Source: Pseudovirgaria hyperparasitica
Lineage: Eukaryota
DNA: 64,000 nt
Reading direction: 5' to 3' (one strand)
Assembly: GCA_010093815.1 (NCBI GenBank)
Contig: ML996573.1
This document shows positions 1 through 64,000 of the stretch, piece by piece. Under the pieces are notes generated by a model. It ran no database searches. It was not told where the DNA came from and saw nothing but the letters and a program-made list of their open reading frames with translations. A program made the position numbers and the translations under genes. The stretch's first letter is position 1; the number at the start of each line of letters is the position of its first letter.

Positions 1-1548
1 AGCAACCCGGGCGGCCTACTCCCTTCCTCCTCGACCGCTGCACACACGTATTGCAACGTCGTCCTCACAACCCTTTGATCTGGGCAACTTGCCCGTTCCA
101 ACACCGCACATGGTGTTGTGCTGGGCCAGCTTTTGCCCTCACCAATGAGACTCTCCACCAGAGCACTCAAACGATGTAGCGCCATCAAGAACACCACAGT
201 CCTCGATTCCACATATTCGGGGCTCTCCAGCATCGCGCCCTTCCTCCCGGTTCCCGTACAGATAAGCACCTGATCCGCCACGCCTCGATGCGTACACGGT
301 ATCCCAGCAAACAAAGGTGCACTCAATGCGCTCGTGATGCCCGGCAGCACAGTTGGCGTGAATCCATGCTCTCTGAAAAAATCGAATTCCTCCGCCCCTC
401 GACCGTAAATATAGGGGTCCCCTTGTTTTAGTCTCACAACCCGCTTGCCGGCACGAAGGCCCTCAAGACCCATCCGTAGAAGCTCATCTTGGGCAGCGTC
501 GGCGTTGCCGGGGAATTTACGCGCGATGTAGACTGTGGCCCGACGCGGGACAAGGTCAAGTACGGGCGATGGAACAAGTTTGTCAGCGAGGACAAGATCG
601 GCGGAGAGGATTGCTTTATGTGTTGCGGTTGTGAGGAGATCTGGGTTACCGGGTCCAGAGCCCGCGAGCGCGATGCGACCGCCTTGAGTGCGCGTGTCGA
701 GAGTGGCAGGCTTGAGACCAGAGGAGTCGCTAGACGTGTAGCTACGCAACACAGAGTCGACGTCTGCGTCTGTGATTGCAGCGAGACGGCGCAGCGGCCA
801 GTACTCACAAATCTGCGCGAGCCATCTTATCCTTCTCATCTTCGCAGCCTCAGCATCTTCAGGCGTCACTAATTGATTGAAAGTAGCCGTCTGCCCCGAG
901 TCTTCTTCATCGGCTTCGTGGTCCATGGCGAGCTCTGCAGCATGGTCTTCCTCCCATATTCTGCGACGCATGGTGCCGAGGCGCTCCACGGCCTGGCCGA
1001 TGTGTGAAGGGAGGGCGGAGACGACCTCGCGGCGAATGCGGGCAGCGAGCTTGCAGCCCTTGCCGGAGGTTGTGACGCCAATTTGGAGAGCGCCGTCTGT
1101 GTGCGTGGAGAGAAGGGTGAAGGTACAGAGATTAGGGGCGTCGGCGACGTTTATGGGGATACGGAGGCGGCGGCAGAGGGTCGAGATGTGTGTGCCTTGA
1201 GTACGTCAATAGGTGATCGTGCAGTCTGAATATCCATCTTCTGTACTCACTGAGTGGGTTCTTCGACCCAAGAGTTACAAAGACTGCGTCCACGACACGG
1301 TCCGTCTCGTCCCTCCCTAGGCTAGTCAAGTCCTCATCGCGAAAGTCGCGCTTGATCCATTCGACGTCGCCTTCATCTACCCGCTTCGTTACACCATAAT
1401 GCACAGTAGCGTGCTCGGATGCAATGAGCTTGGGGATCGCGCCGACCTCGAGCGAGCGCGTACACCTTGCGCCAGCCAGGGGATTTGAGCCGATGATCAA
1501 GTGGACATGTGAGGTGGAGTCCACAGCTGTGAGAAGCGCAGGAGACAT
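1..1548 (-). CDS. MET1: Uroporphyrinogen-III C-methyltransferase / siroheme synthase; 3' end lies outside the window
   Basis: ATG at 1548 (MSPALLTAVDSTSHVHLIIGSNPLAGARC). Intron 1250..1196 (GTGAGT...AAG). Spliced frame reads IPINVADAPNLCTFTLLST...GKGCKLAARIRRE, later RLKQGDPYIYGRGAEE and PGITSALSAP (tetrapyrrole methylase motifs). Confidence 0.93.
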
Positions 1549-2302
1549 CGAGGAAGTGTTCGCACTGGTGAGCAGAGCAGTGAGCGATGAGGGTTGCAAT
1601 ATCTGCGTCTGAAGAGACAGCTGATTGCTGCTTGTTCAGGATAGAGGGTCGGAAAGCGATGTACAAGGAGGCACATCCAGCACCACACAAGAGACCATGA
1701 TGTCTGGACGTGATTGTTATATTATACTGCAATGAAGCCAAGAGTCTCTCGCGACGGAGAAATCGGCTCGTCGAAACGGGTCGTCGAATGAAAGCGCGCG
1801 CATTTGTCTGTTAGTGATGGTGCAATCTGCTCCCGATGCCGGCTTCTGGAAGTTTTCTCTGCCCCGATAACGATAAGATGCCGGGCTAAGCCTAAAAGAG
1901 TAGTCTGTCCTCTTTTTCTGTTCGTCCACCGCGGAGATGGAAGGCGTGTGTTGACGCTGCCGTGGAGATGCGCATCGATGTGAAGTGAATAGGCCAGAAC
2001 AACAAAGAGGAAAGATGGTAGATCGTAATTGTCATTAGTTGTTGATATAATAAACACCAACCAGGTATCATGCAAATATTGAAGCCGTGACGAAAACCCA
2101 GATGTCCATGCCCCCCGCCATGCCCCGCCAATGCAGCCTGGATGATTGATAACTGGCCTGGGTATGAAATCGATGCATCGCCGAAACCTCAACCAACCCC
2201 TGACTAAGCTGATTTCTTTCTTTGGGGTAATTATGCCATCCCATCCACCCACCGGAATACACACTGTCAGATCATAGATGCATCCTCAACAGGCTCATCT
2301 CA

Positions 2303-4217
2303 TCAATGCCCACACAACCCTGTGCCCTGTAACTGGGCCTCACTCATCAACACACTTGGCCGTCCCTGTCCCATACTCAGCGCTACATTGCCTGTCGCGT
2401 CGGCAACGTAGACATTGCAAGTCAGCACTTCCACCACATTCGCACCCGTCGTAAAACCCATCCCACTCGTCGTCAGCGTGTAACTCGCCACGCTACTGCC
2501 CTCATTACTCAGCACTGTCCTGACTGGATCTTTGCGCATTTGGATCACATTCGACGAATACGTCAGCACCCAGTTCTGGTACTGCGCGTATCCTGGATAT
2601 CCTGACGCCGGAGTTGCTAGCATAGCTGAATTGCGGATCTGGTTGAGTAGCGCAATGTGCTTGTACAACTCCGCATTGGTGTTGTACTTTTGTAGCCAGA
2701 TGGCCTCGCGACAACCGGGGTCGTCGCCGCCAGCGAGATGCGATTCCTGGCCCTGGTAGACGATGGGCACACCATCGCCCAGCATAGTGTATGCGATGGC
2801 GTTCTTTGCGAGTGCTAGGTCGCTGGTGCCGGCCGGGAAGCGCGCATTGTCGTGGTTCTCGATGAAGCTGAAGGCCATTGTTGTGTCTTTGCAACCGCCA
2901 TCCTTGCACAGGCCTAGATTGTATACAATATCCGACATGTCAGTCTGCTGCTGGAACACGCGTGTTATAGAGTAGTACATTGGGTAGTCGGTTATGGCGT
3001 CTATGTACTGCATATATGGGTACGCATATGCGTAGTTTCCATCCGAAACCTCGCCAAAGCAAAGGATACCGGCCGAAGCGCAGAACGACGACCAGAAGCC
3101 CGTCTCGACATTCTTGACCGAGTCAATACGAAGACCGTCGATGGAGTAATCAGAGACAATCTTGGAGATCCACGCTCCGAACATGCTTCGTACGTTGCTG
3201 TCTTCTGTTTTCAAGTCAGGCATGAGGATTGTTTTGGGGTCTCCAAGCCAGCAGAGCTCTACTTGTGTTTGGTCCTGCCAGTTGCTGACGTTGCAGTAGG
3301 AGTGGTAATATGTGGCATCGTTGAAGGGATTCATGATGCTGTCATCTACCGTGTCTGCAGCTCCAGCCCATCCCATATGGTTAGTGACTATGTCCACCAT
3401 GAGGTACATGCCTCTGCTGTGAAGAGCAGCGGATAAGTCTTTCAGATCCTGAGCAGTGCCAAAGTTGGAGTTGACGCTGTACAGGTCTGTCTGCCAGTAG
3501 CCATGGTAGCCACCGTCGATGTTCAGAGTGATTGGAGATATCCATATCTAAGATGCAACCTGGAATGAGCACAGTGTTGTGGTGATAGTGGTTGGGCATG
3601 GATGCGAACATACTGCGGTAAAGCCCATGCCATGGATGTAATCCAGTTTGTTGATTATGCCCCTCCAAGTCCCACCGCAATACTTGTTGCTTTTGACATT
3701 GCAAGCAGCGGTCGTACTTCCGTCAGTCCTCGCAAATCTGTATTCGCATTGTAAGCGCAGAGCCTAGGAAGATTGACAAGAGAAAAGAAGTTTGTTGCAC
3801 AGGGAGATGTGGAGGACCAAGACAGCGGATGTCGGGCGGCTGAAACCCCGGTAGCGGGCAGCCAGGCCAGCAGAAGCAGCCCAGATCAGCCGGCTGTTGT
3901 GCCCACTTCAGAATGCAGTACACCGCCACCGCCTTATGTGATCCCAGTACATCCTGACTGTTACCCCACAGGATCGACGACTTATGTTCTATGGGGAAGT
4001 CCGGAGCTGACCTGGTCGTCGCGTGCTATGCAGACTCTGTACCCCCCGGACCGTGTTGCAGAAAGGGACATTGCATTGATGATGCAGAATAGATACACAC
4101 ACACCTGTCTGTAAACACTTGGTAGATGCTTCGTCCTCGCCAGTCCGCTACCTTGGCTGCCAGCGCCAGAGGCGAGAAGATTGTCCACAGGAGGAAAAGT
4201 TTCTTTAGAGCTGCCAT
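2303..4217 (-). CDS. Secreted GH13 alpha-amylase (Taka-amylase-like), ~493 aa, 3 exons
   Basis: Signal peptide, then [75 protein letters not shown]. Introns 4104..3738 and 3613..3548. No CBM20 or GPI-like tail seen. Confidence 0.95.
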
Positions 4218-6494
4218 CGTGCTGGTTTGTATACGTTCTGGCGATTCCTCGTCTCAAGACCTGTATCGGTACAGCGTCGCAGGGGGTGGTTGCACGGCTA
4301 AGATCGGTGGCTGAGGGCTTCCAACTTTCCACGGAGCTTCTGGAAGATCAAATCGAAGCATCCTGAAGGATTCATTCGGCTTTTATACAGAAGTCATTCA
4401 ATCTCTGTAGCGTCCAACTGCCTGTCTGAGAGGAGATTCAGTCAGGCGCTACTCAGAGTGCATCTCACTCTCCGACCTTGCATCATATCAATCCTCCGAT
4501 GCGCCGCCATGTGCAGAGCGTCCACCACGATGCCGCGACGACGGAGTGAATGCTCCCTTGGAAAGTCAGAATCAACAGACACGTCTCTACACACCAAAAT
4601 GCACCCTCAGACGCGCACCTTGCCGGATCTGGACATTCCTTGACCAGGTTGGGTGGCGCATGACCGTCTCACCACACTGGCAGTTTACGATACGTCAGTA
4701 AAAGCCGCGTCGTTGTCCTATGGCAATGCTGGATATGGCTGTGCGACACCAGCTATTTCACTCTGGCTTTCCCCGCAAATGCTTTGCACTTCCCAATATG
4801 TCGTCCTTGTGATGCTTGGCGTCGCCTCAAATGCCATGCGTTCAAAATAGATCCTCCAATCACTGCTGGGCCACACTAGCAAGCCGCATAAAGCTTGCTC
4901 TTTCATGCTCTGTCTTGCATCATCTCCTTTTCTGTCGACCCAATAGCTGTTCTTTCTTTTAGCCGCTCATCCTCATCCTTCTTTACGGCCTGCCATGTCT
5001 GATTTCGCAGACTGAATGTCAGTTGTCATCTTGCATTAGCGCTCACTAAGACAATGGAAGAGTCGTTGGCTCCGCATCATGGAAGTGAATTTCGCGGGGT
5101 AAGTGCCGAAACAGATCTTTCTCCAGCCGTGAGTCAAGAACATCTGGTCAGAATGAGGCATAGCCGTAATAGCCGTCGCCCCTCTAGACTTATATATCCG
5201 TGTGATCGAAATTTCCAGGCTTCTTCTGTTGTACAGCACGAACTCTGTGCCGTCACATGTCCGTCTTTCTTTGGTTGATCTGATGCGCTCTTGACAGGAC
5301 TCCCCGTAAATCTGTCAGGGGCAAGAGGAATCCGTTTTGAAAACACTCCCTTAAGCCGGACGCTCCGGCCGTTAAAGGCAGATACAAAATGCGATTTCGT
5401 CCATAGAAAGCACGAGCCACGAAGGTACTGTTAGGATCTTCCAGAGGCCTCAATATTCGCCAAGCTCTTGATGTTGTGACGAGTATCATAGCAGGGTCTA
5501 TCACTGGGATACTAGTTCACGGGTCGCCACGAACGCCACAGCCGTAAGCTTGCGCGTTGCTATATTAGCCGTAGCCATCTCGTAGAGCTTGACTGCGGAT
5601 GTTGCAGTCAAATTTTCATTGACGAGTGAGTCGGAGCTTCTGTGAGTCGTCAGCGCCGTCATCAAACACCTTTCAGCCCCTGTTGATGCGGAAAGGTGCG
5701 GAGAAGATGAGCACGAACCATGCTGTTTTGACACGAACGTGACATTATATCGTGGCTGCAAACCAGGGGGCGCTGGAGCATCCATCAATGAATATTGGTG
5801 ATATCCCTTGTGGAGTGGAAATCCCTTCCGGATCGAAGCACCAGGAAAGAGCGAAGTTTAGAAGGAGGAGTTAGGTCATGAGCCTAATCAACTCCCATCC
5901 CTACTGACCACGGACGTGGAATAACGAGCCGAATCTTTCACGATTTGGTGTGAAGTCTTGATGCTGTGATGATGCTTGTAACACAAGTTATTAGTGGTGG
6001 CAAAATGTTACATGAACATGAGCTATGCGGTGTGTCTCACAAAGAATGGTACTCATGGCCGTTGAAGATTCAGGCTGCGAGGAAGGAGGTCACATTCGTA
6101 ACGTCGCTGACATCTTTGCCAATGGCAATAAATGTCTCCACATCTGCTCAGTCGTGCGATCGTTGGGTGGCTACTAAAGTAAGTAAGTGTTAGGCGGATT
6201 TCAGCTACTGCTTTTCGTCCAGTGTTGGTTATCACAAAGGAAAAAACGAATGTGATAGCGACTACAGAGTTTCACTAGTCTTCTTAATAAAGCCTTCTGC
6301 TCCAGAAGTAGTCTATTTTACATCTTTCGTTTCGTGAGTGGTACGTACAACTCTTATGCCATGTCCGTCGTAATTCAAATAACCGCCAGCTCCCAGCACA
6401 GGCAGTGATGCACATTGATGAACCCCACACTTATGCACCAACCCCTAGATACTCCCAAGATAATCAAAACAACGCCAACACTGATGAAATCCGT

Positions 6495-7903
6495 CTAGAA
6501 CGGTTTCGGCCATTCCTGGCCCTCTATAGAATCATTACATTTCGAGTCGAAGCTCCCGCGTTCCTTCGAGGCTGACGGATTCTTCCTCGCATCGATTTCG
6601 GACAGTTCTTGGATATCTCCTAATTCCAGAGGCTCGGTACGCACCTCAACAGTGGTCGATGTCTTCACGCCCCTGAGGTAGTGGATATCGCTGACTAGAT
6701 GGTCTGTGCTGTTGTGTCGGCTAAGCCCCCGGCCTTTGTTCCTACCCTTGCCTCCTCCAGCAGCTACAATTATTGTGGTCGTTCCGAAACGTGATTCTAT
6801 GACGCCAGGTATCTGAAATGTTTCCAGACCAATCTTATCTTCGGGCGGCTCATCTCCGAAGATCATGATCTTCCTTGTCAAGGTGTAGAGCAGGACATCC
6901 ATCCAGCCATTGCTCGTGATCATACTACCAGCGAAACAAAGGACTTCGACCGAGGGTGACATGCGGGTGCTCATGCTCGCCATACGTGCTGATGCAAGAG
7001 GGACGGTACATATTACGTATACGAGCGGGTAGACGACCATGAGTTTGGCAGCTTGCTTTGCTTTCTTTGCTTCATCTACCGAGAACGAACTGGACCGTAT
7101 GCGTTGGTTTAACATAAAGTAAATGCTGGCGTAGATGAAGACGGTGCCAAACTCTGCGATGAAGATAAAGAAGTAATGGGTCCACAGGCGGAGGTCACCG
7201 TAAGAGCTGTTGATCCAACACTTTTGATAGTTAGCAATGTGAGACGGAGATGCGGTGGCCAAAAGTCACATACCCAAGCCCCAGCACGAACATATATGTC
7301 ATGTGGATACATGATTACTGGAATCACAGATGCCACATAGACAAAGACCCAGCAGATCAGGACCGTTGATAAGAAGTATGGCATCGGGAGGCGATAATTC
7401 AGGATGACTGTAGAGAATGTGTGAAGGCCAATGGCGAGGCAGAACACACCACTTGATAGGTCACCTGTTGAGATGAACCATCCCTGGGCCCAACATGAGT
7501 TCGAGGTCACGTTGATAGCGTTACCGGCGAGCCATTCTGCATTCTGCATCTTGTTAGCTCACACGACCAGCGACGACGTGGGATATTTGCGGCAATTACT
7601 CACCAGAAGGAACGCCAGCGATTGTTGAACATCCGCGAGGATTAAGTTGAAGATGAGAATAGCGAACTGATTGGATCCTTTTCCGGCTCTCATCCAACTG
7701 TCTCGAGGTTAGCACAGAGCCTAGGTTAATCTGTGTTGGGAGACTTACGAAATCAATCTATAAGAGAGAAGAACCAACAAGCCGAACGATGAAGCGAATG
7801 ACAAGAATCCAAAGAAGGTAACTGCTATTAAACCTTTAAAATGACCATCCGGCAGTGGAGAGAGAGAGGTTTGGTCTGGTTTCAAAAGCGACACATCCAA
7901 CAT
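6495..7903 (-). CDS. Git3/Gpr1-class (GprC/GprD-like) G-protein-coupled receptor, ~414 aa, 4 exons
   Basis: Exons 7903-7749, 7697-7604, 7543-7274 and 7220-6495 splice in frame. Multiple TM segments; motifs NLILADVQQSLAFLL, CWAQGWFISTGDLSSG, RAGAWCWI, YPLVYVICTVPLA, SNGWMDVLLY. Confidence 0.85.
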
Positions 7904-10831
7904 GATGGAGACCTAGGAGCAGTGGTGCTTGGCAAGTTTACGTAGGTAACGAAGGAAATACAGTGTAAAAGATAGATGTCAGCTGGATGAGCTGGGACTA
8001 GAAAGAGACGTCCACCATGCTACGTGACTCTTGCTGTGTTGTTGTGCTGCGTTACTGTCCTACGAAAGTGAACAGTGGCGAGCAATGGAATATGAACAAT
8101 GATAGCGGCGAGGTTCACTAATAGTAGGTGTAAAGCTCAGGTGTGTTTAAGGTTGTATGTGTTGCGTGTAGTTGCCAGATGGCGGCTCTATGTAATACTA
8201 TGTAATTGTGCGTACTCACACCACCCGCCCACATGGCCACGCCCGCTTCTCTGCATGCGGTCTGTATCCCGGACGTTTGGAGTGCAAGGTTCAGTCTTGG
8301 CCCTTGGGTCCACCTTGCTGTGTGCAAGGAATCTTCTACCTCGATACCCACCAGGCACTTGTTGACCAACACTCTCCACTCGGTCAGTCCCAAAGTGGAT
8401 GCGCTAGAAGAGACCGGGTTCGGTGCGTGCACGCCATCTGACGCTATCTGACGCTTTTGGCTTCTCCCGCCTTACGCATACAAACATATATATAAATAGT
8501 TATGGTTATACCCACGAGTACCATACGTGACTCTGCACCCACGTACCAGGAGTATTCATGGCCAGAGCTCTTGGCCTGCTGCCCATAAATGCCCGACCAT
8601 GATAATGCATCTGGATCTAATGCATCATTGCTATGGGCTACATCTTCCCCCTTAGCCTTCGGAAATGAAGATCGTGTGAACCTCGACCGTGGAGGATAGG
8701 AAAGCGATGAACTGCGATGAACATATATTCAACGTGGTTCCGAGTGGAAGGCTGTTCTCGCCCCCAATGCAACAACATGTCGATCTGTCTCGTTGCGAAA
8801 CTCCCGCGGCGGGCCGGAGAAAACAGGAACCGCTTCAAAGAAGTAGCCGTAGCCTTGCCTGCATATTACTGTGAGCATGGTACTATCCATGTACACAGTA
8901 GAGCAGCAGTGTTGTGGTAACGCGATGATATAGTACATAGTGTTTTATAACATTGCTACTGCTGAAGAGTACATTGGGTTCGAGAATTGGCTAAATGGTT
9001 CACACGCACAGTAGGTCCTGGCGCATAATTCACACACGACTTAAGTGCATCAATTGATACAATATAGCCTCTTTGTGCCTTGCATGTTTGACCAGGGAGC
9101 TGGAGCCTGAGGGAGGGTACTGGCGTGCCGAGAATTATCCGACGCTCACTTCATCCTGTCCGTATGTGATATAGATGCTGTTGGTGAGAGAATGAAATTG
9201 GTGGGATCAATGCTGGGCAGCCTGGGCTCGTATCCATCAATCCATGATCCCCGTGCGGGTAGCAAAATCAGAGTGGTAATATACGCCAGGAGGTGTTCGG
9301 ATAAGGCCTCGTGCTGACGGACGGATGGGCTGGTCGGATGTCGAGTTCAGGGGTGATCGCATGATGTCCCAAACGCCGATGTGCCTAGAGCTGTGCAGCG
9401 ACACCTGATCCGAGCGCGATCCATTCTCCAAGCGTGTATCATGGATGGGATGATATTATCATGGACTGATGTCGTCGACTGACATTTGGGATGCCGACCC
9501 GCAGTCCGCCCCTCAGACCTGTGGGACCTTTCGAGCCCCCATGTGTAAATAGTGGTGGAAGTGCCGAGTCTCCAGACGCTTTCGTCGACCAAACCTGGTA
9601 TCAGTTTGCGCTCCCACTAACAACAGAACACCTTGACATATGGTAATGTACATAGTACTTACTACTGATTAATTACTACCGGCCACGGCGACTAGGCAGC
9701 ACTATCGTGTGCATACTATTCCATTCCCCCTTTGACCCTTAGTACTGTGTACGTAGCGTTGTCCTTCAGACGCCGCGGCTCGAGGTCCATGCAGGTCAGG
9801 GACCCCAGCGTCTTGACTCGCCGTCTTGACTAATTATGGTTTGCTGCGATTCGACCATCTTGCTTTGCGAATTCGTGTACAGTATTTCATCTTCGGTTTT
9901 TGGACCGTCTTGTAATTGTCATCGTCGAGTCGTGGCCCTTGTCACATCTGTACCGTGGGCTTGGCTGTGGTTTCGAGATCTGCAGCGTCGCTTAGATCCT
10001 TATCCTAGCAAGCTGTGCGTGCTCGTGCTCAGCCATCAGCCTTCAGAGTTCAGCCCTTAGGGACGACAGGGCAGACAAGGGCACTCGACGCATGGATCGC
10101 GACATGAGTGGTGAGAAGGACAAACGCAGTATGTGGTAGCATCGCATTTGAATACACGAAACGTAGTTGTAAGACAAGGAGCTTCCTTTCATTTCGAGAA
10201 CAACGCTAGTCGAGCTGGCTTTGGCTTGACACCACGTGGAGCTGTAACGTGTGGAAGTGGCAGCTTAATCGGAATCCCACGATCTCCATCATCCGGGTAA
10301 TGGGTACAAAGCCAGTCATCTTTGAAGTAATCATTCGCTTTCCCTAGAGCGTATCTCATCTGCTTGACTCAAGTTACGAGAGCAGGATCCGTATTTCTTC
10401 CTTCTATCGGTAGAGCCTTGTTGCTCGCATGAGACTGACCCTCTATCATTGGCTCGACTCGTGGAAATTTAAGCTTTCGGGTGGGTGCTTTAACTACTTC
10501 TACCACGAGCAGCCTCAGGACACGAGCTCGAGTGGTCGGAACTATACTAACTGTGCAAGCCGGCATGTCACGGCCTATTAAGGAGATTGTAATGAAAGAT
10601 CTAAGCGGAGATGAGAGGAGCACTCGCCCTTTGTACAATTATCAAGCCTCCTCGCGTCTCAATGGACCTCGTCGGCCCAAAGTCTTTCATAGGCCGAGTC
10701 ATAAAAATATCCAATGCCCAGGAAATGCAGGAGTACCATAGCGCTCCAGTATGCGCCATACAATGCGAAAAATATCGTACAGTTTACCGTTCATGCATAA
10801 GAAGATGGAAACGTCCAGACCGGTTCAACCT

Positions 10832-12028
10832 TCACACTTTCGAGGTTGAGCCGAGAAGTTTCAAAACAGATTCGTAGGTGCCGAACATGATCGCAGCACT
10901 GGGTACAACGCGTAGCATGTGAGGCACGAGACCACCATATAGACTTGCCATGCCCTCCTCCTTGAAGATGAGTTTAAAGCATTGTACAAGTCCGGTGTAC
11001 TTAATTTGGCCATTCTCCGTTGGGGCAAGTCGTAATCGCGTGCGGACGACCTCGTGCGGGTAAGTGACAAGCGCGGCCACAAACTTCGCTCCGCCCGCAA
11101 CGAAGAGTTGACCAGTCCAAGATACTGTGTCATCCCACGCAGTCCTTGCTTTTCCGGACCTCTCTTGTCGCTCTTGTCGCTCTTCCAGGTATAACTTGCC
11201 CTGTTCATACAGAACCCACTGCATCGTACTTTCCGCGACGCCCAAGTAACTTGCCGTAAGGCCGCGGTACAACCCCTTGATGCCTTCTGTGCGGACTGTT
11301 TGTAGCGTACAGTCCAATGCATTCTGATATTGCCGTCCACCAGTTACGCGAGCATTGGCTTTGTCGAGTTGTAGTCTCGTCTTCACTAGCCATATAGGAT
11401 TTGTAGCAGTCCCAGTTGCAAGTCCTGCAGAGGCGGCAGAGCATACATGTACCCAGGCCGTCTCTTTCCCTCCATTGAAATGGGCGCTGATGAGATTTTT
11501 ACTATTGCCGTAAACATAGAAGTTGATTGCGCGAGCAGGTACGACTCCTATAAGATTCGGACCAAGACCTTTGAACAGCGCTCTCCACCCTTCTGCACGT
11601 GGAACCGCGAATAGTATCTGAAATGTTTCGCGGACGTGGAGGAGTGAACTGCGCGTGAAAGACATCGTCTCAATCGGGGGTAAGCCTCGCGCGTGTCTAG
11701 AAGCAACAAGTTGCTGTTGATAATAGGTAGACTGCAGCCGAGTCTTCAATACGTCTAACGGTGCTGTCAGTGTCGCTGCCGCCATTCCGCCTGCGCTGCA
11801 AAGACTTTAGCTATGATACTTGCGCGGTATATTGCCTGATGCTTACGCTCCAGCGACGAGATGAGCCCATGATTTGGCAAAGGGTGAAGGTTTTGCTCCC
11901 AACCTTGAACCATCGCTTGATACTGGATAGACGGCATCTCCGACTTCTCTTGATTGCGGCAAAGCAGCGTGCTCTACCGCAGTGCGCGCATGTTGCGCTT
12001 CCGGATTGGGTGGCGCGTCGAAAATCAT
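10832..12028 (-). CDS. RIM2: Mitochondrial carrier, pyrimidine nucleotide transporter Rim2/Mrs12
   Basis: Three carrier signatures (PLDVLKTRLQ, PIWLVKTRLQ, PHEVVRTRLR), plus FAKSWAHLVAG and GLGPNLIGVVPARAINF. Intron 11846..11796. Confidence 0.9.
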
Positions 12029-12317
12029 ATAAGTGGCGGAGATGAAGAGTCTGGGGAAGATGAAAAATAATGCGTAAAGACTTTTCTATAAGCTGGTCGA
12101 TAATCTTGCGATAGAGACGGGTGTTTGGAAGAGACCTTGCACAATAGTTCGAAAGGGCACCGAAGCTAGAATTTTAAGTGGGTCTAGCTACGGGATCGTG
12201 AGATCACCGCCGCCATTCCCGTCAGAGACGTGCTGTGTAGCTATCCACCACGGTACCTAATACTTTGATGTTTGGAATCGTTGACCGCACCCCGAAAAAA
12301 CTCAGCTCGATATCATT

Positions 12318-13109
12318 ATGATCCCCACGTATGCTTGTCTTGCACGTGCTGGGTTCTGGAAGAGAACACTCGAAGAGGCTGCTACGTTTACGCGACAAGG
12401 TAAGTGCTCTTCATCGTGATGAGGACACACTTCTGACATGGGTTCACCAGCTGTGACGTTTGAAAATGCCCGTGAACCGTCGGGGCCCCTCCATTTGATA
12501 AATTTCGATTCGCCCGACAAGATCGAAGAATGCAAAGTCATGGGCGACTTTCATCTCAGTGGGTTCTCAACAGCAGACCTCGATTACCATGCTGTGGCCC
12601 CTGGTCAGCCTTCACATGCTCGATTTCATGGCAACATATCTCTTGAACTACCACCAAATAGGCCAGAGATACAGAGGTCTGGTTTTGCCGGCTGGAGAAC
12701 ACGCGACCAGCAGCGAACTCTGTTTGGTAGACCTACCTGGAATACCGATCGATACCGATATCTAGCTGTACTTTTCAAGTCAGACGCACGTAAATACTAC
12801 ATAAACCTACAAACCAAATCTATCGTTCCTACAGATATACATCAGCATCGTCTGTACGCTAAAAAGCCGGGTGAATGGGAGACGGCATGGATAAATTGGG
12901 ATGATTTTGTGAGAACAAATCATGGATTGGCTGTCGAGCCCCAAACAGAAATGAACCGGCAGTATGTTAAAAGTATTGGTATCAGTATCATCGATCGTGT
13001 ACCTGGCACATATGATTTGAGCATAGCGAAGATGTGGGCCACAAATGAGGACCCAAGACCAGTGGAAGAGGACTATCAAGGCACGGAACAGCCTGTTGAG
13101 CAACGATAA
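12318..13109 (+). CDS. CIA30: Complex I intermediate-associated protein 30 (NDUFAF1 family)
   Basis: ATG 12318 with a presequence-like start; intron 12400..12450. Motifs HARFHGNISLELP, RSGFAGWRT, IVPTDIHQHRLY, FVRTNHG. Known neighbour of ascomycete MAT loci. Confidence 0.9.
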
Positions 13110-13685
13110 TGCATTACGGCAGAAATCGTCTTCTTGGATGGGCGCACTTGGGTAAAACATACATACTGGTGTTAGGCGGTCAAAAATGGATTAGCGATGC
13201 TGCATGCATATAAATGTATATCTACGCATAAGTATGGTGTCACATAATAATCGTGATACTTGCCAAGGCCCTGATTACTCTGCCTCTGCTCCAAGGGATG
13301 TAATTAACGTCCACGGGTAGATTGAAACATTCGGTCTGTTCCATCACGTCAGCACGTGATACCGCGTTTTCACACCTCAGCGTTTGCACCAGAGTGGCCA
13401 CACTTTCCCTTGCCAAGTTACAACTCTAGCACTTCGACGGTGATCACATATAAAGCTGGGATTTTATGACTGGATTCAGATAGAAGAATTCGATTCGAGT
13501 CCCGTATCAAAGTCCTTTACTACGGTGTGTTTTGCGGGGATGCTGGTGCACACTTCAATTACTGACCTGACGTCAAGAATGGAAGCCTGACTTGCTCTCG
13601 CTAGCGGCTTACAGACCAATTAGAGAATTCTGTGCTCAGTAACTAATACAGAAAAGCGATATGCTGTTAAACCGATAGACGCGAC

Positions 13686-16381
13686 ATGTCTCGTTACTTG
13701 ACGCCACCCAAGATAGGCCTCCTGGCTCTGGTGCGTCTGTACTGCGAGGGCGCAATTTCAAGCTCTGGAGCGATCTCCATTCTATCATTCATTGTGTCTC
13801 ATCTACTACCTCCACTTGCAGAAGGTTCAGATGATGAACATTCAACGAGAAGCTTCACTTTACCTGTCAGCGAGTTCGACAAGGCTACTAGCACCCTTTC
13901 ATCCATACATCCTGGTCAATCAGTCTTCGATCTGCTGATCCATAGATTATGGTCCATCGACTCGTTCCACGCTCTTCATGAATTCTTCTCAGGCCTAACT
14001 GACCTGCTTAATCATAGCAAAGAACGAGACAATGAATCGAGCTTTTCCTCGCCACCAAGTGCAACAGTCCTTTCTCGCACATCGCCATTGGGTGCATTTG
14101 TCCGGAGAGCTCAGCTGGAGTTCACAAGGCTTCAGTTTAACGATGCTCAAAAGCTCTGGATAGCTTTTTTGAAGTACAAGAGCCCTACTGCTGCCGCATG
14201 GAAGAGGCGGAGTTCAGCCGCGTCTCGCATAACCTTCGACGTTAACATTGATGAGCTTGGTATCGGCTCCGATAGTGACCTTTTCCAGGTGGCGTATGGA
14301 ACCTTACACCAGCCTATCCATAGTGAGGAGCTTAGTAGTACGGATGACATCGAACGTTTACTCGCGTTCCAAGCGGACAAACTTCAACGTAAGTGTAGAA
14401 GATCACAATACTTCTATGTCACTCACAGTCATGCAGGGCTCGGTATACGGATGCCACATGATATGAAAGAGAACCTGCGTGGTATGGTCGGTCCTGCAAG
14501 CACAGTGCCGAGTTTGTCCCATTTTGTCAGGTAAAGACTTCAAAATTGAGTGAAGTGTGACGTACGCTCAATTCCAGAACAGTTTCTTTGACGCCTGGAG
14601 AGCTGGAAACTATACATCAGCATTTGACAATCTTCATCGCTACTTTGATTATACGATGCAAGCAAGGGAGAAGACATTTTACCAATACGCCCTGTTGCAC
14701 ATGGCAATCCTACAGACAGACTTCGGATGCCTGAGCGAAGCCATATCCGCCATCAATGAAACAATTGCAACGGCTCGAGAGAACCAAGATATGAGCTGTC
14801 TCAACTTCTCCTTGGGTTGGCTCAACCATTTGAACCAAGCATTTCCCCATCAGATGCGAGGCATCAGGGATCAGGGTTTGAATGGCTCTGAGAGGGATGC
14901 TCTCAATTTTCTGAAGTTGAAAGCCAAAGAGAGCAAGATGTTCTCTTTGTTAAGTTCAGCACTCCTCAGTGAGGCTAGACTCGACTTGTCATACGTAAGC
15001 CGCTGGTGTAGGATCGTGATCGAAGACGATACTTATCAAATATAGGGCGAAAGAAGTATTACCAAGGCTTTCCAACATATATATCAAGCCTCGCACATCA
15101 ACATTAGAGAGAATTTATCTGGAGGATTTGGCTCTCAGCTACTCATGCATTCCGCGGTCTTTGGGCGACTCGGTAGGTTCATCCTCGTTGGTGCATAAAA
15201 TTGTGCTGATCACAATACAGGCGTGGAACATCTAGCGAGTGCCTATTGCGACATCATCCTCAAATGCTACCGACCCAATGTTCCAACAGAAGAGATGCTG
15301 CGTGCCATTTGCCGCATGTCGTTTACTGTAAGCATGCGAGCCTCAAACAATGTCGGAAGCTTATACGTGACAGGCAGCCCGCTCCGGACGATACGAACAT
15401 GCAATTCAAATGCTCGAGAGTGTCAGGCCAGGTGTACACCGGACTTTGAAGTTCAGTCAGACCATCACGGGCTATCTCGGCCTTGTGAAGCTATTGCAGG
15501 CTATGAGGAGGTGAATCTCAATAGTATACACGCAGTAATGCTGCTAACACTACGCAGATCCAACCGTACGGCTGCCGAGCATATACTTCAACAACTAGCT
15601 ACTGGATTCTCATTCAATCCGGATCTTCGCACACTGATACTTCAGCTTTCGATCATGTTCCACATCCGATTGGGATCACTCTCGAAAGCTTTCGACCTTA
15701 TCGAGGAACTTGCGAATGAGTTGAAAGAGGAGACTGCTGATATCTCTCAGCGACTTTACCTACTCGTTATGAAGGCACGTCTATACGCCAAGGCTGGAGA
15801 GCCGCAGAAAGGCTTCAGCGTGGCATTGAGGGCTGCCAGCACTGCCCACCGCTTCCAAGCCTTCCCCATCTTCTGGGAAGCTATCGGATTCATCGCAAAC
15901 ATTCTCAGCCACTTGAATGAGTTTGATGCTGCTCGTCGTATGCTGGATGCAGTCATCCCACAAGTAAGTCGTAGCTCTGTTTGAGCGAGCAAAATGCGTG
16001 TACTTATATGAAGTAGTGTCTCGAGAATGGAGACACTGAGCTGTGTGCCTTGCTCTATTCTTTCCAAGCGGACGCCTACATGGGTTTGGCCGGGCGAGCC
16101 GAAGAGGCTGGACGGCGAAGGACCGCTTGTGTGAGTAAGGCTGAGGTCTATATCGACAGGGCGAGACAACGTATGGCTTTTATACCTCTTCAAGGAGTAC
16201 CACCTGACTTGTCATAGACTATAAGCGTATTGAAGACTGGCGCGGTGAATGCGAAATGCTCAAGAAGAGGGCGATCATCGCAAGGGTTCGGGGGGACGAC
16301 AATTTGGCGAATGATTGGGCTGCTCAGTGCCTTTCGGTACACAACGCAGCTCAAGAAAAGATGGAAAATATCGTCGACTAG
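13686..16381 (+). CDS. APC5: Anaphase-promoting complex subunit 5, multi-exon
   Basis: MSRYLTPPKIGLLALVRLY, LSRTSPLGAFVRRAQLEFTRLQF, AFDNLHRYFDYTM...FYQYALLHMAILQTDFG, PQKGFSVALRAA. Last exon ends at TAG 16379-16381. Internal exon boundaries are approximate. Confidence 0.92.
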
Positions 16382-16649
16382 GTCTCTGAATCAGTACCTT
16401 TGGAGGGTCACTAGGCTGGACCATTACAGGCGTCAAGTCAGAGCCATTTATATCATGCGCGACGAGGCACCTGCAAGTTACCATCGACTTATGTGTATCC
16501 GTGTAGGGTTATGATGATAAACAGTTTGCATTCGTCACTCTCCGCAATTGACGGTTAAACAAAAGGAATCTACTATCTGACATCGTCCTTTCTGTACAGT
16601 GTGCAATTCGCTCTCTTCTGATAATCCTTGTGATTGTTGGACAAATGAT

Positions 16650-17182
16650 TTATTCGTCCTTTTTGTGGTAGTTGACCTTGTCGTTCCAGAAAAGTGTCTG
16701 CGAGAAAAAGCGTCAGCGGCGGAAAAGATTGCATGGCAGCGTGGCCGTGTCTTTGCTCACCTTGTCACCATTACCCCAGAAGAAGTTTTTAGTCCGAATG
16801 TTTTGGTATGCGTATTCAGTCCTCTCCTCTAGAGGGGGCAGGGTGTCCCAATGCGCCCAATGGGCCTTCCATCGGACCCAGGCGTTGGCAACTCCGAGCG
16901 CGATGAGAGGAAGAGCAACGTAGATAGAAAGCTTTCGCCAGAGTTCTGCGTGCAAATGTTAGCCATAGTCCTTCCAGTAACCGATTCTCAAGATTCCGGG
17001 GAGTTGATTGCCATACCGGTGGTTTGGGCAGCATGCTGCTTGACAGCCCAGCGCTCGCGATTGAATGCATTGTCGGCTGCGCCTTGAAACGGGCTGGGTC
17101 CAGAGGAGTAGGGACGATGAGCAGCGAAGCGTTGAGCGCGAAGCAGCTGTGCCGAGCGAGTGGTGAAACGTTGAGACATCAT
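16650..17182 (-). CDS. COX13: Cytochrome c oxidase subunit VIa, 3 exons
   Basis: Presequence, then NAFNRERWAVKQHAA, LWRKLSIYV, EYAYQNIRTKNFFWGNGDK|TLFWNDKVNYHKKDE*. Start may be 17182 or 17179. Confidence 0.95.
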
Positions 17183-17494
17183 CTTCGGGCGTCGGTGGAG
17201 TGGAGAGTTGCAACGGAAATGGGAGCACGTCGAAGTTGGATTGACGTCGAAGTACCTAGGTAGGTGAGGTTCCTCTAGTGCTTGGCGTGCGCTTTGCCGA
17301 ATTAGACTGTCACGTGTTGCTGCTTTTAGCGCGTTCCTACTGTGACGTCTGCCTTTGAGGCGTAAGTGTGCCTTCACCCAACAACATACCGGACGACGCG
17401 CCGGAAGGAGGCCCTACGGATATGAGCTTCTAAGCTCAAGTTGTACGTCTCTAAATATCCGCCGCTGCGCTATATATCGACTTGATGGATCGCA

Positions 17495-19497
17495 ATGCCT
17501 TTGCGCATTACCACATGGAACGTGAACGGAATTCGTAATCCATTCGGGTACCAACCATGGAAGGAAGCCAAATCCCTCGGTGGTATGTTCGATATCCTGG
17601 AAGCTGACATTGTGATCATGCAAGAACTCAAAATACAGCGGAAAGATCTTCAGGATCACCATGTGCTAGTTGATGGATGGGATGCGTACTTCAGCCTTCC
17701 AAAGGACAAGAAAGGTGCGCAGCAGAATATCATGGTGGTCATCATACTGGAGGTTGACTGACTTGATCTAGGATACTCTGGTGTTGGAATTTACACTAGA
17801 AAATGCAAATGCAACCCAATTCGCGCCGAGGAAGGTCTTCTTGGCGTTCTCTGTCCGCCAAACTCTGATGAACCTTACTGTGAGATGAATCCCGAAGATT
17901 GTATCGGCGGCTATCCAACGCAGGCTCAGCTAGAAGATCTGGGCGTTGATGTGGACGCGAAGTACCTTGACTCTGAAGGCCGATGCGTGGTTGTGGAGTT
18001 TCCGGCTTTCGTGCTTTTTGGAATTTATAGCCCAGCCAACAGCAATGGCCAACGTGACGATTTTCGCTATGGGTTCATGTGTGCAATGGATCTGAGAATC
18101 AGGAACCTTGTGAAGATGGGCAAGCGTGTGGTCGTTACAGGCGATCTGAACGTCTCACGGGAGCCAAAGGATACAGCGGCGTGCATGGAAGACATAACAA
18201 AGGGAGGCATAAGTCTCGACGAGTACATATCCTCGCCAAATCGGCGCGTTTTCAATCAGTTGTTGGAAGGGGGGCCAGTGTTACAGCCTCGAGATCCTGG
18301 GCGTGATTCGCCTGTTCTATGGGACATTTGCAGAGGCTTTCATCCAGAACGCGAGGGAATGTACACACATTGGGAAGTTAAAGTCAATGCGAGGCCTGGA
18401 AACTTCGGAAGCCGAATCGATTATGTTCTTTGCAGTCTAGACATGAAGGACTGGTTCGAGGCGTCCGATATACAGGCTGGGCTCCATGTAGGCATCCCCT
18501 CGTACTGGCTCAACTCTCACTAACACTTCAGGGCTCCGATCACTGTCCTGTGTATGCAGTTATCAAGGATAACATCGACTTGAACGGAAAGCCTACTGAA
18601 ACACTAGATGTCATGAGCCTTGAAGGGGTTTTCAGAAACAGTATCAGACAACGAGAACTGAACACGAAAGAAATGCCAGAGTTCTGCGCACGTCGTATGC
18701 CTGAATTCTACAATCGTCGCAATATAAAGGACATGTTCACCAAAAGACCGTCCTTAAGCACCCAGAAGTCAGCAGTACTGACAATCGATGACACTGTTGC
18801 TCAGTCTTCCCGCGAAAGCGCCGTTGACTGTACAGCGCAAACATCAAATGGCAAAGGGGCCGGTAAAGCCATCCACGGCATCAAGCGCGCTCGACCGGAA
18901 TCCACACAGAGCAAGACCATCAAGCGTATAAAGTCCACAAGCCTACCGAAAGGTCCAGCGCGCCCTAGCGGCCAAATGTCTATGCGGAACTTCTTCCAAA
19001 ATGGCCCTCTATCTCCATCCAAGCCCAGTCCCTCTAGAACACCAGCATCAGACACCACAACTCCGCCCACTTCCACACAAGCTTCGAATGATACAGAGAT
19101 AATTGGACCCGTCGCTTCCTTTTCTCCTTCAACCCCCTCTACAAAATCCATACATCGCACTTGCCGCACACCCTCCCCGACGCAAGCAAGATCGAGGACT
19201 CCCACATCAACAGCAAAGACTCCACAGTCATCGTATGAACCTCCTTTAGAATCTGGAAGCCCTCACGACGCAAAACTGTCATGGGTCAAGCTATTTAGCA
19301 AGAAACCTCCACCCAGATGTGAGGGACATGAGGAGCCCTGCATAAGCCTCAAGACGGGCAAGAAAGGTGCAAATCAAGGTCGAGAGTTCTGGATATGCGC
19401 AAGACCACTAGGACCTAAGGGTGAGAAGGAAAGAGGTAGCGATTGGCGTTGTCGCACATTCATATGGTCCAGTGACTGGAACAGCGCAAGGGCGTGA
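17495..19497 (+). CDS. APN2: AP endonuclease 2 / DNA lyase, ~633 aa
   Basis: LRITTWNVNGIRN, QELK, GYSGV, GDLN, SRIDY, GSDHCP; PIP-box-like QMSMRNFF; C-terminal GRF zinc finger. Introns 17715..17771 and 18488..18531. Canonical MAT flank. Confidence 0.96.
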
Positions 19498-19845
19498 AGA
19501 ACATCGAACAAAGATATTCGACACGCCTGTTCCTCTGGCCGTCCTCAAAAGTACCTTCTTAGTAAGCTTCGTTGTTCTTCAAGAGTCATTTCTTGGTATA
19601 TCAACACATCGTATAGCCGTGAGAACGAAGGGTGTGGGCACGCGTGGGCTTGACGAGACAAGCCACTCTCATATTATGCGGTACATGCCATAGCGAATCA
19701 TTGGATAGTAGAATCTTGCATATATATGCAGCAAGGAATATGTTTTATTGCTGGACGAGGGTAGGTCAGCATCTTACGACCAGTCACGAAGCGAATTTCT
19801 AATTATATTTCCCTCGACGTTCAAATACCTCAAAGTTTCCTATCA

Positions 19846-20095
19846 CCTGTAGTTTCAATTCTCCTTGTAGCCACAATTCTCCTCGTAGTCACAATTCTCC
19901 TCGTAGTCCGAATTTTCCTTGTAGTCGCAATTCTCCTCATGGGCCCAACTTTCCTTGTGGTCCCAACTCTCCTTGTGGTCATGCTCTTATTACGGTCTCA
20001 GCTCTCTTTGTAGTCTCAACTCTCCTTGTAGTCTCAACTCTCCATGTAGTCTCAACTCTCCTTGTAGTCTCAACTCTCCTTGTAGTCTCAACTCC
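19846..20095 (+). repeat. 18-bp minisatellite, about 13 units, consensus CAAYTCTCCTTGTAGTCN
   Basis: Read directly: 7 diverged units from 19856, one degenerate 17-nt unit, then 5 near-identical CAACTCTCCTTGTAGTCT units. Confidence 0.95.
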
Positions 20096-21965
20096 GGTGT
20101 ATGAACAAAGTCGTTTGAGTTTGTGTACTGTGACTCTTCTCGTAACTCTACGCAAGGTATCTATTTGATTATGTCATGTTTGACAAGACAGCTGAATGAT
20201 TCCTTTAAAGTCTAGTCCATTGACTTATCGACTGACTGATGCACGCCATCATGTAGTACCCGCGGCCCATCGACTGAAGCTTCCACACCACCATGCCAAG
20301 ACTCACGATAACCCCTTAATATCCTTACATCCCTGAAGAAAGCATATACGAGTAGGTTTGCGATGCGCCTTAGAGATGGGAATAAGTGTAGCGCAAAAAG
20401 CGTCAAGGGTGAACCTGAGGTTTTGCAAATGTTTGATAGCGACGTTTGGTTCGCACGCCAAATGCACCGCGCACACTATGGCAGAATCTGACAAAATCTG
20501 CTACTACTGTTTGGCCACATGTTGATGCCGTCAGTGTGTCTGGTACATCAGAGCGTCATCCCCAGGTTCGCTGCCTCACCTTGCTGCCGCACCGCCACTC
20601 TGTCCCTGGCCGCCACGTCCACAAGCTCAGGCCCTCAGGCCATCACAAGACCGTCATAGCTACGAGCCTCACTCTTTGGGCTCACCGATGCCATTACGTA
20701 TTCCCAGCCTCACGAATTAAGCACTGTCGCACCGATCTGCCGATCTTCAGGACGCTGCTGCCTGTCCCGTCCAGCCCCCCTTATGTCGGGTGTCACAAGG
20801 TGGAGCTCGAGCAGTCCCCGAACGTAGGAGTCATCTGGGTGGCTGGGAGACGGGAGATTGCGTTTCAGGCCATTTTGAAGCAATCGCCGAAGCCGGCATT
20901 GGTGCTAGCGCCGTGCAAAAATTTTCTGAAAGGCTGCCGCCCCCCCTCGTAGTGAGCGCGAGAAAAATCTGGGCAGCGAGGGCTCCCACTTTTTGGAGGG
21001 ATGTGGGCGCCTTACTGCCTTGGCCTGCGAAGGCGAAGCTGAAGGTCTCCCAGCTATGAAGACAATCACATTGGCCAAGATGCTCGCGATGCTCGTGATG
21101 GCATTGCGAGCACATATCGTAATAGCACTCGGTCAAGATCCAGTCGTCACATAGCAAGCAAAAGACGAGCACCACAAGCAAAGCATCATGAGACCAGTGT
21201 TTTGTATTTGATGTTGATTTCATTGTTTTACTATGGCACTGAGCCAGATTTTCTACGGAATTGCTATCTAAACGCTCCATCCATCCATCCATTGCCAACT
21301 TTTCTCTACAGGAAGACCGAGTCCAAAGCCTCTGGCAAAGCTCATGCAAGCGTGACCAAGCAACACAGCCAGCCAGTCCAGCCAAGAAGAAGGAAGACCA
21401 TGATGAGGGAGTTGACCAAACAATAAAGCAAACGCATGCATACCATTCCTTTCAATGTCTCGCCGTCGCTATGCCAAAGACTGCCGTCCGCTCCTATGCA
21501 TCCGTGAAGAAGAAAGAAACTAAACCTGCCCACCAAGTCTTTTGCAATGAATGATGCTCTTTTCGCCGCTAGAGTCATTGCTAAACATGCTTCGAGTGAC
21601 AGGACAAATTGTAAAATGTGATGGGATATGAGTATGGGAAAACAAGTGTAAGCGACTGCCGAAAAGGTCGAGTCGAGGGTGCAGTGGTGATGTGAAAACA
21701 ATGGAACATTCGAAGTAATGAGCCGATAGTCCGAAATGGGGTGTGATCTTGTACCTGCACCACACGCTTGAGAAGAAAGTCATAGTCGTGAATCTTCGTG
21801 TCCGCAAAACTTTGTCTCAGTGCCAGCACGCTAGGCTACGTCACCCATTTACCTTTAGGCACGGCCACGTGCCGGACTTGAATAGGCTGATCACAACCGT
21901 TCCATGAACTTATCGTATAGCACATCGTCCAACCGCAACACAGAGTGGAAGTCAAACATCACGTT

Positions 21966-23429
21966 ATGGCACTCAACAGACTGACTGGAGGCATTGAAGG
22001 TAGAATCATAATGATGCACGTTCCATGTTTCTGCTAACCTTTCCTAGGCCAGAGGCATTACTCTTTCAACATGTTGAGCAAGTTGAAACAAGACTTTGCC
22101 AATCTTCCCTATCAGACTTTCCGAGATTATTATGAGAACCTTGAGGATTATGCGAAGCTCGCAGCAAAGGTCAATCGAAGGGTGAAACGGCTTATGATAC
22201 AGTGTGAAAGTCTCTACCAGAAGCCTCAAATCTTCCCACCAACCGAATCACGCGATACGTTCTTTGAGAATCTGGCACCCTTCCTTGAAAAAGCTGGTGT
22301 GATCCTTGAGGTGATAGAAAAGCTGGCACCGCTTGCGCAAGAACATCGAGAGCTGATAAAGCGAGGTCACACTGCTTACATGAGACGGACTCGACCAACA
22401 TTCGTTTGGGGTATCAAGCCCTGGAGTCAATTCCTACGACCTGGTGCACCTGGCGCATCTTTCGCTTTCGCATCCAATCTTCCCCAACAGCAATTCAGCT
22501 TGCAGGTTCTGCCGCGCGGGGGCATTTGTATCTGGTCGACATGGCTCGCTGATGCGGAATCGGAGCTGGAGAAGGAGGAGCTCAATCGTACGGGCTATCT
22601 GTCAGATCACGAGGACTTGTGGCCTGATGAATATTACTGTACGCAAGGATATGACGGACTCTACCGCAAACTTTCAAGGGAGGCCGATCAAGAGGAGTCT
22701 CGTATAAAGCACGTTGGGTACGACGACGAAGAGCCTTACTACTTCGGCCCCAGATCTCTCGAGCAGTACAACCAAATGCTCTCAATTGCAGATGGCGAGC
22801 ACCATCATGAATTCGAAACCGCAGACCTGGACCAATTCGAATACTACGAGATCACCACTTATATTCCTTCGAAGGGAACTCACAAGGTCCGAGAACCAAG
22901 AAGGATATTCCCTAAGCTGCTCTATACCAAGTTCGAACTAACAGAAATCTCTTATCCTGAGCTGAACCGAATCGTAGGACGCAAAGCAAGTCATGAGGAG
23001 GTTTACGGCTCAGTTCTAAGACGTCAAGAATTCACGACTCGCGCCCCTGAACCTGAACTTGAACTTGTTGATAATAACAAGCGCCAAACCCGGAATAGGT
23101 TTCCGAAAAGAGCTAGAATTTTGAGTAGAAGTTACGCAAAGCAGGCATTGGCATTCTATCATCGTTATATCAAGGATGCACCAAACTACAACCAGCGGGG
23201 TGGGGCTATTCCTTTTGGTAGGATTTTGAGTCGTCGTGTTAGCTTGAAGGTTTCAAAAGTCGAGCGAATTATGGAGTTGAAAGCCTTTGATGATGTTTGG
23301 TGGACTTTGCTTCACCATATGGAATTCTTAGAGGGGGTCAACAGGAATGACTTAGATAAAATATTGGGCGATATCGGCGACCATGTTTTGGCTGAGCTCG
23401 ATCTGGGAGGCCTAGAAGCGTTGTTGTGA
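21966..23429 (+). CDS. Uncharacterised ~471-aa protein, candidate accessory MAT1-1 idiomorph gene
   Basis: Exon 1 21966-21999 (MALNRLTGGIE). The 48-nt intron 22000..22047 (GTAGAA...GCTAAC...TAG) splices in frame to the 452-aa ORF 22071-23429. Lies between APN2 and MAT1-1-1; no domain recognised. Confidence 0.8.
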
Positions 23430-23741
23430 GGATTAATCGGGTTAGCGTGTTCGGGATAGGAAGTGAACAAGACAATGCAATCGCCGAATCTACCAACATT
23501 TTACACACAGAAAATGCAACAAGTGAATCTGCTCAAGAACGAATTCAAATGACGCTAGCAACCAGCCTCTTCTAATTTCTCTGTTGATATAAATCGAGCT
23601 CGCGAGGTGCAAAATTTTCTCCTCTGCAAAAACCTCAACATACAACTTCTCCAACATTTCCTCACCTCTACTTCTTCTACCTTGCTAAACCTCACTTTCC
23701 ACCAACCTTTCGACAATTGCCTTTGTCAATCAATCGTCGCA

Positions 23742-24858
23742 ATGTCTTCTTCTGATTTTGATCATGTTGACTGGGCTGCTGATTTCCTCACGCACCAGAT
23801 GCAGGGCTGGAAACCTGCCCAATTCGCCCGTTTCTTCGACAAGGTTTCCATCGTTCAGTTCCAGCTCCCGCAGGACTTCAGTTTCGGCAATGACAACGAT
23901 ACTTACTCTGTCAATGACTTCAACTTGACTGCTCTTGAGCTCCAGGGCTATTCACCAGGCTTTTCTGGAAACTACAGCGTCGTCAGCTCGCCCTCGGTTG
24001 TCAACAGTCCTGAAACTGACACTGATGATGCTGATGGCTCCACTACTCTTCAGGTCATTCCAAAGGCTGAGCGAGTTATCAAGCCTGAGCAGAAAGATCG
24101 CCGCAACAAGAAGCTTACCATGAGAAAAGCAGCTGATCTCACTGTCAAGCGCCCCAAGGGTGTCAACGCTTTCATGTGTTTCAGAGGTTTGTGCATTGAT
24201 TCTCATTTTCAAATGTTCACCTCAGCTAACTTATCCAGCTCACCATTGCACTGCTTTCTTCAGCTTGGGAGAACAGAAGCTCCGTTCTGCCTTTATCGGT
24301 CAGCTCTGGGCAGGAGATGTTTGCCGTCGCGAGTGGATCATCTTGGCCATTGCCTATTCCACCATTCGTGATGCCGTTGGCAAAGACAATGCCCCAATCA
24401 AAGTCTTCCTTGAACTCGTCTGTCCTTGGGTCGGAATTCCAGCTCCAGAGAACTATCTCTCAGCTTATGGCTACTCTCTCACTGAAGCCTCTGAGCTCGT
24501 GCAGCCTGCGCACTTCCCCAACCGCGAAGAGTTTAACATCCGCTCCGGCTTCACCGAGAAGGATGTCATTGAGTACTGTCAGTCCAACGGTTATCCTCAT
24601 GAGCTTCCAGTTGAGGAGACCGCCTCGTCTACCATGGTCATGACAGTTGCCTCCGCGCCCCAGGAGATGGAAGTCACCAACATGATGCCCCAGCCGGTTG
24701 TCAACAACGTCGACTTCAACATGGAGTCTCTGTTCGATCACCAGGACTACGGTAATCTCTACACCCTCGATGGTACCTCCTTCGACCAGAACTTCACTGC
24801 CATTCCTCAGGATGTTGGTATCAGCTTTGCTCCCGAGACCTTCTGGGATCTGAACTAA
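23742..24858 (+). CDS. MAT1-1-1: Mating-type alpha-box transcription factor, ~354 aa
   Basis: Intron 24187..24238 at the usual alpha-box position. Spliced box KRPKGVNAFMCFRAHHCTAFFSLGEQKLRSAFIGQLWAGDVCRREWIILAIAYSTIRD, followed by KDNAPIKVFLELVCPWVGIPAPENYL. APN2/COX13/APC5 context. Confidence 0.93.
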
Positions 24859-25229
24859 ACTGAGTCAACCTGCACAAGATCTCAGACTTGGGTCTTGTCT
24901 TCCGCATACTGACCAAAGCTTGCATCTTCGGCGCGTTGGGGCTTACACACTCTATGGGTTCACTCTGGTTTGTCTTCATGTCTTCACGTTGAGTTTGGCA
25001 TAGCGGCGGCTCTTTTTGCTCAGATCTTGCTTTGAACTTCAAGGCATTATCACTCTACAAGTCCTGAAGCACTAACTGGCTTATTTGTAATGCTACTGGG
25101 TCACTATACTCAAGCACAAGCAACTTGCGTACATAGCTAGCGGCGTGATCATTAGGATCTCGTTTTTAACGCTTCATAACAATGAAATCGAATGCTATGA
25201 ATCCTGTCCAAGATATCCGTGAAGCTCTC

Positions 25230-26430
25230 TCACACCTCAACCCTCACCTTCACCCTCATACTCCAACAGTAGTGTGAAGCCAAGGGTAGCCAGGGTTCAG
25301 GGCAGGCACAAATGACAGGGCGAGCGACAGTCGGCAACAAGCAGTGAGGATGACCGCACGGGCCACGAGCAAGCAAGGAGCCGAGGGCGGCTAGCACGGA
25401 CCCCAGCAGAGATTGCGCCAACAGAACGCTTTTGGGCGGCAAAGATGCACAGACGCCAGACAAGGCTTCCGTCTTGCCCCCCCCTCTCTCCAGTCCAAAC
25501 GACCAATCAGGGATGACAGTTCAGATTTCCTAGAAAAAGTGAGGGCGGCGCGGATTGGATGGCGGAGATGAGAGATGTGGGTACGTACTTGATAGCTTGG
25601 TACGTTGAGATACATGATAGATTTGGTGGCGGACGCGACACACACACACACTGACACAGACACCCACACACATATATGAGATGATGAGGGATAGAATGAG
25701 GGATGGGATGCGATGGGACGTGTCAGGAGTTTGCGAGAAGTGAGTATTTGGAATAGCAGCTGTTCCAAGGCTGATGATGCTGGCAGGACGGAGTGTTGCG
25801 AGTCGAGCGAGGGAGCAGCAGCACAAAAAGAGAATACCATGTAGATATAACCATATACATACACATACATTCACACTCCACGCACAAAACAAGACATTGA
25901 TCCACGAAGAAATGCACGCGACGACGAGAAGGGCGGGATTGGCACATCGCTGCACAGCCATCTATCACTGCAAACACCCAGCTACATGCATGCATGCATG
26001 GACGGCCGACGACGCATAAAAGAAGGCAAAGAAAGTAGTAATTATGGCGAAAAAAGCAGATTGCACATTCCAGAAACTCTAAAAAGAAGCGTAATCTGAC
26101 CGCCCGCCCTCGTGCCGTAGCCCAGACCGATCTTTCGTGCGTAACGGCGGCGATCTGAATGAAGACTAACACCGATATCCTGACATGTAATTCCCAAGGT
26201 TGATGTCGACAGAATCGATGTGATGCGGGCGGCAAGATGGAGCCGCGTCCTCCCCGCTTGTAACAGTGGTTGTGTTCTAGGTAGTTCCATGGATGTCGGA
26301 GTGGGAGTGATGGGACCCCCCTCCCCCCCCCTCTCTCTCTCCCCTCTCTGCTACCCTCTCCCTCTCCCAACAACTCTCTATATCTCTATATGTCTCTATA
26401 TACTTCTATCTGCGTGTCGGTGTGTGGGTG
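25230..26430. repeat. Low-complexity / microsatellite-rich intergenic DNA (CA, CT and poly-C tracts)
   Basis: (CA)n near 25638-25672; C/CT tract 26315-26400. Confidence 0.7.
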
Positions 26431-28818
26431 TGAGTCATCTACGCATGGACAGAAATGCAGCCAGCCTCCCCATTAACATTGATGACCTCACATGTTGTCG
26501 CAATCTCATGTCGCACAGTTTCAGTGAAGAACCATCCGCTAAGCCAATCTGGGTAAGCGAGGGGAGAAGTGGGGCCCAAGGGTTCTTTCTATTCAGGGCA
26601 GCAATTGAGAAACGATGGGGGTCAAGGCGTCACGGCGGCAAGTGGGGGTCAACTTGTCAACTTTCAAGGGACTGTCCGACCAATCATAACACCGGATCAC
26701 GAGTTGCGTCATCGTAACGTGATGCTGCAGTGGGTGAAATATGAGAATGAAAATGAAAATGGAAGTTACGACGATGCAAGTGCCAGGTGCAGAAGTGGCG
26801 AAATACCCCGTGGGCAGCTCGATGAAACAGCGCTAGGCTGGATGTAGAAGTGTTCATTCGCTGACTCGCTCTGCCTCACAATCCAGATGACAGCGAGGTT
26901 TTGCCGGGCGAGGATTCCATGCAGATCAGCTGCAAACGGCACTTTACCATCTAATTAATAGTGACCGCTGCGAATCACTCTGTCCATCATGACTACTACC
27001 ACCATCCGTGATATCCACACCCAAACCACGAAATACGATGGTGATGCATGGCCTCGGGATATTGTTTGCCTGCTGCACATACACACGGTGCATGCGTTCG
27101 TCGGGGGAATTCCTGCACGCAGATAGTAGGGTCTTGTACCACCTGCGTATCCTTTGTTTGCTTTCCGTCCTGTGCATTTCTTCAAGGGTCTCGCTCGTCA
27201 CTTTGTTTGCCTCATATCATACTCCTCTGCATCGGCTTCTGTATTGGTCTTGGACGATCGAGTCTACATCAGGACCACCTCCACTACTGCCTTGCACTTC
27301 TTGTCTGGACATTTCTTGACTATTACTTCTTGGTCCTCGGTGCTCTTCGCCAGCCGGACAACACTCCGACCAGAGGTAACATATCCAAGCCCATCACATC
27401 CCTCGCTGTGCCACTATGTAAGAACCACATCCCCATAACTGACCATGCTTCGCAGTCAGCAGCCTCGTATTACTGGGAAGCATGCTTCCACGCCTCTACC
27501 AGCTCATACCCAGAGATGAAGGCCGCCACCAGCACGCTCCGAGTCAGCGTGCCTTGTCCGTGCGAACTTCTTGACGCTATGTCTCGCATCCGCTCAGGCG
27601 CCGACGACAATCCCAAGACCATCTCCGCCACGGAAGTACATCGCCATGCCTAGCCTGTCATCTGCTATACTCTTCACCCAAAGACCGGTGTCTCTACCTC
27701 ACTTCCACCAGCCATGACCGATCAATATACCTCAGCCTCTCCCAGATCCCCGCGCACGCAATGCCGAAAGCAACGGCGGACCAACAGTCCCTTCTATCAT
27801 ACTGCATGCCGTGTGACACGAAAAACGTCGATCCCACAGAACAGGGTTGACATGACTAGGAGGTGCACAAACGTCCCCGTCCGTAGAGCTTGGTGTTGGT
27901 TTCCATTGCCTCGCAGGTCCCTTGTCGAAAGGCTAGATGCAGCACCCTCTACGGGCTGTCGACCCGACGGCAGCAATATAACAGGTAGACGGTTCTTCTG
28001 TGCCACTGACACATATTGTTGTGTCTATGGTTGTCGTACGAGAGGCCTTGCCGATTCATATATCCCCGCTCTTGTCACTATGGTCATGTATGGCCGCCTT
28101 ATTCGGATGCATGCAGCTGGGCGCCGAGAGTTTACAGATAGGAATGCTGTTTGATTGTCAAGGGAGCAAATGACAAAGGTATCCTCCATCTGTCAGGCCG
28201 CCTCCCTAACGACAAGCCAAATCCAACCATGCGACGATATTCTGTCCGTCGAGCTGTTCTTGGCCTCGCCAACAGGTTGTATGCCGTGTCAGATCCACAA
28301 CTCCCGTCGACAGCCTTCTTATAAGATAGATGTACTTCACTTGTTCGTAGACAAAACACTTTGACTGTGCGTCTTGCTCAACTGTTGCTCGATTCGTCCA
28401 AAGTCATGAACAGACACAATGAACAAGCAGAGAACCAAGCCGAAACTGGCCCTTGACTTATGAATACGTACCTCAGATGACAGGACATCATCGTGCTACG
28501 CGACAGTACTTACGTGTATCGTGTCCAGGGGATGTTGATGAAGACGACGCAGAACAAAACTACATGATTGAAGCAGCGCAATGAATTCATCATTGTCTTA
28601 GCGGGGAAGGTGCGGACCCGCTAGCGCGTCGGTCCCCAGCGTCATTCCGGTTGTAACTGACAACCCAGCACAAGTCGACATCTCGACCTTTGACCGCAGT
28701 CGGGAAGCAGTATCACCTCTTGTGACCACGTCGTCCTCTCTCCACGGTACAGTACCGCCCAAACTCTCGTTCAGCAGATGGCTACGATCCACATGCCACG
28801 TACCTGTCAACCACCGTC

Positions 28819-31800
28819 ATGGTGAGCCTCTCCGGCTTTCTGTTCATCTACGTCCTGGGCGGAATCACCTTCATTCCACTCGTTCTCGTCGTCGTTCTAC
28901 TACACGCTCGTTACCTTCTCCCAGTCCGCGACGCGACTTCGGATACATCCCACACTACTACAGACAGACCGGGAGAGAACAGCAAGTCTTCGAAAGACGA
29001 CGATAAGAGCTGGGAAATTGACTCCGGCAAGCTTCCGGCCGAGCTCAAAAAGCGTACACATGAGCCAGACGTCGCGGCCGGTTACTTTGCAGTATGTCGA
29101 GAATATGTGCCTGGAGGTGTCAATGGCAAGCCGCCAGAGCGAACGACACCGGCGGGCGAGGTAGTAGCCACGGAGAGTCCGAGCGTGTACCAGAGCATGT
29201 ACCGCAGTATATTTGACCGGAACAAGAGTCAGATCCCTACATTGGACAGCGGTAAGACAGGAAGCAAGCCTCTGAAGAAGGCGCGGAACGTGTTCTTTGT
29301 GGTCCTGAGGTAGTTTTCCTGCTTTGAACTCAAATGGAATGTAAGGCTGAAAATTGACGCAGACATGGGCACTTGATGCTATATGACGACGCCGAACAGC
29401 TCGAAGTACGCCATGTTATATCGCTAGCCTACTACGACGTCGATGTATACGCTGGAGGCGAGACCATACCGGAAGGAGAGCTTTTCATCAAGCGAAATTG
29501 TGTACGGCTGGTCCGACGTCGAGCCCTTGGGACTCTTGACACCGACGCGAAACCATTCTATCTGTTTTGTGATAACTGCTCCCTGAAGGAAGACTTCTAC
29601 CACGCAATGCTGGCGAATCAAGAGAAACGACCCGACGCTTCTGACAGCCCTCCGAGCCCTCTGCAATTCGACACGCAAGACATCGTCAAGCTGGTGCAAA
29701 CACTTCATGCCTCTGAAGAGACTTTGCAAACCAGATGGTTCAATGCATTGTTGGGGCGCGTCTTTCTAGGCATATATCAGACGCCAGACATCCTGGATCA
29801 TGTGAAAGCAAAGATCACCAAAAAGATTGCGCGAGTGCCCAAGCCTGCGTTCATCACCAGTATCACTGTGCAGAAAATTGATATGGGAGATGCCGCTCCA
29901 ACGATTACGCACCCTAAGTTGCGAGACTTGTCGGTAGATGGACAGTTGACATGCGAAGCGGACGTGCAATACAAAGGGAACTTCTCCATTGAGATTCTAG
30001 CCGTTGCGCGCATAGACCTTGGAAAGAGATTTCAGGCTCGTGAGGTCCATCTCACTCTTGCGGGAGTCCTCAAGAAACTCGAAGGGCATCTGTTGATCCG
30101 GATCAAGCCACCACCGAGCAACCGAATATGGATATCCTTCGAAACAGCGCCCCAGGTTGAAATGTCCATTGAGCCCATCGTTAGCCAACGCCAAATCACG
30201 TACGGCGTCATTCTCCGCGCCATCGAAAGCCGAATCAGGGAGGTCATCGGGGAGACTCTCGTCTATCCCAATTGGGACGATGTACCGTTCCACGAAACAC
30301 TTCTCCAGAGATTCAGAGGAGGCATCTGGCGAGATGATCACAAGCTGAGGCCACTACCAGACCAGCAAACCGATGCTGCCGAGCATGGTCTCGTGGACAA
30401 GGTGGACAAGTTGGACAAGGGATCGGATTCTGATGAGTCAGATCTGCCAGCACCGTCACAAAGCCTTCGCGAGAAGACAATGAGCATGCCCTCTCTAGTC
30501 GACACCGCCCCGAGGATCACGCATCGTAAATCGATGTCCTCCAAATCGGCCATGTCGCTAGACGGTACTCACACTGAGCAAGGAACTTTGACCAGTTCTG
30601 AGTCCAGGTCGAGCCCAAAGCCAAGAGCTATGCGATCGACATCCTTCGCCAGCGCTGCCACCCCTGTCGTCAACCTTGACCCTGCGACTGTGGAAGCCTT
30701 GAAACGTCCTGGCAAACAGAGTGTGGCCCAAAGCGCCATCAAAGACATCTCAATGCGATCGCCCCCAACTTCTCCTCCCGAGTCCCCATATGGATCACCA
30801 CCTCAACCGTCTCTAGTTGAGCATGTCGTCAAGAAAGACAGCGTGTCTTCTCAGGAGTCTCAGAACGAGGATGCATTGGAGCCCGACTCTGTCATATCAT
30901 CTTCCCCAAAGCGCTCAATGACGCAAGCAAGTATCTCTACCACCGATAGCTCCTCTTCACACGACTCAGGCAAGTCGAAATATGCCACAATCAACGCAGT
31001 CTCGCGAGCAGGCCTGAACCAAGCAACCATTGCGGCCAAGAAGTGGTTCGCAAATCGCCAGCAGACACACAACCAACCCAATGTACCCACATTCACGGCA
31101 AAAGACGCCGCCGCTATTCTACGCGGCGACAAGGAACTCGAAGCATCACACGCTGCGCCTGCACCAGGAACTCCCTCGAATCCCATAGGCCGCGGCCAAC
31201 CACTACCTCCACCCGGCCAACCTCTTCCTCATCCTCCGAAACAGCACCAGACTGCCGGCGGCTGGTATCTCACCAAACGCAAACCCGCACCACAGTCTTC
31301 CGGCATGGTATCACATAGTCCTTTGATGCCTGCAACACCCACTCGTCGCACATCAAGTTCGGCATCCTCGACCATAGCAGACGCCACTAGCCTCGCCGAT
31401 CCTGGGCGGGAAAAGCAACGTGATAGCGCGCCTGACACTCCCGATCTGGTTCCCACCGCGCCCGATCTGCCTCCGCGCCCCGGCTCGGCCCTTGATCCCG
31501 GACTTTCATCCGCTGATCAAACCCACGACATGTTCTCCATAAATACAGCTCCACTGAATGACAAAAGCATGAGCAGTTCCAAGTCCATAGCCGCGAACGA
31601 GCGTCGCAAATCTAGCACAGCCAGTCTTGCTGGCACAAGCACCCATGCTGCCCCTCCATCCTCGCCCCGCGCGCCCCCGCGCCGGAAGCGTCTGAGTGTT
31701 GCGCACGCTCGTGATGTAGATACCGGGCCTGATAATGGGCTGCTCGTTGTCAAGGCTCCTGTCGCGGACGACGTGAGTCCGCTGGCAAGTCCGGAGAAAG

Positions 31801-31991
31801 GCGTGATGGGTGTTATTGATGATCCATTGGATGTGGAAGCAGACAGAGTTGTGCGCAAAGAGGTTGAGAGTGCCAGTGGTGGGAGTGTCGATGAGAGCAG
31901 GACGGAGAGGATGGGACGCCACAGACACGAGAGGAGCGAGAGTAAAGACGACGATGCAGATGCGGTATTTTTGAGTGCAATGGACATGTAG
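28819..31991 (+). CDS. Nvj2-like membrane-anchored PH + SMP (DUF2404/MMM1-type) lipid-transfer protein, ~1039 aa
   Basis: N-terminal TM (IYVLGGITFIPL), AAGYFAVCREYVPGGVNGKPP, PH segment FFVVLR|HGHLMLYDD...KEDFY, SMP segment RWFNALLGRVFL...IKPPPSNRIWISF, Ser/Pro-rich tail. Intron 29310..29362. Confidence 0.88.
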
Positions 31992-32009
31992 GCGCCGCTT
32001 ATGCATTGC

Positions 32010-33140
32010 GTACATGTACATACATATGCACGCACACAGCTTCTCCGTAAGTGTCTTTCAGTGTGTGTGTGTGTGTCTGGGGAGTGCAGCGACTCTCCTC
32101 GTTGTAATCCGAGTATACGACACCTGCGACGTGTTCTTGCTTGACGTGTTTGATCTCCACACCCATACCTACACCTATACCCACGCCCACGTCCACGTCC
32201 ACACCTACACCCACAACCACATACATACCCACGCCCAACACCTACTCCCATGCTCGCAGCGTTCCATCCTCCTGATCGTCACCATTAATGTTCCCGATAT
32301 TCACCCACACGCACACATACACATACCCAAACAACATCCATCCACATACCCACCCACACCCACGACATATCAAACTCACCCCCCCATTCCTTCCTCCCAC
32401 GCCCCAAAAACACCAACACCAACACCAACAAACCCCTTGTCCCCTGGCTGACCCCTCGCCAAGTGGCATATTACCTATATCCATCCATCTACCAGTTCCA
32501 AACCCTGTCTCTATCTCTGTCCTGGTTCCTGTGTCTCCGTTGATCTGTCCCTTTTTTCGGTGACTCGTTATGTGTTACGTTCTGTGCTTTCGTGCTACGT
32601 TCTACCGGAAACCTCGAACCATCGAACCATTGAACCGCCCAGTCAAAACCCAACTAGCTGTTCTGAATGCTGCTAGAGTGGCAAATTACTGTCATGACCA
32701 TCTTCGTCTCAACTTCTGCTCTGCTCTGCTCTGCTCTGCTCTGTTGTGCTTGACTCCATTCCAATCTGTTCCACCTCTAAGCTTTCCTCCTTCTCCACAC
32801 ACGCTTCAGACTACCACTCTACGCCTTCATCCCCATTCTCATCTTCATCTTCATCTTCATTCTCAACTCATGCCCTCCGTCAACGTTCCTCATGTCAGGT
32901 GTCAGGTGTCAGGTGTTAGGTGCCATGTCATGTGCGATGTGTCAAAGTGGCAAGCTTAAGTAGCCATCTGGCTGGCTTGGGTTTAGTCTGGATGCAAAGA
33001 CGCAAGTCGCAAGATGCACGATGCACGATGGATGCAGATATTACTGCACATCATCTGCTAGGGGCCCTGAGCCGGCCGAGAGCAAGTGGTACGCGGCGAT
33101 CTGTGAGTGTGAGTGGGAGAGGGAGAGAGTGTGTGTAAGA
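32010..33140. repeat. Microsatellite / low-complexity cluster: (TG)n, CAC/CAT-rich hexamers, (CTGCT)5, (TGTCAGG)3, (CATCTT)n
   Basis: Visible at 32061-32076, 32157-32430, 32716-32743, 32840-32860 and 32893-32920. Confidence 0.8.
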
Positions 33141-33856
33141 CTGTGCGCGCTGTTATGGTGTGATGCGGGTAGATGCGGGCTGTGCCGTTTAAGTTGCCGT
33201 AATGTGGGAATGTGGAGACTGATCTGCAGTGGCTGTGATTGAGCCTTGAGCGAGAACTTGTTGTACGACTGCTGTAGTGAGTCCTGCAGGACCGTCATGC
33301 TAATCTCGGCATGTCAGAAAAAGCAGCCACAGTGTCCCCCCGCGTTCTCTTCAGAATCGTTGCAGACGCTGTATGTCAACCATGGCAAATCCAGGATTTC
33401 GGGAAAAAGTATCCACCATCCTCCTTCCCGCTTCCAAGGTTCTTTCGTGACGATTCGCGGGGTCTATGTCATGCAGCACAGGGGACGGGCGGCTTGAACA
33501 TGGTCCGATTCTCTCTTACATGAAACATGATATTGACTTGACGACACAAAAGTAGAACAATACTTTGATATTTCTTGTCTGCGTACTAGGGAATGACTGC
33601 CTGCTCCTACATGAGATCCACTCGTACAATGGCTGACTGGTCAACAATCGCCACTAAGGGAAACCATCCCACGCGCACTCTGATAAAAGGAATTTGCGGC
33701 TACATGAAAGAAAACACATCATGGACGCCATCGTTGCTGATTGCTGTGTGCATCCTCGGGCTCATCTCCCCATTGGTGTTGAGGCTAGACTTGTCTGACG
33801 ACCAAGCTCGGGGCTGATATGATGGCACCCCATCTAGACTTAGTAGAGGTGCTGTG

Positions 33857-35052
33857 TCAAAAGTTGTGATCACGACCATCGATAGTGTCATGCGTAGGCT
33901 GGAGCCGCGACGTCGAGGTTGGCGAACTTTCAGGCTCGTAGAGAGCGTTGGTTACGCTACTTATGATTTTGCTTGGGGAGGCAGTGGGCGTTCCAGGTTT
34001 TCCTGTGGAGACTCTTGGACGGCGTGCATGTTCGTGTTTACCCATACCTCCAAGTCCTGACTCAAGGTCCATGGTTCCATCATGTCCTACGCTAGATTGT
34101 CGCTCAGAGGCTACTTCAGCATCCTTGTCGTTAAAGTCTTGACCAGGGTTGGCAGTCTCGTACTCAAGAAACTTCACAATCTTATACAGGATGACCGCGA
34201 AGACAGCCCCGAGACCTGGACCAAGCCAGTAAACCCAGTGGTAGCTGGCAAAGTCACGTAAAACGACATTTGGCCCGAAGGATCGAGCAGGATTCAATGA
34301 GCCTCCGGTAAAAGGTACAGCTACAACAGCTTGTCAGTGAATTGCGTAGATCGATGGGGGAATTAAACATACCTGCGAGCTCCGCAATGAACAGAGCCAA
34401 GCCAATACCGAGAGGTGCCAGATACGTAGCTTTGTGCTTCTCAGCTGCTAACATGAAGATTGTGAATATAAGCTGGAATGTCGCAAAGACTTCGATGAAG
34501 AAGCCTTGGGTGACAGAAGTTCCAGGACTCAGTGTTGTCTGCACGGGCAACGGACCAGTGAGCACTACCGATACGATGCCTGCTGCTGCGATGGCGCCAA
34601 CTATCTGAGCGGTGATAACGATGCAGCCACGGACGAAGTCAACCGCCCCGATGAGTACCAGCCCAAACGTGACCTAAAAGGCGATCAGTGCCTGGTCTGG
34701 CGCGTCAAAAAGGTGGACTCACAGCAGGGTTGAACATCCCACCACTGACACGAAAGAAGACCCAGACATTGACAGCGAGAGAGCAGCCAAAGGCTGCAGC
34801 AATGTAGAATGTGTAAGCTGGCACTGCGAAGCTGGCTGGCTCAGGACCCTCATCCTTGAGAGCAGCAGCAGCAACGTTGGCAACCTGGGTGGCAGAGAAG
34901 GCGAAGAACAGGAACAGGAACGTGCCAATGAACTCAGCAATCCAGGCTACGACATGGTTGCGGGCTGTATTGGGAAGCCAGCCAAGGCCCTTTGGGTGAC
35001 GCTGGACATTCCCTTCACGAGTAGATGAACCGTGGTCCATGTTGCTGCTCAT
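33857..35052 (-). CDS. Aquaporin (MIP family, orthodox water-channel type), 3 exons
   Basis: AEFIGTFLFLFFAF, RVSGGMFNPAV, MLAAEKHKATYLAPLGIGLALF, TGGSLNPARSFGP, HWVYWLGP. Both NPA motifs present. Confidence 0.93.
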
Positions 35053-37159
35053 AGAGACTGGCGTGAGATGATTTGAGATTGCTTAGGAATTGAAGAGTGT
35101 GTACTTGACTGGCCGAGAAACAGGCAATCGACAAGGTGAAGGTGTTATGAGACAAGAAATGTAGGGGCTGCTTAGGAAGGCGGGAGATAGATGGTTCAGA
35201 TGAAAGGATGGAGGAGTGTTGTCGGCGTCTTGCAAGACTGTGAGGAGAAAAGGAAGATGGAGCAGACGGAGGGGGAAAGGCTTCCTTTAAATGATTCCAG
35301 AGAAGAACGTATGAGGCAGGAACATAGCACTGCTACTGCCATCTTTACGCTTACCACAATTCCCACATGTATCACATCTACCACGCATCCATCACGCATC
35401 TCTCTCACACTGGTCATCATACATCCACTTGCGCCCAATGCAATGCACCAACCTTCCTACCGCGACTGTAGACAATTGACGCCCGATGACTTGTTGGAGA
35501 AGCTGCAGATAGAGTATCCACCGACCTAGGTAGCAATTCCTGTGCGCCTCTCTAGAACAGGCTATTATAACGCCAACTCTGTCCTACTCAGCCAGGTTGC
35601 TAGCGCTCATCCCAATCAACCATGGCGGTAGAGGTCAATCACAAGGCTTTTAGCATGGTTGAGACTTAGGGATGGTGCTTGTACATAGCCAGTTGATCGT
35701 GCTAGGGATGATATAAGGAGCGGATTGTGATTTGATCTTTGACATGCAAGCTGGCATGATGCGCTGTGCGATCAGCAATGACCTGGCAATGGTGGGCTTT
35801 AGGCGAGGAGAATGTAGGAATGAATAGACAAGGTAAAGATAGACAAGGACAAGACAGACGAATGGTCACAGCTCTTTCACGATCCACCTGCAGGGCTCAT
35901 ATCTTGGATACATGGCAGTGAAAAGTGCATACCGTTGTCAATCTCGAGGCATCCTCTCGGCGCTGTCTGTGCCGATGCAAGCGTTCAGGTGCAGGTACAT
36001 AAAGCCTGAGATAGATATAAAGAGTGGGCCAGAGTAGGTAGTGGAGCCAGAAATTGCCTATTTGAGGTAGAATACACAGTACTCAATCCTTGATACTCAG
36101 GTAGCTGGCTGAAAAGAGGGTGACCAAGATGTCATTGCTAGTATAACTTATGTCAACGCCGGTGATATCAACATACTCGAGACGAGAGCAAAGCAAGAGT
36201 TGGAAAGGAAAGAAAAAGTAAAGCAAAAGCATAGGATCGCCGGGACTACTCACGTGCTGCTTCACACAGGCGCCATCATGCAGGCGCATGCTGCGATTCG
36301 AGTTGGCGGTCTATCGCTGATGATGAATACATTATCACAGACTTGAATCTCTAGTTTGTTGTCGATTGTCGCATTTGTAGTTATTTATAACTATCTATAG
36401 TGGTGGAGAACTGTGTTGTTTGTGGTATAGTTTTTGTTGTTGTTGTTGTCGTTCTTATTGTTGAGCAGTAGAGAGAGTACTCGGGACATGAGTCTACTAG
36501 GAACAACTTTAGCTACTCTTAGACTCATAGAGGATGTTGGTGAAACTAGAACACAGGACGATGTATGTGAGCGAGCGGTCATGCGTATGCGGCCGCGTTG
36601 AACACACTGACGAGTGTTTCAGAAGTGACTTGGACTGATGACCGTGGCCTAACGACTGCTGATGGTTGACTGTGGATGTTGACTGCTGCTTCATTCATTA
36701 TCATCTCGCCTCATGAATAAGCCATACGCTTGACTCGTCGCTTACTCCTATGCATCGTCAAAACAGCATGCTATCATTATTTATATGCTGATGAATGATG
36801 AATGATAATGTAGTTGTACTTCATTTCTAGCCGCTTTGAGCCTATTGATCCTTCTCCGCTGTCGCCAGCCTTGCGATGTCTGATTGGCCACAGTACATAA
36901 AGGCTAAATTAGTGTGGCGGTGTAGCTTCCACCCGACCACTTCACATCAACTCCACTGCTATCCGCCTTCAACTCTTGACTCTTGTGTTCGTCACTCTGT
37001 GTATCCGCCCGCAAACAATCACTAAGGGAAATTCTTCCGTAGCTTTACGTCGTCGCGGCGTCTGAGGACTCGCATTGTCTCCCGAATGTTGACGACTCTA
37101 CAATAACCCACTCAGCCGCCGCCTCTCCTCTGCGCCCCGCCTGGAGCCTTATTCCCATC

Positions 37160-39589
37160 ATGCGACCATTCAGATTCCTCTTTACGCTTCTCTTATGCCT
37201 CCTCCTCCTTACTATCCTACTGTGTATGCGAAGCCCTGCGCCTAGCAACAATGCCAACCTCATCCATTCTTTCCCCAAGACGAAGGGCTCTTCTCAGTCT
37301 GTCTTCTCGTGGTCCACTCCCTCTATCCTCTTCGCTCCGACCGCCAGCATCAGCTTGACCGACGACAACACGACATATTTTCTGGCAAGACCCGCCATGT
37401 TTGGTCCTACACTTCCACCTAAAGGTCTCAGTGGTCCCCTGTGGGCTGGCAGTGGGTTTACCGACGATGCTTTTGCTTTCGGAGGTTTCGTCGGTCGATC
37501 TGAGGGCGAGCTCGGTTGCAGTGACATACCCGACTGGGAAGAAGGCGACGAGCCGTATATGCATGTGGCAGAGTTCGACATGGAGGACTGGCGGAAGAGC
37601 TCAAACAGTAAAGCGACTCCAAATCAACTCAGAAGAAGAACGCCGCGGTCCAGGCATGAAGCTGCTAGGGACGGGCCTTATGCCTCGTTGAAGAACTTCG
37701 ATCCTAGCTTGCATGATTCATCGTCTCAAAGCCCACAACATTCAACACCGCGTCATGTGGAAGAGAAAGAGGCAACTATGACAGCGCATGCAGATATCCA
37801 ATCGCTTCAAGAAGGAGCTGAGATAGCTGGAAAGGTTGTTTTGCTGAGCCGCGGCGGCTGCGGCTTTCTTGACAAGGTTCTATGGGCGCAACGGAGAGGC
37901 GCCACTGCTGTGATCGTTGGCGACAACCACAGCGGTGGAGGACTAATCTCTATGTATGGACGAGGGGACACAACGAATGTATCCATTCCAGCTATTTTCA
38001 CCTCCCATACGACCGCCCATCTGCTTTCATCTCTTATACCATCTGGGGTTGATGGAAAGCGGTCCAGGCCGCAAGCGAGCGGATCGACACACAATGTTCC
38101 TGGATCGTCACGCTCGTCACCTAAAGAGTATTTCAAATCCCGCTTAGAATCAAGAAGCGCTGTCAGCAGAATTCTTGGATCCTTTCAACGCCCCAAACAG
38201 AGCTCACGTGACGCCAGTTCTAAGGAACACGAGTCGGTGAGTTGGGCATCACTCGAGGACATTGCCAAGGAGAAACCATTCCAGCCAAGTACAACACCTG
38301 TTCCATCAAACGATGACAACTTCGTTATAGGCGTCGATGACTGGAGAGATCCCGATATGCTGTCTAAAGAGAGCAGCACCCCGACGGGAACCACCGACCA
38401 CAGTGACCGCACTTCCGACGAGCGCTTCAAAGGAGGAAGCACTGTGCCGGGAAGTGGAGAGTATGCCGGTGCAGATGAAAATGGACACTCAGGCTGGTTT
38501 TCCTCATTCCGTTGGCGTGGCGGAGATGATAACGACCATACCTCAGACGACAATCTCCACCACTCCTCGAGCACGCCTCTCGTCCCTGACGAGCCTGAAA
38601 ATCTACACCACGACGCGCTCTGGGTAACCCTGAGCCCCAACAGCATGTCCACAAATCCGTTCTTCGATACCCTTCTGGTACTCGTCGTCTCACCTCTCGT
38701 CACATTGACCGTCGTATACGCGCTTCTTCTCTTGCGCTCTCGCATTCGCCGCCGTCGCTGGAGAGCACCAAAGTCCGTCGTCGAGCGTCTCCCTGTACGC
38801 ACATACCATACGCTCTCTTCATCCATAGGCATTCTTACGCCATCCCCGTCTGGAAGCCCACTTTCCTCCCCAATCGCCACCTCTCCAACGACTCCGCTAC
38901 TCACCAGTACTCCTCGCCCGGTACTCACCACGCGCCGCTCTCGCCCGCGCGCACGCACTACTCCAGAAACACACGCATCTTCTTCCTATGACACAACACG
39001 CCATCGCAGCCGCTCTCCCGACAGTGAGAAGCGAGAAGCGGGATTGGCCGAATGGCGACGTCGCTATGGCGGCCGCCAGAAGGAGTGTGTCGTATGCCTC
39101 GAGGAATATGAGGATGGAATCAGCAGAGTCATGAGTCTGCCATGTGGCCACGAATTCCATGCAGAGTGTATAACGCCATGGCTGACGACGCGCCGGCGCA
39201 CGTGTCCGATCTGCAAAGGGGATGTGGTGCGAAGCTTGCGTCGGAGAGATAGGAATTCTCCCGATCCTGACGGTGGCTCTGATAATTATTCCGATGCCGA
39301 TAGTGACGATGCCCGAGACACACGAAGATTCAATATGGAAGGTGAGCTCGTCGAGCAAGATGAACAAGACAGCGTTGCCATCAGAAGAAATGACGAACCG
39401 GCCGCGCAGCTACCGATGCGTGCCGAGGATCTGTATGCCGCAGATCTGGAGCAGGGTGCGGGCGAGCTCAGACGTGATGCCGGGGAGGGGGTGGTAGAAC
39501 GGGTCTGGCGTGCCGTGGAGGTATTGAGTGGGAGTGTGAGAGAAAGAGGATGGTGGGGGAGGAGAGAGGAGGCTGACCGCGATCGGTAG
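37160..39589 (+). CDS. PA-domain / transmembrane / RING-H2 E3 ubiquitin ligase, 809 aa
   Basis: N-terminal hydrophobic segment; PA motif LLSRGGCGFLDKVLWAQRRGATAVIVGDN; TM followed by RRRRWRAP; RING-H2 CVVCLEEY...LPCGHEFHAECITPWL...TCPIC. Confidence 0.93.
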   Translation: MRPFRFLFTLLLCLLLLTILLCMRSPAPSNNANLIHSFPKTKGSSQSVFSWSTPSILFAPTASISLTDDNTTYFLARPAMFGPTLPPKGLSGPLWAGSGFTDDAFAFGGFVGRSEGELGCSDIPDWEEGDEPYMHVAEFDMEDWRKSSNSKATPNQLRRRTPRSRHEAARDGPYASLKNFDPSLHDSSSQSPQHSTPRHVEEKEATMTAHADIQSLQEGAEIAGKVVLLSRGGCGFLDKVLWAQRRGATAVIVGDNHSGGGLISMYGRGDTTNVSIPAIFTSHTTAHLLSSLIPSGVDGKRSRPQASGSTHNVPGSSRSSPKEYFKSRLESRSAVSRILGSFQRPKQSSRDASSKEHESVSWASLEDIAKEKPFQPSTTPVPSNDDNFVIGVDDWRDPDMLSKESSTPTGTTDHSDRTSDERFKGGSTVPGSGEYAGADENGHSGWFSSFRWRGGDDNDHTSDDNLHHSSSTPLVPDEPENLHHDALWVTLSPNSMSTNPFFDTLLVLVVSPLVTLTVVYALLLLRSRIRRRRWRAPKSVVERLPVRTYHTLSSSIGILTPSPSGSPLSSPIATSPTTPLLTSTPRPVLTTRRSRPRARTTPETHASSSYDTTRHRSRSPDSEKREAGLAEWRRRYGGRQKECVVCLEEYEDGISRVMSLPCGHEFHAECITPWLTTRRRTCPICKGDVVRSLRRRDRNSPDPDGGSDNYSDADSDDARDTRRFNMEGELVEQDEQDSVAIRRNDEPAAQLPMRAEDLYAADLEQGAGELRRDAGEGVVERVWRAVEVLSGSVRERGWWGRREEADRDR

Positions 39590-40215
39590 ATGGCTGTTTG
39601 GGCGTCCCCAATAATTGTGATGATTGATGAGTCTGGGTATTTTGAGTTTGCGTTTCTGCATAGCGCCGCATACTGGGTAAATTGGGTGTGGCCTTGGTAT
39701 TGATATTGGATGAAGTGTGTCGATGGACTGTGAAACACACTACGCACCTACGATGCATCTATACATAAGTAGTATATACCCACCTCATTCCTCGTTCCAT
39801 ATTTGGGGGCTGGCGTTGTGGCAAAGACGATAACACTGTCGTATGTATCGTAATCGAGGATGCTTTCATATAAGCATATATAGTTGTGTCATGAGGGAAC
39901 CAATCGCTAAAGCTCATAGAGCAGGGACGCACGTTACGATAACATTGAGGGTTAGGATCTTATACAGGTCAGACTAGAAGTCGATGGACGCGATGAAGGC
40001 GTTGCGTTGTACAGAGAACCATTGATAGACCATATCGATGCTTATATTCGAAGCTACCGAAGCCAACGATACTCCCGAAGGAATGCAGTAGATGCATATA
40101 TCTACTCCATGCTTGCCTGCCTAGCTGCCGAGGGACACGTATGCTGCAGCCGTTTTTGAACACCTTTCCTTTTCCATATTCATGATCTATTCGAGTGCAC
40201 CGTTAGGGTTACCAT

Positions 40216-41050
40216 TCACTCCTCTTCCTCTTCCTCATCACCACCGTCCTTCTTCTCCGCAGCCTTGGCCTTCTTTCTGCGCACACGACCGAAGCGGCCG
40301 CCGCCGAATGGCGAAGTAAGTGCGAAGTCAATGTGCTTCTGGGAGTCTAGACGGACGACAAAGGAGGGGACGTTGACGATTTGCTTGCCAACTCTGCAAC
40401 ACATATTAGCTACACAATTTCATCTCTACGCGAACTGCTCGTTGGCGAGCTGGAAGGACATACCGGATGTGCCTCTGGCGGATGAGCACACGGGCATGAT
40501 GAATGGACTTTGCGAGACCAAGCTTGTAGACACAGGTCTGCAGACGACGCTCCAAGAAATCTTCCACCTTAAGGGCGAGCACGTAATCGAGCTTCATGCG
40601 GGATTCGTCGAGGACACCGACACGCACGAGACGACGGATGAGGGCGTTACCTTCGAATAGGCGCTTGGGGTCCTTCTCGTCGAGGGTGAGAAGCTGACTG
40701 CATAAGTTTTGTTAGCGGGCGCATACTTAAATTCGAAGCGTTATTCGACTGGTTATCGTGCGCAGTCGTGCGAACGACGTGAGAGATGAGAGAAAGGAAA
40801 AACGTACCGGGCAGCACGACGGATCTTGGAGAGCTGAAGCATGACACGCCACACCTCGCGCTTGTTTCTCAGACCATATTCACCGACGAGCTTCAATTCC
40901 GTGTCCCTATAAACCCAGCGTTAACCTTTTGTGCCGCGACATGAGTGCAGAGCAAGCTGCGACTCAGTGGCCGGGGATCACATACAGACGAGCCGACTCG
41001 AAAGGACGACGAGGAACCTTGTAGGTCTTTGAATAACTCCTGGGAGCCAT
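40216..41050 (-). CDS. RPS9: 40S ribosomal protein S9 (uS4), 4 exons
   Basis: [90 protein letters not shown]. Confidence 0.97.
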
Positions 41051-41331
41051 TGTCGCTGTGTTGAGGTGTTAGTACTGATCGATGAGAAGTTCGCGAAGTT
41101 CTGATGGGGTGTGGTGGATTTGTCGTGCGCGCTTGCACTCGCTAAGCCCGGAAAAACTGTTTTGCCGCACACACAGAATTGGACCCGGGCCTACCAACAC
41201 CAATGTGTGTACGAGATTTCGACGACAGCAACCATTCTAGAGATTTCGACCAGCTCAACTGTACGCATGCCAACCTAACATCGTGGAAGTAGCTTGCATA
41301 CTGACTGCAGACTAGCTAAGATCATTTCACA
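41051..41331. promoter_or_regulatory. Bidirectional RPS9/RPL21 promoter region, including a probable RPL21 5'-UTR intron (41261..41310)
   Basis: Divergent starts ~280 bp apart. GTACGC...ACTGAC...CAG intron signature. Direct repeat GAGATTTCGAC at 41213 and 41240. Confidence 0.6.
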
Positions 41332-41925
41332 ATGGGTCACTCAGCTGGTCTTCGCGCGGGTACCCGCTATGCTTTCCAGAGAGGCTTCAAGAAGCGCGGT
41401 ACCATTCCTCTATCCACATACCTGCGCCAATACAAGTACGATATCAAGAATTCTCTGCGCCAAACGCACAATTTGCTCACGAACCCAGGGTCGGTGACAT
41501 CGTCGACGTAGTCGCCAACGGTGCCGTACAGAAGGGGTCAGTATTCGCACTAATATAACATAATGATGCGAACTAAAACTCACACACCACACAGCATGCC
41601 ATTCAAGGACTTCCACGGAAAGACTGGTGTAATCTATAACGTCACCCCAACTTCCGTTGGTGTTATCCTCCACAAGCAAGTCGGCAACCGATACATCGAG
41701 AAGCGCGTAAACGTCCGCATCGAGCATGTCCGCAAATCTCGCTCGCGAGAGGAGTTCTTGAACCGCGTGAAGGAGAATGCCGCGAAGAGGAGAGAGGCGA
41801 AAGAGCAGGGCAAGTCGGTGCAGCTTAAGCGCCAACCTGCTATGCCGCGTGAAGCTAGGACTGTGTCGACAAAGGGTAACTGGCCGGAAAGCGTCGTCCC
41901 TGTGCCATACGAGACCACGATTTAG
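41332..41925 (+). CDS. RPL21: 60S ribosomal protein L21 (eL21), 3 coding exons
   Basis: MGHSAGLRAGTRYAFQRGF, YKVGDIVDV, GMPFKDFHGKTGVIYNVT, KRVNVRIEHV, VPVPYETTI*. Confidence 0.97.
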
Positions 41926-42157
41926 GTTGGTTGTATGGGTGGGTCGATGGTGTTACGTGCGTGGGTTATGGGCATTGCGATGTATTTACCATGCGTAAAA
42001 GCGGGATCTTAGATTACCAAGGCTCCGAAAACCAGTTCAACGTATAACCGTCACGGTTTCTACAATACTCTCAGAGGGTGTTGAATTGTTTAGTGGTGCA
42101 ATCTAGGTGTGTTGTATTACTACTTGAATACCCTACCCACCAGAGATCGCTGGTCAA

Positions 42158-43323
42158 TCAGGCTCTCAATACCTGATTTTGTATCTCCTGCCTCACTGCG
42201 TCTCTCTTTCGTAAATTAACCTGGTCCTCTTCAAATCCTGCTGGTGTTTTCTCGGCTACAAACCCCAACACTTTCCATTCTCCAACTTCGTTGTCGTACA
42301 ACTTCTGTTGTAATACAATGTTCTCCTTAGCACTGAAACTGCGGCTGCTTAGTGTTGTTATTGTCCCGTCTAGTTCCCTCCTGAACCGTTTGTATTGTTG
42401 CTTTGTCCGAAGTCGTACAACACACTCACGACACGCCAGGCGTTGTTCGTCAGCCTCGGGGACTGCCAATAAACCAGCGTAATCCGCCACCAGACATGGT
42501 TTCTCGAGAACTTCTGTGACTTCCCAGCTAACCTTCTCTTTGGATTGACGCCTGTTAACAAATTGCTGAAGCGTATAGTAGTTAATGGGTGTAGTAATCT
42601 TTTTAAGCTGTTTCAAGCTTTCAGGAGTGCCTGAAGCAAGGGATTCAAAGTACTGCATGTGCAACTTGACAGCTTTTTGAATCAGCGGGTTTTGATATTT
42701 GTTGTACACTGGCAACAAAGAGGTCCAAGACCAGCCGAGGTCTACAGCCTTTCTTGTGCCTCGTATGCGATCATAGAATGGTATGAGGGACTTGAAAGTC
42801 CAACCGGTGAGATCGCGATATCTCCACCAACAGGTCAATATCCTAAAGAATTATAAGCAGGGTCTTCAATAGAGTTATATCTGCAGAACCGAAACTTTTA
42901 CGTACGAAAATTGGCCCTTAATGCGCTGAATCAAGTATAGTTTCGTAATCGCAAATCTGGCCTTGGGCTGCTGCCACCATGAAGGCAGATCTGATCCTGA
43001 TGGTTTGACGTACATATCTAATGTGAGACGAATGAGCAAGCTTCGCAACTGTAGACACACACCAAGGACTAACCTCCAAAGAAAGGTACGTCGAATGCCA
43101 TTTCTTGATATTGTTGCTGCACACGTGCCTGCTGGCTTTGTATGTCTTCAGTAGTCCTTGGTGAATATCTGGATTCCGGGAAAATTCTCGTGTCGAGCGC
43201 ATTTGCTCTTCCGCTCGATTTTCTTGAGCTGTATCCCCTAGAGACATTCGGTATATAAAGCCATGGACGTGTCTTCAAAGCAGAGCGATTAAGCCAGAGC
43301 GACCGCGGTATTGTGTGCGACAT
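42158..43323 (-). CDS. Tim44-like-domain mitochondrial protein (Mba1/mL45-like), 3 exons
   Basis: Arg/Ser-rich presequence; C-terminal VSWEV...ECVVRLRTKQ...ENIVLQ...EWKVLG pattern typical of the Tim44-like fold. Exon boundaries approximate. Confidence 0.7.
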
Positions 43324-43828
43324 GATGAGAAATGCTCGATAGTTTGAGTAAACGATGGAGGGAACGGTACGCATGCAATTCAAATTCTGGCTCGGGCCAT
43401 CATAGAAGAACGTGGGGTGGTGATGCGCTGTTGTCAACACGGTCAGTCAATCAACTATAAGGTAGAAGACGATGCCCGGATGATAGACATACGAGTAAGG
43501 AAGAACAGTGGATATCACGGCTGCTACTGCACTGCTGTCGATATCTGCGACATCAAATTATGAAACTACGTGACGAGACTGACAGGAGCAGCACACTACA
43601 CCGTATTAAGCTAGCGCAGAACCACGAGGTCACCCATGAACCTCACGACCGTCACACGAAGAAGCCAGCTCGACTCCAACTACGATCTGCACCCGGATTT
43701 CACCAGGCAAAACGCTTCCCTCAATTTTCTTCCCAGTCACGCTTTCGTTCCATTGGGTCTCATGCATCTTCTGAAGTTATACATTTGCTGAAAGCTCTTG
43801 TTCCTTGGAAAGTCAGGTGCATCACCCA

Positions 43829-45339
43829 ATGTCTGGAGAAGGGTCACTGCTGCTAGGGCGCTCTAGGTTCGTTCAAACCGCGGAGCAGCATTGAATATCT
43901 CTGGATTCCTATTCTCTCATTCCGTATATCAAATCCTGTTGGTCTCTTTTGTTGATAGTCGCTCAAGCCTCGCTCCAGCGCTCAGGGTTCCGGCACGGCA
44001 ACGCAATGTCCATGAAGAAAGTACTGAAGAGAACAATAACACGTCGAGCCTGCTACAGCCTCCACCTTCGCCAGACGCCGGGGACCAGGGTCTGCCTAAA
44101 CGTGATTGCAACTATTGCGCATATCTAAAGTTCATATCTAAGATTCTCCCATCTTGCTGCTTTCGAAAGCTTGCCCTGCGGCTTGACCAGCAGTGTTCTG
44201 TCGACAACCTGGCTTCTCCCCTTAGATCACGGCCGCCTTCTCCGCCGCCTTCATATACTCCTCCTGTTTCATCACACGATACTTTACCACACACAATCCT
44301 GGCGGGCATACGTCCACCACTGTCGACAACACAGTCCGCCCCTCCAGCAAATTCTATGAAAAATGCGTCAAGTTCGGCCACCGCAATCGATACATCAACG
44401 TCTGGCCGAGCTGGAAAACGCACTAAATCAGTGTCAGCTCTTCACCCGCAAGTAGCCGTCATTCTAGGGGTGCCTAAAGTCTGGCATGTCTTCCTTCAGG
44501 GTGCTCGTCTCATGGCAATGAGTTATTCTATCACTTGCTGCTACTGGTCTCTACAGATTTTCTTCGACCTCGTTTTTGTCTACAGCACAACTCCACCCAG
44601 GCTCGAATTGCGCGAGACTGAGAATGGGTGGACTCTGGAAAGGCGTCTAGAGGTAGCTTGCGTTCTGCTGGCCGCACTATGGGTCTGTGGCCCCTAATAG
44701 TCTTCTAAGAGCAATGTGGCTGACTTCTGAAAGTGCTCGGCATCTGCGTACCTATCATTCTTCTTCACGGATTGCCTGATGTCTCGATGGTGAGCCTTCA
44801 CACCACATGGCTATCCTTCGCTCACCCCTAGCTTAGGCTCCTGAATTATACTCCGTTTGCGACACTCCTTCGCCTTGGTATGACAGACTTTCTTCTTGGT
44901 TATGTACCCAAGCTCGCTTTGGCACGCCTTGGAGCCTTCAAAGTTCCCTCACGCCTTGTCCCATCATGGATCCTCATCACTCTCGTGAGTTTACTAATTC
45001 ATTACATCTACCTGGTCGTTTGTCCAGCTTGTCTACCACGACTCAAGCTTCGAATGGAATATATTCCTGTGGATGACCGAAGGGTATAGCTTCCTCCAAT
45101 CGAAACCACCGAAAAAGCCTTCAAGTCACATTCATAAAGCAACAAATTGGTATCAAGTCTATTGCAACGAGCTAACTACGACTTCCTAGACCGTTGCTAT
45201 TGCGTATCACCTCACACATGACCTTACAAGCATCAAGCGTGAGACTGAGGCTACTAGGAAGGTTTTGTTATTCGCCATGACTGTTACGTTGTTTGGCTTA
45301 ATCTTGCCGCATCATGTTCCACTTTCATCTGAGCTCTAA
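43829..45339 (+). CDS. EOS1-family membrane protein (N-glycosylation/ER), multi-exon; start uncertain
   Basis: LHPQVAVILGV, LAALW|CSASAYLSFFFTDCLMSRW|LLNYTPFATLLRL. Last exon 45190-45339 reads AYHLTHDLTSIKRET. Confidence 0.75.
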
Positions 45340-45603
45340 GCATGATATTTGGGTTAGCGCCACGTCATTCCAACTCTACGATCCGCTGATTGCTTGCTTA
45401 ATCTGCTACCTACTACCTCTTGACTGTTCGAACTGTTCCATGTTCTGTAAAGCTAGGGTAGCTTTTGTTACTTTACAGTCTCATGTATTAGAGCTAATTG
45501 ATTGAAATAGCTTTTTTGTTTATCTTTTGACTACAACTGTCGCCACAGGCTGTGGTGATGTACCCTTCTATATGACAAACGCCAATGAACACACATTACT
45601 TAC

Positions 45604-46591
45604 TCATTCTGCAGTCAGCTTCACAAATGCTTCCTGGTACTTCTCTCCGGTTTGTCTCACTACGTGGTCGGGCATGGTAACACTTTCTTTTCCTTTTAGC
45701 CCTTCACTCGTGAGCCAATCGCGCAGAAACTGTTTGTCGAAACTAGGCTGTGCGCCACCCGGCTTATACTCGCTCAGTGGCCAAAACCGGGAGCTATCCG
45801 GTGTAAGAACTTCATCTATAAGGACAATCTTGGGTTCTGCGGAGGACGTCTCAGGGGCAGCTGCGAATTCGAACTTGGTATCGGCGATGATAATGCCTTT
45901 GGTGAGTGCATACTCATGAGCTGCAGTATATAGGGCCAAAGATAGCTCTTCGATTGCCTTTGCGTACTCTGCACCCACGATATCTTTTGCTTGGTCCGGG
46001 TGGATGTTTTCGTCTTTGTCGCCTAGTTCCGCCTTGGTGCTGGGCGTCCAAATCGGCTTGTCAAACTTGTCCCCTTCGCGAAGGATTGCACCCCCTGGGC
46101 CAGAGACTTTAATGCCATGCACTGTGCCTCTTGACTTGTATTCGGACCAGGCGGAGCCGGTGATGTATCCTCGCACGATACTCTCAAGAGCAAAAGGCTT
46201 GAGGCGGCGGACTTGCATGCTTCGTTTAGACAGCATAGCTACGGAATCAGGAGAGAGCTTGTATGTGACCGCAGCGGGCAGATCGGAGGCGAGGAAGTGA
46301 GTTTGTAGGCTTGGTTCGACTCGGGATAGGTATGAAAACCAGAAGGATGACATTTGTGTGAGCAGAGCACCCTTCTGGGGGATTCCCTAGTACTACAGTC
46401 AGCATGAAGTCGATCATGTATGCAGTGTAGCTCACATTGCGCATGATCACATCATATGCAGATATGCGGTCGCTGGCAACAAACAGTAGAGTGTGTTCAT
46501 CAATCTCAAAGAGGTCTCTAACTTTCCCTGAAGCAACGCGCTTGAGGGAACCTTGCAGGTCGATTTCCACAAGAGGTACGTTGGATGCCAT
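45604..46591 (-). CDS. ADE1: SAICAR synthetase
   Basis: SGKVRDLF, FVASDRISAYD, ESIVRGYITGS, TPSTKAE, IIADTKFEF, DEVLTPDSSRFW, FDKQFLRDWL. One intron near 46435..46388. Confidence 0.97.
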
Positions 46592-46934
46592 GTTTGTCAG
46601 TAATGCAGGAAGCAAAATTAGATTTCTAGGAAAATTTCTCTCTCTAATATATGCGACAGGCGTAACACATTCCTGTGAAGCTGTTTGCGGAAGTGTTGCG
46701 GGCAAAATAAAATTGTGTCACTCCATCTGCCAGGGCATCCCCGCGCCGCCCGCAATGAATCGATAAGTTAGCCTGGGCCTAGCCTGGGAGCTCCATGCAC
46801 TAGGCGACAACGACACCTCTTCTTCCACACTTCACTCACCCAACACACACGGGAAATACTCACCAATCTCCAGACAATAACGCTTCACTCCTCTCTGTAT
46901 ACTCTGCTCTGGTATACTGTTAGCTGTCGCAGCC

Positions 46935-48707
46935 ATGTCTGACGATGACTTCATGCAAGATTCCGACCAAGAGGAGTAAGCTCGTCCATTTCCGATACGT
47001 CACCCAGATATGCTAAAACATGCACAGCTATGATTTCGAGTATGAGGACGATGATGACGAACAAGGTGGCGATGTGAATATCGAGAACAAATACTACAAC
47101 GCGAAACAGTTGAAAGGCGACAACCCGGAGGAAGCCATAGACGAGTTCCTGGGCATACCTGCGCTGGAAGAAGAGAAAGGAGACTGGTTCGTGTGACTCT
47201 GGGTTGAGGGATTCATGCAGGGCTAACCTCAATGCATAGGGGCTTCAAAGGTCTCAAACAGGCTATCAAGTTGGAGTTCAAGCTAAAGCGTTACGCAAAA
47301 GTCGGCAAATATGCACTTGATACCCCATACACACTCGCTGACAGTTCTAGGCTGCAGAACATTACCAGGAGCTTCTTACCTACGTCAAATCGGCTGTCAC
47401 GAGAAATTATTCGGAAAAGTCGATAAATAGCATGCTTGATTTCATTGAGAAGGCTGCCGAAGACGACGAGGCGCACCAGTGCATGGAGAAATTCTATGCG
47501 CTGACATTAGAATCGTTTCAGAGCACCAACAACGAGCGCTTGTGGCTGAAAACGAACATCAAGCTAGCAAAGCTTTGGTTGGAGCGTAGAGAATACCGAC
47601 TACTAGCAGACAAGGTTCGAGAGCTGCACAAGACATGCCAACGGGAAGATGGGTCAGACGATCCAAGCAAAGGGACCTACTCGTTAGAGATATACTCCCT
47701 GGAAATTCTCATGTATGCGGAGACAAGGAATAACAAAAGGCTCAAGGTAAGTGGGTCCGACCAGATACCAGGCTGGCGGGAATGTTAACGAGCTGCAAGG
47801 CTCTCTACAACAGGGCATTGAGTGTCAAGTCCGCCGTTCCACACCCGAAGATTATGGGAATTATTCGGGAGTGCGGCGGTAAGATGCACATGAGCGAAGG
47901 TAGGCTTACGCCAAAACGCTTCCTCAGACACGGTCCTAATGTGAGCCAGAGAACTGGAAAGGGGCGCAGAGCGACTTCTTTGAAAGCTTCCGGAACTATG
48001 ACGAAGCGGGCTCACTACAGCGTATCCAAGTGCTGAAATACCTCGTACTAACGACCATGCTGATGGGGTCTGACATCAACCCGTTCGACTCACAGGAGAC
48101 CAAACCTTACAAGAACGATCCTCGCATATCAGCAATGACAGACCTTGTAGACGCGTACCAGCGCGACGACATACACAACTACGAGAAGGTTTTACAGAAC
48201 AACAAGGATCTATTAGCCGACCCGTTCATCGCCGAGAACATAGATGAAGTGACGCGGAATATGCGAACTAAGGCAGCTCTCAAACTCGTCGCGCCGTACA
48301 CCCGGTTCACGCTAGAGTTCATCTCAAAGCAACTCAAGATCTCGCTAATAGAGGTGCAAGACATAATCAGCTTCCTGATTGTGGACGGCAAGCTGAATGG
48401 GAAAATCAACCAGCACAAAGGTACAGTGGAGATCGAGAACGGAGTTGATACGCAGAGGATACGCGCGCTAGAAGGGTGGACGTCAGCCATCACGGCGCTG
48501 AATTCCGCTGTTCTGAATGACGGAGACGGTTTCAAGCCCGATGACTCCTCGTCGTCATATTCAGGGGCGCGAGAGGTGGGACAAGCAGGCACGTCGGACG
48601 ACTTTGGACTGCGAGGAGGCAAGTCGGGCGGAACGCTTGGGAAAGTCAAGAGTGGAGGAAAGCACAAAGGGCAGTCCGGAAGGGGCCCGGGAAATGGGTT
48701 CAGGTGA
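46935..48707 (+). CDS. CSN2: COP9 signalosome subunit 2 (PCI domain), multi-exon
   Basis: MSDDDFMQDSD, ENKYYNAK, WGFKGLKQ, AVTRNYSEKSINSMLD, NERLWLKTNIKLAKL, SAVPHPKIMGIIRECGGKMHM, INPFDSQETKPYKNDP. Confidence 0.95.
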
Positions 48708-51700
48708 CGAGTTGATACGTGGACGCCCAAAACATGTGGAGGGTGGAAAGGGACCACTAGGAAAGGGCGCCGATGGAAGAGCAGAAGGGACGGAACAGCA
48801 TTGTGGCACCGGAGCCAATCAAAAGCGTGTCTAGGAGAGGTGTATCTTGGAATACGTCAAGCCTGGATCGATTGGGCGCCTGTGGTGCAGGGCAAGGTTG
48901 TGCAACGCCCTCCAGGCAAGACCTTCCCGAATAGACCAGCTGTGTACGCTCAGTCTTTTCTCGCGACACAGTCGCCGGTTTGTGTCGGGTAGCACGGTCG
49001 GATAGACTGCGAGCATCCCGGACGCGACGTTCGTAGCAAAGATAGCTTGGGTGCACAGTACACGGATATCCTTGATGACAGGCGGTTGGAGCATATGCAG
49101 ATTCCCGTGGCCGTGCTCCCTCGAATTGAAAGTGTTCACGCGATATGTGGCGTCTGCGTATCTGCACGTTGCAGCGTCTCGTAAGATGGTTGCTAGGTCG
49201 CAAGGCTATTATTATTGAGCAGTCCTGGCATGGTGTCGAGTAGAAATGATGACTGGTTTCCAGCATAGTGGTTTGGAGCGCGTCATGCAAGCTTTGTGAT
49301 GAGGGCATGCCCGGGCCGGAAGAGCCACTGGCAGCGCAGCGGATCCAGCGGGATGTAGGGACCCCCAGCTGCCTAGGACCGCCCCGAAACCGCGAACAGC
49401 GTACATCCTGGATAGAATGAGTGGTTCGGCGGGAGCGTCATGGTTCTCGTGCGTGCGTCTGGCTGATCTTCGCCGATTGCCGGAGAGCCACAAGTTTTAC
49501 CTCGAGTGCAGCAGAGTGGTGGCGAAAGGGGGGAGGGGGAGGGGGAGGGGGAGGGTGGAGGATGGAGGATGGAGGAGACAGGGAGTGTGTCGCGCCGATG
49601 AATATCCTGGCGGGCATGTGGAGTTTGTACCTCGCTGTGCTCACGGCGACAAACATAGCAACGCAACGGGTCGCAAAGCCCTGGTCAAAGGAACACTTGA
49701 CGTGAAGAGTTTGCACCTGAGCGTGGATGCGTGGACGAGTGGCTGCTTGTCTCTGTCCAGCACGCACGCTGTGTCGCGCGGTGCTACGCTCGGCAATCGA
49801 GAATCGTTGAGAGGCGTGCGTAGTGGAAGAGATCTCTGGCTGTGCAGAGTCAGACAGCAGACACTAATTAGACACGGTACAGCAGAGACCAGATACTAGA
49901 GACCAGATAGCAGACAGACATACGACGAGCATTTGGATTGCATATTCTGTTTGAGGCGTGCTGACCGCTGGCCAATGACGGCGGCTGAGTCTGACTGCAT
50001 ATCCGGATATTCCTTCTTCAATTCTGAGGTTGACTGATGCATGCTAATGGATCCATACCTAGCCTATCCTCCTCGGCCTTATTTACCCCACGACTTTGAA
50101 CGAAGGATGGGCAAACGGTTATCCCACACTTGTTGATTGCTGGTAGACTGACTGCGCTAAAAAAAATGGAAGGCTACCATGAGATGAGAGTCCCATCGTT
50201 ATCTTCTTTGGAAAGCATTTAATTAGCCTGCCAAGGACCGTGGGTAGATTTAAGGCATGCAGGCCATGTCATGCCACATTCACAAGCTTTGAGTGAAGCT
50301 CGTTGCGACATGGAGTGAGATATAATATTATGCGCATACTAAGTAGTCCATAGTATAGTCGCAAAGTACTATTATGGAATGGATGGTCGAATGATTACAG
50401 CGCTGGACTGAAGTAATTAGTAGTATCGGGTAAACAAAGGGAATGGGAATGCCGGGTGGGGCCAGGGTCCCGCCATTGTGCCTGGTCTCCCTCCCGTACT
50501 TCTCCCGTTTTCCCGTTCCCCGTTCCCCGTTTCCCGTGTCTCCGGCGACGTTTTAACTTTGAATGATGGCGGGACTATGTATGTAATTAGGAGAGGAGAA
50601 TTGGGGCGTCTGGCATGAGCATGAGATGATCCCGCACCCGTCAGCCGAGTGCGGGCGTATCCGGTGCTTACTAGTGTAAGAGCGTCGCGCTATGGTCAAG
50701 GAAATTCCTCCGATTGCTCGACCATTTTCCTGTGCGCTGGCAAGCCTGCAGCTCCATGACTGGGGGTGCTGTGGGGAACGACCTGGAAAAAGCTTGCGTT
50801 CTGCAGTGCAGTTGGATTAGTGTGCAGAAGGGGGAAGAGGACCATTCACTCTGAGCTTGTGTGGGCGCGGCATTGAGGGATGGATTGTTTGGTGCCTTAG
50901 TCTTAGTATCACGGACAGATGGCTAGTATCACTCGCACATACGATACATGCTGGATGCGTGTCGACGTCAGTAATACCGTCAGAAGAAGGCTCCATGGAT
51001 GCAATACGAGCTGGCATTGCTCCAACTTCGGTACTCCTGCATCTTTCACTTTCTCACTCTAAACTCTCTTGTCTTTCTCACTCACTCTCGCTTTCACTCG
51101 CACTCACTCTCCGCCTCACTCTCTATCTCTCACATCTGCCCGGCGGCGGACCAAGGACCAAGCAATTGTCCGCAATCGTTCCACACGAACACCTAAGCAA
51201 ACCCACTCACGGTCACGGTCACGGTCACGGTCACGGCTGTGGTTACGTGACCTTTGCTGCCAAAAAAATCTCCAGGTCGCACCCAGCTCCACGGCCGCCC
51301 CACAGGTGGTCGACTGCATGAGCGGCAAGTCTAGCGATGCTGAAAGACGATTTGTCGCCGTCCTCGTGAGCATTGAGAACTGGAGTTCAGGTGCAACGAA
51401 GGCCTCGCCGTTTCGAAACCAGCGGGCTCTGCGGCGCCCAAGAGGTGTAGCAGAACGGATTCGTACCTGAGAGCCTCTTATTGAAGACTCCACACCTCAA
51501 ATCCCCAAGCCCGGGTGCTGGAGCAAGCCCTCGCGTTAGGTGTATTGGTGGTGTGCTGGGATGGAAAGGGGGGGCGTGTGTTGTTGCACGAGAGCACGAA
51601 GACGACATTCTCATCTCTTCCCACGGACGTGGTTCTTCACATACTAAAGTCGGCCCTTCATCTCTCTCGCTCCATGGATGATCGAGGTGAGCTACAGAAG

Positions 51701-52208
51701 TCCTGCTGCTGCCCTCTACCCGGTTCCTGTCGTGTACCTGCAAGAAATTGAGAGACCAGACCACTGAACGGTCTGCAGTCTGGTTGCTTGCTTGCGTGCG
51801 TGGTGGTTGCTTTAGCTGCCTTCTTTTGCCAGCAGATCCCGTTTCTCAGAGACAGATTATCATTGTCTTCGTCTTGGGATCCTCATCCTCGTCGGCCTCC
51901 TTGCTTGTCCCTAACTCCCACCACCTCGTCATCTAGCTTCATCCTCGTCGGCCCTGTCCCTGCAAGCACGTAGAGACGCTGCACGCGAGTGGACTTGTCA
52001 ACGCAACTCGACTGCTACTTATCATCGCAGATCGCCGTTTGTCGTCCTGGGTGTCGGAATCTTGGATCCAGAACATCGTGTGTGTGTGTGTGTGCGCCGC
52101 GTGTGGTTGCGAACAGCCCGACGACTGACCGGGTTGGGCTTTGATAGATCGATTATACGGAACGAAGCACACAATAACAACAACAACACCAACACACATA
52201 CATACACA

Positions 52209-54666
52209 ATGCTTCAGCACTTCCCGTCGACGTACTCGGGGCAGCAACATCACCCTCATCCTCATCAACATCATCACCACCGTCACCATACACAGCAGCA
52301 TTCACAGCACCAGCATTACTCGGAAGCAGCGCTGGCATCCTCGTTGTATGGGACAAGTCCAACGGGGTCAGTGCAGCAGAATAATAGCAGAGGAGGAGGA
52401 GGAGGATTAGCGTTTCGGGGGGCCACCACCACTAATCCCGCAGAGCTTCCCGGCGCGTCTCATGCCCATTCAGCGGCAGCTTTAGGCGCCCGCACTCACG
52501 GTCAAACCGCCCAAACCGCCCAAACTCTGCCTCACTCGCTGCCCCATCATCACCAGCAGCAGCAGCACCAACAGCACCAGCAGCAACAGCCCCCGCAGCA
52601 GCACCACCACCACTACGGGCAGCAACAGCAGCAACAGCAGCAGCACCACCACCACCACCTCAACACCACCGCCCTCCTCCCTCATCATCTTCAGCATCCC
52701 GCCCCACCCTCCTCCCTCTCTCTCCCCTCTTCTTCCGCCCTCGTCCCCCACTTCAACTCTCAATCCCACCAGCTCCTCCATCTTCATCACCAGCACCACC
52801 ACAACAACAACCTCGACCACAGCCGCTCTCTCTCACATGCTGTTGACACCATGGCCGACGACCAGCAGCAGCAGCAGCAGTACTCTGAGCAGGATCTTGC
52901 CAATCTTCAGAAGCTCTCTGCTCAGTATGAGCCTGAGATCACGGTGCGTTCTGCTTCTTCCACGTCCTAACCCTTCATCGCTACCATGCCACCATCGTCG
53001 TTGAAGCTGACTTTCTACCTTTGTAGGGGCCAATGGTGAGCAAGAGACTGTCCACCACGTCCATCACCTCCGAATATGCCAATGCAGACCCTGTCTATCA
53101 GACAAAGACTGCTGTAAGTTGCGTTGTTTGCCTCGTCTACGTCAAGCGTGGAGTTACTGCCCCAAGCTTCTTCACTCTCGACCTGTTGCCAATACGATCC
53201 GTCAACTAACAAATCCCTAGGCTCTTCCGCAGAAGTTTCACGAGTATCGGACTGTTCGTGGCGATGGTCACTGTGGCTGGAGAGGTAATCACTTCCTGAC
53301 CAATGCTGCTGCTGCAGTCTCGTGAACATGGGCTGATCATCCTGCTTACAGCCGTGGCCTTCACCTACTTCGAGACCCTCCAACGCCTTGGAGACTTGGG
53401 CAAGTTTGATGAGGAACTCGCAAGAATAAGCTCCATGCGCAACCTGCTCGAGCATTCTGGCTACGATAGGTATATGTGGGAGGACTTTGAGGCAGAGACA
53501 CTTGAATGCCTCCAACGCACACGTGATGCCGTCTCCACCAATGACGATGGACTTGCTCTCTTGAATACCTTCAACGATGAAAGCATGTCCATGAGCATCA
53601 TCACACATCTCAAGGTACCTTTCCTTCTCCGCCACTTGTGCACACATCCTGCAAAAATTCAGCCTCTGACTCGCCCTAGCTTCTCGCAAGTTCGTGGATG
53701 AAGACGCATGTTGCTGACTTCGAGCCTTATCTGGACAACATGACAGTTCCAGAATACTGTTCAAATCATCTCGACCCAGTTCAGAGCGAAATGGACGATA
53801 TGAGCCTCAATGCTCTCTACTCCATCCTGGTCAAGCCTGCTGGTATTAACTTGGAGGTCATGTACCTTGATCGCTCCATTGGCTCAGAGATCAACACACA
53901 TCGCTTCGAGGTCGACGGCGACGTTAGCGGTCCCGTGATACACCTCTTATACAGACCGTAAGTTTTTCGCGCATCCATTGTTCGATATAGAACTACGCTG
54001 AATAGACCTAGTGGTCACTACGATATTCTATATAGAATTCCTCCTCAGCATGGAGTTTCTCAGGCGCCGCTTGTGCCTCAGTCAGACGTCTACGTTGGCT
54101 TGATGAGTCGGCATGATCAGTTCATCCCCAGACACCAAGGTGGGCCCGATGTGCTCACATTACTTCCTGGCATGAGTGGACCGAGCTATATGCAAGGCGG
54201 ATGTTGGGGCCAGAATGTCGATTTCACACCATCTCCAGTGTCTGCAATTCCCGGTAGCTATATGCAGCCATTGCCATCATACAATGCTCCACCTCCAACC
54301 CCCTCGACGCCATCTGTTCCACATGCACAAGACTATGCATTGCCACCGATATCTGCGGCTGGTCTTCAATCTTCCATGGAGCTCCCCTTGAGAGGCAACA
54401 TGAGTAATGGGGGTCCGTTTCGTCCGTCGATGTACACCTTCGATGGCATGTTTGGAGGCATGCCACCGCCAACATCAACATGTCAGACCTCCATATTTCG
54501 CAAGTAAGTAACCCTCGTTTGTTCTCTCTGTCCATCAAGGCTTATATCGACCAGCTCACACTTCAACACTGCGCATTACCTGAATCCAGAATTTGAGCCA
54601 GAGCAATGGGATCCTTCTCAAGAATATGCTACAACCAACAGCCATCGAGTCAAGCAAAAGCCATAG
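52209..54666 (+). CDS. Otubain-family (peptidase C65) deubiquitinase; His/Gln-rich N-terminus if the upstream ATG is used (alternative start 52851)
   Basis: RTVRGDGHCGWR|AVAFTYFE (catalytic Cys) and HLLYRP|GHYDILY (catalytic His). Last exon SHFNTAHYLNPEFEPEQW...TAG 54664-54666. Confidence 0.88.
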
Positions 54667-56283
54667 CACATGGTGTGAATATCTTGGTCTTGCCATTTCA
54701 CGCTAGAGCCAACAACATACACCCTCTGTTTGAGCAGCACGTTCTCGCCTATTCTCAACAGGTTTCGGTCCACATTGATTCAAAGAACTCACACAAAGTC
54801 GGATACACGACCTCACAATCTCTTTCCACATCATTAACCTATCAACATCATTAGCGGCATGTTATCTCGCTTCTGGAATCGCCTGTCAGTCCCCTCAAAT
54901 GCCTCAGCTCATGAGAGCGGCGATCAATCCACTATCACCTCGGTTCCCCTGTCACGACGTCACGACCCTACAGAAGACTTATTTGCCTCAAGGTACCCTA
55001 GCATCGACATCAATTACCTATTCATCACTCTATCGAATGCTACTAAAGCCGGTAATATCACGCCTCACACTTCATCATGCCTTATCGCCCATATCGGTCA
55101 TCACATTTTGCGGTACCTTCAGCCGTCCCGTTCCGTCCCGTTCCTGGACAAACACATCAGCTCAAATGCGCTCTTAACATTTTCTTTGATCTTCTTTCAC
55201 TTTTACATCTGCATTTTAGCGCGACGGAGCTCTGGCGCTGCGTTTTTCAAGGCAGTTTTTTTTAATCGAAAACATCGCATTCCGACCTCCAAACTGCTCC
55301 TTTGTCTCATGGCAATAGACACTGGATTTGTGTTTTCGCCCTTCGTGCTCTTCCGGGCCTGTCTATTCCGGCTTTGGCCCTCTCAGGTCCTAAAATATGG
55401 GTATTCGGTGCGCAGAGCGGTATGCGAGGAGTGTGAGTGGAGTGTATGAATGGAATCGCGTGAATGTGGAGGGAACATGTATGAGGGGCCACGCAAAGCC
55501 TCGGTTTCGGTTCTTATGTGGTAGCACCACTAATTGGATATGCAATGATATATCCCTGGCGACACCTCGCTCTGCTGCTTGATGTCATGCGTGCTCTAGT
55601 GAGGGTGTATGGGACGGAGATGTTGACGCAGAACGCCGCAGATCTTACTCAAACACGTGTTTCGCTCAATCGCTATTGTCTCAATCAGCCCCCTCCGGCG
55701 ACATCGGTCATCTACGAGTTGATGACACAATCTTGGTCAAATACTGGACTTGATTTTGCCATGCAAGGGATACCACCTCGCCCTCCTGACGTCCAAGCTG
55801 ACATAAATACGTGCACAAGTGTCGAAAAGACAATTTATATCTTGCAAGATGGCAGTCGGGGCTCGCAGAGTTGGTTTATGTGACTCAGAAGAGCACTATT
55901 ACATATCGGACTGCTATAGTCAAAATCAGAACTCGGAGCACTCGTGTGTCCACGAAGTCTTCAAAAATAGCACGGCTGTTTCCTAGGTCTGTAACGAATA
56001 TAATTGCGATTAAATAGATACTAACGAAAGAATATATATAAGTAGAGAGTGTGGGTGCTTTAAAACAGTGAAGGATCTTCCGTTGCATCGAAACCTAGGT
56101 CTCAATGCAGTGAGAGAATCATCCACGTTGCCAGCTTTACAGTGTTTCCAAAGTCTTCTTGGGTCATTCCCCGTCACACTTCACATTCCTTGTTCCGGCG
56201 TAGCGTCCTATCTCAGTAGCGATGATGGTGCGAGTAGTCCGGGGTTGGTTTGTCTGGAATGGGGAGTTTTAGATGGCAGGCTT

Positions 56284-56952
56284 CTAAACCGCCTTGAGCG
56301 AATAGGAAAAGAAAGACTGAGGCAAGTGCTCCTGCCTCCCACCGGCACTGTAGTAGGTAGCAAAGCTGCTGGTCCCATGGTTCTCCAGCCGGGCAGCATT
56401 CGAAGCAAACTCCTCGGCCCACGTCAGCGTCAGGGACATCTTCTGGTTCGTTCTGCCGATCACGGCGTCAAACGTGGCCGTGACAATGCCGTCGACCTTG
56501 TTGACCCACGAATGGTCGATCTTGAACGGCCCAAACGAGAACGAGCCGTCGCCCTGGACGAGGTTGCCGTTGAGGTGCCCGGTCGCGCCACCGTCGTCGG
56601 TGATGTAGTGGTAGCTGATGTCCCAGACCCAGGTCGTGCCGGCGGCGATGCCGTGCAGCGCTTGCTTGAGAGCGAGCTGGATAGTCCGCTTCTGGTACGG
56701 AGAGCTGATGAGGCTGCGCTTAGCCAGTGCGGTCGTGTTCTTCTCGTCGAGCTCCAAAGCGGGGATTACTGCCGCCATTGAAGAGACTTCGAGACCTTTC
56801 TCCAGTCCGGTGGTGATGGCAGGGGCCTCGGCTTCTGGCAGTGAGTTTGGTGCATTGTCGAGCGGCTGGATGGCTGCTGCGTCGAGGGCGGCGTATGGAG
56901 CGGCTTCGGCGGCGCAAGCCAAAGCGACGACAAAGAGTGAGGAGATGCGCAT
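56284..56952 (-). CDS. Secreted pre-pro-protein of unknown function, 222 aa, effector-like
   Basis: Intronless GC-rich ORF. Signal peptide MRISSLFVVALACAAEA/AP, acidic Ala/Pro-rich pro-region, LAKR at 76-79 and a second KR at 88-89; Cys-free mature domain. Confidence 0.85.
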   Translation of the reverse strand: MRISSLFVVALACAAEAAPYAALDAAAIQPLDNAPNSLPEAEAPAITTGLEKGLEVSSMAAVIPALELDEKNTTALAKRSLISSPYQKRTIQLALKQALHGIAAGTTWVWDISYHYITDDGGATGHLNGNLVQGDGSFSFGPFKIDHSWVNKVDGIVTATFDAVIGRTNQKMSLTLTWAEEFASNAARLENHGTSSFATYYSAGGRQEHLPQSFFSYSLKAV

Positions 56953-59275
56953 TTTGAAAAGTAGGTAATGAATGTATGAACTTTATCAGATATGAGATAG
57001 GTGTAGAGAATGTTTATCGAGTACGATTTGGAGAATAAGAAAATACTCTACGGGGAATGAAGTCTTATATGTCTTTCATCAGAAACGTGCAAAGACCTAC
57101 CTGGGTCAGCTTAATTGACCAATGTTTTCCTATACGACCTTTTTACGACGGGTTTCCCAGTTTCTCTCACAATGTCACGCCGTATCCAATCTCCCTTGAA
57201 ACGTCCTTGATTCTAGGATTCTCTGTCTCTCTCTCTTTCTGTCTCTTCTAGAAATTTTGTTTCTTTTTTTTATGTGGAGTTACGGCGCCGCTAGACAGCA
57301 AGAGGAAGCCGAAGTAAACCTAACCACCCGATCCGGATCAATGGAGTAACTCCGAGAACTTGACTCTTGCCGGCCAGCCGGGTACGAGGGACACCTACCA
57401 AAGTTTGCTGTTCTACGCAGTGTTCCAGGGTGTCATGTTGGCTTGGTGAGCTGTTGGAAGATAGTGGGATAAATCACTTGCGTATTTTTAGTATAGTTAG
57501 AACCTATCAGCCTACTTGAACACGCAATGAATGTCGAAAATATGAAAGTGTTCTCTCCTCTTAGAACACAGCGTAGATCCCCGACAGATTCTTTAGTGAC
57601 TCGTTGTCGTCCATGCAAATGCTAGCATGTAAGTGCTCACGAAGACTATCATATGCCCCCTTACGTACAACGTTGATATAACCTCAAGAAGCTACCACCA
57701 TCCGCTCGACTGCCTCCAACCAGCATGCTGTAATCCGAAGGCCGCAGCAACAAAGCTGCTCCTATACCATAAAGTTAATCCCTCTACCCACAATAGACGC
57801 TTCAAGAATGCCCTAGATGACTGACACCCGTGCGGACCATCTCATAACCTTGACAAAAGAGCTGCAATTCAAATCGACATCGCACAGCTTACTCTTACAC
57901 CAATACGAGCATGTCGGTCCTTGCTTCCACCACCGCCGGTGATGCCAAATCCGGCAACTCTCTACCACACCTGTGCTGTGTTTGCTCTGCCCGGAGATTT
58001 GCTTGGCTTGAGCCTGGATGTCCAACCGACTCATCAGGCCTGAAATCTGGACAATGCGTCTCCGCCCCAATGTCTTTCTGTGAACGCCAAGCACAGGATG
58101 CAAGGATGTCTGACGATAGGTGTCGAGAAAGCTACAGTAAGTACTACGCTCTCCAGTGGAATAATGTCAAGTCACGAACTTAGTGTCTTACAAAAGCGGG
58201 GAGTTCCGTGCTTGGACTCCTTGACTACTTCTGGTGATCCGGTGGTTATCATGGATCCTTTGGTTTTACAAAGTGCTTGAAAGATTGGGTGCTGACATAT
58301 AGGGAAGGGTACACACCAGGACTGAGACATCCTACCAAGACTTTTAAGCAACCCTTCGAGTTTCGACGGACAACTGATCAAGGACGAAAGTGGCATTGAT
58401 GGACGCGTGGCGCGGTTCCAGTAGCATGAACATGCGTACACGTCTTCATATACTCAGACGGGAGATCTTGCGTATTATGGGTGGATTGTGCCGAATATCC
58501 TACCAGTCTTCTAGGGAAAACAGTCGGATCATTGACTGAGCCATTCTACAGACGGACCCTCCGCGATCCGCGTTCATCGAGACTCAAGCCCACGCTTCGA
58601 ACAGTCCACAGCTACATACGGGTACATCCTCCCTATCGAACTCTATCCTTGATAAGCGACTCTATTCTGGACCAAATATAAGCAACCTCGTCCGTCACGC
58701 TCACCTATGTATACCTCTATCAAACATGAATAAACTACCTGACTACATTCATCATATCTAAATGATGCCAAGTTGTAGTCTCAATATAACATCGGTTCGC
58801 ATGTTTGGAACATCACAACCTTGCTACCTCGACCCTGATCCACCATGCCAGTCCACTCCCTCCTCCACTGCCCATATCCAGGCCGTCGATGTCAGAGCCT
58901 GGCACAACACTGCTGGACGCTTTCCATCTCTACATGTAGTCTGATACCCGTCTGCACATTAAGCCATGATGGAACGAAGCTCTATATAGCAACCCTACAT
59001 GGGAATGTTTAACCAGACACAGATGAAAATTGAGACGTGTCAAAGACGACATCAACGTGGATGCGAATGTGCGGATGGACTTCAGACTTGACTTATGCTC
59101 GATCGATAGGAGACTATATCTGGTAAATTCTCCGAGACATCCCTTTGGACCTCTACTTAGCTGGAGATCAGAGTGCGTTATGACTGATATCCGCCTCCTG
59201 TCCTGAGAGCTTGGGCAGAGCTGAAGCCGGCCCTCGCATCGATGGGCACGAAATAATATCTACTCGAGATAAGGG

Positions 59276-62200
59276 TCAGACATGAGGTCGTGGCTGGAAC
59301 CAAATCGATCTATAATCGATCTGCGGATGTGCTTCCGCGTCCTTGATGATACTACTCAAATCCTCATCAGCCAGTTTCCTCTTCTGCAGCTCAATGCATC
59401 GGTGACGCATATCCTTTGTCTCCTTTGCCAAGACATGCTCTTTGACTGAGATGTCTTCGAAGCCGACCAATGCGTCGTCGCACGCAAGGACACTGTCCAT
59501 AAACTTCTGCTGATAGAAGTAGCATTTGGAGAGTTCGATGAGCGTTCCAAGACGGTCTGGGTGGTAGCTACGGATCCGGAGCGATGGGGTCTTCTTTTGA
59601 CGCATTGAGACATCGAGCAAGATGGCTTCGGCTTCTACGTAGCGATGCTGACGGATCATAAGCATGCCTAGAAATTGTCTTCCGAACAGTGTGCCGATGT
59701 GGTCTTTTGAGAGATTTCTCTCAGCCATATCGAGACCGGCTACGACGAGTGTCTCAGCGGCTTCATGATGTCCAATAGCACTGTGCGCCCGCGCAGTATG
59801 GACCATTGCTAGCAATGTGTAAGGATGCCCCCTGCCGTGCTTACTTGTTCGCTTCGCTAAGATTTGAAGCATGGTATCTAGGGATTCAGCGTAGTACTCT
59901 TGGCTGATTCGCAAGCCTATCTGGGCCCGGGTTTCTTGTGCAAACAAAAGATCGTCATCATCTTGCTCTATCTGACACGAGCTCTGCATACCGACTACGG
60001 CTTCTGTAGCCAACTCGTACGCTTGCTTTAGATCCTGATGGTCCCAGAAAGCTGATACGAAAAGAGCCAAATTATGTGTGGCTTTCAATGTGTCTTTGTG
60101 CCCTGGCTCCAGGTATTTTTTGAAACCCTTTACCACGTCCAGCTGCATAGTCTTGGCGTCTGTCATGAAACCTTGTTGCCAGAGTATTTTACTATAACTA
60201 TCCTTTGCTCGAAGCGTTTCTGGATGCCATGAACCGAAGGAGTGTAAGCAAGAATTCAGGACTGATTTCTGTAGCGTAGCAGCTTCTTTTGGGCGGTCTA
60301 GATGTCGGTACGTCTCAGAGAGCGCAAGGGATATTCGTCTCGTCTTCTCATGGTTTGGTCCTAGCAATTTAAGAGTGTAGTCCCTGACTTGAATTTGTAA
60401 GGAACGAGCGTCATCGTATCTCCCGCACGACATGTACACGAAACTGAACTTGGCCTTCATCAGTGATCGATGGGGACTCATGTTTATCTTTGATTGGAAC
60501 CATGATGACCATGTTCTTCCGCGAGATCGATTCCGCTCGAGGAACTCCTTGATTGCGATTTCGTAAGTCTTGAGACTGTCCAAATGTGGGAGCAACTCGC
60601 GAGCATAACGACTTTCAGTGCTGGTATTCTGCAGTGGTGGTAGAAGTATCGAGGCAGAAATCATCATTCCAGCGGCCTCACAGCGAAGCGCTTGCTCAGA
60701 GAATGTTTCAGCTCCTCGTTCGCGGGCCCATTCATGCACAACGGGGTGCATAGAATAGTTGTCGTTCACTTGGTCGTGGCATATAAGGGACATCTCGACA
60801 AGTTCCTTCAACGCTACACGTACACGAAGAATGAACTGATCCTTGTCCTCAGCATTGATTGCTTGTCTGATGACGGTTGGATATACGGGTGGATCTTGCG
60901 GCATGATAATGAAAAGGCGAACTATGTCTGCCATAGCTTTGATTCTTTCAACCATTGAGGTTTGGACCTGTGCTCCTTCTTTCTTCTGGTCAGCGGCCAT
61001 GCGAAGCTGTTGCTCAGCCTCGAATTTCGAGTTGTTCATCGCTCGTTTGAGGATGTCGAATCGAATGCTATCGCCGTGCAGAAAGGCAAAGGTATGAAGA
61101 AGCTCTATAGCGTCTCGCGCGGCTTCAGTCTGCTTTGACTCTATGTGGCGATAACATATATCTAAAGTCGTATAGACCTCCCAGAAGACCTCGTAGTTTC
61201 TTGCGGTATTCATGCTCTTAGTCGGTCGTCTTTTAAACTGCCAGTAATTTCTATGAAGGATGAGATAGTCTCGAAGCGTACAGATGCCACTGCTGATAGC
61301 TGCCCCAGCACCTCTGATTGCAAGAGCCAGATGCCCCAATGTCTTCGAAATGTTTGAGGCAAGAGAAAATGTGTCGACGTCCCAGGGTTCAGGCTGCTCA
61401 GCGGCTCGCAGCAGCAACTCTTTTGCCTCATCTATAGCCAGACCACCAAAGTCAAATGAGCGACTCCCAACGTTGCCGTGGACTTTAAACCGAGGATTCC
61501 GGGTAGTCACCAGTATGTGACCTCTATTTCCAGGGGGAAAATGATTCTCTAACGTCATCGACGGATCATCCGCATTATCAATGATGAGCAGCCAGGGGAA
61601 TTGTATGTTTACAAGCCAATAAATGGCGGCTTTCTCGTTTGGCTCAACTCCAGCTATGGTCGCAATCAACGAGTAACTTTGTTTGATGAGCTCCTCAGAC
61701 CTTGCATTAATGCAAAAGACGCCCCAAAATCTGACTTGTCAGTACGCATACCACAGCTGCAATGTAAACATACCTATCGCGATTCTGTTCAGCAAACTTT
61801 GAGCAAAACTGTGTCTTGCCGGAGCCTCCCATTCCATATATGACAAATCGTTTCTGTTGTGCCGTATATACCGTCGATCCGATAAAGGTACGTGACAGCT
61901 CATCCAATCTGTCTTTTCTGCCAGTGAAAATACTGCTTACGGGCTGTGGGACTCGGAAGTGCTGATTGACAAAGGTTGACGGCGGTGACTGAATCGGCTC
62001 TACTGTATCTCTTAGTAATTTCATCGTAAGTAGGTTGATGAGCTGGTGTTGTGAATCCTGGCCTGTGCCTTGTGGAAGTTTTTCGTGAGGGACAGATGTT
62101 TCCTCCAGTAATTTTCGAACGTCATGGGAAAGAGCTTGTAGAGTGTCATGGTTGGTATGGCCAATGTGTCTATCAATGTCAGATCATGGCGTTTGCGAGA

Positions 62201-62681
62201 TGGAAGAAGTGTTTTACGAGTTGATCATGTGAAAAGCCAAGCTAAGGAGTAGTTGATATCGATGCAATCTCTCTCGACATTGTCGAAGATCGGGATCTTT
62301 GGAGCGCTTGCGAACCGTCTTTTTGAGTGCGTCCAAAGAGTGTTTGACTGTTGGTCCGTCTTGACCAACGATGGTAGCAGCGTATTGTTCAAGCTCTACA
62401 AGTGTTGTCGTACAACAAACTAATGTCTCTCCAGCACGGGACCATAGATCTCGGAGTTGAGGGTTTTCATGGTCTGGTGAGCATAGAGCTCGTTGTCGAT
62501 CGAAGACTGATCTGATGGATTTACTGACATCGCCTAGTGTTTCTACTTCGGCCTGTAGAGTTATGAAGTCATTCTCAAGAGAGGCCACAGAATCTCGATA
62601 ATTTTACAAGAATATGACAAGGCGTACGGAGATGTCAATGAGTCCGCCAGCTCCAGCAATAATGGAGAAGGGGTCTGCCAT
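59276..62681 (-). pseudogene. Fungal NLR (HeLo-like/SesA-type N-terminus, NB-ARC, TPR), ~1104 codons, with an in-frame TAA at codon 26
   Basis: Exons 62681-62218, 62169-61774 and 61730-59276 splice in frame. N-terminus MADPFSIIAGAGGLIDISVRLVIFL*NYRD; FTGRKD, P-loop GMGGSGKT, WLLIIDNADD, ILVTTRN, LGHLALAI, MHPVVHEW; TPRs (LGPNHEKT, WHPETLRA, GHPYTLLAM). Stop at 62606-62604. Confidence 0.85.
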
Positions 62682-63489
62682 TGTTCAAAAGCCCGATGAA
62701 GGTGCCATTGATGTAGCGATGGTGAACGATGTTGCAGCAGATGACAAGGCTGCAATATCGATCCCACCTTGTGATTGTTCTCACTGATGTCTGGACGGGT
62801 CTGAAGGCTAGGCTATTCGAGTAAGCCATGGCAAAGCTGGATCTCATCAATGACAGCCAAGGCTGAGACTATGCCATGCTTTTTCATGGAGTGCACATAT
62901 GCAGTGCTGCGGCATATAGCTTGATGTGGCTCGTCAACCTATCACTTACCCATCATACATTTCAGCTGCAAATATGATGATGTGTGAGCGAGAACACAGC
63001 GTATCAAGGGCTTCAAAAAAGCCTGGTAGGCCCTTCGTCGTCCATTGGAATATGCTGTGTGACATTGGCGCATTGCAAGCATTAAAGCGATCTGAAAAGG
63101 AATATGAACACATAGATGCGCGTCTCAGGAAACATCCATGGATTCCTGCCGCTCTTGCCAAGGCCGGAGCCATCTCCGATATTCCCTTCACCACTAAGAT
63201 ACAAGACAATTCCGTCCCGATCATCAAGTCTTGCTTCGACGAACGCAATGCATTAAGCACCTGGGGCCTTGCTGGCCCTCCTCTCACTGGCTAGCTGCAG
63301 ATGGTGCCGCAATGTAGGCATACGTCTGTAATAAATGTAATGCTTTTGCACGATGGAGGATGCCACTGACCCGAGTTCGAAGTCCACAACTCGGCCCATC
63401 ATAATACAAAAATCTGCGGGGCTCCTGGCCGGTACGGATCACACCAGCTTTACTCTCGGCTGAATGTGCCAGACAAGACAGGTACCAAA

Positions 63490-64000
63490 ATGCCACGTTT
63501 GATACTGGCTCTATGCGCTATGCTGTCGCTGTTTGCCTACAAACTCTGGCTAAAACGCAAGAAAGAAAAGGTTGGTTTGGCTGACCAGGCCAAAATTTGG
63601 TGTCACGAGGCTGGTAGCTTGAAGCTTCAGACCTCGTTTACAGTGATCATAATAGCTGACAGTTGTCAAGATTCGCCAGCGTTTTTCAAGAGACAATGGC
63701 TGTCAGCCTCTCCGAGATTGGGATTCGCATTGGCCCCTGGGCCTTGACCTCTTACTTAAAGCCTTTCGATACGCTCGCTCACATCAAATCCTTCAGTTCT
63801 TCCTCTCCGTATTGAAGAAATCTGGAACTACATGTCAGCAGAGTTTGCTGGGAGCGACTGGCGTTTTGACCATAGATCCAGAGAATATTGAGGCTATTCT
63901 TTCTACAAAGTTTGAGGATTTCGGTATGGGACTGCGAGCACCGACGTTCTACCCACTGCTTGGTTCCGGTATTTTCACCCAGGACGGTGTAGAGTGGCAG
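63490..64000 (+). CDS. Cytochrome P450, CYP52-clan (alkane/fatty-acid hydroxylase-like); 5' part only
   Basis: Exon 1 63490-63570 (membrane anchor); intron 63571..63670; exon 2 NGCQP...WPLGLDLL...TIDPENIEAILSTKFEDFGMG...PLLGSGIFTQDGVEWQ. Only exon 1 appears in the ORF track. Confidence 0.9.

Follow-up and report, generated by a model that had tools for sequence, protein, structure and literature searches.

A probable MAT1-1-7-family gene with a long lineage-specific tail between APN2 and MAT1-1-1 in Pseudovirgaria hyperparasitica

Accessory genes of the MAT1-1 locus have been described under many names, and the account given here draws on the accessible passages of a number of sources (10.1101/2020.04.14.040725, PMC8905617, 10.1101/2020.12.18.423428, PMC10512270, PMC3961304, PMC6652019, PMC11515122, PMC5358931, PMC6562746, PMC10569646, PMC5821092, PMC10298223, PMC3091305, PMC3125171, 10.1101/2024.06.12.598762). 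In those passages, the Letharia preprint and paper report homologues of lichen MAT1-1-7 in Eurotiomycetes and name the genes of Trichophyton verrucosum and Diplodia sapinea; they make the case that MAT1-1-4 (as the name is used for Trichophyton), MAT1-1-7, MAT1-1-9 and perhaps MAT1-1-8 are one gene. The Cladonia MAT1-1-7 was assigned, as far as the consulted text goes, by its position and by BLAST hits to Trichophyton, and the Stereocaulon gene is described as standing before MAT1-1-1 and running in the same direction. Another accessory gene, MAT1-1-13, is given as encoding 90 aa. MAT1-1-2 is described by its PPF and HPG triplets. Deletion of MAT1-1-2 or MAT1-1-5 is reported to block development after fertilisation, so that no ascospores are formed; transcripts of Podospora SMR1 rise after fertilisation and are nearly absent in vegetative mycelium, and Botrytis MAT1-1-5 mutants form no croziers, their authors proposing a possibly dimeric regulator.

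The gene considered here lies in a window of 64,000 nucleotides, the whole stretch of DNA that was analysed, from Pseudovirgaria hyperparasitica (Dothideomycetes, Acrospermales). The original prediction was of a one-intron gene of 471 amino acids, placed between APN2 and MAT1-1-1, co-oriented with them and ending about 310 bp before the MAT1-1-1 ATG, and all of this is borne out. On translation the joined exons (1416 nt) give 471 aa with a single terminal stop, and the product is identical to the GenBank hypothetical protein EJ05DRAFT_385461 (P0001) of the same fungus. APN2 is 2.5 kb away and the MAT1-1-1 ATG (23742) follows 312 bp past the stop, all three genes, the neighbours being recognised with Pfam, lying on the same strand. 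The features of the locus are collected in Table 1.

Table 1. Coordinates of the gene, its parts and its neighbours in the window
Feature	Position	Strand	Basis and remarks
CIA30	12423-13109		Pfam
APN2 DNA lyase, upstream flank	17762..19497	+	PF03372 E 1.3e-7; GRF zinc finger below cut-off; introns skipped; 5' end slightly further upstream
Stretch sharing its spliced contig with the gene	20065..21965	.	1.9 kb, X3/X4 contigs (contigs 11, 16)
Exon 1	21966..21999	+	ATG, 11 codons + 1 nt; translation and identical GenBank model
Intron	22000..22047	+	48 nt, GT..AG, CTAAC branch site; absent from X3/X4 contigs, retained in X1
Exon 2	22048..23429	+	Ends at TGA stop; 463-codon open frame; inside one spliced contig
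MAT1-1-7-family domain, aa 17-183	22062..22562	+	Three-helix bundle, then motif segment; profile scores, AlphaFold helices
Signature motif, aa 127-177	22392..22544	+	RPxF..PWxQFL..APG..Q..PxGG..W
C-terminal tail, aa 184-471	22563..23429	+	Acidic and rich in Tyr, turning basic and closing with a short acidic helical part; no homologue in the searches
MAT1-1-1 alpha-box gene	23742..24858	+	PF04769 E 5.6e-24; intron 24187-24238, which splits the alpha box, skipped in X3/X4
PH-domain / SMP-type membrane protein gene (PIM, DUF2404 type), downstream flank	28726..31991	+	PF15413 E 4.7e-9; MMM1 below cut-off

Three sequencing runs (X1, X3 and X4, the last two representing one sample of one study) were mapped on positions 16000-31000. 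The type of runs X3 and X4 is not on record, and they are called RNA from skipped introns alone, because their contigs skip exactly the 48 nt of the intron and eight further GT..AG or CT..AC stretches in neighbouring genes, whereas those of X1 skip none; the depth of these contigs cannot rank genes. Splicing of the gene is therefore supported, and MAT1-1-1 and the PH-domain gene are spliced in the same two runs. No second intron was seen in exon 2 in the spliced X3/X4 contigs. The open frame of 463 codons has a chance of about 3e-8, as computed from the stop frequency of the window, and on these odds, the spliced contigs and the conserved motif residues a pseudogene or a chance ORF is rejected. 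The same spliced contig extends far upstream of the gene ATG, over a stretch that contains 44 ATGs, the longest frame from them being 71 aa; a long leader, APN2 read-through and a separate, merged RNA are the candidates for this cover, among which unstranded contigs cannot tell. Just downstream of APN2, at 19848-20094, there is a tandem array of an 18-bp unit (13.8 copies, 81% matches), where contigs break. At the other end of the locus, the spliced joints 27373-27454 and 29310-29362 place a further exon of the PH-domain gene about 1.4 kb upstream of its predicted start.

The genes between CIA30 and APN2 are presumably APC5 and COX13, in line with the published locus order; the piece of APC5 scanned in Pfam gave TPR hits only. 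The order of the window locus matches CIA30-APC5-COX6A-APN2-[accessory gene]-MAT1-1-1-PIM, which the consulted passages give for Botryosphaeriales MAT loci. The genome itself contains one match to the 471-aa protein, one alpha-box match (MAT1-1-1) and six HMG matches, none of which is on the contig of the window. Judging by their translations, we take these six to be housekeeping HMG proteins, and tblastx of the flanks 19498-21965 and 24859-28820 against the six loci gave no match. Since there is a single alpha box and no HMG match on the contig, the genome is most simply that of a heterothallic MAT1-1 isolate.

The 471-aa protein belongs to no Pfam family and, as had been foreseen, carries neither an alpha box nor an HMG box nor any further recognised domain. 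The word-seeded search with exon 2 returned, among 6,837 candidates, only the protein itself, ESM Atlas contained no usable match (TM at most 0.33), and the 288-aa tail has no homologue; these results would suit an orphan of a new, unnamed and lineage-restricted MAT family, as the gene was originally taken to be. The other searches speak against it. With a cut-off of E 0.001, phmmer found 21 further proteins among 1.84 billion representatives (E 1.6e-10 to 9.7e-4, 25-35% identity), all of them matching one N-terminal stretch, residues 17-183, so that the homologous share is only 35% of the protein. Among 20 of these matches looked up, organism names were found for four, namely Elasticomyces, Candelaria, Vezdaea and Caeruleum. 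Seven matches, none a named MAT protein, came from the word-seeded search with the 23-row alignment, Candelina being among those added. From 7,999 candidates, a profile of the motif only recovered 25 proteins, of which ten are named records from Onygenales; the cluster P0039 (10 of the 25 proteins were looked up) contains EFE33855.1 from Trichophyton benhamiae and EFE43236.1 from T. verrucosum, both labelled 'MAT1-1-4; mating type protein'.

In direct pairwise comparison, the window protein is 28% identical to the T. verrucosum MAT1-1-4 over 172 aa (E 3e-11) and 27% identical to that of T. benhamiae over 166 aa (E 2e-11). A 16-row profile of the Onygenales clade, built without the window protein, scores the gene's ORF at 40.6 bits, and the runner-up among 1352 window ORFs at 4.3. 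The pairwise match and this profile refute the orphan reading for aa 17-183, and with the invariant motif and the position in common with named MAT1-1-4/-7 genes, a new orphan family has become very improbable. The profile of homologues without the window protein scores aa 17-183 at 102 bits, while the highest among 2000 shuffles reached 9.6; the set was selected by this same query, so the score shows coherence, not independence. The profile-profile comparison of A4 with A2, in which the window domain is included, gave a probability of 99.7.

Among the homologue matches there is no record labelled MAT1-1-7 or MAT1-1-8, and the gene receives its name by way of the Trichophyton record and what the papers say of it. 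Neither phmmer nor the searches with the 23-row alignment and the motif profile returned Botryosphaeriales sequences, and the searched supplements of PMC6652019, PMC10512270 and PMC3961304 contained no text of a MAT1-1-7 or MAT1-1-2 sequence. A metagenome scan confirmed two of 109 pattern matches as homologue loci (L002 and L003), and in both an alpha-box gene follows just downstream on the same strand (PF04769 E 7e-31 and 1e-32). The APN2 side could be examined in L003, where the 5.7 kb before the homologue contain no match to APN2 (0 of 1 testable loci, L002 being without upstream DNA). On the minus strand of L003, at 9363-11560, there is a gene resembling the nuclear-fusion genes KAR5/Tht1 (PF04163, at an E of 5.7e-4 that does not reach the cut-off), which sits 1-3 kb downstream of MAT1-1-1, at the place expected for SLA2. 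The NCBI model FQN49_001039 (P0042, 824 aa) fuses APN2 to a MAT1-1-7-family domain; this fusion is probably a prediction error joining neighbours, and it implies that the two genes adjoin. In a tree of 34 domains the Onygenales form a clade at 100/99 and the deep nodes are without resolution; the window protein is long-branched and pairs with Elasticomyces at 80/38 only, which leaves orthology unsettled.

Because of the Trichophyton MAT1-1-4 matches, the naming in the Letharia papers and the position beside the alpha-box gene, it may be concluded that the gene is very probably the Pseudovirgaria member of the MAT1-1-7 family (the 'MAT1-1-4' of Onygenales, also MAT1-1-9 and perhaps MAT1-1-8), in the usual place between APN2 and MAT1-1-1 and with a long lineage-specific tail. 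Its structure, its splicing, its position and the homology of aa 17-183 are the observed part of this identification, and in these our confidence is higher still. The notion of an accessory MAT1-1-x gene thus stands, and that of an unnamed family falls, together with the idea that no named MAT gene corresponds to it; restriction to one lineage is contradicted by matches in Onygenales, Candelaria, Candelina, Vezdaea, Caeruleum and Elasticomyces.

The conserved domain includes a signature motif, in which W137, Q139 and G147 are invariant among 37 sequences and R127, P136, F140, L141, P146, P167, G170 and W177 are at least 90% conserved. The window protein keeps all of these near-invariant residues, which, along with the intact 471-codon frame, suggests purifying selection. 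AlphaFold predicts confident helices at residues 16-29, 43-68, 77-126 and 168-197, and the models of the window protein and of its Candelaria relative both contain a confident helical bundle. Thus, the helical N-terminus proposed earlier is retained in the prediction, as are, by composition, the acidic Tyr-rich middle and the basic C-terminal region, with the addition that the last 61 residues are acidic again. The fold search suggested at the time gave such a bundle and no specific match: Foldseek returned nothing at E 0.001 for both models, and the PDB searched by sequence gave at best E 0.079, to generic helices. The best hit of VIA-align with the Candelaria model (Z 8.8, rmsd 2.8 over 89 residues) was set aside as not specific, being one of many three-helix bundles. 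The signature motif can serve as a usable marker for a family that has no Pfam entry.

The tail of the window protein is 288 aa long, compared to about 110-135 aa in full-length relatives of about 280-325 aa (282-325). Its net charge is -19 in aa 184-283, where Tyr makes up 12% of residues, and +16 in aa 284-410, before the acidic stretch of aa 411-471. No phmmer match among the 1.84 billion representatives covers it, and its best E value against the relatives is 1.3. A second, C-terminal motif was suspected by eye and found no support: the Onygenales C-terminal profile gives 0.6 bits on the window tail, a value reached by 47 of 1000 shuffles, and only 5-10 bits on the tails of Candelaria, Candelina and Elasticomyces. 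A conserved first part and a variable C-terminus are also what the consulted Letharia text ascribes to MAT1-1-7. AlphaFold pLDDT is mostly below 50 for residues 225-423, where the alignment is empty, so the low score does not prove disorder; weak helices are predicted at 366-392 and 413-470. Many predicted proteins or exons of relatives stop a few residues past the motif, a place at which L002 (600-700) carries a GTAAGT donor; a conserved intron after the motif, without a counterpart in the window gene, is likely in the relatives.

From these features one could propose a chimera, in which a MAT1-1-7 domain has been joined to unrelated captured sequence that contributes a further function, such as the binding of nucleic acids through the basic segment. 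The excess length of the tail would agree with it, as would the window frame running on unspliced where the relatives' exons end, at the L002 donor, and the two weak helices of the model. However, Pfam, word-seeded, phmmer and Foldseek searches found no donor or family for the tail, and the same picture would arise if a splice site or stop had been lost, so that the frame reads on into non-coding DNA, or if the tail had diverged fast. Capture is, in our opinion, an improbable origin of the tail.

MAT1-1-1 is present in both Pseudovirgaria samples found, and confinement of its accessory neighbour to the MAT1-1 idiomorph may be presumed only with caution, because relatives occur on the other side: the consulted passages report MAT1-1-4-like genes in HMG-bearing loci of two sequenced dermatophytes and a truncated MAT1-1-8 retained in MAT1-2 strains of Phyllosticta. 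By analogy, the Pseudovirgaria gene might derive from MAT1-1-7 and have drifted into the shared flank, where it would be present in both mating types, its mating role lost or replaced by a vegetative one. Its long branch, the undetectable C-terminal segment of the family and the presence of the spliced form in a fungus described as a hyphomycete (in titles of papers) could be understood in the same manner. Against this stand the kept motif residues and intact frame, which suggest purifying selection, and the location of the gene, 312 bp from MAT1-1-1 and 2.5 kb from APN2. Drift into the flank is therefore unlikely, though slightly less so than a chimera. Among the Pseudovirgaria papers listed, none deals with mating type by its title or abstract beginning.

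The only Pfam family that approaches the motif is that of MAT1-1-2. When 22 motif segments were compared with 24,736 Pfam models, PF17043 alone appeared, in two of the 22 rows (Elasticomyces and P0016), the best E of 0.021 being below the cut-off; an earlier scan of 23 rows had given it in two, both Elasticomyces, and the trimming to the motif segment was chosen after that scan had been seen. By hand calculation, E 0.021 divided by 24,736 models corresponds to about 8e-7 per comparison and 2e-5 over the 22 rows, for this family only. The Elasticomyces protein aligns with its aa 143-206 on positions 79-143 of the 146 of PF17043, almost gap-free. In the full-length relatives the best score is 13.2 bits, far under the 26.3-bit cut-off, there is no hit in the window protein, and none of the 16 full-length proteins scanned matched the family (0/16). 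PF17043 against the fungus's own genome gave no candidate, and the controls were silent too.

The MAT1-1-7 family has PxF followed by [AS]PG 17 residues on, which in the window protein read PTF and APG. These triplets may correspond to the PPF and HPG of MAT1-1-2, the latter being represented here by its profile and description. MAT1-1-2 is located on that side of MAT1-1-1 which faces APN2. Titles and abstract beginnings of the literature searched, outside of which most subscription papers fall, propose no link between MAT1-1-7 and MAT1-1-2, and the name MAT1-1-2 does not occur in the main text of the Letharia paper as accessed. We consider it a real prospect, if slightly short of an even one, that the motif of MAT1-1-7, MAT1-1-9 (and MAT1-1-8) and the PPF/HPG domain of Sordariomycete MAT1-1-2 are one and the same ancestral module, in one ancient family. 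If so, the 'lineage-specific' second MAT1-1 genes would form a single family, passed down together with the alpha-box gene in Eurotiomycetes, lichen fungi, Dothideomycetes and Sordariomycetes and having one conserved post-fertilisation job. The various names in use would then belong to a single ancient gene, its function known from Podospora, Sordaria and Fusarium mutants, and the function of MAT1-1-7 could be tested directly by cross-complementation, with the help of the known MAT1-1-2 phenotypes and the invariant W/Q/P/G residues.

A helical bundle, an exposed motif of invariant W/Q/P/G residues and the lack of a DNA-binding box fit a protein-binding cofactor. The protein would be produced by MAT1-1 nuclei together with the alpha-box factor, its three-helix bundle and exposed W/P/G-rich motif acting as a protein-binding module, and would serve as a cofactor or scaffold after fertilisation, in nuclear pairing, crozier and ascus formation, like MAT1-1-2 and MAT1-1-5; it would not set mating identity. 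For the charged tail flexibility is probable, and a contribution to nuclear localisation or activation is a guess. The consulted passages contain no functional study of any MAT1-1-7 gene, and this mechanism is borrowed from other accessory genes; by such analogy, the chances of a post-fertilisation role appear evenly balanced. The spliced form of the gene in one sample, whose growth conditions are not recorded, runs counter to it when compared to the near-silent vegetative SMR1.

As it stands, this is a divergent MAT1-1-7-family gene, real and spliced, of modest significance. An unannotated 'hypothetical protein' becomes a member of a MAT family, which is extended to Acrospermales, and the two intact, spliced genes of the MAT1-1 locus, present in what has been described as a hyphomycete, fit hidden heterothallic sex.

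Among the known systems, Pyrenopeziza MAT1-1-4 sensu stricto is the most easily told apart, being described as metallothionein-like and Cys-rich, whereas the window protein has 3 Cys in 471 aa. Sordariomycete MAT1-1-2 (SMR1, mat A-2; PPF/HPG domain, PF17043) is also an accessory MAT1-1 gene without a DNA-binding box, but the window protein does not match PF17043 and has PTF/APG instead of the canonical triplets. Leotiomycete MAT1-1-5, likened to the window gene by its description in the consulted text, is the accessory MAT1-1 gene that offers the clearest phenotype model. Botryosphaeriales MAT1-1-8 (Diplodia, Phyllosticta) is of the same class and locus order, a likeness drawn from locus and accessible literature, although in Phyllosticta it is opposite in orientation to MAT1-1-1, unlike the window gene. 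Lecanoromycete MAT1-1-7 (Letharia, Cladonia, Stereocaulon), according to the passages available, has APN2 on one side and MAT1-1-1, whose direction it shares, on the other, as the window gene does, and is linked to that gene through the Trichophyton protein. The Onygenales MAT1-1-4, that is MAT1-1-7 (Trichophyton, with relatives in Microsporum, Histoplasma, Paracoccidioides and Emergomyces), differs in its length of about 280-325 aa against 471, in a C-terminal segment undetected in the window protein and in the downstream flank, which is SLA2 there and the PH/DUF2404 gene in Pseudovirgaria. It has the same N-terminal helical domain and the motif RPxF..PWxQFL..[AS]PG..PxGG..W in common with the window protein, and both genes adjoin APN2.
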